Assembly (NCBI GenBank): GCA_028826165.1
Contig: JAPDFW010000085.1
Span: 278,679-342,678, forward strand
Length of the DNA: 64,000 bases
Source: Anaeramoeba ignava BMAN
Taxonomy: Eukaryota; Protista; Anaeramoebae
Direction of reading: 5' to 3'
The notes below the pieces were generated by a model. The model had not been told where the DNA came from and did not search any database. It was given only the letters and a program-made list of their open reading frames with translations. Position numbers and translations under genes: made by a program. Below are positions 1 through 64,000 of this stretch, piece after piece (within the stretch, counting starts at the first letter, position 1; every line of letters begins with the position of its first letter).

Positions 1-1409
1 TGAAGATAAAAATGATAGAATAATTCAAGATATTGTTTCTGGTGCTTATTCAATTTATTTATTAACTTCAAATCAAAATGCTTATGGAATTGGTTTAAAT
101 GAACATGGTCAACTTGGTTTTGATTTTAAAAAACTTGAAAAAACAGAAAAACCAATTTTAATGATGAAAAATGTTTCTAAAATATTTTCAGGAAATACTT
201 CACTTTATGTTTTTCTTTTGAATTCAAATCAAGAATTATTTGGATCTGGATATAATCAATATGGCCAACTTGGATTAGAAGAATCAATAACAGAAAAAGA
301 AGAAATAAAAATCGATAAATTAACCAAAATCCAAAATATTCCAAAAGGCAAAATAATTGATATTCAATGTGGGTGGCTTCATTCAATAATGTTGATTGAA
401 AATGAAGATGAAAATGAAAATCTAAAAAGAAAACTTTATTCATGTGGAAAATATGGTTATAATGGACTTGGCAAAACTAAAGATACTTATGAATTTACTG
501 AAATCAAATCATCTTTATTTGAAAATGATGATATTCTTGATTTTTCTGTTGGAAATTCTCATACTTTGATTTTAACTTCCAATTCAAAATTAATAGTATT
601 TGGATATAATTTTTATAGTCAATTAGGAACTGGAGATATAAAAAACCATTTAATTCCAATTCAAATCGAACTTCCTAAATTAAGATTTAATGAAGATATT
701 TCCAATTATCATATTTATTGTGAAAATGAAAAATCATTTCTTTATTATTCTCCTCCTTCTTTTTCCAATCTTGAAGAAGATTTGATAAAATTATTTAAAA
801 GAAAAGAATTTTGTGATATTTCATTTAAAACCAAAAATGGAGAAATAATTAAAGCTCATAAATTAATATTGAAATATAGATTAAATCAAAATCAAAATCA
901 AAATCAAATTGAAAAACTTCAAGAAATTATTTCAAAAACATCAATTAAAGAATCAAATCAAATATTTGAAATGATTTATTCAAACAAAATAATAAATCCA
1001 AAATTATATTCAGAAATTAAAGAAATTATAAATTCCAATGAAAAAATTGAAGAAACAATGAAAAGAATTTATTTAAATGAAAATGAAAATGAAAAAGATT
1101 TTATTATTGAAAGAAAAGAAAAACAATATAAATTTCCAAAATTAATATTAATAATGAGAAGTGAATTATATCGAGGAATGTTTTTATCTGTAACTGAAGA
1201 TAAATCAAATAAAGTTACAGATTATAGTGAATTAAGTGAAGAATCATTTCAAATATTTGAATATTGGATTTATTCAAATCAAATTAAAGATGAAATTCAA
1301 ATTACACAAGAAATAATTAATGAAATTAGAAACTGGAATTGATTATTTTCAATTAAATCAAACAAATCCAAATTTATTTGATTTATTAATTAACAAATTT
1401 AATAATTAA
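1..1409 (+). CDS. RCC1-like propeller + BTB protein, copy 1 (5' end outside window; 1-nt frameshift near 1329)
   Basis: RCC1 motifs GYNQYGQLG, SVGNSHTLIL, QLGTG. BTB motifs FCDISF..AHKLIL and KLILIMRSELYRGMF. The conserved tail IDYFQLNQTNPNLFDLL continues in another frame to TAA at 1407-1409. Confidence 0.85.
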
Positions 1410-1710
1410 AATTAAAATTAAAATCAAAATTTAAAATTAAAATTAAAATCAAAATTTAAATTAAAAATTAAAAATTAAATTAAAATTAAAATTAAAATTA
1501 AAATTAAAATTAAAATTAAAATTAAAATTAAAATTAAAATTAAAATTAAAATTAAAATTAAAATTAAAATTAAAATTAAAATTAAAATTAAAATTAAAAT
1601 TAAAATCAAAATTTAAATCAAAATTAAAATCAAAATTCAAAATCAAATTTAAAATCAAAATCAAAATCAAAATTAAAATTAAAATCAAAATTAAAAATTC
1701 AAAAATTAAA
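1410..1710. repeat. (TAAAAT)n hexamer spacer between RCC1-BTB copies
   Basis: Direct reading. The same spacer type separates the right-hand copies (52322-52620, 55943-56205, 58011-58180, 59982-60235, 62030-62280). Confidence 0.95.
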
Positions 1711-1711
1711 A

Positions 1712-1758
1712 TTCATTTTTTTCATTTTTTTCATTTTTCATTTTTTTTCTTTTCAAAA
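1712..1758 (+). promoter_or_regulatory. Tandem TCATTTT initiator-like elements upstream of ATG (example of a window-wide motif)
   Basis: Four TCATTTT copies directly before AAAATG. The same motif precedes nearly all starts in the window on the coding strand. Confidence 0.6.
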
Positions 1759-3606
1759 ATGAATGATTGTTTATTTTTTGGTGAAAATCAATTTCCAATT
1801 CTTTTTGAAAATGAACCAAATAAAATAATAAAACCAATTCAATTTAAATTTGAAAAAGAAAATGAAAATGAAAATGAAAATGAAAATGAAAATGAAAATG
1901 AAAATGAAAATGAAAATGAAAATGAAAATGAAAATGAAAATGAAAATGAAAATGAAAAACAAATTAAACAAATTTCAACAGGAAATTATTCGACAATTTT
2001 CCTTTTTGAAAATGGAAAAGCAATAGAATATTTAAATGAAAATGATTCAAATCAAAATCTTTCAAAAATACAAATTGAAAATATTCAAAAAGTAACTGTT
2101 GGTTATCAAGATGAAGCTATTTTAACAAAAGAAGGAAATGTATTTGCAAAAGGAAAATATATTAATCCAGAAAATCCAAATCAATTTATCAATATTTCAT
2201 CATTAATTGAAGATAAAAATGATAGAATAATTGAAGATATTGTTTCTGGTGCTTATTCAATTTATTTATTAACTTCAAATCAAAATGCTTATGGAATTGG
2301 TTCAAATAATTATGGTCAACTTGGTTTTGATTCTAAAACACTTCAAAAAACAGAAAAACCAATTTTAATTATGAAAAATGTTTCTAAAATATTTTCAGGA
2401 AATTCTTCAATTTTTGTTTTTCTTTTAAATTCAAATCAAGAATTATTTGGATCTGGATGGAATGAACAACGTCAACTTGGATTAGGAGAATCAATAAAAG
2501 GAATAAAGATCGATAAATTAACCAAAATACAAAATATTCCAAAAGGTAAAATAATTGATATTCAATGTGGTGATGATAATTCAATAATGCTGATTGAAGA
2601 TGAAAATCAAAATCAAAATCCAAAAAGAAAACTTTATTCATGTGGAAAATATAGTTATAATGGACTTGGTAAAAATGAACATACTTATGAATTTACTGAA
2701 ATCAAATCATTTTTATTTGAAAATGATAATATTCTTGATTTTTCTGCTGGCAATTCTCATACTTTGATTTTAACATCCAATTCAAAATTGATAGTATTTG
2801 GATATAATTTTTATGGCCAATTAGGAACTGGAGATACAAAACACCATTTAATTCCAATTCAAATTGAACTTCCTAAATTAAGATTTAATGAAGAAATATT
2901 TCTAATTATCATATTTATTGTGAAAATGAAAAATCATTTCTTTATTATTCTCCTTCTTTTTCCAATCTTGAAGAAGATTTGATAAAACTATTTAGAAGAA
3001 AAGAATTTTGTAATATTTCATTTAAAACCAAAAATGGAGAAATAATTGAAGCTCATAAATTAATATTGAAATATAGATTAAATCAAAATCAAAATGAAAA
3101 TGAAAAACTTCAAGAAATTATTTCAAATAAATCAATTAAAGAATCAAATCAAATATTTGAAATGATTTATTCAAACAGAAAAATAAATCCAAAATTATAT
3201 TCTGAAATTAAAGAAATTATAAATTCAAATGAAAAAATTGAAGAAACAATGAAAAGAATTTATTTAAATGAAAATGAAAAAGATTTTATAATTGAAAGAA
3301 AAGAAAAACAATATAAATTCCCTAAATTAATATTAATAATGAGAAGTGAATTATATCGAGGAATGTTTTTATCTGTAACTGAAGATAAATCTAATAAAGT
3401 TACAGATTATAGTGAATTAAGTAATAAATCATTTCAAATATTTGAATATTGGATTTATTCAAATCAAATTAAAAGAAGAAATTCAAATTACACAAGAAAT
3501 AATTGAAGAAATTCAAATTGGAATTGATTATTTTCAATTAAATCAAACAAATCCAAATTTATTTGATTTATTAATTAATAAATTTAATAATCAAAATCAA
3601 AATTAA
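1759..3606 (+). CDS. RCC1-like propeller + BTB protein, copy 2 (frameshifts near 2893 and 3475)
   Basis: ORFs 1759-2982 and 2979-3506 are collinear with the intact copy at 50549. Contains an (EN)16 tract. Conserved tail ends at TAA 3604-3606. Confidence 0.85.
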
Positions 3607-3785
3607 AATTAAAATTGAAAAATTGTTTTAAAAAATTTGGAATTTTTATTGAATCAATGACTTAGAAAAAGAAAAAGAAAAAGAAATAGAAAAAGTATGA
3701 AAGAGAATTAAGAAAGGTGTGTTGATGCAATTCAAAAAAAAAAGGAAGTAAAAAAAAAGCAAAAAAAAAATTCCATTTTTGAAAA

Positions 3786-5901
3786 TTAATTATTTCTTCT
3801 TCCATGGAAACCTTTACCCATAAAACGCTTACCGAAACCCATCAAACCTGAACCTTGGTCTTTTCTTTCATCATCATCATCATCATAATAATCACCAAAA
3901 CCCATTTGCTGACCAGCAATTAATTCTCTTTGACGGGGATCCATTTTGTTGTTTTTCATTGATAATTTAACCAAATTTGTTGTATCTGTAATTTTTTTCT
4001 CAACTTCTTTTTTATGATCTTCATTTGCTTCAAACATTAAAACTGAAAATTTTGATTTTTCATCTAATGATTCAAGAAGTTGTTCCGTTAAATTGAACCA
4101 TTGTGTAAAAATATCAAGAACTCCCCCAAGTTCATCTGGTTTAACATCTCTTCCCATAACGTTTGATATGTCTAATCTTTTGTTTTTGTGATCTAATTTA
4201 GCTTCAATTAATCCTGAATAAATTGCTTCTATTATTAAATCTTCAAGTTCTCTTACTGATTGGATTTCTAATTCTTTTTGTAAATCTTCATATTTGACAA
4301 CCTTTTATTTAATAAAATTATTATTAAAATTATTATTAAATTTATTATTAAAATTATTATTAAAATTATTATTAAAATTATTATTAAAATTATTATTAAA
4401 ATTATTATTAAAATTATTATTAAAATTATTATTAAAATTATTATTAAAATTATTATTAAAATTATTATTAAAATTATTATTAAATTTATTATTAAAATTA
4501 TTATTAAATTTATTATTAAAATTATTATTAAAATAATTATTAAATTTATTATTAAATTTATTATTAAAATTATTATTAAAATTATTATTAAAATTATTAT
4601 TAAAATTTATTATTAAATTTATTATTAAATTTATTATTAAAATTATTATTAAAATTTATTATTAAAATTATTATTTAAAATTATTATTAAAATTATTATT
4701 AAAATTATTATTGAAATTATTATTAATATTAAAATTATTTATTAAAATTATTAATAAATTTATTAAAATTATTATTAAATTTATTATTAAATTATTATTA
4801 AAATTATTATTAAAATTATTAATAAAATTATTATTAAAATTATTATTAAAATTATTATTAAAATTATTATTAAAATTATTATTAAAATTATTATTAAAAT
4901 TTATTATTAAATTTATTATTAAAATTATTATTATTAAATTTATTATTAAATTTATTATTAAAATTATTATTAAAATTATTAATAAAATTTATTATTAAAT
5001 TTATTATTAAATTTATTATTAAAATTATTATTAAAATTATTATTATTAAATTTATTATTAAATTTATTATTAAAATTATTATTAAAATTATTATTAAAAT
5101 TATTATTAAATTTATTATTAAAATTATTATTAAAATTATTATTAAAATTATTATTAAAAATTATTATTAAAAATTATTATTAAAATTATTATTAAAATTA
5201 TTATTAAATTTATTATTAAAATTATTATTAAATTTATTATTAAAATTATTATTAAAATTATTATTAAAATTATTATTAAAATTTATTATTAAAATTATTA
5301 TTAAAATTATTATTAAAATTATTATTAAAATTATTATTAAAATTATTATTAAAATTATTATTAAAATTATTATTAAAATTATTATTAAAATTATTATTAA
5401 AATTTATTATTAAAATTATTATTAAAATTATTATTAAAATTATTATTAAAATTATTATTAAAATTATTATTAAAATTATTATTAAAATTATTATTAAAAT
5501 TATTATTAAAAAATTATTATTAAAATTATTATCTTTTAATTTGAGAAAAAAAAGCAATAAAATACTTTTGATTTATAAGTCATAGAAACAATAGTGAGCA
5601 TTTTAAGTTTTTTAAGTTGAGGTTCAGTTAATTTTGGAAGTTTTGAATTTTTTTTATAATCTTGATAAGTTCCATAAGCGAACAATTCAAGAAGTTGAAG
5701 ATAAGAAGCATCTTCAGTTGATTTAAGTGCTTGAATTTGAGGGAGATTGACTAATTCTCCAAATACAAATAATTCAGGTTCAGCACATGCTTTTTTGATA
5801 AGTTCTACACATGCTTTTCCTTTCGCTTGTTTTGATAATATCATAAATTTCTCAAGTGCTCTTCCTCCATTTGTTACTTCGGTTACTGTTTGTGATGACA
5901 T
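3786..5901 (-). CDS. CSN7: COP9 signalosome subunit 7 (PCI domain); exons 5901-5566, 4301-3786
   Basis: LFVFGEL..LP, LLELFAYGTYQDY, KLKMLTIVS, VRELEDLII.AIY, GRDV motifs. The GT..AG intron joins the exons in frame (TYKSK|VVKYEDL). Confidence 0.9.
4302..5565 (-). repeat. 1264-bp CSN7 intron filled with 12-mer (AATAATAATTTT)n
   Basis: GTATTT donor at 5565 and AAAG acceptor at 4302. Interior is almost pure 12-mer repeat. Confidence 0.9.
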
Positions 5902-6074
5902 TTTTGATAATTTGTAAAATAAAAAGGAAAAAAATGAAAAAAAAAATTTGAAAAAAAAAAATTAAAAAATTAATTAAAAAATTAAAAACAAATGAGAACT
6001 CAATTAAAAGGAGAAAAAAAAAATTTAAATAAAAAGGAGAAAAAAAAAACTTTTTCTTTTATTTTTCTTTTTTA

Positions 6075-6745
6075 AATAAATTTTTAAATAAATTCCAATT
6101 TAATTCTTATTCCACATTTTTAAATAAATTTAATTCCACATTTTTAAATAAATTTTAAATAAATTTCAATTTAATTCTTATTCCACATTTTTAAATAAAT
6201 TTTAAATCAATTCCAATTTAATTCTTAATTCCACATTTTAAATAATTCTTATTCCACATTTTTAAATAAATTCTTAAATCAATTTTTAAATCAATTTTTA
6301 AATAAATTTAATTCCACATTTTTAAATAAATTTAATTCCACATTTTTAAATAAATTTTAAAATCAATTTTTAAATAATTCTTAAATCAATTTTTAAATAA
6401 ATTTTTAAATAAATTTAATTCCACATTTTTAAATAAATTTTAAAATCAATTTTTAAATAAATTTCAATTTAATTCTTAAATCAAATTTTAAATAAATTTA
6501 ATTCCACATTTTTAAATAAATTTTGAAATCAATTTTTAAATAATTTTTAAATAAATTTTTAAATAAATTCCAATTTAATCCTTATTCCACATTTTAAATA
6601 ATTTTTAAATAATTCTTAAATCAATTTTTAAACAAATTTTTTAATTTAATTCTTATTCCACATTTTTAAATAAATTTTAAAATCAATTTTTAAATAATTC
6701 TTAAATCAATTTTTAAATAATTCTTAAATCAATTTTTAAATCAAT
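6075..6745. repeat. Degenerate minisatellite with 11 copies of TTCCACATTTT
   Basis: Motif at about 6110, 6134, 6181, 6229, 6252, 6312, 6336, 6419, 6502, 6585 and 6656, interleaved with TAAATAAATT/TAAATCAATT units. Confidence 0.85.
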
Positions 6746-6761
6746 TTTATTTTTATTTCTT

Positions 6762-8441
6762 TTAAAAACAAACAAAAAAATCTAAAACATTTAATCGTTT
6801 TCTTTTAAAAAATCTCTTAATATCCAAAAATGAAATAGAATCATCATAATCAGATAATTTCTCTTCATTTGAATTTGCATTATTTATATTTTCATTTTGC
6901 TTCAAAGAATCTTCAATAATAGTAGAAGGTAAAAAATCCCAAAATCTTATCCTATCAAACTCTTTAACCAAAAGAGGTTTTTCTGTGCTTAAATTTAGTG
7001 GCAAAAAAGAAGTTCCCCAATTAGTAAAACAACAAGATAAATCCTCATCAAAAAACAGATCAAAATTTCCAAAAATGGGCAAATTTGAATGTTGGAGAAA
7101 AGAACGAGAAGATATAGAATTTGGGAAATTATTCAACAATTTCCGATCTGGAAACAGTTTGCAACAGGAAATCAATTGAGGATCTGAAAGTAAAATGTGA
7201 TTTATTTGAGCAATATAAATCAAGGATTTCTCGCTTATAATAGGATTTTTTAAATAAGATTCTGGAGAATATACAAATAAAACATCTCCTAAATCTGTGA
7301 AAATAAACCCCCACCACTCTTTTTTGCTCATCATTCTTTGTCTCATTCCCAAGGGTGAATAAGATATATCTGATGTTTTGTAATGTGATATCAGAATATA
7401 ATTCAAAATTTCTTTTGCTGTTTTTTTCGGGAATTTTTTGTGGAAAAAACACTGAATTTGGATCATCATTTCAATTACAGATTCAAGTGTTTCCATCTTC
7501 TTTTTTTCTTCTTTAATAAAATTTTCTTCGTTTCTCATTCTAGTTGGAATTATCCAAAAGGTTTGATTATTGAGATTTCTTGGGGAAAAGGGCAAAAAAA
7601 ATTTCTTATTCAAATCATCCTGAATTGTTTGCATTTTTTTCGTTTTTCGTTTTGCTTTTTCTTCATCTTCATTTCCATAGATAATTTGGGATTGAAACCA
7701 TTTTGTAAATAAATTGACTTCGCTATCTTCCAGAAAGCCAAAACTTGCAACTATCCTGAAATCTTGTTCACTTAACAATCCATATCGAATAAGATTCTTG
7801 TATTTTGCAAATTGCTCCCTGATTTTTTTGGGAACAAAATAAAATCTTTCGCGAACCATCATTTGCGTTGTATATTTATGATTAAAAGCGAGCCAATTAT
7901 AAATGAACTTAAAGAAATCCATTTCATTTTCAATATAAACTAAATCACTGAAAACAATTCCTTCAAAATGTTGTTTTCCTAATTGATAAAGTTGGTTTTC
8001 ATAGTTTCGAAGAAGAAACGATATATTTTGCGAAATTAAAGTCATCATTTTTGCATATAAACCTTTTTGGCTATCAATCCAAGAGTTATTGATGAAATCC
8101 AATACATTTTCTCTTGATAAATTATCAAAAATAAATTCGTTAATCCAATCTAAAATTTGAATATTATTGATTTTTTTTGCTCCTTCAAGAATATCCAAAA
8201 TATTGTCCATCTTCAATTCAATTTCTCCTTTCATTGCATAATTCACAATTTCTTCTGCTGATTCTATTTCTTCTAGATCAACTTCTTCAACATTTATTTC
8301 GGGACAATTATGACTAACTAGAAAAATTGGACATTCAATTACTTTGTTTTCTTTAAGTTTAAATTTAATTGTTTTCCCTTCAAATTTTATGCCTTTTTCA
8401 ATATGAAATGTTTTTTGAATCCAATCAATTCCATAATCCAT
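6762..8441 (-). CDS. Divergent BTB-BACK protein with TLDc-like C-terminus
   Basis: IVNYAMKGEIEL..DNILDIL and DNLSRENVL (BTB/BACK), ENEMDFFKFIYNW, IRYGLLS. C-terminal PIFGNFDLFF...TNWGTSF resembles the TLDc end. Confidence 0.6.
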   Translation of the reverse strand: MDYGIDWIQKTFHIEKGIKFEGKTIKFKLKENKVIECPIFLVSHNCPEINVEEVDLEEIESAEEIVNYAMKGEIELKMDNILDILEGAKKINNIQILDWINEFIFDNLSRENVLDFINNSWIDSQKGLYAKMMTLISQNISFLLRNYENQLYQLGKQHFEGIVFSDLVYIENEMDFFKFIYNWLAFNHKYTTQMMVRERFYFVPKKIREQFAKYKNLIRYGLLSEQDFRIVASFGFLEDSEVNLFTKWFQSQIIYGNEDEEKAKRKTKKMQTIQDDLNKKFFLPFSPRNLNNQTFWIIPTRMRNEENFIKEEKKKMETLESVIEMMIQIQCFFHKKFPKKTAKEILNYILISHYKTSDISYSPLGMRQRMMSKKEWWGFIFTDLGDVLFVYSPESYLKNPIISEKSLIYIAQINHILLSDPQLISCCKLFPDRKLLNNFPNSISSRSFLQHSNLPIFGNFDLFFDEDLSCCFTNWGTSFLPLNLSTEKPLLVKEFDRIRFWDFLPSTIIEDSLKQNENINNANSNEEKLSDYDDSISFLDIKRFFKRKRLNVLDFFVCF

Positions 8442-8554
8442 TTTTAAACAAGAAGAAAACGGAAAAAAAAAAATGAAAAAAATAATTTTCTCCTTTTTTT
8501 ATTTTAATTTTTTTTTTCATTTTTCATTTTTTTTTCGTTTTTTTTTTTTGATTT

Positions 8555-10850
8555 ATGTCAACTGATAATAATTCTGATAATAATAATAATAACAATCAAT
8601 CTCTACAGAAAAATTTGAATGAAAAAAGTCATACAAATTTAGCTGAACCTCTTCTTAGTCATTCTTCTGATAATGAATTACAAATAATTGATATAGAAAA
8701 CCCACCAAACCAAAATCAACCACAAAAACGAATAGATAGAATTAATCTTGGAAATTCATTTAATATTAACGTTAGATGTATTACTGTTAATCCAAAAAAC
8801 AAATATAGAACAATTGAACTTCGCGATATAATTCGTGTAAATTTGCATCAATTTACCCATTTCAATTCAAACCAAAAATATAAATATAAATATAATTATA
8901 AATATAAATATAAATATAAATATAAATATAAATATAAATATAAATATAAAAATAAATATAAATATAAATATAAATATAAATATAAATATAAATATAAATA
9001 TAAATATAAATATAAATATAAATATAAATATAAATATAAATATAAATATAAATATAAATATAAATATAAATATAAATATAAATATAAATAATAAATATAA
9101 ATATAAATATAAATATAAATATAAATATAAAATATAAATATAAATATCAAAATATAATTATCAATATAAATATAAATATAAATATAATTATAAATAAAAA
9201 TAGAAAAAATATAAAATATAAATATAAAATATAAATATAAATATAAAAAAATATAAATAAAAATGAAATAAAAATAAAAATAATAAATATAAAATAAATG
9301 GAAACAAAAATATTTGAAAAATATAAATATAAATATAAAAACATAAATATAAATATAAATATAAATATAAATATAAATATAAACATGAAAAATATAATTA
9401 TAAATATAAAACATAAATATAAATATAAATATAAATATAAATATAATTATAATATAAATATAAATATAAATATAAATATAATTATAATTATAATTATAAT
9501 TATAATTATAAATATAAATATAAATATAAATATAAATATAAATATAAATATAATTATAATTATAAATATAAATATAAATATAAATATAATTATAATTATA
9601 ATTATAATTATATAAATATAAATATAAATATAAATATAAATATAAATATAATTATATAATTATAATTATAATTATAAAATATAAATATAAATAAACAAAA
9701 AAACATAAATATATTATAAATATAAATATAAATAAAAATATAAATATAAAACAAAGTTGATTATAAATGTTACAAAAACCAAACATAAACATAAACATAA
9801 ACATAAAATTTTATAAAATATAAATATATAAAATATAAATATAAATATAAATATAAATATAAATATAAATATAAATATAAACATAAATATAAATATAAAT
9901 ATAAATACAAATATAAATATAAACATAAATATAAAATAAACAAATATAAATATAAAAAAAAAAATAAAATATAAATATAAATATAAATATAAATATAAAT
10001 ATAAAATATAAATATAAATATAAATATAAATATAAATATAAAATAAATATAAAAATATAAAATATAAATATAAATATAAATATAAATATATAAATATAAA
10101 TATAAATATAAATATAAATATAAATATAAATATATAAATATAAATATAAATATAAATATAAATATAAATATAATATAAATATAAATATAAATATAAATAT
10201 AAATATAAATATAAATATAAATATAAATATAAATATAAATATAAATATAAATATAAATATTTAAAATATAAATATAAATATATAAAATATAAATATAAAT
10301 ATAAATATAAATATAAATATAAATATAAATATAAATATAAATATAAATATAAATATAAATCTAAATATAAATATAAATATAAATATAAATATAAATATAA
10401 ATATAAATCTAAATATAAATTTGAATACAGGTTTCTCCCGATGATGACATCAGTATAATTAGTCAAGAATTTATGGCTGCACATCCAGAGATTCAAACAA
10501 CGGGATATTTTGTATTACATCGAAGTTTACTTTTCAAAACAGGAACAATATCATCATGCCGAATTGAAGAAGGAGACGAAGTTGAACTATTTAATTCACA
10601 AGATCAACGAGCAAAATATTCAAACGAGGGATTTTCATGTATTTTTTGGTCATCACTTGCAGTTATGCTTGGTCTTATTCTGTTTATTACTTCATGGTCT
10701 TATGAATTCAATGAAAATATTAGTGCTCAAGGTACTTTGGCTATGATTGGCTTTGTTATACTCATTCCTTCAGTTATTATTCTTACTATTGGTATTTGTC
10801 AAACTAATCTTTGTGGTGAATCTTCTTTTAGTGGTGAATCTTGGTGTTAA
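8555..10850 (+). CDS. Ubiquitin-like domain protein with two C-terminal TM helices; exons 8555-8836, 10431-10850
   Basis: GTAAAT donor at 8837 and TACAG acceptor at 10430 join in frame. IRVSPDDDI...[16 protein letters not shown] has a UBL pattern, followed by two hydrophobic segments. Confidence 0.6.
8837..10430 (+). repeat. 1594-bp intron filled with (TAAATA)n and (TAATTA)n
   Basis: Direct reading, bounded by GT/AG. Confidence 0.9.
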
Positions 10851-11243
10851 TTGTTATTTTCTTCTTTTTACTTCTTTTTAATTCCCGTTTTTTTTTTATT
10901 TGCTTTTTTTTTATACATTCCACTTTTTTTTTTTGAATATTTTTTTAATTTTATTTTCTTTCTTTTTTTTTCCCAGTTTCTCTTTTTTTTTAGCTTTTTA
11001 AATACTTATTTTTGAATTAATTCCTTTTTTTTTTTCCTTTTCTAATTTTTTTCCATTCCACTTTTTTCTTTTTTACAAACAAAACACGTTTTTTTTATAA
11101 TTTTAATTCAAATTCAAATTCAAATTCAAATTCAAATTCAAAAATATTTTTTTTCCTTTTTTAAAAAATCATTTTTTTCCTTTCTTTTAGATTTTTTTTT
11201 ATAATTTCTTAAAAAAACAAAAACAAAAACAAAATAAAAGAAA

Positions 11244-11765
11244 ATGGGATTAAAATTTCATTTCAGATCAATGAATGAATTTATTGAAAGATTCAATTTA
11301 CCTCCATCATTAGAAGATGCTTATAAAAGACTAAAAATACATCTTGAATATTTTTCAGGAAATTATTTAATCATTTTATCAGTTACTTTTCTTCTTATCC
11401 TTTTTATGAAACCTGTTGCCATTTTCACACCAATTCTTCCTGTTATTTTTGCTTATTACACTCTTGTTATGCGTAAGGGTGAATATTTAGATGTTGCTGG
11501 AGTTCAACTTGGAAAAGTTCATTTCGTTTTAATTTCTTTTGGAAGTAAATTTTTATTTTGATTTTCTTTTAAATTTTCTTTTAAATTTTCTTTTAAATTT
11601 TTATTTTAATTTTTTATTTTAATAGGTTTTTTGTTAATGTTATTAATTTTCTCTAGTCTTCGTTTAACTTTTTTCATGATTATTGGTATGCTTGTTGTTT
11701 TGGGTCATGCTTCTTTTAGAAACCTTTCAAAAAAAGCAAGAATTGCAACTGGAATCAAATTTTAA
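11244..11765 (+). CDS. PRA1: Prenylated Rab acceptor 1 (PRA1) family protein; exons 11244-11544, 11626-11765
   Basis: RF..P...A.KRL..HLEYFSGNYL motif, hydrophobic hairpins and C-terminal VVLGHASFR. Intron 11545-11625 is GT-AG. Confidence 0.85.
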
Positions 11766-11989
11766 ATACTTTTTTTTTTCTTTCCTTTTTTAAAACACAA
11801 TTTCATTTTTCTTTTTTTTTTTAATTCAATTTTTTTTCTTTTTTCTTTACTTTCTTTAATTCTTAATCAAAAAACAAAAACACAATCAATATTTGATATT
11901 CTTTTTATTCTTTTAAAAAAAAAAAAAGATAAAATAGAATTTTAAATTTTCCTAAATAATTCAAAAAAGATCAAAAAATGATTCGAAAT

Positions 11990-12790
11990 TTTGATTTTCT
12001 TTCTTTTTATTTTGATTTTGATTTTGATTTTAATTTTAATTTTAATTTTAATTTTAATTTTCTTTCTTATTTTGATTTTGATTTTCATTTTAATTTTGAT
12101 TTTGATTTTGATTTTGATTTTGATTTTGATTTTGATTTTGATTTTGATTTTGATTTTGATTTTGATTTTGATTTTGATTTTCATTTTAATTTTGATTTTG
12201 ATTTTGATTTTGATTTTTGATTTTAATTTTAATTTTGATTTTGATTTTGATTTTGATTTTGATTTTGATTTTTATTTTGATTTTGATTTTAATTTTGATT
12301 TTCATTTTGATTTTGATTTTGATTTTGATTTTGATTTTGATTTTGATTTTGATTTTGATTTTCATTTTGATTTTGATTTTCTTTTTCATTTTCTCTTTTA
12401 TTTTCATTTAGATTTTGATTTTGATTTTGATTTTGATTTTGATTTTGATTTTGATTTTGATTTTGATTTTCATTTTGATTTTGATTTTTTTCATTTTCAT
12501 TTTCTTTCTTAGTTTCATTTTCTTTCTTATTTTGATTTTGATTTTGATTTTGATTTTGATTTTGATTTTCTTTCTTATTTTGATTTTGATTTTGATTTTG
12601 ATTTTAATTTTTAATTTTGATTTTGATTTTGATTTTGATTTTCATTTTCATTTTGATTTTGATTTTCATTTTGATTTTGATTTTCTTTCTCAGTTTCTTT
12701 CTTAGTTTCATTTTCTTATTTTGATTTTGATTTTCATTTTGATTTTGATTTTCATTTTGATTTTGATTTTCTTTCTCAGTTTCTTTCTTA
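11990..12790. repeat. (GATTTT/CATTTT/AATTTT)n hexamer tract at or after the USP 3' end
   Basis: On the minus strand it reads QN/EN units with interspersed TAA and indels, so coding status is uncertain. Confidence 0.8.
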
Positions 12791-12793
12791 GTT

Positions 12794-15700
12794 TCATTTT
12801 CTTTTATTTTGATTTTCTTTCTTATTTTGATTTGCTTTTTGTTGTTTTTCAAGTTTTTGTTGTTTTTCAATTTTTTGTTGTCTTTGCTTTTCTTTTTCAA
12901 TTTGTTCTTTTTCAAATTTTTCTAATTCTTCTTCTTTTACAAGAAATTTCTGATCCAAAGAAGTAGCATTACGAATAATTTGAGGACCACCACCATAAAT
13001 ATTCAAAAGAAATTTCCAAGATTTCGGTTGAAGAGTAACAAAATCTTTTTTAAAAACCAAATGAGTTTTAATAGATTTATCTGGATTAAAAAATAAATGA
13101 TTATTAATTTGACCAGGAGGTTTATGGTTTGTTTTTTTACTCAAAACAAAAGCTTTCCAAGAATTAAACCATAAATTTGAAACAATACAAAAAATTCCAG
13201 TTGTTGGGAAAATTGGAGTAATTGATTTGATTGTTTTCAATTCAAATTGTCTTCTTTGATTTAATCTTTTCCATTTTTCTTCACAATCAGGACATTCTCC
13301 AAAATCTTTGATTTCAAAAATTTCTTTAAATTTTGTTTTTGAAATTACTAAATCCCAAGTTTCTTTGTTTAGTAATGTCATTTCTTGTTCTGTTAATTTA
13401 TTTCCTAATGCTCTTCGAAAATGTAAATGTTGACATACAAAATCTTGATTGATTAATGTATCTACTGTTGAAAAATGTTTGAGTTTTTGGATCCATAATT
13501 TCGAAATTGCATAGAATTCTGTTATTTTATTTTGATTTTGATTTTGATTTTGATTTTCATTTTCATTTTCATTTTCATTTTCATTTTCATTTTCATTTTC
13601 ATTTTCATTTTCATTTTCATTTTCATTTTCATTTTCATTTTCATTTTCATTTTGATTTTGATTTTGATTTTGATTTTGATTTTGATTTTGATTTTGATTT
13701 TCATTTTGATTTTGATTTTGATTTTGATTTTGATTTTCATTTTCATTTTCTTTTTCATTTTCGTTTTTATTTTTATTTTGATTTTCTTTCTCATTTTCAT
13801 TTTGATTTTGATTTTCATTTTTATTTTGATTTTTATTTTGATTTTCTTTTTCATTTTCATTTTCATTTTCATTTTCATTTTCATTTTCATTTTGATTTTG
13901 ATTTTGATTTTCATTTTGATTTTGATTTTCATTTTGATTTTCATTTTGATTTTGATTTTGATTTTGATTTTGATTTTGATTTTCATTTTGATTTTGATTT
14001 TGATTTTGATTTTGATTTTCATTTTGATTTTGATTTTGATTTTGATTTTGATTTTGATTTTGATTTTGATTTTCATTTTCATTTTGATTTTCATTTTGAT
14101 TTTCAGTTTCATTTTCATTTTCATTTTGATTTTGATTTTTATTTTGATTTTGATTTTGATTTTGATTTTGATTTTCTTTTTCATTTTGATTTTCATTTTT
14201 ATTTTGATTTTCATTTTGATTTTCATTTTGATTTTCATTTTGATTTTGATTTTGATTTTGATTTTGATTTTCATTTTCTTTTTCATTTTCTTTTTCATTT
14301 TGATTTTGATTTTGATTTTGATTTTCAGTTTCATTTTCTTTTTCATTTTTGATTTTGATTTTGATTTTGATTTTGATTTTGATTTTGATTTTCTTTTTCA
14401 TTTTCATTTTGATTTTGATTTTGATTTTTATTTTGATTTTGATTTTGATTTTGATTTTCTTTTTCTTTTTGATTTTGATTTTCTTTCTCGTTTTCTTTTT
14501 CTTTTTGATTTTGATTTCGAATTTGTTTAAGCTTATCCTCAATTTCCTTTTCATTCTGAGATATAAAATCATTAATTTTTGTAAATAAATCCAAATCTTT
14601 TTGTTTTTGAGTTGGATTTTTTCTCTTTTGATAAAATAATAAATAAGCATTTGAAGAAATAATATCCTCAATTTTTGCGACACTTTTAACAGACATATCA
14701 CTAAATCGATACCATTTATTATTAGAAGAATTTTTAGTATAAGCAGTATAATGACCAAAACGAAGAGCGCCGCTATGACAAACAACAGCAAATAAATCAT
14801 ATAAAACATTAGTTTTTGAATTTTGTTCCATAAAATCATTCATATCAAGTCCTTCTATAAGATATTTAACATTTGAAGAAATTTTTGATCCTGAAAATAT
14901 TCCATATTTAAACCTTTTTATATGAAGAATCAAAACTTCAGGAAGTGAAACAATTTTCAAATGACTTGTTGCGTTTTGTTTGCTTTTGCATACTTCACAA
15001 TAATACATATTTTTCCCTGATAATTCGTTTCCTTCACAGAAATAATCTAAACAATCATATATATTTATTGGAATTGATGAAAACCATCTTTTTTTTTCGT
15101 TGAAAATAGTTGAATATTTTTCTGTTGATTTTTTTGGAATTGGAAGTGAAAGATAGAAAAAGTTTTCTTTTCTTTTGAAAATTTTTTTACAACCGTGACA
15201 ATGGACAGAGGTAACAAATTCGCCTGAGAAAATATCTGATATGATACTATGTGTTTTTTTGATATACGATTTTTGTTTTTTTTCATTTGATTTTTCATTT
15301 GATTTTTCATTTGATTTTTCATTTAAATTTTCATTGGATTTGGATTTTTGATTTAAGTTTTCATTTGATTTTGATTTAGATTTGGATTTGGATTTTTGAT
15401 TTAAATTTTCATTGGATTTTAATTTGGATTTTTCATTTAAATTTTCATTTGATTTGGATTTGGATTTTTGATTTAAATTTTCATTGGATTTTGATTTTGA
15501 TTTTTGATTTAAATTTTCATTGGATTTTGATTTGGATTTTTCATTTAAATTTTCATTTGATTTGGATTTGGATTTTTGATTTAAATTTTCATTGGATTTG
15601 GATTTGGATTTTTCATTTAAGTTTTCATTGGATTTTGATTTGGATTTTTGATTTAAATTTTCATTGGATTTTGATTTGGATTTTTGATTTAAATTTTCAT

Positions 15701-16733
15701 TGGATTTTAATTTGGATTTTTCATTTAAATTTTCATTTGATTTGGATTTGGATTTTTGATTTAAATTTTCATTGGATTTTTCATTTAAGTTTTCATTGGA
15801 TTTGGATTTGGATTTTTCATTTAAATTTTCATTGGATTTGGATTTGGATTTGAATTTGAATTTGAATTTGGATTTGGATTTTGAATCCTCACAAGGTAAA
15901 TAAACTTTTTTCTTAAGAATCTCATGCAAAGAATCAAGTAAAAACATTAATAATTCTTGAGCATCTTGTTGAGAACGATCACCAAAATCCGGATTAAACT
16001 TTGAAATTTCCTCCAAAAAAGTTCTTGGCATAATTTGGTGCATATCCTTAAGCCAAACAGCTTGAATCAAATCTCTAAACGCAACGAAGATATTAATTTC
16101 CTCATCAGGATAGGGTTTAAATACTTGGAAAAAACCAACAAGTTGATCACAAGAAAGCATTGCTTGCAAAACAGAATTCATATAGCAAGTGTTTCCTTGA
16201 TTTGAAAGACCACAAACACCTCTAACATCCGCAAATTTAAACGGTTCTATTTTGTTTCTTGCTCTTGAGGCTTGCGTAATAAGTGTTCTTGCTTCACGAA
16301 AAGAATATACAAATTCAAAATATTTTTTATCTTCTTCACTTAATGTTTTTTTGTTCTTTTTTTCCTGATCTTTCAGAATGTCCTGGGTCCGATCTGTGCT
16401 ATCCCAAATATTCAACACATCCTCTTTAGCAATAAAAGATGGGTGGTCTTGGACTTCACTTGAGCATGCAAAGCAATAAATTGATCCTGATGTTAATCCT
16501 ATGTAAAGTGGGTGTTTTGTTTTATCAAAATGTTCGTTGACATGCTTTTTCTTGCCGCATCCTTGATAGTAACATTCATTGTTTATGCACATCCATATAT
16601 TAGACTTCTCCTTGCAGCTGTGACATCTGATTTCTGATTTTTCTAGTTTTTTCATAAAATTTTGCTCTTTTATTTTTTCAATTAGTTTTTTTGGATCAAC
16701 GTTTTTTAAGTGTGGACATTGTTTATAAGACAT
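12794..16733 (-). CDS. Ubiquitin-specific protease, USP20/USP33-like (zf-UBP + C19 peptidase + DUSP); 1-nt frameshift near 14346; true stop uncertain
   Basis: CPHL..C..C..W.C..C...GC zf-UBP. Cys box GLSNQGNTCYMNSVLQ, QQDAQE, His box VVCHSGALRFGHYTAY. DUSP motifs WFNSWKAFV..PPGQINN and WKFLLNIYGGGP. Confidence 0.85.
13530..14520 (-). repeat. Coding (CAAAAT/GAAAAT)n poly-QN/EN tract in the USP
   Basis: Translates to about 320 aa of N/Q/E/K between the catalytic and DUSP domains. Confidence 0.85.
15285..15885 (-). repeat. Coding 36-nt repeat (SKSKSNENLN[Q/E]K)n inserted in the USP catalytic domain
   Basis: Visible in ORF 14343-16733 between the QQDAQE box and SIISDIFSG. Confidence 0.9.
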
Positions 16734-16931
16734 TTTAATTAGAATAAAAATAATAAAAATAATAATAATAATAAAAAAATGAAAATTAAAAAAATGAAAA
16801 TTAAAATTTTTTTGATTGATTTTTTATTTTGAATTTGAATTTTTATTTTGAATTTGAATTTGATTTGAAAAAAAATCTTTTTTTTAAATTCTTTTTTTTA
16901 AAATCTTTTTTTAAATTCTTTTTTTAAATTC

Positions 16932-19900
16932 TTAATTTAAATCTTCAATCCATTCAAATGGTTCTGGTGGTTCAGGTTCTTCACCTTCATCTTGAGGAGA
17001 TTCAGTTTGAATTTTCTCTTCAACAATAACAAGTTCTTCATTCTCATCAGGTTTTGTATCATGAAGTAAAATGACACCAAATTGAGCATTTGATTTAATA
17101 GAACGATAACGTTCATCAATATCAAGACTAACATAATCTCTTTGAATCAAAGTAATTCTTGTAGGATTTTGTAAAATTTCGAAATTTTCTTTTTTTGGAA
17201 TATCTTTTTTTTGGATTTCTTGATTTTCTTGATTTTCTTTGATTTCTTGATTTTCTTGATTTTCTTGATTTTCTTTGATTTCTTGATTTTCTTGATTTTC
17301 TTGATTTTCTTCTTGTTTCTTCTCTTTCTTCATTTCTTCTCTTTTCAATGCTTTTGCTGTAAAAGAAAGAACAGCCTTTTCTATTGTAATATCTTTTTTC
17401 TGTTCGGAAATTTCTAACGGTTTTGGATAAGCAAATAAATCAGGATTTGCATTTGATTTGACTTTAAATTTAGGCATTTCCAAATTGATATTCAATCCAA
17501 TCAATGCAGTTGGTTGGAAAGACAAAGAAAGTAAATGAACGAACGGATGCCAGAACCAGAATTGAGTGAAAATGGACAAACCGACGATGGAAGTGATATC
17601 GTTCATTCCGGAATTTGTTTGCAAACTAATAACGACATTTCTTCCGCCTGCATCGATGATTCCTGCTCCCAAAATAGCACCAATTTTTGCCATGAGAGTT
17701 TCCGCTTTATCCGAAACACTCTGGAAAAACATGTCGCGAACGAGTTTGGCTCGTGGTTCTTGGAGCTCGTTGATTTGCATGAGCACCATTGCCAGTCCAA
17801 GAAAGGATCCCTGGCGAACAAAATCAACAGGATCTTTTGTCAATGGAAATAATAAATCAATTGCCTGTTTTTTGACTTGCAATGATTTAACAGAAGAGCA
17901 TCCAATGCCGAGAGAAATAGCGGCTCCAAAACGCACATGTGGATTGTAGCTTTTGGAGAGCAAAGATAATGTCTGAGGGATTTGTTCGGGTTCTTTGAAA
18001 AGCAGGAACGCAATTGCGATCACAGCGGCTCTTCTGACGTCGTCGTTGACATCACTAACGCCGACATGAAGAAGTCTTTTTAGAGCCTTGTCGTTTGAAG
18101 TTCCTGCATACGCCATTGCGATTGTGTACATTGCTCCATACCGAAGAATCGGGTCTTTGTCCAGAAGCAGCTGCTCAATGAGCGTGTCTGCTGCCTCTTC
18201 TTTTCCATACATAATAAGAGATATTCCGATTGCAAGTGAACGTATGATTTTTTCATGCTGAGTTTCATGCGCATATACGAGCATGTCCTGGATCGCGCTT
18301 TCTGATGCGCTTCCAAGCATTACAAGTCCCATTGCAAGCCCTGCCGTCTCGCCCGCAATCGCAGAGTCTGAGTAGCATATGGCTTTTAAATCCTCGTATA
18401 TTTCCTCATTCAAGGTTCCCATTGCAGAGAGTCCCAATCCGAGACATGCTCCATGCTGCAAAATTTCATTTCCATCAAGACTTCTCAGCATGTTGAGTAA
18501 ATAAGGTGTTGATGTTTCTCCGTGGTTCACGTTGATAATTCCCAACGCATAAAGCGCTCCCGCCTCTGAATATGGCGATTCTGAGCGCCCGTTTTGAGGT
18601 AAATATGGTGACAATAAATCCAGTGCCTGTGCAATGTGTCCTTTATGGATCACTCCCAATGATGCTGTACTTGAAAATTTTCCCCAATTGTTGATTTTTC
18701 GCAACCATTCCAGATTCCCTCGTAAAAAGGAATCCACAGTTGTTCCTGCCTGCATAAATCCATGTGCAGTTACTGTTGTTGTTCTCAATGCTATTTTTCT
18801 CGTGTCCATTTTCGTTTTGATTTGTCTCAGAATTTGGAAATCTGTGTGATTGTTCAAGTTTAAAAACTGAAGCAGTAATTTCAAAGAGTATTCTTGATTT
18901 AGAATAGCCTTTAGTTTTTTAATTTTTTCCGGTTTCAGATTTGGTTTTGGAGTTTCTTTTGTTTCCTCTGTTTTTTCTTCTAATTTCTTTTCATCATTAT
19001 CATTATCATTATCATTATTTAATTTTTTTTCTTCTTGCATTTTTGTTTGTTGTTTTTCTTCGATTGGATCTGGAATTCTTGATTTAATTTCAGAAAGCAT
19101 TTTCTGTCCTGCATTTTCACACAAATCAAATCCTATTTGGTATGCTGTAAGAATATCAATTTCCTTTTCGGAATCAATTAAGTTCATTAAAATTTCTGAG
19201 ATTTTTTCTGTGTCTTCCATTAATAATAATAGTTCACAGATTCGGATATGATCTTCTTTTTGTTCTGATTGATAAATTTCTATAAGAAGTTGTAAAATCT
19301 ATTAAAATTTTACAATCAAAAGAATAATTTCATTTTAAATTTTTTAAAAAAAAATAGTTTTTTTTTTGTTTTCGTTTTACTTGTTGTCGAAATGATCTTT
19401 TTAAAACATATTTATTTGTTATTTTTAAGCAATATTCCAATGTTTCTGGAATGTTTCCTGATTTGTAAATTGTTTCTTTAATTAAATCAAGTCTTTTGGA
19501 TTCGATTGCAATTCCGATTGCTTGTTTAAATTCTCCATCTTCGAAGCAACGTTGAAACATTTTGGAAATGACATTTTCAATATTAAACAATAATTCTGCT
19601 TGTTTTCTTAATTGTTCTTGAGATTTTTCTTCCTCAGTTTGTGATCTTATCAAGATATATTCATCAATACATTTTGCTTTTAATTTATAAAATTTATTTA
19701 TTAAATTATTTATAAATTTAAATATAAATTATTAATAAAATTATTTATTAAATTATTTATAAAATTATTAAATTATTAAATTATTTATTAATTTATTTAT
19801 TAAATTATTTATTAAATTATTAATTAAATTATTTATTAATTTTATTTATTAAATTATTTATTAATTTATTTATTAAATTATTTATTAAATTATTTATTAA

Positions 19901-20860
19901 ATTTATTTATTAATTATTTATTAATTTATAAATTTATTTATTAAATTATTTATTAATTTATTTATTAATTTATTTATTAAATTATTTATTAAATTAAATA
20001 TTAAATTATTTATTAAATTATTAATTAAATTATTAATAAAATTATTTATTAAATTATTTATTAATTTATAAATAAAATTATTTATTAAATTTATTTATAA
20101 ATTTATTTATTAAATTTATTTATTAATTTATTTATTATTTTATTTATAAATTTATTTATTATTTTATTTATAAATTTATTTATTAAATTATTTATTAATT
20201 TATTTATTAAATTTATTTATTAAATTTATTTATTAAATTATTTATTAATTTATTAAATTATTTATTAAATTATTTATTAAATTATTTATTAAATTATTTA
20301 TTAATTTATTTATCAATTTATTTATTAATTTATTAAATTATTTATTAATTTATTTATTTAATCAGAAAATATTTACCAACAATTGTCTCAACAAATTCGC
20401 TTTTATTCGATAAATCAAATAAATCACCAGCTGCTAATGCATAATTTAAAGCTTCATTCATTGAACCTAGATGATAATAAACTTTACTTGCTACTAAAGA
20501 GGCTAATTCTTTTGATACAAAATCTTGATCTTCACATAACTTTTCTCTATATATAAATAATTATAACAAACAAATAAAATAATATCTTGTTATTTATTTC
20601 AAATCTGTTTCTTTTTTCTTTTATAATTAAATTCTCTTTTATAAACTTTATATTTTCAAAAATTATATTTTTTTTTTATTTTTTTATATTTTTTTTTTAT
20701 CAAAAAATTAAACAAACATTAAACCAATTGAATCAGCAATTTCTGGCCAAAATTGATCTACAAGTTCATTTAACTTTTTAAGTGCATATGTTTGAAGTTT
20801 TGGATCTTCTTCTTCAAGATATGAAATAATTGGACTAACAGAAGTTAAATTTGCATTCAT
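16932..20860 (-). CDS. RPN2: 26S proteasome regulatory subunit RPN2/PSMD1; exons 20860-20718, 20546-20377, 19676-19381, 19298-16932
   Basis: N-terminal [28 protein letters not shown] repeats ([29 protein letters not shown]) and C-terminal EPEPPEPFE. All three introns are GT-AG and frame-preserving. Confidence 0.97.
19677..20376 (-). repeat. 700-bp RPN2 intron 2 of roughly 12-mer (AATAAATAATTT)n
   Basis: GTAAAT donor at 20376, AAAG acceptor at 19677, repeat interior. Confidence 0.85.
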
Positions 20861-21029
20861 TTTTTTATTATTTTTTATTAATTAATTATTTATTTTTTGT
20901 TTTTGTTTTAGAAAAAAAGAAGAAAAGAAAAAAATGAAAAAAAAAATAAAAATAAAAAATATTTTTTTTTCTCCTTTTAATTTTAATTTTATTTTTTTCT
21001 CCTTTTTATTTTTCCGATTTTTTTTTTAA

Positions 21030-21420
21030 TTTTTTAATTTCAATTTTAATTTTTTTAATTTTAATTTTAATTTTAATTTTTCAATTTTAATTTTAATTTT
21101 TAATTTTAATTTTAATTTTAATTTTAATTTTAATTTTTAATTTTAATTTCAATTTTAATTTCAATTTTAATTTTAATTTTAATTTTAATTTTAATTTTAA
21201 TTTTAATTTTAATTTTAATTTTAATTTTTAATTTCAATTTTTAATTTCAATTTTGATTTTAATTTTAATTTTAATTTCAATTTTAATTTCAATTTTAATT
21301 TTAATTTCAATTTCAATTTTAATTCAAAATTAAATTTCAATTTAATTTCCATTTATTAATTCATTTCAGTTCAAAATTAAAAAGAAATAGAAATAGAAAT
21401 AGAAATAGAAATAGAAATAT
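21030..21420. repeat. Intergenic (AATTTT)n hexamer tract plus (AGAAAT)n
   Basis: Direct reading between the RPN2 start and the Rab14 stop. Confidence 0.9.
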
Positions 21421-21442
21421 TAAGCTTTAAATAATAAAAGCT

Positions 21443-23233
21443 TTAACAACATTGACTTCTGCTCTTTTTTTCAATACCAGATTCAGTTTCTTGAGGATCA
21501 TTTAATGTTTGATTTTCTTGTAATTTTAAAGTTCCACTTTGAATTTTTTCATAAATAATTCTAGCAGTTTTTTGGAAACATTCTTCAACATTCGTATTTG
21601 ATTTTGCACTTGTTTCAATAAATTCTAATCCTATTTATTATGCAAGATTAATATAATTATTTTTATTGATTGTGTATTTGATTATTTAATTTGATACCAT
21701 TTTCATTTGCAAATTTTTCACCTTCTTCTATTGAAATGGATCTTTCTCGAATATCAATTTTATTTGCTACAAGTGTTATTGTTGTATCTGGATTAGATAA
21801 ATTACGTGCATCTGTTAACCATGTATTTAAGTGATAAAAAGTGTTTCTTCTAATAATATATTAAATATATTATTAAATATATTATTAAATATATTATTAA
21901 ATATATTATTAAATATATTATTAAATATATTATTATTAAATATATTATTATTAAATATATTATTAAATTTATTATTATTTAAAATATACCTTGTCACATC
22001 ATAAACTAAAAGAATACCTACAGCTCCTCTAAAATAACTTCTAGTTATAGCTCTAAATCTTTCCTATTAATTTAAAAATTTGATTATTAAATTTGATTAT
22101 TATTTTACAAAGGAATAAAAGAATTTACTTGACCAGCAGTATCCCAAATTTGAATCTTCCTATTTTTAAAAATAAAATTTGATTTTGAATTTAAATTTAT
22201 AAATGAATTTGAATTTATAAATGAATTTGAATTTATAAATGAATTTGAATTTGAATTTGAATTTGGATTTATAAATGAATTTGAATTTATAAATGATTTT
22301 GATTTGAATTTATAAATTGGATTTATAAATGAATTTGAATTTATAAATGATTTTGATTTTGATTTTATAAATGATTTTGAATTTATAAATGAATTTGAAT
22401 TTATAAATGAATTTGATTTTATAAATGATTTTGAATTTATAAATGAATTTGATTTTATAAATGATTTATAAATGATTTTGAATTTATAAATGAATTTGAA
22501 TTTATAAATGAATTTGAATTTATAAATGAATTTGATTTTATAAATGAATTTGATTTTATAAATGAATTTAAATTTATAAATGAATTTGATTTTGAATTTG
22601 AATTTATAAATGAATTTTGAATTTATAAATGAATTTTGATTTTGAATTTATAAATGAATTTTGAATTTATAAATGATTTATAAATGATTTTGAATTTAAA
22701 TTTATAAATGAATTTGAATTTTTAAATGAATTATGATTTTGAATTTATAAATGAATTTTGAATTTATAAATGATTTATAAATGATTTTGAATTTAAATTT
22801 ATAAATGATTTTGAATTTATAAATGAATTTGAATTTATAAATGAATTTGAATTTATAAATGAATTTGAATTTATAAATTAATTTGAATTAAATTTGAATT
22901 TGTAAATTTTTTACACTTTATCATTCATAATTTGAATAGTACGAGATGCAAATTCAACACCAATAGTATGAGAACAATCAGGAAAAACTTTGTTTATAAT
23001 AAAAAATTTTTAAAATGAATTTACAAAACGTTTTATTGATTTTTGTTTATTCAATTTTTTAAAAAAAAAATTAATACATTTTCCTTCAGTATATTGATTA
23101 AGAAGAGAAGACTTTCCTGTTTAAAAATGAAATTAAAAATTAAAAATTGAAATAAATATTTTTAATTATAAAATATACCAGTTCCAGTTGCTCCAATAAC
23201 AATAAATTTAAATGTATATTTATAAGAAGTCAT
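21443..23233 (-). CDS. RAB14: Rab GTPase, Rab14-like, multi-exon (absent from ORF track)
   Basis: Spliced product [68 protein letters not shown] and C-terminal CC. The DCxHTIGVEF and WLTDARNL motifs match Rab14. Confidence 0.85.
22160..22914 (-). repeat. 755-bp Rab14 intron of roughly 18-mer (ATTTATAAATTCAAATTC)n
   Basis: GTAAAA donor at 22914 and ATAG acceptor at 22160. Confidence 0.9.
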
Positions 23234-23412
23234 TTTAAAAACAAAAACAAAAAAAAAATGAAAAAAATGAAAAAAATGAAAAAAAAAATTTATTCTTTTT
23301 TTTTGTTTAAAAAAATTTGAAAAAAAAAAGTTTAAATTCTGAAATGGATTTGTTTAGAAAAAAATAAGTTCTTGGAAATTAAAAATTTAAAATTTAAAAT
23401 TGTTTTTAATAA

Positions 23413-25980
23413 TTAATTATTTGATAAATCTTTTTTGCTTTTTTTCTTTTTATGATGTTTTTTTTTCTTCTTTAATCCAACATTTTGAGTTTCAGTTTCC
23501 ATTCCATTTTCATTAAAAGTATTTAAATCATCATTATTTTTAATTTCTTCTTGATTTTCAAATTGATTTTTTTCTTTTTCTTTTTGAATTTTTTCTTCTG
23601 CGATTTTTATTGAATTTTCTTGATTAAATTGTTCTTTTTCACCTGAAAATTCTAAATATTTATCACTCCAAGATTTTGGGGTTAAATCATTTACTTTTCC
23701 ATATTTATCGAGTAAACCTTCTTTGATCATTTGTTTTTTTGCTTTTGCCTAATTATGAAAAAATTTATCCGATTTTGAATTTTAATTTTATAAAATGAAT
23801 TTTAATTTTAATTTTAATTTTAATTTTATAAATGAATTTTAATTTTAATTTTAATTTTAATTTTATAAATGAATTTTAATTTTAATTTTAATTTGAATTT
23901 TAATTTTAATTTTAATTTTAATTTTAATTTTAATTTTAATTTTATAAATGAATTTTATAAATGAATTTTAATTTTAATTTAATTTTGATTTTAATTTTAT
24001 AAATGAATTTGAATTTTATAAATGAATTTTATAAATGAATTTTAATTTTAATTTAATTTTGATTTTAATTTTATAAATGAATTTTAATTTTAATTTCAAA
24101 ATGAATTTTAATTTTATAAATGAATTTTATAAATGAATTTTAAAAAATAAGCATACAACAGGACCATTTCCCCATTTACGAGGATAAGTATCTCTATCCA
24201 TAATAACTCTCTTAATTTTTGCAACTATACCGAATTCTGAAGCTGCCATAACATCAGAAGTCATCAAGGAGATAGCCAAAGCAACAGCTTCACCTTTAGT
24301 TGTAATCAATACAATCTCTTGCCCGACAGAAATACCAGAATCAAACCTCAACAACCCAGGAATCATAAGCTTAGCACCATAGCAAATAGCATTAACACTC
24401 GTGTCCTTAAGAACTACTCTTTTATGATCAGTCAAAAGCCACTCTAATGGTTTTATAACTTGTCGAAGATAACTTTCATCCCTTGTTGTCTGATAAAGAA
24501 ATTGCGCATCTAAGACATCGTGCATTGTGACGATTGAATCATTCTCAGTCAGCCTGCCAGACCGCACTCTTCGAAGCTCTTGCATCTTTGCAGGACAACC
24601 CGCAAGATATCCAATATGTTCACAAAGTGTTCTGATGTAAGTGCCTGCTTCACATTTAACCCAAAAGAGTCCCAAATTCCGATTTTGATCAAATTCTAAA
24701 AATTTGCTTTCGTAAATTGTCCGCACTCGAAGCTGCTTTTTCACTGCAGATACTTCGGGTGGTCTTTGGAAAAGCGCGCCTGTTAGGAGTTTTAGGGTTT
24801 CTTGAAACTTTTTTTCTTCAATCGAAGTGCTGAATTTGATTATTGCTACATACTCTTTCCCAGCGCCTTGTTGTGACTTAACTAATCGCGTCGCTCGGTT
24901 CAGACATACTATTAAACATCCTGTTACTTGCGGATCAAGTGTTCCTGAATGTCCTGTTTTTTCAATTTGAAGTATCTTCTTGATCCATGCTACTACTTCG
25001 TGTGATGATGGATTCGATGGCTTGTCAAGGTTAATTACTCCATATTTTAAATATTCACTTAGTGCTCGTTTTGTTGGTGATGATCCTTCAGGTAGAATTG
25101 TGAAATGTGATGTTCTTATATTCATTTTGTCAAAGTCCTTATTTGATTGAATTTCGATTTGAATTTTGAATTTATATTTATTATATTTATTATATTTATT
25201 ATATTTATATTTATATTTATATTTATATTTATATTTATATTTATATTTATATTTATATTTATATTTATATTTATATTTATAATTATATTTATATTTATAT
25301 TTATATTTATATTTATATTTATATTTATATTTATATTTATATTTATATTTATATTTATATTTATTTATATTTATATTTATATTTATATTTATATTTATTA
25401 TATTTATTATATTTATATTTATATTTTATATTTATTTATTTTATTTATTTATTATATTTTTTATATTTTTATATTTTATATTTATTTATTTATATTTATA
25501 ATTATATTTATATTTATATTTATAATTATATTTATATTTATATTTATTATGTTTTATTTATTTATATTTATATATTTTATATTTATATTTATATTTTATT
25601 TATATTTATATTTATTTATATTTATATTTTATTATAATTATAGAATTATATTTATATTTATATTTATATTTATATTTATATTTATATTTATATTTATATT
25701 TATAATTATATTTATAATTATATTTATATTTATATTTATATTTATATTTATATTTATATTTATATTTATATTTATATTCATATTTATTATATTTATAATT
25801 ATATTTATATTTATATTTCTTCAAATTTCATACTTTTAAAAGAAGTTTCCATTGTTCTGTTGAAAATTTTGGTTCAATTTGTTCTGATGAAATACAAAAA
25901 TCTGTTTCTACTTGAATTTCTCCAAGTGTTTTTTGATTAGATTTTTTATGAGATTTTTTATGAGATTTTTTATTTTTCAT
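23413..25980 (-). CDS. DKC1: H/ACA RNP pseudouridine synthase dyskerin/Cbf5; exons 25980-25834, 25137-24157, 23748-23413
   Basis: [38 protein letters not shown] domain, [14 protein letters not shown], Lys-rich tail. Confidence 0.97.
23749..24156 (-). repeat. DKC1 intron 2 of (AAAATT)n mixed with ATTTATAAAATTC units
   Basis: GTATGC donor at 24156, TAG acceptor at 23749. Confidence 0.85.
25138..25833 (-). repeat. 696-bp DKC1 intron 1 of (ATAAAT)n
   Basis: GTATGA donor at 25833, AAG acceptor at 25138. Confidence 0.9.
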
Positions 25981-26197
25981 TTTAATTTATTATAATTATA
26001 TTAATTATATTTTATTTTTATTTAAGAAAGAGAAAGAAAAACAAAGAAAAAAAAAATGAAAAAAAATGAAAAAATAAATTTTGTAAAAGAAGAAAAAAAA
26101 TTTTTTTATTTAAAAAATTAAAAAGGAGAAAATTTCTTTTTTCATTTTTTTTCTTTATTTTTCTTTTTTTCATTTTATTATTATTATTTTTATTAAA

Positions 26198-27635
26198 ATG
26201 TCTTTTATTTACGTTTTAATAACACAAAACAAAAATCTTTTATTTGATTATTCACCTTTTGATGGTATTTTATTATTTCTTTTTCTCTTTTAAACTCAAA
26301 TTTAAATTCAAATTTAAATTTTATATTTAATATCAAAAAGGAAATTTCAAGGAAATTTGTCTTAAATTTATTTATCATATAAATACAGAAAATAAAGGAT
26401 CATATGCTTATGATCAGTAATTTATTTTAAAAAAGATTATTTTCAATTAAAGAAAAAGTTTTACAGAAAATAAATTCTTCATTTTTTCTTTCTAGATATT
26501 TACTTCATGTTTTAGTTGATCAAGAAACAGTTTTTCTTTGTATGGTTGCTTTAAGTGTTTCAAGAGGTTTAGCTTTTGCTTTTCTTGAAAAAATTAAAAA
26601 AGAATTTAATCAAGTTTTTAAACAAGAAAAACCTCCAACAAAACATCAAAAACAAAATTTTTTTCATTTTTTAAAAACGGAATTTGTAAATTTATCAAGA
26701 ATTTATATTTATATTTATATTATTTTAAATATTTATATTATTTTAAATATATTTATATTTATATTTTAAAAATGAAAAATATTTATATTTATATTTAAAT
26801 ATTTTAAATATCTTTATATTTTTTTATATTATTTTAAATATATTTTAAAATATTTTATATTATTTTAAATATATTTTAAATATATTTTAAATATATTTTT
26901 TAAATTTATATTTTATTAAATTTATTTTTATATTTATATTATTTTAAATATTTATATTTTAAAAAATTATTTTAAATTTTAGAAAATAAATTTTATTTTT
27001 AAAAATATTTATATTTTTGAAAAATATTTATATTTATAGTTTTTAAATATATCCAACAAAAACAAATATTTATATTTTTAAAAATATATTTTAAATATTT
27101 ATATTTTATATATTTTAAATATTTTATATTTATATTTTAAATATTTATATTATTTTAAATATTTATATTTATATTATTTTAAATATATTTTAAATATTTA
27201 TATTATTTTAAATATATTTTAAATATATTTTAAATTTAGGATGAATTCTCTTCAATTAAAAACGTTGATACATTTACTAAAATGAAAAATGATCTTGATG
27301 AAACAAAACATATCATGAAAAAAAATATCGATAAAATAATTGATCGAGAAAATAAACTTGATGATCTAATTGATAAAACTGAAAATTTAGGAAAATATGC
27401 AGCTAACTTTAAAAAAACCTCAAGAAATGTTAAAAGAAGAATGTGTTGGGAAAAATATAAAACAACAATTGTTTTACTTTTAGTTATAACTGTAAATTTT
27501 ATTCATATTTAAATATTTAAATATTTTTATTTTTATTTTTGTTATTATTATTATTATTATTAGGTTTTTATTTATTTTGTTGCAGCTGGAATTTGTGGTG
27601 GATTTCATTTCCCAAAATGTCATTCTCAAAAATAA
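26198..27635 (+). CDS. VAMP7: Longin R-SNARE, VAMP7-like; exons 26198-26264, 26341-26416, 26496-26685, 27240-27491, 27564-27635
   Basis: Longin domain (GNF, AFAFLEKIK..F), R-SNARE core IM..NIDKIIDRENKLDDLIDKT..L...A..F, TM segment and CGGF..P.C tail. Confidence 0.88.
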
Positions 27636-27728
27636 AAATACTTTGAAAAATTTTCATTTTCATTTTTTTTCTTTTTCTTTTTCATTTTCATTTTCTTTTT
27701 CATTTTCATTTTTTTTTCTTAAAAGAAA

Positions 27729-29393
27729 ATGTCTTTTATAAATTCTTATATTTTCTGGTCAAATTTAAATTCTTTAATACAAAAAACAGAAATATATATT
27801 CCATTGGAACAAAACAAAATAATTTCACTTCCAAACAATTTGCTAGTTCAAATTACTTCAATTATTCTTGTTTTAAATTTAGTCAAAATTATTCCACAAT
27901 TAAATCAACAAAAACTCAGATTTCTTATTAGAATTTGTTTGGCACTATCACTTTTTTTGGAAAGAACTATATATTCAGTTCCTCTTAGTTTTGTATTTGG
28001 TGTTTTTTCTTTCTCATCAAAACTAATTCTTGTTTGGTTGTTTTTACTTTTTTATCCTATTGGCAAAAAATCAATAACAAACTTTACTTTGTCTTTATTT
28101 TTAATTCAAATCCAATCACAAGTTTTTTGTGGAATCAATTTACTTTTCACTTTACCTTATTCAATAAATATTTTCATCATTTCTTTATATTACTATCCAA
28201 GAATCATCCAAATCGAACAAGAAAATCAAACTAACATAAGTAATTATCCTAACGATCAAGAAAACAGAGAAGCATATAAATTCCACGAACAATTCCAACA
28301 CCAACATTTATATCTTTTTATTGAATACTTTCGAAATACCAATTTTTTGAGATTGAACATTAACGAATTACTAAAAATCATTACAAAATCAATAAAAGAC
28401 ATCAAAAACAAGGAAAAAAACCCTTTACTGTTTGCAATATCGCTTGGGAATCTCCTTTTTTTATCGATTGATCTTGTTTCTTTGCCAAGCAAAATAACAT
28501 CAATGAATTCAATTCCAGCATTTCCTTTTGGATTGTGGATCACATTTGTCACACTGCTTTCCATCTTTGTTGCGATTGAGTATAAGGGATATCTGCAAAC
28601 ACTGCAACTCTTATATCGCACACATCCTGGGTTCTGGTTTTTTGTGGGTCTCATTTTGCTTTTTGCTACTTTCCCATTTCAACCTTTTGGATTTTTAACT
28701 CATTTACTTCTATTGTTTCAAATTGCTCCCTTTTGGTTTCACTACTTGACTCACATGCTCCCTTCAAGAATAGCTCATCAGACCAATTTCCTCCAAACAA
28801 TAAGCATTGGTCTCATCACCTTTATTCTTTTGAAAACATTTATCCAATTCGTTTCAATCCCAATTATCTCAAATATTCTTTATTCCCTCTCTTTTCTTAA
28901 TGTCACTTATTTTGTAGCTTCAAATAAAGACCGTTTTTCTTTAAGAAAAATGGAAGATCTTGAAACGAAAAAGAATTCTCTCAATTTAAATTTAAATTCA
29001 AATTCAAATTCAAATTCAAATTCAAATTCAAATTCAAACTCAAATTCAAACTCAAATGATGATAGTCATGATGAAAAACATGATGAAAAACATGATTTCC
29101 CCCAAGATTATCATCATCATCATAATCATAATCATAATGAAAATAATCATAGTGAAAATAATCATAGTGAAAATAATCATAATGAAAATCAAACCGATTT
29201 TCGCATCGAATCCACAAATGAATTCCAATCGGAAAGAAAAAAAATTCTTTTGATTTTCGGTTTCTTTTCAGGAATTCTTACTCCTATTGCAATTTTATTT
29301 AGAATATTTATTCATTATAGAACTTGGGCTGTTAGTATTTGCGCTTTATTATATGCAGAACCAATGAAAATTATTGAAGAAATTTTGAAATAG
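27729..29393 (+). CDS. Multi-pass membrane protein of unknown family with SN/His-rich loop
   Basis: 554-aa intronless ORF with many hydrophobic segments, preceded by TCATTTT elements. Confidence 0.6.
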   Translation: MSFINSYIFWSNLNSLIQKTEIYIPLEQNKIISLPNNLLVQITSIILVLNLVKIIPQLNQQKLRFLIRICLALSLFLERTIYSVPLSFVFGVFSFSSKLILVWLFLLFYPIGKKSITNFTLSLFLIQIQSQVFCGINLLFTLPYSINIFIISLYYYPRIIQIEQENQTNISNYPNDQENREAYKFHEQFQHQHLYLFIEYFRNTNFLRLNINELLKIITKSIKDIKNKEKNPLLFAISLGNLLFLSIDLVSLPSKITSMNSIPAFPFGLWITFVTLLSIFVAIEYKGYLQTLQLLYRTHPGFWFFVGLILLFATFPFQPFGFLTHLLLLFQIAPFWFHYLTHMLPSRIAHQTNFLQTISIGLITFILLKTFIQFVSIPIISNILYSLSFLNVTYFVASNKDRFSLRKMEDLETKKNSLNLNLNSNSNSNSNSNSNSNSNSNSNDDSHDEKHDEKHDFPQDYHHHHNHNHNENNHSENNHSENNHNENQTDFRIESTNEFQSERKKILLIFGFFSGILTPIAILFRIFIHYRTWAVSICALLYAEPMKIIEEILK

Positions 29394-29452
29394 GAAAAAA
29401 ATTCATTCTTTTTTTTTCATTTTTTTCTTTCATTTTTTTTCTAAATCAAAAT

Positions 29453-32143
29453 ATGAATCAAAATAACAATATTAATAATATTATTAATATAATTAAAGAA
29501 GGGTCAATTTACAGGATTTTTAAAAAACAAAAAAATCATCAATATTTAATTTTGACTTCACAAAATCTTCTTTATTTCAAACATCAACAAAAAAAGCAAA
29601 AAAAAAATATCATTTTGCAAGTCAATTTGCAAGATATTGAGTTTATAAAGCAAAATAAAAACGATTTCCAAATATCTGTTAAAGGAACAGAAATTACAAC
29701 ACGAACAAAAAATATCTCAGAATGCCAAGAATGGATTTCAAAAATTTTGATCGCAATTTCTAATTATGATAATACTAATTTATCAAAAAATAATCAATAC
29801 AAAAAAAACTACTTAAGAAATCAGTGTTCCAATTATTATCCTTCAATAATATCAACAATTTCTGAAAAATCAAAAAATTCGGAACAATTTTCATCTTCTC
29901 AAAAATTAAAAAATTTTTTCCATTCCCGAATTTTACAAAATTTGGAAAAGCAGTTTCTTAAGTTTGATTTTGAAAATACTTCCAATATTGAATTTATTGT
30001 CAAATATCAAGCTTTTATGCTTTCTCAAGAACAAAATTTAATAGAAAATCAGATGCAAGAAAAACAACTTGAAAAAATTCACCAATCAAAATTACTATTC
30101 AAAGAAAACTCTGAAAATCCCAAAACGAAAGAAAATAACAAATCAAAATTACTCAAAAAAATCAAAAAAAAAGTTATTCAAGCTAAAAAAAAACCTCAAA
30201 AAAGCAAATTTAAATTTTCCCAAAAATACAATGGATTAGAAGAATTACCAGAACTTCTTCCATCATTCTCAATTTTTGATACTCTCACATTCAATAAAAC
30301 TCATCTTGGCAAAATGCTTCCTATCATTTATACATTTACCAACTTGCAAAAACTTGTTATTATTGATTGTGGAATTGATCATATTCCAGTAGAATTTTTG
30401 GAATTTCCCTGTTTAAAACACTTGGATCTTTCACAAAATCCTATAAGAAAAATACCATGTCCCCAAAATAAAAATGTAACTATGAGAATTCTCATTTTAA
30501 ATAACTGCAAAATTACTGAAATTCCTGATCAAATTTCTCGACTTATCATTCTCGAAAATTTGTTTGCTATCAATAATTTGATTGTGAAAATTAGCCCAAA
30601 AATCAATCAGCTTGAAAATCTGAAGAGATTGGATCTCTCTTACAATATGATCAAGGATCTTCCTACGGATCTTTCTGGATTAAAAAACAGCTTGAATTTC
30701 CTTTCATTGGCTTCGAATTTAATTGAAGAATTCCCGTCTTCAATTAAACAACTTTACAATCTTCAATATTTGAATTTATGTCAAAATTTGATTGAAGATT
30801 TATCACAAATGCAAAATGCAAATTTTACAAATTTGGAATTTTTGGATCTTCATCGTAATTTTATATCTCATTTCCCTTCCTTTTTATCTTCTTTTAAAAA
30901 CATCTCAGAAATCAATTTGGAATGGAATTTTATTGATGATTTTTCTGTAGTAATTTACTCTTCTTTCCCAAAACTGACAAAACTTTTGGTTGAAAATAAT
31001 ATTGAAATTGATTTAAAAAATGATCATGAAACTAATTTAAAAAATAATATTGAATTTAATTTAAAAAATGATCTTGTTATCAAAATAATCGATTCAATCA
31101 TTAAAAAATGTTTGTTTGGGAAATTTTCCGGAAATGCAAATATTGAAAACCAATCAAATGATAGTTTTATTGATGATTCTTTTATTCTTGCAAATTTTAA
31201 ACAAAATGACAAGAAATTATCATTAAATGGCAATAATCTAACAAAAATTGACAAAATAGATTTTAGTAAAATACCATTTAATATGAATATCCAAAATGTT
31301 AAGATCAAAAACTTTCCTCATATTCTGCACATTGAATCAAATATACTCAAATTCGCAAATATTACTTCCTTGAGCTTAACCAATTGTGAAGTTTCAAAAA
31401 TACCAGAATTTCTTTGTAAATTGACGAACCTTTCATCACTCAATTTATCACATAATCCAATTATATATATCTCTTCTCATATTAAAAATCTTTCCAAATT
31501 GGAATTCATAAATCTTTCTCATTGCAGAATTTCGCGAATTGATTCAACAATTTTCTCTTTATTTCAACTCAAAATTTTAGATTTATCAAATAATTTTCTC
31601 TCAAAAATACCCAAATTTATGGCTCAGCTATCCAATCTAGAATTATTAGATTTATCCCATAATCAAATTAGAAAATTTCCTCGAATTCTCTTCGAACTAA
31701 ATTATCTTTATTCGCTTAATTTGGAACATAATCGTATTGAGGAATTTCCTCATATACACAAAATAAACAATACAATTAATTGCCTGAATCTCTCACATAA
31801 TTTTATCTCTAATATTAGTCTCAAAATCTTTTACGCAATACCTTCTTTAAAACAAATTAAAATTTCAAATAATTTGATTACTTCCATAATTGATGATCTA
31901 GTTCTAGAGAATTATCACTTTTCGAACTTGATTGAATTAGATTTTTCTTACAATTTGCTTAAAAATTTTCCTTTTAATTTCTTTCTCTTTTTGGATTCCT
32001 CTTGCATTGTTCGTTTTATTGGGAATCCATTAAATGAAGAGTTGATCTCAATTGTACAAGATCTAAAACAAAGAAAAAAATTTTTCCAATTTTATAAGAA
32101 TTTTCAAATTAAAAAGAAAAGAAAAGAAATTGGATTATTTTAA
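29453..32143 (+). CDS. PH domain + leucine-rich repeat protein
   Basis: N-terminal IIKEG...YLILT..NLLYFK...ECQEWISKI (PH). Two blocks of LxxLDLSxN repeats. Confidence 0.85.
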   Translation: MNQNNNINNIINIIKEGSIYRIFKKQKNHQYLILTSQNLLYFKHQQKKQKKNIILQVNLQDIEFIKQNKNDFQISVKGTEITTRTKNISECQEWISKILIAISNYDNTNLSKNNQYKKNYLRNQCSNYYPSIISTISEKSKNSEQFSSSQKLKNFFHSRILQNLEKQFLKFDFENTSNIEFIVKYQAFMLSQEQNLIENQMQEKQLEKIHQSKLLFKENSENPKTKENNKSKLLKKIKKKVIQAKKKPQKSKFKFSQKYNGLEELPELLPSFSIFDTLTFNKTHLGKMLPIIYTFTNLQKLVIIDCGIDHIPVEFLEFPCLKHLDLSQNPIRKIPCPQNKNVTMRILILNNCKITEIPDQISRLIILENLFAINNLIVKISPKINQLENLKRLDLSYNMIKDLPTDLSGLKNSLNFLSLASNLIEEFPSSIKQLYNLQYLNLCQNLIEDLSQMQNANFTNLEFLDLHRNFISHFPSFLSSFKNISEINLEWNFIDDFSVVIYSSFPKLTKLLVENNIEIDLKNDHETNLKNNIEFNLKNDLVIKIIDSIIKKCLFGKFSGNANIENQSNDSFIDDSFILANFKQNDKKLSLNGNNLTKIDKIDFSKIPFNMNIQNVKIKNFPHILHIESNILKFANITSLSLTNCEVSKIPEFLCKLTNLSSLNLSHNPIIYISSHIKNLSKLEFINLSHCRISRIDSTIFSLFQLKILDLSNNFLSKIPKFMAQLSNLELLDLSHNQIRKFPRILFELNYLYSLNLEHNRIEEFPHIHKINNTINCLNLSHNFISNISLKIFYAIPSLKQIKISNNLITSIIDDLVLENYHFSNLIELDFSYNLLKNFPFNFFLFLDSSCIVRFIGNPLNEELISIVQDLKQRKKFFQFYKNFQIKKKRKEIGLF

Positions 32144-32296
32144 ACTTAAATTTGTTTATAATATTATTATTATCTATAATTTATTAATTAGAAAAAAAAA
32201 AGTTTCAAAAAATAAAATGAAATTTTTTTTTGCTTTTTCATTTTTTTTTTTTTCACTTTTTCTTTTTTTTTTCTTCTCCTTTTCTTCTTTTTTTCA

Positions 32297-34565
32297 ATGA
32301 TTGCTTATTATCAAAATAATCCAAATCAACCTAAAAGAGCCAATACACAACCAAATTTTTTTACAAACACAGAACCAATTTTAAATGTAAAAATAAAAAT
32401 AAAAATTATAATAATAATAATAACGAATTTTCAAAAATTAAAAACAATAAAAAACAAATAGAGATCCTTTTTAAGAAGACCTACTTTAGAATTAGCAAGA
32501 ATTAGATTTGAAAAAAAATTAAAAAAAAATGGGAAAATTGAACAAACAAATAATATTTTCAATGAAAATGATGAAAATAAAAATTCTAATCCAAAATTAA
32601 ATTCCAAAAAGCAAGAAAATATAAATTTATTAAATAAAACATTGAGCTATTCTCATAACGAACAAAATTATTCACCAATAAGAAGTTTAACTATTGAAAG
32701 AAAACAAAAAAAGAATCAAGGTAGAAAAATAAATTAAATTGAATTACATAATTATTTCATTTTAATCCCAAATTCCTCTTTTTTTACTTTAAGATTTAAT
32801 TACTAAACAAAATGAAGTTATGAATTGGATCGAAAATTTCTTGGGAAAAAAACTTTTTCAACATTCTCCATTAGCTTTATTAAAAGAAGGAAAAATTCTT
32901 TATGAAATTATTTTCAAAATTAAAAATTCTAAAATTGGATCAAATCCTGGAAACACAAAAGAAAATATCCCAAATAAATCAATTCAATATATATCAACTT
33001 TTTTGCAAGAATGTGAATCTCTTGGAATCGCAAAAAGTGATTTGTTTACAGTTAGTGATCTAATTGAAGGAAAAAATATGTTTCAAGTATTCCACACACT
33101 TGATATACTTAAAATGCACTATCAAAAAAATTATCCTGAAAAATTGAATGAAAATTCAAGTGAGAGTTCGGATAATATAGAGCCAGAAATAGAAGCTGAT
33201 GACGAATTTGAAGATCTTAGTTTTTATTTAGAAAATCAAGAAAATGAAAATGAAAATGAAAATGAAAATTCTCAAAAAAATTTCAAAATTAATTTAAATA
33301 ATAATAAGAAAAATGGAAATGAAAATCATGAAAATGGAGATGAGAAAAAAACTAATCATGATATTGATATTGATATTGATAATGATATTGATATCGATAT
33401 CAATATCCAAGCATTTGAAACACCTTCTTTGGAAGAACCAATTCATGAATATTTTGAAGATAAAAAGAAAAAAACCAAACTTCATTCAAGAAGTTTTTCC
33501 CATCATCTTGTCCTTCAAACTCGTAAAAATAAACATCGGTTTGTGTCAAAAGCAAATCCACAAAAAGAAAGCAAAACACAGCAAAAAACCAGAAAACAAA
33601 ATATAAAAGCAAATAACCCAAATAATAAAAGATTTTCGCTTTTTCCACAACAGAAAAAAAATGTGGAAATTAATGTATATAAATTTCAACTCGAAAATTT
33701 AATCGACAAGATGAAGAATAATTTGGATTTATTAAAACATCAAGAAGATAATTCAGTGAATAAATTGAGAAAATTAGAAAAATCATTAATTGAAGATGTT
33801 GAAAACGAAAAAATTAGCAAAGTTGGAAATCGAAGATTAAAATATCATTTTAAATTTGGATATATTTACTCTTCTCGAATAAAAATTGGGAATGGAAACG
33901 ATTTAATTGAAAAAAGTATCCAAGAAAGAAAAAAAAAATGTTATCCATTTATTTATCCATTAATTTTGTTTATTTTATTATTTTTAGTTCGAATCCAAAA
34001 AGAACCAAATGATAAAAAAGAAAAATTAGATGCAATTTCACAAATTGCGGAAATCAATGAATTCACTATCAAAACATCAAAGTTACTTAATTCTATATTT
34101 AATTCCTTTTCCATGAATTTGATTTTGAAGAGTAAAGATGATGAAGATTATTTTTTCGAGCCAAAAAATGTTGAAAGCCAAGAATTACTAATAAGTAATA
34201 AGTTTGGATATTCTTCTTTAAAGCATTTCCAAAAATTTCAAGGAATTGAAGATAACCAAGAAAATTCACAACAATACCAATCCTTCCTTTACATATTTGA
34301 AATGATGGATTTTATATCAACAAAACTTTCCGAAATCAATTCCAATTTATCAAGAAAAACAATTTGGAATGATTCAATCCAAAAAGAAACAAAAACGAAA
34401 GTTTTGAAAACAATTTCTCGATATTTGCTTCGAGTTCTTTTGTATTTGAAATCCCAATTTAAAGAAGATTTTAATGATAATTTATTAAAAAATTATATTG
34501 ATTATTCAAATTATACTGGATTGATTCCAGATGAATTAATTAAAAATGTGATCTCAAAATTTTAA
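32297..34565 (+). CDS. Calponin-homology domain protein with two short 5' exons
   Basis: EVMNWIE..L, LKEGKIL, I..FL..C..LGI..SDLF.VSDL.EGKN..QV..TL (calponin/Vav-type CH). Upstream exons are joined by GT-AG introns at about 32387-32462 and 32721-32793. Confidence 0.7.
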
Positions 34566-34707
34566 ATTTTAACAAAGAGCAAACAAAAACAAGAAAACAA
34601 AACACAAACAGAAAAAATGTGAATTTATTTAAACTTGAAAAATTTTTTTTTTAAATTATTTCGCCAATTAAAAAAATAAAATGAAATTTAAGTTAATATC
34701 TTGTTTG

Positions 34708-35544
34708 TTAAACAAAAATTTTCATTCGATCATTAATTTTTGCTCGACATAAAGGACAATTAGTAACAAGCATACTACAACTGTCACAACAGCAACAATG
34801 ACGGCAAGGAAGAAAAACAACAGTTTTTGATTTATCAAAACAAACAACACATAAATCGGAATTTTTTCTTGAAATTTCATTTTGAATTAACTGAAGAGAT
34901 CTTGAGAATTCAGCTTCAAGTTCTTGCAAAAGAGTAACAGATAATTGAGAGATTTGATCTGATTTTAAGGAGAAAATTTTGGAATCCAAAAGTTTGCGAA
35001 CATTTTCATCTTTGCTCATGTCTGAATTAATAGATTGATTTGAATTTTCCGAAACTTGGAAATCATAACTGAAAGGTCCATCAAAATTAACATAAAAAAC
35101 TGCTTTATCTGAGCCACTGACAGTTGGAATTAATAAATGGTTATCGCGATAAACAATTGATTCTTTTATTAGATTTCCGTTTTTTGTGAATTGAATCAAG
35201 TTTTTGTTCAAATCAAATAAACATCCAACTGAATCACCCTTTTTGTAAGTTTCCAAATTTAGAGTTGGATTTCCTGATGAATTAAATAATCCTCCATCAT
35301 CAGAATGATATCCAACTGATTGACTTTTCCATCCCACCATATCGCGATCAGAATATCCTTTGGGTGCAAATCCTATTCCTATTATTCCATCTTTTGGTGA
35401 ATTTTCGGATATTTTTGCTTCATAATAAATTATGTTTTGTGAATTAGGTTTTGCAATGAATTGAATGATTCCTTCTTTGGATTTTGTTGTAAATTCTTCT
35501 GTACCAATTATTCCTATTTTCCTATAAATTGAACAAGATTTCAT
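34708..35544 (-). CDS. SPRY domain + C-terminal RING (C3HC4) E3 ligase
   Basis: YYE..I, IGIG, GW...SVGYHSDDG, GD.VGC, FTKNG (SPRY). CVVC..VFLPCRH..CC..C....CPLCR (RING). Confidence 0.9.
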   Translation of the reverse strand: MKSCSIYRKIGIIGTEEFTTKSKEGIIQFIAKPNSQNIIYYEAKISENSPKDGIIGIGFAPKGYSDRDMVGWKSQSVGYHSDDGGLFNSSGNPTLNLETYKKGDSVGCLFDLNKNLIQFTKNGNLIKESIVYRDNHLLIPTVSGSDKAVFYVNFDGPFSYDFQVSENSNQSINSDMSKDENVRKLLDSKIFSLKSDQISQLSVTLLQELEAEFSRSLQLIQNEISRKNSDLCVVCFDKSKTVVFLPCRHCCCCDSCSMLVTNCPLCRAKINDRMKIFV

Positions 35545-35624
35545 ATTTAAGATAAAAAAGAATGAAAAAGAAAAAAAATGATTTTCCTTTTTTTCCTTTT
35601 TTTTTTAATTTTTATTTTATTTTA

Positions 35625-37095
35625 ATTAAAAATCGGATAAATATTTATTTTAATATTTATTTTAATATTTATTTTAATATTTATTTTAATATTTATTTTA
35701 ATATTTATTTTAATATTTATTTTAATATTTATTTTAATATTTATTTTAATATTTATTTTAATATTTATTTTAATATTTATTTTTAATATTTATTTAAATA
35801 TTTATTTTAATATTTTTTTAATTTAATATTTAATTTTAATATTTATTTTTTAATATTTATTTTAATATTTATTTTAATATTTATTTTAATATTTATTTTA
35901 ATATTTATTTTAAATATTTATTTTAATATTTTCAATATTTATTTTAATATTTATTTTTCAAAAATCGGATAAAATATTTATTTTAATATTTATTTTAATA
36001 TTTATTTTAATATTTAATTTAATATTTATTTTAATATTTTATTTTTAATATTTATTTTGATATTTATTTTTAATTTATTTTTTTTTAATATTTATTTTAA
36101 TATTTATTTTTTTGATATTTTTGATATTTTTATTTTTTTTTTATTTATTAAAATATTTATTTTAATATTTGTTTTAATATTTATTTTAAATATTTAATTT
36201 AAATATTTAATTTAGTATTTATTTTGATATTTTATTTTAATATTTATTTCAAAAATCGGATAAATATTTATTTTTAATATTTATTTCAATATTTATTTTG
36301 ATATTTATTTTAATATTTATTTTTAATATTTATTTCAATATTTATTTTAATATATAATTTAATATTTATTTTAATATATATTTTAATATTTATTTTGATA
36401 TTTATTTTAATATTTATTTCAAAAATCGGATAAATATTTATTTTTGATATTTATTTTTAATATTTATTTTAAATATTTATTTTTAATTTATTTAATTTAA
36501 TATTTATTTTTCAAAAATCGGATAAATATTTTTATTTTTAATATTTATTTCAATATATATTTTTAATATTTATTTTTAATATTTAATTTTAATATTTTTA
36601 TTTTTGATATTTATTTTAATATTTATTTTAATATTTGATAAATATTTTAAAAAATTTATTTTTTTAATATTTATTTCAATATTTATTTTATTTATTTTAT
36701 TTTAATATTTATTTCAATATTTATTTTTAATATTTATTTTTAATATTTATTTTTATATTTATTTTTATTATTTATTTCAATATTTTATTTCAATATTTAT
36801 TTTAATATTTATTTTTAATATTTATTTTAATATTTATTTTAATATTTATTTTAATATTTATTTCAAAAATCGGATAAATATTTATTTTAATATTTATTTC
36901 AATATATATTTTAATATTTATTTTAATATTTAATTTAATATTTATTTTAATATTTATTTTAATATTTATTTTAATATTTATTTTAATATTTATTTTGATA
37001 TTTATTTTAATATTTATTTTAATATTTATTTTAATATTTATTTTAATATTTATTTTGATATTTATTTTAATATTTATTTTAATATTTATTTTAAA
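35625..37095. repeat. ~1.45-kb intergenic 12-mer minisatellite (AATATTTATTTT)n with six AAAATCGGATAAA motifs
   Basis: Motif at about 35629, 35962, 36252, 36422, 36514 and 36866. Confidence 0.9.
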
Positions 37096-37164
37096 AATCA
37101 ATTTTTTCATTTTTTTCAATCAATTTAATAAAAAGAAAAAGAATTAAGAAAACCAATTTATGAA

Positions 37165-38410
37165 ATGAATGGAAATGGAGCAAGAATTATTTTAATTTTT
37201 TTTATCGCAACTGGATTTGTTGGTGGACTTATTTGGCTTGCAGTTGATCAAGCTTATCTCTCAAATTTTGAAAAAATTGAATGTAAAATAATTGATAAAT
37301 ATCTTGATGTAAATAAATAATTCAAGAAATAAAGAAATATTTTTTTTTTGCTTGACAAAAAAAATTGATATCATTTTCTATTTATGTTAGTATGAAGTTT
37401 TTAAAAAAATATCTACTAATTGTAAAGGACCAACTACTTTAAATTATATTTCAAATTTTCAAGTTACTTATTCTGTAAATGGGAATGATTATGAAGAATT
37501 ATCTTGTTGGTTTGGAAAAGAATGTTTAACTTCAGAAGGAAAATCTTGCAGTGTAAATAAGTTGGAAAAAAAATATTTGATTTAAATTGAAAGAAAAGCA
37601 AAAAATAACCAAAAATTTGTTCCACTTTTTTTTTCATTTAAAAATATAATAACAAATGTAATAATAAATAGGAAAAAGCTTGTACAGGATTAAGAAAGAA
37701 TGGAGTTTGTAGAAGATATATTCATTTAGGAAAAAGTGATATTTATACTAAATTTGATATTGGAAAAAGTTATGATTGTTGGTATTGGAAAGAAGATCCA
37801 AGATATTCAACATTGAAATTACCAAGACCAAGTTATCTTTGGAGTTTATTTTTATGGATTCCTTCTTTAATATTTTGGATTTCTGTTTTATGGAGTAAGT
37901 ATTTCAAATTTGATTTTTCTTTTCAATTGATTTTAATTTTCATTTTGATTTTCAAAAAAAAAACACAAAGTATGGATTCAAAATTCTTCAAAATGTTGTA
38001 ATTCTAATTCTAATTCTAATTGTGATTGTGATTGTGATTGTGATTGTGATTGTAGTTCTGATTCTGATTGTAATTGTAATTGTAATTGTGGAAAAAATAG
38101 GAATGAAAGAGAAAATGGTTATTACAATCCTCAACCAAGAATTCTTGAAATAATTCCAAAACAAAATTCAAATCCATTTCCAATAACAAATGAAGAAGAA
38201 ATTCAAAAAGAAGAACTTGAAATGAAATATGATTATCAACCAGAATCTATAAAAGAGAATGAATTTAAAACTGATACTGATTTTAAAACTGATACTGATT
38301 TTAAAACTGATTATGAATTTAAAACTGATTATGATTCAATTAATTATGAATTTGGAAATCAAATTGAATCAACTAATTTTGATCCAAATCAAGAAAATAA
38401 AGAATTTTAA
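37165..38410 (+). CDS. 2-TM protein with Cys-rich loop, paralogue A (4 exons)
   Basis: TM1 (GFVGGLIW), EC.I.DKYLD|YEVF, SCWFGKEC, FDIGKSYDCWYWKEDP, TM2 (WSLFLWIP), Cys-rich tail. GT-AG introns at 37309-37390, 37553-37671 and 37895-37970. Confidence 0.75.
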
Positions 38411-38524
38411 ATTGAATTTTTAATTTTTTTTCATTTTTTTTTTGCCAGTTCATTTTTAAATTATTATTTCTTTAAAATAAAACAAAAAAAAAAAGCAAAA
38501 ATATAAACTAAAATTAATTAAAAA

Positions 38525-39857
38525 ATGAGAGATGGAATGAGTGATTTTATATTTTCAATTTTTGTTTTTGTTTTTCTTTCACTTGGATTTGTTGGAGCTT
38601 TAATTTGGTATGGAATTGATCAAGCTTATCTTTCAAATTTTGAAAAAATTGAATGTAAAATTGTTGATAAATATCTTGATGTAAAAATAATAAAAATCAA
38701 AATCTAAATCAAAATCAAATTCAAATTCAAAATCAAAATCAAAATCAAAATCAAAATCAAAATCAAAATCAAAATCAAAATCAAAACCAAAATCAAAATC
38801 AAAATCAAAATCAAAACCAAAATCAAAATCAAAATCAAAATTAAAATTAAAATCAAAATCAAAATCAAAATCAAAATTAAAATTATTTTAGTATGAAGTT
38901 TTTGAAAAGAAACATGGAACTTGTTTTGGAGCAACTACTTTAAATTATATTTCAAATTTTCAAGTTACTTATTCTGCAAATGGGAATGATTATGAAGAAT
39001 TATCTTGTTGGTTTGGAAAAGAATGTTTAACTTCAAAAGGAAGAACTTCAGAAGGTCAATCTTGTAAAGTAAATATTTGATTTAAATTGGAAGAAAAGCA
39101 AAAAATAACCAAAAATTTGTTCCACTTTTTTTTCATTTAAAAATATAATAACAAATATAATAATAAATAGAAAAAAGATTGTACAGAATCAAGAAAGAAT
39201 GGAGTTTGTAGAAGATATATTCATTTAGGAAAAAGTGATATTTATACTAAATTTGATATTGGAAAAAGTTATGATTGTTGGTATTGGAAAGAAGATCCAA
39301 AATATTCAACATTGAAATTACCAAGACCAAGTTATCTTTGGAGTTTATTTTTATGGATTCCTTCTGCAATATTTTGGATTTTATTTTGTTTTTGTGAGTT
39401 TAGACTTTTTTGGATTGTGAATTCAATTCAATTCTAATTTTAATTTTATTTTAAAACATAAAAAGCTTTAATTGGTAGAAGTTGTGGATATAATACAAAT
39501 TGTTGTATGAGATTCGAATTTATGAATTCCTGTAGAAAAAGAAAAAGAGAAAGAAATCAAACAAGAATTTTTTATTATAATGATGAAAATGAAAAACAAA
39601 ATTCAAATAAAAATTTAAAACCAATTCCAATAACAAATGAAGAAGAAATTCAAAAAGAAGAACTTGAAATGAAATATGATTATCAACCAGAATCTATAAA
39701 AGAGAATGAATTTAAAACTGATACTGATTTTAAAACTGATACTGATTTTAAAACTGATACTGATTTTAAAACTGATTATGATTCAATTAATTATGAATTT
39801 GGAAATCAAATTGAATCAACTAATTTTGATCCAAATCAAGAAAATAAAGAATTTTAA
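38525..39857 (+). CDS. 2-TM Cys-loop protein, paralogue B
   Basis: Same exon structure. Intron 1 at 38681-38891 is filled with (AAAATC)n. The 3' ~240 bp are nearly identical to paralogue A, including FKTDTD repeats. Confidence 0.75.
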
Positions 39858-39989
39858 ATTGAATTTTAAATGAAATTGTTTTTTTAATTGGACTAAATTT
39901 AATTGAGAATAAAAAAATTACTCAAAAAAAAAAATTTCATTTTTTCTTAATTTTTGTTTTTTTTTTTTATCATTTTAAAAAAGAAAAAC

Positions 39990-41526
39990 ATGTCAAAAGA
40001 TTCAGGTCATTTGATTGTGATTCTTATTTTTTGTTGGCTTGCATTTGGATTTATTGGAGGTTTTATTTGGCTTGGAGTTGATCAAGTTTATCTTTCAAAA
40101 TATCAAAAAACTGAATGTAAAATTGTTGATAAATATCTTGATGTAAAAATAATAAAAATAAAAATTAAAAAATAAATGAATTATTTAAATTTAAATTGAA
40201 TTATTTTTAGTATGAAGTTTTCCAAAAAAGTAGTAAAAATTGTACTGGAGTAACTACTTTAAATTATATTTCAAATTTTCAAGTTACTTATTCTGCAAAT
40301 GAAAATGATTATGAAGAATTATCTTGTTGGTTTGGAAAAGAATGCAAAATTTCAGAAGGAAAATCTTGCAGTGTAAATAATTTACAAGAAAAGCAAAAAT
40401 TAACCAAAAATTAATTCCACTTTTTTATCTATTTATAAATATCATAATAAATATAAATATAATAAATAGGTAAAAGCTTGTACAGGATTAAGAAAGAATG
40501 GAGTTTGTAGAAAATATGTTAATTTGGATAAAAATGATATTTATACTAAATTTGATATTGGAAAAAGTTATGATTGTTGGTATTGGAAAGAAGATCCAAA
40601 ATATTCAACATTAAAATTACCAAGACCAAGTTATCTTTGGAGTTTATTTTTATGGATTCCTTCTTCAATATTTTGGATGGTTGTTTGCTGTACTTATTGT
40701 CGTAGATTAGATTGTGGTAATATCAATAAATAAAAAACGAATATTAAATATTGAATTGAATTAAATATTGAATTGAATTGAATTGAATTTAATATTGAAT
40801 TGAATTAAATATTAAATATTGAATTGAATTGAATATTTAATATTGATTTGAATTGAATATTGATTTGAATTGAATTTAATATTAAATATTGAATTGAATA
40901 TTGAATTGAATATTGATTTGAATTTAATTGAATTGAATATTGAATTTAATATTGATTTGAATTTAATTGAATTAAATATTGATTTGAATTTAATTGAATT
41001 GAATATTGAATTGAATTTAATATAAATATTAAATATTGAATTAAATATTAAATATTAAATTGATTTGGATTTGGAAATAGATTCTTGTTGTAGTTGTTGT
41101 AATTCCAATAGACATCGCAGAATATATCCATATCATTTTCAAGGTACATATGATGATTCAGATATAGTTATTACAAGACCAATTTTACAAGTATCAGAAA
41201 AAACTCAAGAAGAACTTGCAAAAGAGGAAATTCAACAAGCAGAAAACTTTGAAAAAGAGAATAATCAATTTAAATTTGAAAATCAAAATCAATTTAAATT
41301 TGAAAATCAAAATCAAAATGAAAAGAAAATTCAAATTGATTATATTTATCAACCAGAAATTGAGACTAAACCAATAATTAATTCAATTCCTCAAATTGGA
41401 ATAAATGATTCTGATTATAATTATAATCCAAATATTGATGTTGGTCCAATTAATTATGAAATTGGTAATCAAATTGAATCAAGTGATTTTGATCCAAATC
41501 AAAATCAAGAAAATAAAGAATTTTAA
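39990..41526 (+). CDS. 2-TM Cys-loop protein, paralogue C
   Basis: Same exon structure. The last intron at 40717-41080 is filled with (ATTGA)n. Tail ends INYEIGNQIES..FDPN..QENKEF. Confidence 0.75.
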
Positions 41527-41587
41527 TTTGAATTTTAATTTTAATTTTAATTTTAATTTTAATTTTGTTTTTGTTTTTGATTTTAAT

Positions 41588-43204
41588 CTAAAATTTGGAA
41601 TGAAAATTTTCATTTAAAGCTCGATTCAAAACATCTTCTAATTTATCCAAAGGAATTCTCATATCACTACCCTTTGAATTAGCATAAACTCTCCAATATT
41701 CACAACCAGAAGAATGAGAAAACCACCAAAAAATAGGTCTTGAACCAAGTTTTGCAGAAGTTTGAAACTCAATAATTTTTGGATGAGATAAAGAGAATAT
41801 TATGTTATAAAAAGAACCACCATGAGCACCAATTACAGCCTTTGCATTGTTGAAAAAATTAACAAGTTTTTTTAAATCGGAATAATCACGATGAGAAAAA
41901 TACTTGAATTTGTCGCCATATCTTTTCTTTAGATAATCTTCAACTTCGTTTGAATTCAAAACATTTCTTCCATTTCTTGAATTTATTCTTGGCAAATAAA
42001 TAATATATTCAGGATTTGGATTTCGGATTTCGAGATCGGAATAAGTTTCCAAAATGGATTTGACAAGAAAATTTTTGGATTCATAAATTAAACGCGGATT
42101 CCAAATTGTTGCTCCACAAGCCATAAGGAATTCATCAGCATCATATTTGGTTCCTGGTTGATAATATTCAATTTCCACATTGAATTCTTTTTTGACAATA
42201 TCCCAAAAAGAATAAACAATTTGATCAACCGGCCTGAGAACAAGAAGCGTGTATCCTTTGTCTTTGATATAAGGTCTTGCTTGTATAATAGGGCACAAAC
42301 CATGATCAATCCAGTGCTGAAAGTAATTGGATTGAGCTGGTGTTATAATTGCTAATTTTTTGAAATGTTTCCCATTTCCCGGCGTTAGAGATTGAAATTA
42401 CTCATTCTTGTTGTTTCCAAACACTCGGGAATTCTGTCAAAACTGAAATCCTTAACAAAAGTCATATTCCCTGTTGTGTAATATGGCTCAGTCATACTCA
42501 TTTCATGTTTTTCACAATCTCCTTGTGCCATTGGTGGCTTATCGTTTTCACCACAAAAATGCCGATGCGATTCCTCGTCTAAAGTATGTGGTGCTTGAAG
42601 ATAAAATGATCCAAATTTTATATGATATAATATTTCCTTTTCAGAAATTATATGTTTTGATACTCTTAAATGCTCATCATAATTGTCATATCGTATAAAC
42701 TTTGTATCTTCTTCAGTGTGATAAAAATATGGGTTCTCATAGTAATATAAATTCATGTCATATAGATTTGAAAAGGGATCATTTATATCCATTGATAAAT
42801 TTTTTTGATTTAAAACTTCATTTTTAAATTGAGTAAATTCATTTTCAATTTGAATTAATTTTTTGGAAACTTTTTGCAGTTCTTGATCTTTTTGGGATAA
42901 TTTGATTTGTAGTGAATCAATAGTGATAACTGGGGATTCTTCGTTATCTTCTGTTTTTGCTATTTTGAAAATTCAAAAAAAGCAAGAAAGAAAAGAAAAG
43001 AAATTTTTTTTTAAAAATTAAGAAAAAAAAATAATTTTTTCTTTTGAAATATTAAATTTTACCATCTGAAAAAGAATAAAAAGTTATAAATAAAATGACA
43101 GAAAAAGTCAAAACGAATACTGCAAAAAAAAGAAAAAGCTTGTTTCTAAAGATTCTTTTGAAACCTAAACCTCCTTCAAATTGAAAAACTTTTTTTGCAT
43201 CCAT
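41588..43204 (-). CDS. Glycosyltransferase family 61 (DUF563) type II membrane protein; intron 43062-42960; frame break at 42401-42352
   Basis: N-terminal TM anchor. Motifs NYFQHW.D, IIYL.R..R...N..EV, F..A..VIGAHG...N.IF and IIEF. Confidence 0.8.
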
Positions 43205-43229
43205 TATTAATTTTTGAAATTATTATAAA

Positions 43230-43333
43230 TTTTTTTTGTAAAAGTTTTGGAAAATGAAAAATGAAAAAAAATGAAAAATGAAAAATGTTTTTTTGGATTT
43301 GAAAAAGCAAAAAAAAAAATATAATTAAATTCA
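43230..43333. repeat. ~104-bp direct repeat, left copy (GT61 upstream region)
   Basis: TAAAAGTTTTGGAAAATG...GTTTTTTTGGATTTGAAAAAGC...TATAATTAAATTCA matches 45222-45326 with about 4 differences. Confidence 0.95.
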
Positions 43334-43340
43334 AAAAAAT

Positions 43341-45221
43341 TTAATCAAGTTTCCCAAAACGAACTCGCCAATCTTTGATAATATTAACTCGAAAAGAAGA
43401 TCCACTTTCTCGATAAACAGTTGTTAATCTTTGTGAACCATCAACTTGTAAAGGAGCTAATAAAGTACCATTATCACTTAATAAATTCTTATAATCTTGA
43501 TTAATTTCAGTAACATATCCTCCAAATAAAATTGCATCAAATGGTCCTTTATCTTTAATTGGTTGAACATCTTCAATACTTTCATTGTAAATCCAATCCA
43601 TAATATTAGAAAGTGGAGTGTTATGTTGGCAAATTCCTTGTGCCTTTTCTAAAGCTTCGTTTTGTGAGGAATACACAACAATTTTTCCATTCAATCCAAC
43701 AATTTGAGCTGCAATGCTTTGAATATATCCTCCTTTGGCTCCAACAAATAAAACTGAAAATCCTGGTGATAAATGAACAAGTGATAATTGTGCTCCAACA
43801 ATTTCAGGTGAACTTGTATTCGATTGTGTTGAAGCCTTCATTGCGCGTGAATATGTATATGCTAATAAAATCTCACTTGATTGAAGTTGTGAAGTTTGGT
43901 TCCATCCTTTTCTTCTTTGTGAAAATGTGAATAAATGTCTTGGAACTACTTCAATTGCTTGCAATATGGATGAATTGAAAATGTTCCGAAAATTTGATTT
44001 GGATTTTAAATCCCCAATCATGTTGAATCTGAGTTTCTTTGTCTCTTCAGTATCAGTATCATCTTTCCATTTTATTCCAATAGTTTTAACTGGAACAATT
44101 TTACTTTTAACTTGATTGGAAATTTCTGTTGTTGTTGTGATTTTGGGTGATTTTGGTGGACTTTGTTCATAATTAGGTTTCATGTTCATTTTAGAATGTA
44201 ATGTTAGGTCTTTCATTCCACTTTCAATTTCCATTTTCTTGAAACATTTCTCAAATTCATCCAAATTAGGTCGATTTTCTTGTTCATGATCCCATCCTTT
44301 TTTGATTAATTCTTTCAATTCGTTCATATCATTTGGGAAATCTTTTTCAATATCAGGTCTTTCTCCTTTCATAATTTTCAAAACAAGTCTTCCAACTGAA
44401 ATTCCTTTATAAGGTTCTTGTTTGGAAAACAATTGATAAAAAATGATTGATAAACTGTAAACATCACATGAACTTCCATAAATAGTTCCTTCATCCAATA
44501 ATTCTGGTGCTGTATAAGCAATAGTTCCAGCAACTGTTGTGTTTCTATTAACTGTTTGAAGAACTCTTGAAATTCCAAAATCAGTTATTTTTGGATTTCC
44601 TTTTGTAAGTAAAATATTTGCTGGTTTTAAATCTCGATGTGCAATTTTTTTTCTGTGAAGAAACTTCAATCCATTAATTATTCCTAATCCAATAGTGATT
44701 GATTCATGTTTTGTTAAATTTGGAATTGATTCTAATAAACTTCCTTGTTCTGCAAATTCCATTATGATTCCTGATGTATTTTCAAATTTCACAATTCCAT
44801 AAATTTGAATAATATTTGGATGAGAAAGGCCGATTGATAAATTGATTTCATCTTTTAGTTGTTTTTCAGCATTTTCATCACCACCAACTCTTAATTTTTT
44901 AACTACAATATTTTGATTTCCCCATTTTGCTTTGAAAATATCAGCTGAAGCTCCTGTTTGGAAAGGATTTGGATCAATTATAATTTCTTCCAAAGGAATA
45001 ACAGGAACATCACTTATTCTTTCTCCAATTTCTTCAGCAATTTGTAAAAGTGAAATATTTGTAATGAATTTTGATTTATCCAATCTTAAACGACAAAAAG
45101 GACAAGTTTTCACATTTTCAACACATTTTTCACAAATTGAATGACCATTTGAACATATTATAATTGGTTTTCTTTTTGAATCAAATCTTTCAAAACAAAT
45201 TGCGCATTTGACTGTTTCCAT
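43341..45221 (-). CDS. RING finger + TKL-type protein kinase + degenerate PIMT/PCMT domain fusion
   Basis: RING: CAIC..C..GHSIC..C...CPFCR. Kinase: VVKK, HRDLKPANILL, DFG, GT.AY.APE, DVYS. PIMT-like: AI..VPRHLF, L.PG..VL.VG..GGY, GPFDAI, L...G.L.APL. Confidence 0.85.
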   Translation of the reverse strand: METVKCAICFERFDSKRKPIIICSNGHSICEKCVENVKTCPFCRLRLDKSKFITNISLLQIAEEIGERISDVPVIPLEEIIIDPNPFQTGASADIFKAKWGNQNIVVKKLRVGGDENAEKQLKDEINLSIGLSHPNIIQIYGIVKFENTSGIIMEFAEQGSLLESIPNLTKHESITIGLGIINGLKFLHRKKIAHRDLKPANILLTKGNPKITDFGISRVLQTVNRNTTVAGTIAYTAPELLDEGTIYGSSCDVYSLSIIFYQLFSKQEPYKGISVGRLVLKIMKGERPDIEKDFPNDMNELKELIKKGWDHEQENRPNLDEFEKCFKKMEIESGMKDLTLHSKMNMKPNYEQSPPKSPKITTTTEISNQVKSKIVPVKTIGIKWKDDTDTEETKKLRFNMIGDLKSKSNFRNIFNSSILQAIEVVPRHLFTFSQRRKGWNQTSQLQSSEILLAYTYSRAMKASTQSNTSSPEIVGAQLSLVHLSPGFSVLFVGAKGGYIQSIAAQIVGLNGKIVVYSSQNEALEKAQGICQHNTPLSNIMDWIYNESIEDVQPIKDKGPFDAILFGGYVTEINQDYKNLLSDNGTLLAPLQVDGSQRLTTVYRESGSSFRVNIIKDWRVRFGKLD

Positions 45222-45326
45222 TTTTTTTTTATAAAAGTTTTTGGAAAATGAAAAAAGAAAAAAAATGAAAAATGAAAAATGTTTTTTTGGATTTGAAAAA
45301 GCAAAAAAAAAATATAATTAAATTCA
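45222..45326. repeat. ~104-bp direct repeat, right copy (abuts kinase ATG)
   Basis: Near-identical to 43230-43333. Contains minus-strand TCATTTT elements. Confidence 0.95.
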
Positions 45327-45371
45327 TTTTTTCTTTTTAAATCCAAAAAAAAAAAAAAAAAATTTAATAAA

Positions 45372-47021
45372 ATGTATCATTTGCTAAGCAAAAAAAAACA
45401 AGAGGAAGAAGAAAGGCAAAAACTTAAAAGAGAAGAAATGATAAATTACTCTCCAGAATTAGCAATTTATAAAAACAAAGGAGTTTTAAAAATTAAAGAA
45501 AATGAACTAAAAAGATTAAAAGGAGAAAATTATTTAAGATCTAATCAAAATAACAGAATTCCATCAATAGAAGAAAATTTGATAATAAATAATCTACCTC
45601 CAGAAAGTAATTTGATAAATAAATCATTTCAATTAATCAAAAATTAATCCAAAATCATAATTCAAAAAATGGGAATAGTTTTAATAATGATTTGTGAATA
45701 TTTATCACCTGGAGAATTTGGTATATTTGGAATGACTTGCGCTTTTTTTCGTGAAATTTATGATGATCAAGAAACATGGAGAAAAATAGCAAAATCCTAT
45801 AATGAATTTTTTATTTGTGATTATTATGAATTCAACAATGATATTTATCGACATGATTTATTTGGATTTCAAACTCCCATTCATCAAGAAATGGAAATAA
45901 TCAAAACAGAAAAGCAAAAAGAAGATTTCCCCAATTTAAGTAGAAAACATTTTGAGAAGTGGAATGAAAAACGAGAAAAAAGATTGAAACAATATTTCAA
46001 TAATGGGAAAATTGATGAATCAACAATGAAGGATGAGCATTGGAACAGAAGATTGCCAGTTTTAAACTCAACAGAAGAAGAAAGAGTTGAGTATATCAAT
46101 TTACTAGAAAATCCTAAAGAAGAGATGCTTGAAAAAGGAAGAAAAATTTATGAATTATTTCTGGAAGAGAAAAAAAGAAGAACAAATTTAGAGAAATATT
46201 CTGAAAGACAAAAAGAATTGAGGCATGTCAAAAAAAAAGAGGAGCGATTTTTTATCTTTTTTGGGATTTTATTTCTTCTTGGATTTTCAGTTTACATAAT
46301 TTTAATTACTCTCAAAATTGAAAGGAAAATTGAATCAAAATTAAGTTATCTGAGTATCTCAACTTTGATTCCTCTTTTTGGATTATTGATTGTTTTGGTG
46401 TATGATTTAATTTTGAAGGTGATGGCAAGAAAAATGAAGTATTATTTGGAGGAAGATTTGTATTTTGTTTCGTTGTCATTTTGTTTATTGGTATTTATTG
46501 GAATTGTGTTAATTGGATTGAAAGTGGATCATTTTATGAAATGCTCTTGGTTGATTGTTTTGATTCCTTTTATACTTTATTCCGCTATTTTTTCGATTTT
46601 TCTTTTTGTTTACATCCTGATTTTGTATTGGAAACAGAGAAAAGAATTACTATTTATTGCTCTACTTTGCTTTTGGTTTATTCCATTTTTGGTTTTTTTA
46701 GGATTAAAACTTGATGGGAAAATCAAATGGAATTATGGAATTGTTTTTATTCCTTTATTTCTTCAAGTTTTATCGTTAGTAGCTAGTTTTTTCTTAACAA
46801 ATTTCTGGGGGAATGTTGGAGGTTTTATAACCAAAATGGGAATATTTTTGATTTTATTTTTTTGGATCATCTTTTTGATTATTTTTATTATTTATTTGGA
46901 AAAAGATGGAATTTATAATATTTATTATCCTTTTATTCCAATTTATATTTTTTTTGGTATTTCTGATATTTTTGGTTGTATTTCGGTTATATTAGGGATT
47001 ATTTTACCAGATTTTCAATAA
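45372..47021 (+). CDS. F-box + TMEM185/TMEM60-like multi-pass membrane protein; intron 45607-45678
   Basis: Splicing restores the F-box INNLPPEILIMICEYLS....FGMTC..F......W. TM repeats LKVD....SWLIVLIP and LKLDG.I.W.Y..VFIPL. Confidence 0.75.
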
Positions 47022-47109
47022 AAAAAAAAAAAACGTTTTTCATTTTTTTTTCATTTTTTTTTTTCAATTTTTAAAACAAATAATAATTTTATTTTATTAA
47101 TAAAACAAA

Positions 47110-49523
47110 ATGAATATTTATGAAGCTTTAAAAAATTATATTTCAAATATGCTTAGTGAAGTTCAAGGAATGAAAGTATTAGTTTTAGATCATGAAACAA
47201 CTGGAATAATTTCCTTAATTTATTCACAATCAGAACTTCTTCAAAAACAAGTAAATTCATTAATAAAATTAATTATAAAATTATTTATAAAATTATTTAT
47301 AAAATTATTTATAAAATTATTTATAAAATTTTTAATAAAATTATTTATAAAATTAAATATAAAATTAAATATAAAATTATTTATAAAATTAAATATAAAA
47401 TTATTTATAAAATTATTTATAAAATTATTTATAAAATTATTTATAAAATTATTTATAAAATTATTTATAAAATTAATTATTAAATTAAATATAAAATTAA
47501 TTATAAAATTATTTATAAAATTAATTATTAAATTATTTATAAAATTATTTATAAAATTATTTATAAAATTATTTATAAAATTAAATATAAAATTAAATAT
47601 AAAATTATTTATAAAATTAAATATAAAATTAAATATAAAATTAATTATAAAATTAAATATAAAATTATTTATAAATTTAAATATAAAATTATTTATAAAA
47701 TTATTTATAAAATTATTTATAAAATTATTTATAAAATTATTTATAAAATTAATTATAAAATTATTTATAAAATTAAATATAAAATTAAATATAAAATTAT
47801 TTATAAAATTATTTGTAAAATTATTTATTAAATTATTTATAAAACTATTTATAAAAATTATTGAATTGAAAATCAGGTCTTTCTAGTAGACAAATTGGAA
47901 AAACAAGAAAGAGAAACTTTAACACACCTGAAAGGATTAATATTCATAAGACCAGAAAGACAAAATATAATCAAAATAAGCGAAGAATTACAAAATCCAA
48001 AATATGGAGAATATCACATATTTTTCTCAAACATAATTCAAAAAAATCAATTAGAAGAATTAGCAAAAGCAGACACACACAAAGCAATCCACCAAGTGCA
48101 AGAGTTCTACGCAGATTACCACGCAGTGAATCCTGATCTTTTTGCGTTAAATATCCCATCGGTTAACGATATTTTAACAAAAAATCCAGACAAGTCGTTG
48201 ATCACAAGAATTGCGGAAGGAATTGCGTCTGTATGTTTATCACTAAAAAAAAACCCTGTAATACGGTACCAATCAGGGTTTGAAACAACACATCTTATTG
48301 CGGCAAAATTGTACGGGATCATCAAGAAGGATCAAGAGCTGTTTGACTTTCGACGCAAAGGATCACGACCGTTACTTTTGATTTTGGATCGCCGGTCCGA
48401 TCCTGTGACACCACTCCTGAATCAATGGACATACCAGGCAATGGTCCATGAAATGTTTGGCGTTGAGAAGAACATTGTGTCGCTAAAGAGCGTAGTGGGG
48501 ATGCGAAAAGACATGCAGGAAATTGTTCTTTCGCCGTATCAAGACGAATTCTATCGGGATAACATGTTTCTAAATTTTGGAGAACTTGGTGATTCAATGA
48601 AACAGCTTGTTGAAGGATACTCGGAGACATCGAAATTTACGCAGAACATTCAGACGATTGAAGATATGAAGCGTTTTGTGGAGCAATACCCAGAATTCAA
48701 GAAGATTTCTGGGAACGTAACAAAGCATGTCACGCTTGTTTCGGAAATTTCACGAAATATTGATGTTAAATCTCTTTTCGAGGTTAGCGAACTTGAGCAA
48801 AGCCTCGCAACAACAGAGAGCCACAAAACACACTATGAAGGAATTGAGCGGATGATTGAGAAATACGAGGTCTCAAAACGAGATGCGTTGAGACTGGCGC
48901 TTTTGTATGCGTTGAGATACCAAAATAAGTCCAACAATAAAACATCAACGCTTATTGAAAGTCTCCACAGAAAAGGCGTATCCAGCGAGAAGCTGAGATT
49001 GCTAACACAGATTGTTTTGTATGCAGGGTCTCAAGTGCGTCCTGAAGACATTTTTTACAACAAAAATATTTTGTCAATGCTTCGAGGTCGTTTTAAGAAA
49101 AGTCTCAAAGATGTTGAGTCTATTTACACACAACACACAACGCTTCTTGCCGAGATCATCGACAAGGCAAAGAAGAACAAGCTCTCGGAAACCTCTTTTC
49201 CTTTTATTAGCCAAGACTCGAAATCGAACCAAGAAGTTCCTCTTCAAAATTTGATTGTTTTCTTTGTTGGCGGTGCTACTTATGAAGAGGCAACTGCAAT
49301 CCATGAGTTCAACTCAAAATCTTCTCCTCTTATTGATAATGATCCAAATTCAAAAGTCCATATTTCTCAAGTTCCTAAATCTCGATCAACTCAAAAATCT
49401 ATTAATTCTCAATTGGATATTCCTTTAAATGTTATTTTGGGTGGAAATTGGATTCATAATTCAAAGAGTTTTTTGAAAGAAGTTGCAAAATTTAAACCTG
49501 AAAAGTCACATAAAAAGAACTAA
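47110..49523 (+). CDS. VPS45: Sec1/Munc18 family protein VPS45; exons 47110-47250, 47877-49523
   Basis: GMKVLVLD.ETT.IIS, LLILDRRSDPVTPLLNQWTYQAMVHE, SGNVTKHVTLVSE, VGGATYEE, GG..IHNS. Confidence 0.95.
47251..47876 (+). repeat. 626-bp VPS45 intron of 12-mer (TTATTTATAAAA)n
   Basis: GTAAAT donor and TCAG acceptor. The ORF-track KLFI repeat is this intron read through. Confidence 0.92.
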
Positions 49524-49878
49524 TAATTTTAAAAGAAAATTTTAAAACAATTTTTCAAACAAATTTTTTAAATAAATTAAAAGAAAAATTTAAACAATTT
49601 TTAAACAATTTAAAAAGTTAAAAAAAAGTTAAAAAAAAGTTAAAAAAAGTTAAAAAAAAGTGGAACAAGATTTGAAATAAATAAAAGATTTTAAATAAAA
49701 GATTTGGTTTTATTTTTGAAAGTTTAATTTAGAAAAAAGGGAAAAAACAAAACAAATTGAAAAGAGTGCTTACAAAAAGAAAATCAAAAAGAAAATCAAA
49801 AAGAAAATCAAAAAGAAAATCAAAAAGAAAAAGAAAATGGAAAATCAAAAAGAAAATCGAATTAGGAAAAAAAAAATG

Positions 49879-50448
49879 TCAATTCTTTTGAGACTCCATT
49901 AAAGATAATTCTAAAATTCTTTGAAATATTTCCTCTTCAGTTTCTTGATAATTGTTTTGTTGAGATTCTTCAAGAGAAATACGAATAGCTTCACGTAAAT
50001 TAGGGTCATTATCAAGAGAATCAATTTTCTTTAAATTTTGCTTTAAAGATTCAGTTTTTGGAGGATTTTGATTTTTTGGTTCATCTGGATTAACAGGATT
50101 GAATTGATTAGGTTGATTCAAATGATTAGATTGATTTGGAGTTTCAGGTTGAGAACGAATTGCATCCAATAAAACCTCTTTATTTTTTCGATATTCTTCA
50201 CATTTCTTTTTCATTGATTTATCAGGAACTAATTTGTAATTTGTAAATCTTTTTCCAGTTAGTGGGCTTTCTACTTCTTTGTAATTGTGCTTTTTGAACC
50301 AAGCTTCAATCCACACTTTTTCATATGTATGTCCATCACTTGCTTTTACTGGATTTTTGAAAATATCAAATCCAATCGGACAACATAATTCTTCGGGATC
50401 TCGTATAAGATGCTCATCATTTTCAAAATCATTTGTGGATGTACTCAT
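49879..50448 (-). CDS. U-box protein with two C-terminal UIM-like motifs
   Basis: P.EL.CPI..DIF..PV.ASDGHTYE...IE.W...SPLT (U-box). DPNLREAIRISLEE and EEEIFQRILELSLME (UIM pattern). Confidence 0.85.
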   Translation of the reverse strand: MSTSTNDFENDEHLIRDPEELCCPIGFDIFKNPVKASDGHTYEKVWIEAWFKKHNYKEVESPLTGKRFTNYKLVPDKSMKKKCEEYRKNKEVLLDAIRSQPETPNQSNHLNQPNQFNPVNPDEPKNQNPPKTESLKQNLKKIDSLDNDPNLREAIRISLEESQQNNYQETEEEIFQRILELSLMESQKN

Positions 50449-50548
50449 TTTTAAAAATGAAAAAAAATGAAAAAAATTTTTTAGTTTTTTTTTTTAATTA
50501 ATTTTTTTTTTCATTTTTTTCATTTTTTTCATTTTTTTCTTTTTAAAA

Positions 50549-52321
50549 ATGAATGATTGTTTATTTTTTGGAAGAAATAAAATTGCAATTCTTTTCAAAA
50601 ATGAACCAGAAAAAATAACAAAACCAATTCAATTTAAATTTGAAAATGAAAATGAAAATGAAAATGAAAAACAAATTAAACAAATTTCATCAAGTTATTT
50701 TGGAACATTTTTCCTTTTTGAAAATGGAAAAGCAATAGAATATTTAACCGAAAAATATTCAAAACAAAATCCTCAAAAAATCCAAATTGAAGAAAATATT
50801 CAAAAAATATCTGCTGGTGGTGATAATATAGCTATTTTAACAAAAGAAGGAAATGTATTTGCAAAAGGAAAAGATATTAATCAAAAAAATCCAAATGAAT
50901 TTATCAATATTTCATCATTAATTGAAGATACAAATGATAGAATAATTCAAGATATAGTTTGTTCAAGAAATTCAATTTACTTATTAACTTCAAATCAAAA
51001 TGCTTATGGAATTGGTGATAATGAAGATGGTCAACTTGGTTTTGATTCTAAAACACTTAAAAAAACAGAAAAACCAATTTTAATGATGAAAAATGTTTCT
51101 AAAATATTTTCAGGAAATACTTCTTATCATCTTTTTCTTTTAAATTTAAATCAAGAATTATTTGGATGCGGATATAATTTTCACAGTAAACTTGGATTAA
51201 GAGAATCAAGAAAAGAAGAAAAAAAAATCAAAAAATTAACCAAAATCCAAAATATTCCAAAAGGCAAAATAATTGATATTCAATCTGGATTTAGTTTTTC
51301 AATAATGTTGATTGAAGATGAAAATGAAAATTCAAAAAGAAAACTTTATTCATGTGGAAGATATAGATTTAATGGACTTGGCAAAAGTGAAGATACTTAT
51401 GAATTTACTGAAATCAAATCATCTTTATTTAAAAATGATAATATTATTGATTTTTCTGTTGGAAATGCTCATACTTTGATTTTAACTTCTAATTCAAAAT
51501 TGATTGTATTTGGAAATAATTCTTATGGTCAATTAGGAACTGGAGATAGAAATAATCAACCAATTCCAATTCAAATTAAACTTCCTAAATTAAGATTTAA
51601 TGAAAATATTTCTAATTATCATCTTTCTTGTGAAAATGAAAAATCATTTATTTATTATTCTCCTTTTTCTTTTTCTAATCTTGAAGAAGATTTGATAAAA
51701 TTATTTAGAAGAAAAGAATTTTGTGATATTTCATTTAAAACAGAAAATGGAGAAATAATCGAAGCTCATAAATTAATATTAAAATATAGATTAAATCAAA
51801 ATCAAAATGAAATTGAAAAACTTCAAGAAATTATTTCAAAAAAATCAATTAAAGAATCAAATCAAATATTTGAAATGATTTATTCAAATAATTCCAAAAT
51901 AAATCCAAAATTATATTCTGAAATTAAAGAAATTATAAATTTAAATGAAAAAATTGAAGAAACAATTAAAAGAATTTATTTAAATGAAAATGAAAATGAA
52001 AAAGATTTTATAATTGAAAGAAAAGAAAAACAATATAGATTTCCTAAATTAATATTAATAATGAGAAGTGAATTATATCGAGGAATGTTTTTATCTGTAA
52101 CTGAAGATAAATCTAATAAAGTTACAGATTATAGTGAATTAAGTAATAAATCATTTCAAATATTTGAATATTGGATTTATTCAAATCAAATTAAAGAAGG
52201 AATTCAAATTACACAAGAAATAATTGATGAGATTGAAATTGGAATTGATTATTTTCAATTAAATCAAACAAATCCAAATTTATTTGATTTATTAATTAAA
52301 AAATTTAATAATCAAAATTAA
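50549..52321 (+). CDS. RCC1-like propeller + BTB protein, copy 3 (intact)
   Basis: Uninterrupted 590-aa ORF with RCC1 and BTB motifs. Confidence 0.92.
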   Translation: MNDCLFFGRNKIAILFKNEPEKITKPIQFKFENENENENEKQIKQISSSYFGTFFLFENGKAIEYLTEKYSKQNPQKIQIEENIQKISAGGDNIAILTKEGNVFAKGKDINQKNPNEFINISSLIEDTNDRIIQDIVCSRNSIYLLTSNQNAYGIGDNEDGQLGFDSKTLKKTEKPILMMKNVSKIFSGNTSYHLFLLNLNQELFGCGYNFHSKLGLRESRKEEKKIKKLTKIQNIPKGKIIDIQSGFSFSIMLIEDENENSKRKLYSCGRYRFNGLGKSEDTYEFTEIKSSLFKNDNIIDFSVGNAHTLILTSNSKLIVFGNNSYGQLGTGDRNNQPIPIQIKLPKLRFNENISNYHLSCENEKSFIYYSPFSFSNLEEDLIKLFRRKEFCDISFKTENGEIIEAHKLILKYRLNQNQNEIEKLQEIISKKSIKESNQIFEMIYSNNSKINPKLYSEIKEIINLNEKIEETIKRIYLNENENEKDFIIERKEKQYRFPKLILIMRSELYRGMFLSVTEDKSNKVTDYSELSNKSFQIFEYWIYSNQIKEGIQITQEIIDEIEIGIDYFQLNQTNPNLFDLLIKKFNNQN

Positions 52322-52699
52322 AATTAAAATTAAAATTAAAATTAAAAAAAAATTAAAAATTAAAATTAAAATTAAAATTTAAAATTAAAATTAAAATTTT
52401 TAAAATCAAAATTCAAATGAAAAATTATTTTCAAAAATTAAAAAAAATTAAATTAAAATGAAAAGTTAAAATAACAAATTAAAATTAAAATTAAAATGAA
52501 AATTAAAATTAAAAATTAAAATTAAAATTAAAATTAAAATTAAAGGAAAAATTGGAAAATTAAAATTAAAATTAAAATCAAAATTAAAATCAAGATTCAA
52601 ATTAAAATCAAAATCAAAATTAAAATTAAAGAAAAAATTAAAAATATCTGTAAAAATTAAAAATCCAAAAATTTTTAAAAAGAAGGAATTTTTAATTAA

Positions 52700-53987
52700 A
52701 TGGAAAATTATTCAAATTTAAAAGAATTTAAATGATTTTAAAAATTTATTTGAAAATCAAAAGAAGAAGAAAATTATTTTTGATTTTGGATATAATTCAA
52801 TTTGTGATTAAAATCAAACTTCATTTATGTTTATAAAATTCTTTCAAAAGAATCAATATTTTAAATCTCTTTTTGATTCCAAAATGAAAGAATATCAAAA
52901 AAATTTTAATTCTAAAAGATGTTTCAATTTCAATATTTCTTCAATTTTGAATTATTTTTATTAAGGAAAAATTGAAATTATAGAAAAATGGATATGAAAT
53001 TTTTGGTTTTTCATCAAGATATTTAATTGATGAATTAACTGAAAATAATTTTATTAAAAAGAATTTTAATTGAAATTCAATGTTGATTTTTCATTAAATT
53101 ATTGAAAATTAAAATCAAAAATTAACAGAAAACTTATTTGTTATCAATTTATTTGGCTTTAATTTTGGACAAATCAATTGATCAAAACAAAATTTTTCTT
53201 GAACTTGAAGAAAAAATCATTTAAATTCAATTTTATCAAATGATGAAATTCCAACGAATGAATTTGAAATTTTCCAAAAATTAATACAATGGGGAAAACA
53301 TAAATTAAATATTAATCAAGAAAAACAAAACCGAAAACTTGAAAAAGAAGAAAAAGAAAAATTACAAAATCAAATTTCAAATCTTATTCATAAAATCAGA
53401 TTTACGGACTTCTCAACAAAAGAAATTGCAAAAGAACTTTGAAAGAAGATATAATTCCAAATCAAATTTCACAAAAATTGAATGAATTATTAATCCTGAT
53501 CAATCAGGAAGATGAAAAAGAATTGGAGGAATTTATTCACAAAGAAAAAGAAAAAGAAAAAGAAAATTCATTCATTTTCCAAACAAGATTCAACTTCAAA
53601 TTACATTCATCTATCATCAAAGAAAAAGAACATATCCAAAAATTAAAAGAATGGATTAATGATGATGAATTCTTTTACAAAATGAAAAGAGGATTTTCAG
53701 CAAAAAGAGATGGATTTGATTGCCAAAAATGGCACGATGAAGTTGATGATAAAGGAAAAACACTAATTGTTATCAAAACTGAAGATAATTTTGTCTTTGG
53801 AGGATTTACTCAAATTGGATTAAGTTGGGGAGTGTATGGATATATTCAAGATCCAAATGCGTTTCTATTTTCATTAAGAAATAATCATAATGATCGACTA
53901 CCTGAGAAATTTCCAATTAAACCAAGAAAAGCAAAAGATGCTCTTTTAAATCATTCGCTTAATGGTCCAAATTTTTTGATTTATTAA
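52700..53987 (+). pseudogene. Fragmented BTB-BACK-TLDc gene (pseudogene or poor consensus)
   Basis: Remnants YFKSLFDSKMKE (BTB) and NEFEIFQKLIQW, KIRF (BACK). TLDc FSAKRDGF....WH..VD.KGKTLIVIKT.DNFVFGGFT. Many stops and indels upstream of 53220. Confidence 0.7.
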
Positions 53988-54113
53988 TTTAAAATTTTAA
54001 TCAAAAAATTAAAAATCAAAATTCAAAAAATTGGGAAAAACTTGAAAATTAAAAAAAGGAATTAAAAAAAATCAAAAGCAAAAAAAAATTTATTTTTCAT
54101 TTTTCTTTTAAAA

Positions 54114-55942
54114 ATGAATGACTGTTTATTTTTTGCCGAAATCCTTTTAAAAAAAAACCAAAATTTCAAAAACCAATTCAATTTAAATTTGAAAATGAAA
54201 ATGAAAATAAAATGAAAATTTTTTCAAAACAAACCAGAAACAAATTTCATCATCAAAAATAAAAATGAAAAATGAAAATGAAATTTCCAAAAATTCAATT
54301 AAATGAATTTGAAAATGACATTGAAATGAAAATTGAAAAATGAAAACAAAAAACAAATTTTCAAATCAAAATCCTTTTGAAAAATCAATACAAATTGAAG
54401 AAAATATTCAAAAAATAACTGCTGGTGGTGATAATATAGCTATTTTAACAATAGAAGGAAATGTATTTGCCAAAGGAATAGATATTAATCTAAAAAATCC
54501 AAATGAATTTATCAATATTTCATCATTAATTGAAGATACAAATGATAGAATAATTCAAGATATTGTTTGTTCAAGAAATTCAATTTACTTATTAACTTCA
54601 AATCAAAATGTTTATGGAATTGGTTCAAATGAATATGGTCAACTTGGTTTTGATTCTAAAACACTTAAAAAAACAGAAAAACCAATTTTAATGATGAAAA
54701 ATGTTTCTAAAATATTTTCAGGAAATACTTCAAAACATGTTTTTCTTTTAAATTCAAATCAAGAATTATTTGGATGCGGATATAATTTTCACAGTAAACT
54801 TGGATTAGGAAAATCAAGAAAAGAAGAAACAAGAATCCAAAAATTAACACAAATCCAAAATATTCCAAAAGGAAAAATAATTGATATTCAATGTGGATTT
54901 TCATTCAATAATGTTGATTGAAAATGAAAATGAAAATGAAAATCCAAAAAGAAAACTTTATTCATGTGGAGATTATCGATATAATGGACTTGGGAACAAT
55001 AGACATATAAGAGAATTTACTGAAATCAAATCATTTTTATTTGAAAATGATGATAATATTCTTGATTTTTCTGTTGGTAATACACATACTTTGATTTTAA
55101 CTTCAAATTCAAAATTAATTGGATTTGGAAGTAATTATTATGGTCAATTAGGAACTGGAAATACAAATAGTAAATTAATTCCAATTCAAATTGAACTTCC
55201 TAAATTAAGATTTAATGAAAATATTTCTAATTATCATATTTTTTGTGGATATCACAGATCATTTCTTTATTATTCTCCTCTTCCTTTTTCTAATCTTGAA
55301 GAAGATTTGATAAAATTATTTCAAAGAAAAGAATTTTGTAATATTTCATTTAAAACAGAAAATGGAGAAATAATTGAAGCTCATAAATTAATATTAAAAT
55401 ATAGATTAAATCAAAATCAAAATCAAAATGAAATTGAAAAACTTCAAGAAATTATTTCAAAAAAATCAATTAAAGAATCAAATCAAATATTTGAAATGAT
55501 TTATTCAAACAATTCCAAAATAAATCCAAAATTATATTCTGAAATTAAAGAAATTATAAATTCAAATGAAAAAATAGAAGAAACAATGAAAAGAATTTAT
55601 TTAAATGAAAATGAAAATGAAAAAGATTTTATAATTGAAAGAAAAGAAAAACAATATAAATTTCCAAAATTAATATTAATAATGAGAAGTGAATTATATC
55701 GAGGAATGTTTTTATCTGTAACAAATGATAAATCTAATAAAGTTACAGATTATAGTGAATTAAGTAATAAATCATTTCAAATATTTGAATATTGGATTTA
55801 TTCAAATCAAATTAAAGATGAAATTCAAATTACACAAGAAATAATTAATGAAATTCAAATTGGAATTGATTATTTTCAATTAAATCAAACAAATCCAAAT
55901 TTATTTGATTTATTAATTAATAAATTTAATAATCAAAATTAA
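54114..55942 (+). CDS. RCC1-BTB copy 4 (5' region garbled; frameshift near 54900)
   Basis: MNDCLFF start at 54114. ORFs 54340-54921 and 54881-55942 are collinear with the intact copies. Confidence 0.8.
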
Positions 55943-56240
55943 AATTAAAATTAAAATTAAAATTAAAATTAAAATTAAAATCAAAATTAAAATTAAAATT
56001 AAAATTAAAATTAAAATTAAAATTAAAAAAATCAAAATTAATATTAAAATTAAAAATTAAAATTAAAATTAAAATTAAAATTAAAATTAAAATTAAAATT
56101 AAAATTAAAATTAAAATCAAAATCAAAATTAAAATCAAAATTAAAATTAAAATTAAAATTAAAATTAAAATTAAAATCAAAATCAAAATTCAAAAATTAA
56201 AATTAAAAATCATTTTTTTTCATTTTTTTACTTTTCAAAA

Positions 56241-58010
56241 ATGAATGATTGTTTATTTTTTGGTTTTGATTCATATCCAACTCTTTTCAAAAATAAACCA
56301 AATGAAATAACAAAACCAATTCAATTTAAATTTGAAAATGAAAATGAAAATGAAAATGAAAAACAAATTAAACAAATTTCAACAGGAAATTATTCAACAA
56401 TTTTCCTTTTTGAAAATGGAAAAGCAATAGAATATTTAAGTGAAAGAATTTCAAAACAAAATCCTAAAGAAATTCAAATTGAAAATATTCAAAAAGTAAC
56501 TGTTGGTTTTCAAAACGAAGCTATTTTAACAAAAGAAGGAAATGTATTTTCTAAAGGATATGCTGTTAATCCACAAAATCGAAATGAATTTATCAATATT
56601 TCACCATTAATTGAAGATAAAAATGATAGAATAATTCAAGATATTGTTTGCGGATTTAATTCAGTTTACTTATTAACTTCAAATAAAAATGCTTACGGAA
56701 TTGGTGATAATTATAATGGTCAACTTGGTTTTGATTCTAAAACACTTAAAAAAACAGAAAAACCAATTTTAATGATGAAAAATGTTTCTAAAATATTTTC
56801 AGGAAATATTTCAAAAAATGTTTTTCTTTTAAATTCAAATCAAGAATTATTTGGATGCGGATATAATGATTATGGTCAACTTGGATTAGGAGAATCAATA
56901 GAAGGAGAAACCAAAAAATTAACCAAAATCCAAAATATTCCAAAAGGTAAAATAATTGATATTCAATGTGGATATGCTCATTCAATAATGTTGATTGAAA
57001 ATGAAAATGAAAATGAAAATGAAAATCCAAAAAGAAAATTTTATTCATGTGGAGATTATCGATATAGTGGAATAAAAAGTAGTCACTATATAAGAGAATT
57101 TACTGAAATCAAATCATCTTTATTCGAAAATGATAATATTCTTGATTTTTCTGTTGGTAATACACATACTTTGATTTTAACTTCCAATTCAAAATTAATT
57201 GGATTTGGAAGTAATTATTATGGTCAATTAGGAACTGGAAATACAAGAGGAGAACACTCAATTCCAATTCAAATTGAACTTTCTAAATTAAGATTTAATG
57301 AAAATATTTCTAATTATCATATTTCTTGTGGATATGACAGATCATTTCTTTATTATTCTCCTCTTCCTTTTTCTAATCTTGAAGAAGATTTGATAAAATT
57401 ATTTAGAAGAAAAGAATTTTGTGATATTTCATTTAAAACAGAAAATGGTTCAATAATTGAAGCTCATAAATTAATATTGAAATATAGATTAAATCAAAAT
57501 CAAAATCAAATTGAAAAACTTCAAGAAATTATTTCAAAAAAATCAATTAAAGAATCAAATCAAATATTTGAAATGATTTATTCAAACAGAATAATAAATC
57601 CAAAATTATATTCTGAAATTAAAGAAATTATAAATTTAAATGAAAAAATTGAAGAAACAATGAAAAGAATTTATTTAAATGAAAATGAAAAAGATTTTAT
57701 TATTGAAAGAAAAGAAAAACAATATAAATTTCCTAAACTAATATTAATAATGAGAAGTGAATTATATCGAGGAATGTTTTTATCTGTAACAAATGATACT
57801 TCCAATAAAGTTACAGATTATAGTGAATTAAGTAATAAATCATTTCAAATATTTGAATATTGGATTTATTCAAATCAAATTAAAGATGAAATTCAAATTA
57901 CACAAGAAATTATTCAAGAATTAAAAAGAGGAATTGATTATTTTCAATTAAATCAAACAAATCCAAATTTAATTGATTTATTAATTAACAAATTTAATAA
58001 TCAAAATTAA
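56241..58010 (+). CDS. RCC1-BTB copy 5 (intact)
   Basis: Uninterrupted 589-aa ORF. Confidence 0.92.
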   Translation: MNDCLFFGFDSYPTLFKNKPNEITKPIQFKFENENENENEKQIKQISTGNYSTIFLFENGKAIEYLSERISKQNPKEIQIENIQKVTVGFQNEAILTKEGNVFSKGYAVNPQNRNEFINISPLIEDKNDRIIQDIVCGFNSVYLLTSNKNAYGIGDNYNGQLGFDSKTLKKTEKPILMMKNVSKIFSGNISKNVFLLNSNQELFGCGYNDYGQLGLGESIEGETKKLTKIQNIPKGKIIDIQCGYAHSIMLIENENENENENPKRKFYSCGDYRYSGIKSSHYIREFTEIKSSLFENDNILDFSVGNTHTLILTSNSKLIGFGSNYYGQLGTGNTRGEHSIPIQIELSKLRFNENISNYHISCGYDRSFLYYSPLPFSNLEEDLIKLFRRKEFCDISFKTENGSIIEAHKLILKYRLNQNQNQIEKLQEIISKKSIKESNQIFEMIYSNRIINPKLYSEIKEIINLNEKIEETMKRIYLNENEKDFIIERKEKQYKFPKLILIMRSELYRGMFLSVTNDTSNKVTDYSELSNKSFQIFEYWIYSNQIKDEIQITQEIIQELKRGIDYFQLNQTNPNLIDLLINKFNNQN

Positions 58011-58212
58011 AATTAAAATTAAAATTAAAATTAAAATTAAAATTAAAATTAAAATTAAAATTAAAATTAAAATCAAAATTAAAATCAAAATTAAAATTAA
58101 AATCAAAATCAAATTTAAAACTAAAATTAAAATTAAAATTAAAATCAAAATCAAAATCAAATTTAAAATTAAAAATTCAAAAATCATTTTTTCATTTTTT
58201 TTCTTTTTAAAA

Positions 58213-59981
58213 ATGAATGATTGCTTATTTTTTGGTTTAAATCAATATCCAAAACTTTTCAAAAATAAACCAAATGAGATAACAAAACCAATTCAATTTA
58301 AATTTGAAAATGAAAATGAAAATGAAAAACAAATTAAGCAAATTTCAACAAGTTATTCTGGAGCAATTTTCCTTTTTAAAAATGGAAAAGCAATAGAATA
58401 TTTAAATGAAAATGATTCAAAACAAAAACCTGAAAAAATTCAAATTGAAAATATTCAAAAAGTAACTGTTAGTTATCAAAATAAAGCTATTTTAACAAAA
58501 GAAGGAAATGTATTTGCCAAAGGAAGAAATATTAATCCAAATAACCGAAAAGAATTTATCAACATTTCATCATTAATTGAAGATAAAAATGATAGAATAA
58601 TTGAAGATATTGGTTGTTCTGCTCAATCAATTTACTTATTAACTTCAAATCAAAATGCTTATGGAATTGGTTCAAATGGAAATTGTCAACTTGGTTTTGA
58701 TTCTAAAACACTTAATAAAACAGAAAAACCAATTTTAATGATGAAAAATGTTTCTAAAATATTTTCAGGAAATATTTCAAAAATGTTTTTCTTTTAAATT
58801 CAAATCAAGAATTATTTGGATGCGGATATAATTATTATGGTCAACTTGGATTAGGAGAATCAAGAAGAAATGAAATAAAAATCCAAAAATTAACCAAAAT
58901 CCAAAATATTTCAAAAGGTAAAATAATTGATATTCAATGTGGAGTTTATCATTCAATAATGTTGATTGAAAATGAAGATGAAAATCCAAAAAGAAAACTT
59001 TATTCATGTGGAGATTATTCATATAACGGACTTGGAACAAATAGTCGAGAATTTACTGAAATCAAATCATCTTTATTTAAAAATGATGATATTATTCTTG
59101 ATTTTTCTATTGGAGATACACATACTTTGATTTTAATTTCCAATTCAAAATTAATTGGATTTGGAAGTAATTATTATGGTCAATTAGGAACTGGAAATAC
59201 AAATGATAAATCAATTCCATTTCAAATTGAACTTCCTAAATTAAGATTTAAAGAAGATATTTCTAATTATCATATTTCTTGTGGATATAACAAATCATTT
59301 CTTTATTATTCTCCTTCTTCTTTTTCCAATCTTGAAGAAGATTTGATAAAATTATTTAGAAGAAAAGAATTTTGTGATATTTCATTTAAAACCGAAAATG
59401 GAGAAATAATTGAAGCTCATAAATTAATATTGAAATATAGATTAAATCAAAATCAAAATGAAAATCAAATTGAAAAACTTCAAGAAATTATTTCAAATAA
59501 ATCAATTAAAGAATCAAATCAAATATTTGAAATGATTTATTCAAACAGAATAATAAATCCAAAATTATATTCTGAAATTAAAGAAATTATAAATTTAAAT
59601 GAAAAAATTGAAGAAACAATGAAAAGAATTTATTTAAATGAAAATGAAAATGAAAAATATTTTATAATTGAAAGAAAAGAAAAACAATATAAATTCCATA
59701 AATTAATATTAATAATGAGAAGTGAATTATATCGAGGAATGTTTTTATCTGTTACAAATGATACTTCTAATAAAGTTACAGATTATAGTGAATTAAGTAA
59801 TAAATCATTTCAAATATTTGAATATTGGATTTATTCAAATCAAGTTAAAGATGGAATTCAAATTACAAAAGAAATAATTAATGAATTAGAAATTGGAATT
59901 GATTATTTTCAATTAAATCAAACAAATCCAAATTTATTTGATTTATTAATTAGGAAATTTAATAATCAAAATCAAAATTAA
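58213..59981 (+). CDS. RCC1-BTB copy 6 (1-nt deletion in A-run near 58780)
   Basis: ORFs 58213-58797 and 58959-59981. TCAAAAATG here versus TCAAAAAATG in copy 5. Confidence 0.85.
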
Positions 59982-60270
59982 AATCAAAATTAAAATTAAA
60001 ATTAAAATTAAAATTAAAATTAAAATTAAAATTTAAAATTAAAATCAAATTTAAAATTAAAATAAAAATTAAAATTAAAATTAAAATTAAAATTAAAATT
60101 AAAATTAAAATTAAAATTAAAATTAAAATTAAAATTAAAATTAAAATTAAAATTAAAATTAAAATTAAAATTAAAATTAAAATTAAAAATTAAAATTAAA
60201 ATTAAAAATCAAAATTCAAATTAAAATTAAAATTCAAAAATCATTTTTTTCATTTTTTTTCTTTTCAAAA

Positions 60271-62030
60271 ATGAATGATTGTTTATTTTTTGGTTTTGAT
60301 TCATATCCAACTCTTTTCAAAAATAAACCAAATGAAATAACAAAACCAATTCAATTTAAATTTGAAAATGAAAATGAAAATGAAAATGAAAATGAAAATG
60401 AAAAACAAATTAAACAAATTTCAACAGGAAATTATTCAACAATTTTCCTTTTTGAAAATGGAAAAGCAATAGAATATTTAAGTGAAAGAATTTCAAAACA
60501 AAATCCTAAAAAAATTCAAATTAAAGAAAATATTCAAAAAGTAACTGTTGGTTTTCAAAATGAAGCTATTTTAACAATAGAAGGAAATGTATTTTCTAAA
60601 GGATATGCTGTTAATCCACAAAATCGAAATGAATTTATCAATATTTCACCATTAATTGAAGATACAAATGATAGAATAATTCAAGATATTGTTTGCGGAT
60701 TTAATTCAATTTACTTATTAACTTCAAATCAAAATGTTTATGGAATTGGTTCAAATAATTATGGACAACTTGGTTTTGATTCTAAAACACTTAAAAAAAC
60801 AGAAAAACCAATTTTAATGATGAAAAATGTTTCTAAAATATTTTCAGGAAATATTTCAAAAAATGTTTTTCTTTTAAATTTAAATCAAGAACTATTTGTA
60901 TGCGGATTTAATGATTCTGGTCAACTTGGATTAGGAGAATCAATAGAAGGAGAAACCAAAAAATTAACCAAAATCCAAAATATTCCAAAAGGTAAAATAA
61001 TTGATATTCAATGTGGATATGCTCATTCAATAATGTTGATTGAAAATGAAAATGAAGATGAAAATCCAAAAAGAAAACTTTATTCATGTGGAGATTATCG
61101 ATATAGTGGAATAAAAAGTAGTCACTATATAAGAGAATTTACTGAAATCAAATCATCTTTATTTGAAAATGATGATAATATTCTTGATTTTTCTGTTGGT
61201 AATACACATACTTTGATTTTAACTTCCAATTCAAAATTAATTGGATTTGGAAGTAATTATTTTGGTCAATTAGGAACTGGAAATACAAGAGGAGAACACT
61301 CAATTCCAATTCAAATTGAACTTCCTAAATTAAGATTTAATGAAAATATTTCTAATTATCATATTTCTTGTGGATATGACAGATCATTTCTTTATTATTC
61401 TCCTTCTTTTTCCAATCTTGAAGAAGATTTGATAAAATTATTTAGAAGAAAAGAATTTTGTGATATTTCATTTAAAACCAAAAATGGAGAAATAATCAAA
61501 GCTCATAAATTAATATTGAAATATAGATTAAATCAAAATGAAAATGAAAATCAAATTGAAAAACTTGAAGAAATTATTTCAAAAAATCAATTAAAGAATC
61601 AAATCAAATATTTGAAATGATTTATTCAAACAATTCCAAAATAAATCCAAAATTATATTTTGAAATTAAAGAAATTATAAATTTAAATGAAAAAATTGAA
61701 GAAACAATGAAAAGAATTTATTTAAATGAAAATGAAAAAGATTTTATTATTGAAAGAAAAGAAAAACAATATAAATTTCCCAAATTAATATTAATAATGA
61801 GAAGTGAATTATATCGAGGAATGTTTTTATCTGTAACAAAATGATACTTCACAAATAAAGTTACAGATTAGTGAATTAAGTAATAAATCATTTCAAATAT
61901 TAGAATATTGGATTTATTCAAATCAAATTAAAGATGAAATTCAAATTACACAAGAAATTAAATTGATGAAATTAAATTGAATTGATTATTTTCAATTAAA
62001 TCAAACAAATCCAAAATTTATTAATTAAAA
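60271..62030 (+). CDS. RCC1-BTB copy 7 (close duplicate of copy 5; frameshifts from about 61585)
   Basis: Same variable loops as copy 5 (FDSYPTL, GFQNE, CGFNS, GYAHS). 3' end has several indels. Confidence 0.8.
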
Positions 62031-62383
62031 TTTATTAAATTAAATTAAAATTAAAATTAAAATAAAAAATTAAGTAAAATTAAATTAAAATTAAAATTAA
62101 AAATTAAAATTAAAATTAAAATTAAAATTAAAAATTAAAATTAAAATTAAAATTTTAAAATTAAAATTAAAATTAAAAATCAAAATTAAATTTAAAAATT
62201 AAAATTAAAATAAAAATTAAAATTACATTTAAAATTTTAAAATTAAAATTAAAATTAAAATTAAAATTAAAATTAAAATCATTTTTTATTCTTTTAATTT
62301 GGATTTTATTGGAATAATATTTGGAAAATTTTCATTCATTCATTCCTTGATATAAATTCTCATAATTCATTTAATAAATTTAA

Positions 62384-63542
62384 TTAAAAAAAATTATTTT
62401 GTTTTCTTTTGTGAATTATTGTTGGTCCAAATTCATTATAATCTTGAGATGAAATACATAAATTTAAAAATCCAGGTCTTGATGCAAAAATAGCACCTCC
62501 AATCCAAACGGAATATTTTCTTTGAGGAGATGCAATAACATTAATTTTCTCTTCTTTTTCCATTAATTGATTCATTTCTTTTTCTAATCTTTCATTAAAT
62601 CCAGGAAACATTGAAGTTCCTCCTGTTAATACAATGTTTTCAATAACTTCTTTTCTCAATTCATTTTCAGTTTTCGTAATTGCATCGTAAGCAATTTTAT
62701 GAATTCCATCCTCTTCAATTCCAATCAAAGAAGGTTGGAATAAACATTCTGCTGATTGAAATCTTTCTTTTCCAATTTGGATAATTTGCCCATCAGGCAG
62801 TTCATAATCTTTCTGAATGATATTTTCATGTTTGTTCATCTCTTCTTCAAAATCCAAAGCAACATAACATATTTTTTCTTTCATATCTCTCACAATTTCT
62901 TTTTCCCCAAAAGTTGTGAAGGAATATCCTTCTCTCTGATTAACTAACTTGATTAAATATTCCGTAATTGATTTTCCTGCCAAATTGAGTTGAGTGAATG
63001 AATCATTCAAAATTTCGCCTTCAAAAATAGAAACACAATAACTCAAATCATGCCCAGATTGAATCATCAATCCAGTTCTCTTTCCTGATGAAATTAAAGA
63101 AAACAATTCTGATTTTTCTGAATAAAAAGCTGGAACTTCGAATATTTCAAACATGATTTCAGTGATTTTTCTTGATGCTTTTTGGATTCAAAAACTCGAA
63201 AACAAAAAAGGATGTTCTTAAGGGAGCAATTCGCAACTCATTATAAAGGTATGATGCCAAACTTTTTCCATATCATCCCAATTTATTATCATTCCTTTTC
63301 AATGGACATTTCAAATTCAAAATTCTCTCTTTGGAAGTGCTTCTTCTCCAATAAACATCTTTTTCCTCCCATTCCTCAGTCATGATTCCAATATATTTTT
63401 GTCTTCAACTATTGTTCTTAATATAACTCTTGGTGAATTCTCTCCTGCAAATCCTGCCTTAATCATATCGATCCAAAATCAAAAAATTGATTCAATTTCA
63501 TCTCTCAAAATCTTGAAAATTAATTTCTTGTTTTGAAATCAT
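62384..63542 (-). CDS. Divergent actin / actin-related protein (5' third frameshifted)
   Basis: DFGS.MIKAGFAGE.SPR, EIVRDMKEKICYVALDF, YELPDGQ.I.IG.ERF, NIVLTGGTSMFPG, RKYSVWIGG.I.AS. Confidence 0.85.
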
Positions 63543-63683
63543 TTCTTTTTATTATTAAAAATTTCTTTTTGCTTAATTAAAGAAGAAAAGAGAAAAATGA
63601 AAAAAAAAGCAAATTTCTGGTTTTAAAATTTTATTAAATTTATAACTCTAAAAACAAAAAGGGAGAAGAACATTTGTTAACTT

Positions 63684-64000
63684 TTAAGAAGATTCACCAT
63701 CAACAATCTTTTTGTATCTTTTGGAATTAACAAACAAAAAGAGGCAAAAGGAAGTTACTGTTACTATAAATATAAATGTAGTATTTGATTTTGGGAAATC
63801 AAAGTAAGGGAAAAACAGGGGAAACAATTCCAAATGCAGGCAACAGCACTGCCAAAACCCCAAACCAACCTGGGAATTGAGTTGGAAACAAAGTAATGAT
63901 TAATAAAATATCAAATGTAGATGGGATACATGCACGAGCAACCATTGTTTATTTATTACTGAAACTAAATTTGGAACACTTCTAAATCAAAGATGAAACA
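63684..64000 (-). other. Probable 3' end of a membrane transporter gene (MFS-like), frameshifted and truncated by the window edge
   Basis: Hydrophobic fragments including LFPTQF..G...G.GSAVA and GIVSP resemble MFS TM10-11. Stop at 63684. Confidence 0.35.

Follow-up and report, generated by a model that had tools for sequence, protein, structure and literature searches.

A RING-kinase protein of Anaeramoeba ignava ends in a degenerate PIMT-fold domain that looks like a portable sensor module

The window, a stretch of 64,000 nucleotides from Anaeramoeba ignava BMAN (contig JAPDFW010000085.1), carries an intronless gene on its minus strand at 43341..45221, read as one uninterrupted ORF from ATG to stop and encoding 626 amino acids. 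The deposited gene model is the same ORF, and the identical 626-aa sequence was found in NCBI/UniRef. Pfam searches recovered a RING finger, a protein kinase domain and a C-terminal domain of PIMT/PCMT type, in agreement with the single-chain architecture that an earlier note, made from the sequence alone, had proposed. All of the motifs quoted there (HRD, DFG, APE, TSSPE and VLFVGAKGGY) were located in the ORF, and the start it gave for the C-terminal domain, at about 44050, fell within a few codons of that adopted here (W385, nt 44069). Repeat comparison showed the ORF to be bracketed by an 89-nt A/T-rich direct repeat, with the downstream copy at 43230..43318 and a 93 % identical partner at 45224-45312. 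The neighbouring genes in the window, one a GT61 fragment and the other an F-box-like membrane protein, gave no hint of a functional link.

The RING finger spans residues 4-47 (45081..45212, minus strand) and matched Pfam Sina_RING and zf-RING_5 over residues 5-44. Its zinc ligands form a complete C3HC4 set with canonical spacing (C6, C9, C23, H27, C30, C33, C40 and C43; nt 45093-45206), of which C23, H27, C30, C33 and C40 were invariant and C43 nearly so across 25 family members. Ile8, after the first ligand, and Pro41, after the seventh, occupy what we take to be the usual E2-contact positions (hydrophobic and proline, respectively), whilst Arg44, after the eighth, presumably corresponds to the basic 'linchpin' position of E2-binding RINGs. 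Judged by these residues, the finger looks catalytically competent as a ubiquitin ligase. The kinase domain extends over residues 86-335 (44217..44966, minus strand), with a Pfam Pkinase match of 161 bits at residues 90-322. Motifs present and conserved in the family comprised K108, the alphaC glutamate E125, HRDLKPAN at 195-202 (HRD at 195-197), DFG at 214-216 and APE at 238-240. The closest solved kinases were TAK1, DLK and ZAK (approximately 1e-28), and the domain looks like a catalytically competent Ser/Thr kinase of the TKL/MAP3K-like type.

A linker of residues 336-384 (44070..44216, minus strand) joins the kinase to the C-terminal domain. Its mean identity within the family was 31 %, with residues 340-355 disordered and residues 360-372 confidently modelled by AF2 as a short strand and helix; P377 and W385, which bound its last stretch and open the C-terminal domain respectively, are invariant in the family. 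The full-length AF2 model of 626 aa gave a pTM of 0.80 from an alignment of only 25 sequences, which suggests that the RING, kinase and C-terminal domain may be packed in a defined arrangement.

The C-terminal domain occupies residues 385-626 (43344..44069, minus strand), and Pfam, PDB comparisons, AF2 modelling and a domain tree all bore on its identity. PCMT (PF01135) matched residues 454-613 at 56 bits (cut-off 20.3), whereas the NCBIfam PIMT equivalog models gave 46 bits, far under their cut-offs of 159-188. Every significant PDB sequence match of the domain was a PIMT. Its AF2 model (pLDDT 91.9, pTM 0.90) was searched against the PDB by structure, and ranks 1-17 were all PIMT or PCMTD1 (TMq 0.64-0.77, E 3e-15 to 7e-10), with TM on target of 0.78-0.91 where the matched PIMT was similar in size. 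Generic methyltransferases followed at E ~6e-6 and TM ~0.4, their E-values being separated from the PIMT matches by four orders of magnitude. These matches confirm the assignment to the PIMT/PCMT fold made in the earlier note and rule out another methyltransferase class.

Alignment with solved PIMTs revealed the loss of both cofactor motifs. Motif I (residues 490-499, VLFVGAKGGY; 43725..43754, minus strand) had already been noted as altered; in place of [DE]-x-G-x-G-x-G it reads F-V-G-A-K-G-G at residues 492-498, such that the canonical acid is Phe492 and the second glycine of GxGxG is Lys496, a lysine invariant in the wider group of related domains described below. The alignment added a second loss. 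Post-motif I (IVVYSSQ, residues 514-520; 43662..43682, minus strand) has serine at the end of beta2, where all solved PIMTs aligned have Glu or Asp and the related domains have Ser, Thr or Ala; in PIMTs this acid contacts the ribose hydroxyls of AdoMet. Both motifs were lost in all ~40 aligned members, whilst the A. ignava genome also carries two canonical PIMTs that keep them. We infer that AdoMet binding has been lost, and the domain most likely methylates nothing, because the motif I acid, the central glycine and the beta2 acid are all gone.

Features of the substrate side fared differently. Pre-motif I (TSSPE, residues 469-473; 43803..43817, minus strand) corresponds to the canonical T-I-S-A-P-H, as the earlier note had read it, and retains the substrate-contacting serine and the proline despite the degenerate cofactor motifs. 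S470, S471 and E473 were invariant in the fusion family and P472 nearly so, the first serine also being invariant in archaeal members; S-S-x-P falls within natural PIMT variation, as 1dl5 has S-S-Q-P. The ..VPL of post-motif III, which contributes to peptide holding in genuine PIMTs, is replaced by another conserved motif, F-G-[KPE], and given this replacement the ancestral peptide groove may not be preserved. Invariant residues (the pre-motif I serine, G-K-G-Y of motif I, the motif II glycine, the motif III proline and the C-terminal F-G) appear to gather at the former active site. Compared with canonical PIMT/PCMT1 (EC 2.1.1.77), the domain therefore shares the fold, the motif order and the pre-motif I serine and proline, but differs in carrying Phe for the motif I acid, Lys for the central glycine and Ser for the beta2 acid, an N-terminal extension with an invariant tryptophan, a different C-terminal motif, and the fusion to a RING and a kinase.

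Approximately 30 colinear RING-kinase-pseudo-PIMT proteins were identified in A. flamelloides, Skoliomonas and uncultured protists, the same domain order recurring within a single ORF in about 30 independent assemblies (e.g. Skoliomonas sp. TZLM1-RC and metagenome contigs of 68-76 kb), and two colinear paralogues were present on another contig. The architecture is accordingly neither unique nor an isolated invention but belongs to a family spread over several protist lineages. Mean pairwise identity reached 0.48 in the pseudo-PIMT and 0.50 in the kinase, compared with 0.31-0.40 in the linkers; identity as high as that of the kinase and above that of the linkers indicates purifying selection on the pseudo-PIMT. 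In the domain tree, the A. ignava domain belonged to a monophyletic clade apart from canonical PIMTs (support 100/100) and on a long branch relative to them, which we designated 'GAKGGY'. The clade is further defined by a motif set that the A. ignava domain shares: VPRH, [ES]-S-[SA]-P, G-x-K-G-G-Y, no beta2 acid, T-P-[FYL] and a C-terminal F-G. A clade profile scored members at 175-360 bits versus about 65 bits for canonical PIMTs. The earlier note had not recognised the architecture, and a literature search likewise found no paper describing RING-kinase-pseudo-PIMT proteins or the 'GAKGGY' domain, with no mention of PCMT or any methyltransferase in an eLife paper on conflict systems. The clade is well defined, conserved and apparently undescribed. 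A search of ESM Atlas clusters with at least 50 members returned canonical PIMT clusters only.

The 'GAKGGY' module was also present in two Asgard metagenome-assembled genomes and on other prokaryotic contigs, where its fusion heads were TIR (P0129, P0131 and P0157), a bpMoxR AAA+ domain (P0140) or a coiled coil (P0133, P0134, P0138 and P0141). Eukaryote-like or unplaced contigs carried it fused to a RING alone (P0165) or to two UBA domains (P0146). It is not an Asgard-wide eukaryote-like trait, with two clear carriers and one weak one in 400 genomes of the phylum. The base of the domain tree was without resolution, and we therefore make no claim as to whether the module passed from prokaryotes to eukaryotes or the other way. 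One TIR fusion adjoins ParE and a NYN plus PbeC/LmuB-like pair (Lamassu/Pbe-like) in a defence island, and TIR or NYN genes lie close to two other prokaryotic loci, this context being limited to a few prokaryotic loci. PADLOC matched TIR heads with its TIR_SAVED and ThsB models, contained no model for the pseudo-PIMT module, and gave only generic matches of the kinase to defence kinases. The occurrence of the same module on TIR, MoxR AAA+ and coiled-coil heads, once in a defence island, points to a general sensor or recognition module rather than a specific proteostasis damage reader.

These results are probably best explained by a three-module signalling protein, in which an apparently competent RING and kinase are joined to a PIMT-derived pseudoenzyme serving as the recognition or sensor module. 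The pseudo-PIMT has retained the PIMT fold together with the Ser-Ser-Pro of pre-motif I, which in genuine PIMTs lines the groove for the substrate. Its remodelled active-site cleft would bind a peptide or another, probably anionic, ligand, and binding would select targets for the RING and kinase outputs or switch them on; both the use of the old cleft and its coupling to the outputs are proposals. The 'GAKGGY' pseudo-PIMT looks like a portable, non-catalytic recognition or sensor module, and it has been joined to different output heads (TIR, MoxR AAA+, coiled coil, RING alone or UBA). Parts of this arrangement have parallels. Arabidopsis KEG is a RING-kinase-ankyrin-HERC2-like E3, and mammalian MEKK1 combines a PHD/RING-like finger with a MAP3K; compared by generic domains only, both resemble the A. 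ignava protein in placing a ubiquitin-ligase zinc finger and a TKL/MAP3K-type kinase on one chain, but they carry other C-terminal recognition modules, and Pfam found neither ankyrin nor HERC2-like repeats in the A. ignava protein. Bacterial TIR-STING and TIR-SAVED are sensor-effector fusions in which STING or SAVED domains switch on TIR effectors. The prokaryotic 'GAKGGY' proteins with TIR heads are similar in pairing an N-terminal TIR with a C-terminal ligand-type domain, once within a defence island, yet differ in that their C-terminal domain is PIMT-derived and neither a partner cyclase nor a signal synthase was observed.

A special case of this sensor explanation names the ligand. The pseudo-PIMT would read L-isoaspartyl damage without a cofactor and deliver it to the RING and kinase in cis, as a single-chain counterpart of CRL5-PCMTD1. 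PCMTD1 and PCMTD2, metazoan cullin-5 RING ligase receptors, offer the precedent of a non-methylating PIMT fold coupled to ubiquitin ligation, and PCMTD1 structure 9oma matched the A. ignava domain at E 7e-10 and TMq 0.68. However, these receptors rely on a SOCS-box region to recruit cullin-RBX2 as a separate component, whereas the A. ignava RING lies in the same chain together with a kinase; Pfam found no SOCS-box/BC-box (Elongin BC, cullin-5) match in the 626-aa protein, which ends with the PIMT fold. Furthermore, PCMTD1 keeps both AdoMet motifs and requires AdoMet to bind isoAsp in its role as a reader for an E3 (PMC12590147), whereas here the motifs are lost and the domain falls in a clade of its own. 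The analogy with PCMTD1 drawn in the earlier note consequently does not transfer directly. An isoAsp reader is possible, if doubtful, and weakened by the loss of the AdoMet site. It accords with the PIMT-specific fold, with the invariant pre-motif I Ser-Ser and nearly invariant proline, and with the RING, UBA and MoxR-type AAA+ partners, which are components of ubiquitin or protein quality control pathways; the cofactor could be replaced by the invariant lysine in the former AdoMet site and by Glu473, an invariant residue that is new to the domain. It sits less well with the replaced peptide-holding ..VPL, with TIR fusions and a defence island that suit conflict or signalling systems better than repair, and with the two normal PIMT genes that serve repair in the same genome.

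More speculatively, the module may be an old cofactor-independent sensor of damage or danger, common to the immune-type proteins of archaea (TIR, MoxR) and to RING-kinase signalling in eukaryotes, in which the lysine replaces AdoMet and the ligand is an isoaspartyl or carboxylate peptide or a small anionic messenger. If so, pseudoenzyme receptors would gain a new class, and one chain would lead from protein damage or infection to both ubiquitination and phosphorylation. Following the recent finding that PCMTD1 uses a non-methylating PIMT fold as an E3 reader, the 'GAKGGY' family would add a second case, independent of the first and more radical, with the cofactor site gone, the ligase finger and kinase in cis, and the module re-used with TIR, AAA+ and UBA across the archaeal-eukaryotic divide. 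Were the ligand isoAsp, the family would provide a simple single-protein system in which to study the sensing of spontaneous protein damage; were it something else, the family would define a new type of sensor domain in conflict or signalling systems.

Less readily supported is a version in which a small anionic molecule, for instance a metabolite or a signal derived from a nucleotide, occupies the remodelled cofactor pocket and the domain acts as an allosteric switch for any attached head. A Rossmann-type glycine loop that gains an invariant lysine and loses its ribose-binding acid is consistent with this, as are conservation that appears centred on the pocket, a constant C-terminal module with variable TIR, AAA+ or kinase heads, and the TIR fusion next to ParE and the Lamassu/Pbe-like pair, with TIR or NYN near two other loci. 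Against these stand the want of a candidate ligand, of a consistently adjoining signal-generating enzyme and of a PADLOC model for the module, and the kept Ser-Ser-Pro of the peptide groove would be left unexplained. We regard it as unlikely that the domain works without an external ligand, as an intramolecular regulator or an oligomerization or adaptor surface that sets kinase and RING geometry or pairs proteins bearing the same module. The full-length pTM and the ordered linker element fit such a role, a PIMT-fold chain in the Paracoccus complex I structure (8qby_t) indicates that the fold can serve in a complex, and one domain on different effectors resembles adaptor domains; yet the invariant residues seem to be those of the former active site rather than a surface patch, and the fused heads are too unlike for one common interface.

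It is improbable that the domain is still an active methyltransferase with AdoMet bound in an unusual way. The fold is entire, motifs II and III are recognizable, and active methyltransferases do not all share an identical motif I, some of them tolerating variation there, but two independent cofactor contacts are lost in every aligned member, the equivalog scores fall far short, and a long branch sets the domain apart from canonical PIMTs. A misassembled junction or run-on gene model joining separate genes is scarcely credible and was excluded by the colinear orthologues in many independent assemblies, the two colinear paralogues on another contig and the invariant P377 and W385 of the linker.

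The minus-strand gene at 43341–45221 of the window was a single uninterrupted ATG-to-stop ORF of 626 codons in strongly AT-rich DNA (window G+C ~20 %). An entry identical to the 626 aa protein was present in NCBI/UniRef, and its nearest named relatives belonged to the free-living anaerobic amoeba A. ignava (89 and 84 % identity) and to A. flamelloides. Pfam identified a RING finger (residues 5–44), a protein kinase (residues 90–322; 161 bits) and a PCMT/PIMT (protein-L-isoaspartate methyltransferase) domain (residues 454–613; 56 bits, cut-off 20.3). The order of RING, kinase and PIMT-like domain in one ORF, as proposed in the earlier note, was therefore borne out, and all the motifs quoted there were located where it had placed them. 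All eight RING zinc ligands were present in canonical spacing (C6, C9, C23, H27, C30, C33, C40 and C43), the majority of them invariant in a 25-member family alignment, and Ile8, Pro41 and Arg44 occupied what we take to be the usual hydrophobic, proline and basic 'linchpin' positions of E2-binding RINGs. The kinase motifs HRDLKPAN, DFG and APE were intact, as had been claimed, together with K108 and E125, and were conserved across the family alignment; the closest solved kinases were TAK1, DLK and ZAK (TKL/MAP3K). Judged by these residues, both domains look functional. The gene lay between a glycosyltransferase-61 (GT61) fragment (41588–42298, minus strand) and a gene for a 450 aa multi-pass membrane protein whose N-terminus weakly resembles an F-box (45669–47021, plus strand), and no functional link to these two window neighbours was apparent. 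Two copies of an 89 nt A/T-rich direct repeat (43230–43318 and 45224–45312; 93 % identical) flanked the ORF nearly flush at its stop and start, and may represent a duplicated intergenic or promoter segment, a relic of tandem duplication.

Significant PDB sequence matches of the C-terminal domain (residues 385–626, hereafter pseudo-PIMT) were exclusively PIMTs. An AlphaFold2 model of residues 381–626, based on an alignment of 30 family sequences, had a pLDDT of 91.9 and a pTM of 0.90. Its top 17 Foldseek matches were PIMTs and PCMTD1 (E 3e-15 to 7e-10; TM ≤0.77 on the query and ≤0.91 on the target), followed by generic class-I methyltransferases at E ~6e-6 and TM ~0.4. Because all 17 were PIMT or PCMTD1, assignment to another methyltransferase class was discounted and the proposed PIMT type upheld. 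Alignment to the two canonical PIMTs of the A. ignava genome and to solved PIMTs likewise corroborated the suspected alterations of the SAM motif I and the TSSPE segment. Motif I, canonically L-[DE]-[VI]-G-x-G-x-G, read L-F-V-G-A-K-G-G, without the acid and with the central glycine replaced by Lys496, whilst the β2-ending residue, a ribose contact that is canonically Asp/Glu, was Ser. Pre-motif I, canonically T-I-S-A-P-H, read T-S-S-P-E, with Ser and Pro retained and His replaced by an invariant Glu. Judged by what is known of class-I methyltransferases, the motif I and β2 changes remove both cofactor contacts and should abolish AdoMet binding. The invariant residues of the pseudo-PIMT family clustered at the ancestral active site.

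A word-indexed search recovered ~35 proteins combining kinase and PCMT domains, most of which also carried a RING. Carriers included A. flamelloides, the anaerobic metamonad Skoliomonas (isolate TZLM1-RC, listed as 'Eukaryota sp. TZLM1-RC'; PMC11603281) and numerous metagenome contigs, with 32–38 % identity over 97–100 % of the length. Two long metagenome contigs with family genes appeared eukaryotic; their neighbourhoods included Tim17, WW and BTB genes and split phosphatase genes. All family members shared the altered motifs VPRHLF, [NS]-E-S-S-P-E-I-I-G and V-L-[LF]-V-G-x-K-G-G-Y, the missing β2 acid, F-[HD]-x-[IV]-I-x-C-G, A-P-V and a conserved C-terminal F-G/F-E. Mean pairwise identity of the pseudo-PIMT (0.48) was on par with that of the kinase (0.50), so that the domain is under purifying selection; values for the RING and the two linkers were 0.46, 0.40 and 0.31. 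The architecture, which the first reading had not recognised, is thus not a one-off; neither it nor the pseudo-PIMT clade was found described in the literature searched, although coverage was incomplete and this is absence of evidence only.

An exhaustive profile search with the C-terminal domain alone as query yielded 47 cluster representatives at E ≤1e-30. Approximately 80 proteins, many of them fragments, scored ≥65 bits against a local HMM of the domain, a list that canonical PIMTs with intact motif I enter from ~70 bits downward. Fusion partners, assigned by local HMMs and Pfam, comprised TIR (proteins P0129, P0131 and P0157), a bpMoxR-type AAA+ ATPase (P0140), two UBA domains (P0146, in which the motif I Lys is lost), long coiled coils (P0133, P0134, P0138 and P0141) and a RING without kinase (P0165), and in each the G-x-K-G-G-Y domain was C-terminal. 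A Promethearchaeota (Asgard) MAG carried both the MoxR fusion and one of the coiled-coil fusions, on contigs of prokaryotic style; a second coiled-coil fusion was in a Promethearchaeum sp. MAG, and two further fusions were in other NCBI MAGs with archaeal-looking neighbours. One TIR fusion gene (locus L017:532–7351) adjoined a ParE toxin gene, followed by a Zc3h12a/NYN RNase gene overlapping a gene for an 831 aa SMC-like ATPase that matched the PbeC, DndD and LmuB defence models; this locus looks like a defence island. TIR or NYN genes were also close to two Asgard pseudo-PIMT loci. Since only two clear carriers and one weak carrier were found among 400 Asgard genomes, the domain is sporadic there, and a phylum-level trait was rejected. 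In the IQ-TREE phylogeny the pseudo-PIMTs formed one clade against canonical PIMTs (100/100), within which prokaryotic fusions grouped loosely (83/68) and eukaryotic lineages lay on an unresolved base, so that the direction of transfer was not readable. In two different archaeal-type genomes, a purple-acid-phosphatase-type metallophosphoesterase gene adjoined a coiled-coil fusion gene on the same strand (L020:1390–2982 and L032:6123–7613). Their pseudo-PIMTs belong to different subclades, which suggests that this may be a functional pairing beyond plain synteny.

RING and kinase domains in a single chain are known from KEG and MEKK1, whose recognition modules differ. In mode of working, the closest known system is PCMTD1, the metazoan receptor of a cullin-5 ligase, in which a PIMT fold likewise serves an E3; to our knowledge it is the sole experimentally studied reader of this kind. 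The window protein was tested for two defining features of PCMTD1, AdoMet motifs and a SOCS-box region, lacked both, and is therefore outside that family. Given the kept fold, the invariant former-active-site residues, the lost cofactor contacts and the varied output heads, the pseudo-PIMT is probably a non-catalytic recognition or sensor module. It would bind something, and the attached heads would convert binding into output, in the window protein ubiquitination (RING) and phosphorylation (kinase). Full-length AlphaFold2 modelling gave a pTM of 0.80 and an ordered element within the second linker, a hint of defined packing among the three domains, which could thus communicate. That the ligand is isoAsp, as first proposed, is possible but doubtful: the Ser-Ser-Pro groove motif is retained and RING, UBA and AAA+ partners suit protein quality control, yet PCMTD1 keeps its AdoMet motifs and holds isoAsp only with AdoMet bound (PMC12590147). 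The invariant Lys496/Glu473 pair might substitute for the cofactor. That the remodelled pocket holds a small anionic ligand is rather unlikely, and a purely structural or adaptor role improbable. Residual methyltransferase activity is very improbable in a domain that keeps the PIMT fold and fails motif I, post-motif I and the NCBIfam PIMT equivalog thresholds, by all of which it would not be classed as a PIMT enzyme. There is scarcely any chance that the protein is an artefact, and a misassembled junction was ruled out by colinear orthologues from independent assemblies.

Returning to pseudo-PIMT carriers in A. ignava, two colinear tandem paralogues of the window gene were identified on contig 62 (164165–168110; loci L010 and L007; 83–89 % identical), both disrupted. 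One had two in-frame stops inside a scrambled 13-codon stretch spanning the ATP-binding Lys, whilst the other was broken by several frameshifts and by a stop within the RING; in GenBank the pair is annotated as truncated 'ulk3' proteins (512 and 491 aa). Either gene decay or assembly error could account for these disruptions; assembly errors aside, the window gene is the sole intact copy of the set. The RING–kinase cassette was present in at least 35 near-full-length A. ignava copies (39–49 % identity), frequently in tandem arrays, and represents a lineage-specific expansion of putative E3-kinases. Many copies were only ~340 aa without a tail, and other tails included SH3, RhoGAP/MyTH4 and ankyrin. 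Copies were found on many contigs of the assembly, for example C128:45832–70608, C61:328949–389528 and C71–C73. In the cassette tree, A. ignava copies without PCMT formed one lineage-specific clade and pseudo-PIMT-bearing lineages lay on an unresolved base, which is compatible with, but not proof of, the three-part protein being older than the PCMT-less cassette. A 944 aa RING–kinase (P0023) labelled as from the ostracod Cyprideis torosa was 38 % identical to the cassette, and may derive from a protist contaminant of that assembly. Elsewhere in the A. ignava genome, contig C104 (396183–397829; L003 and L011) carried a 771 aa open frame with two PCMT-like domains, canonical-looking glycine motifs (IIGSGTG and DIGCGCG) and a low-complexity spacer with a histidine run, a protein distinct from that of the window.
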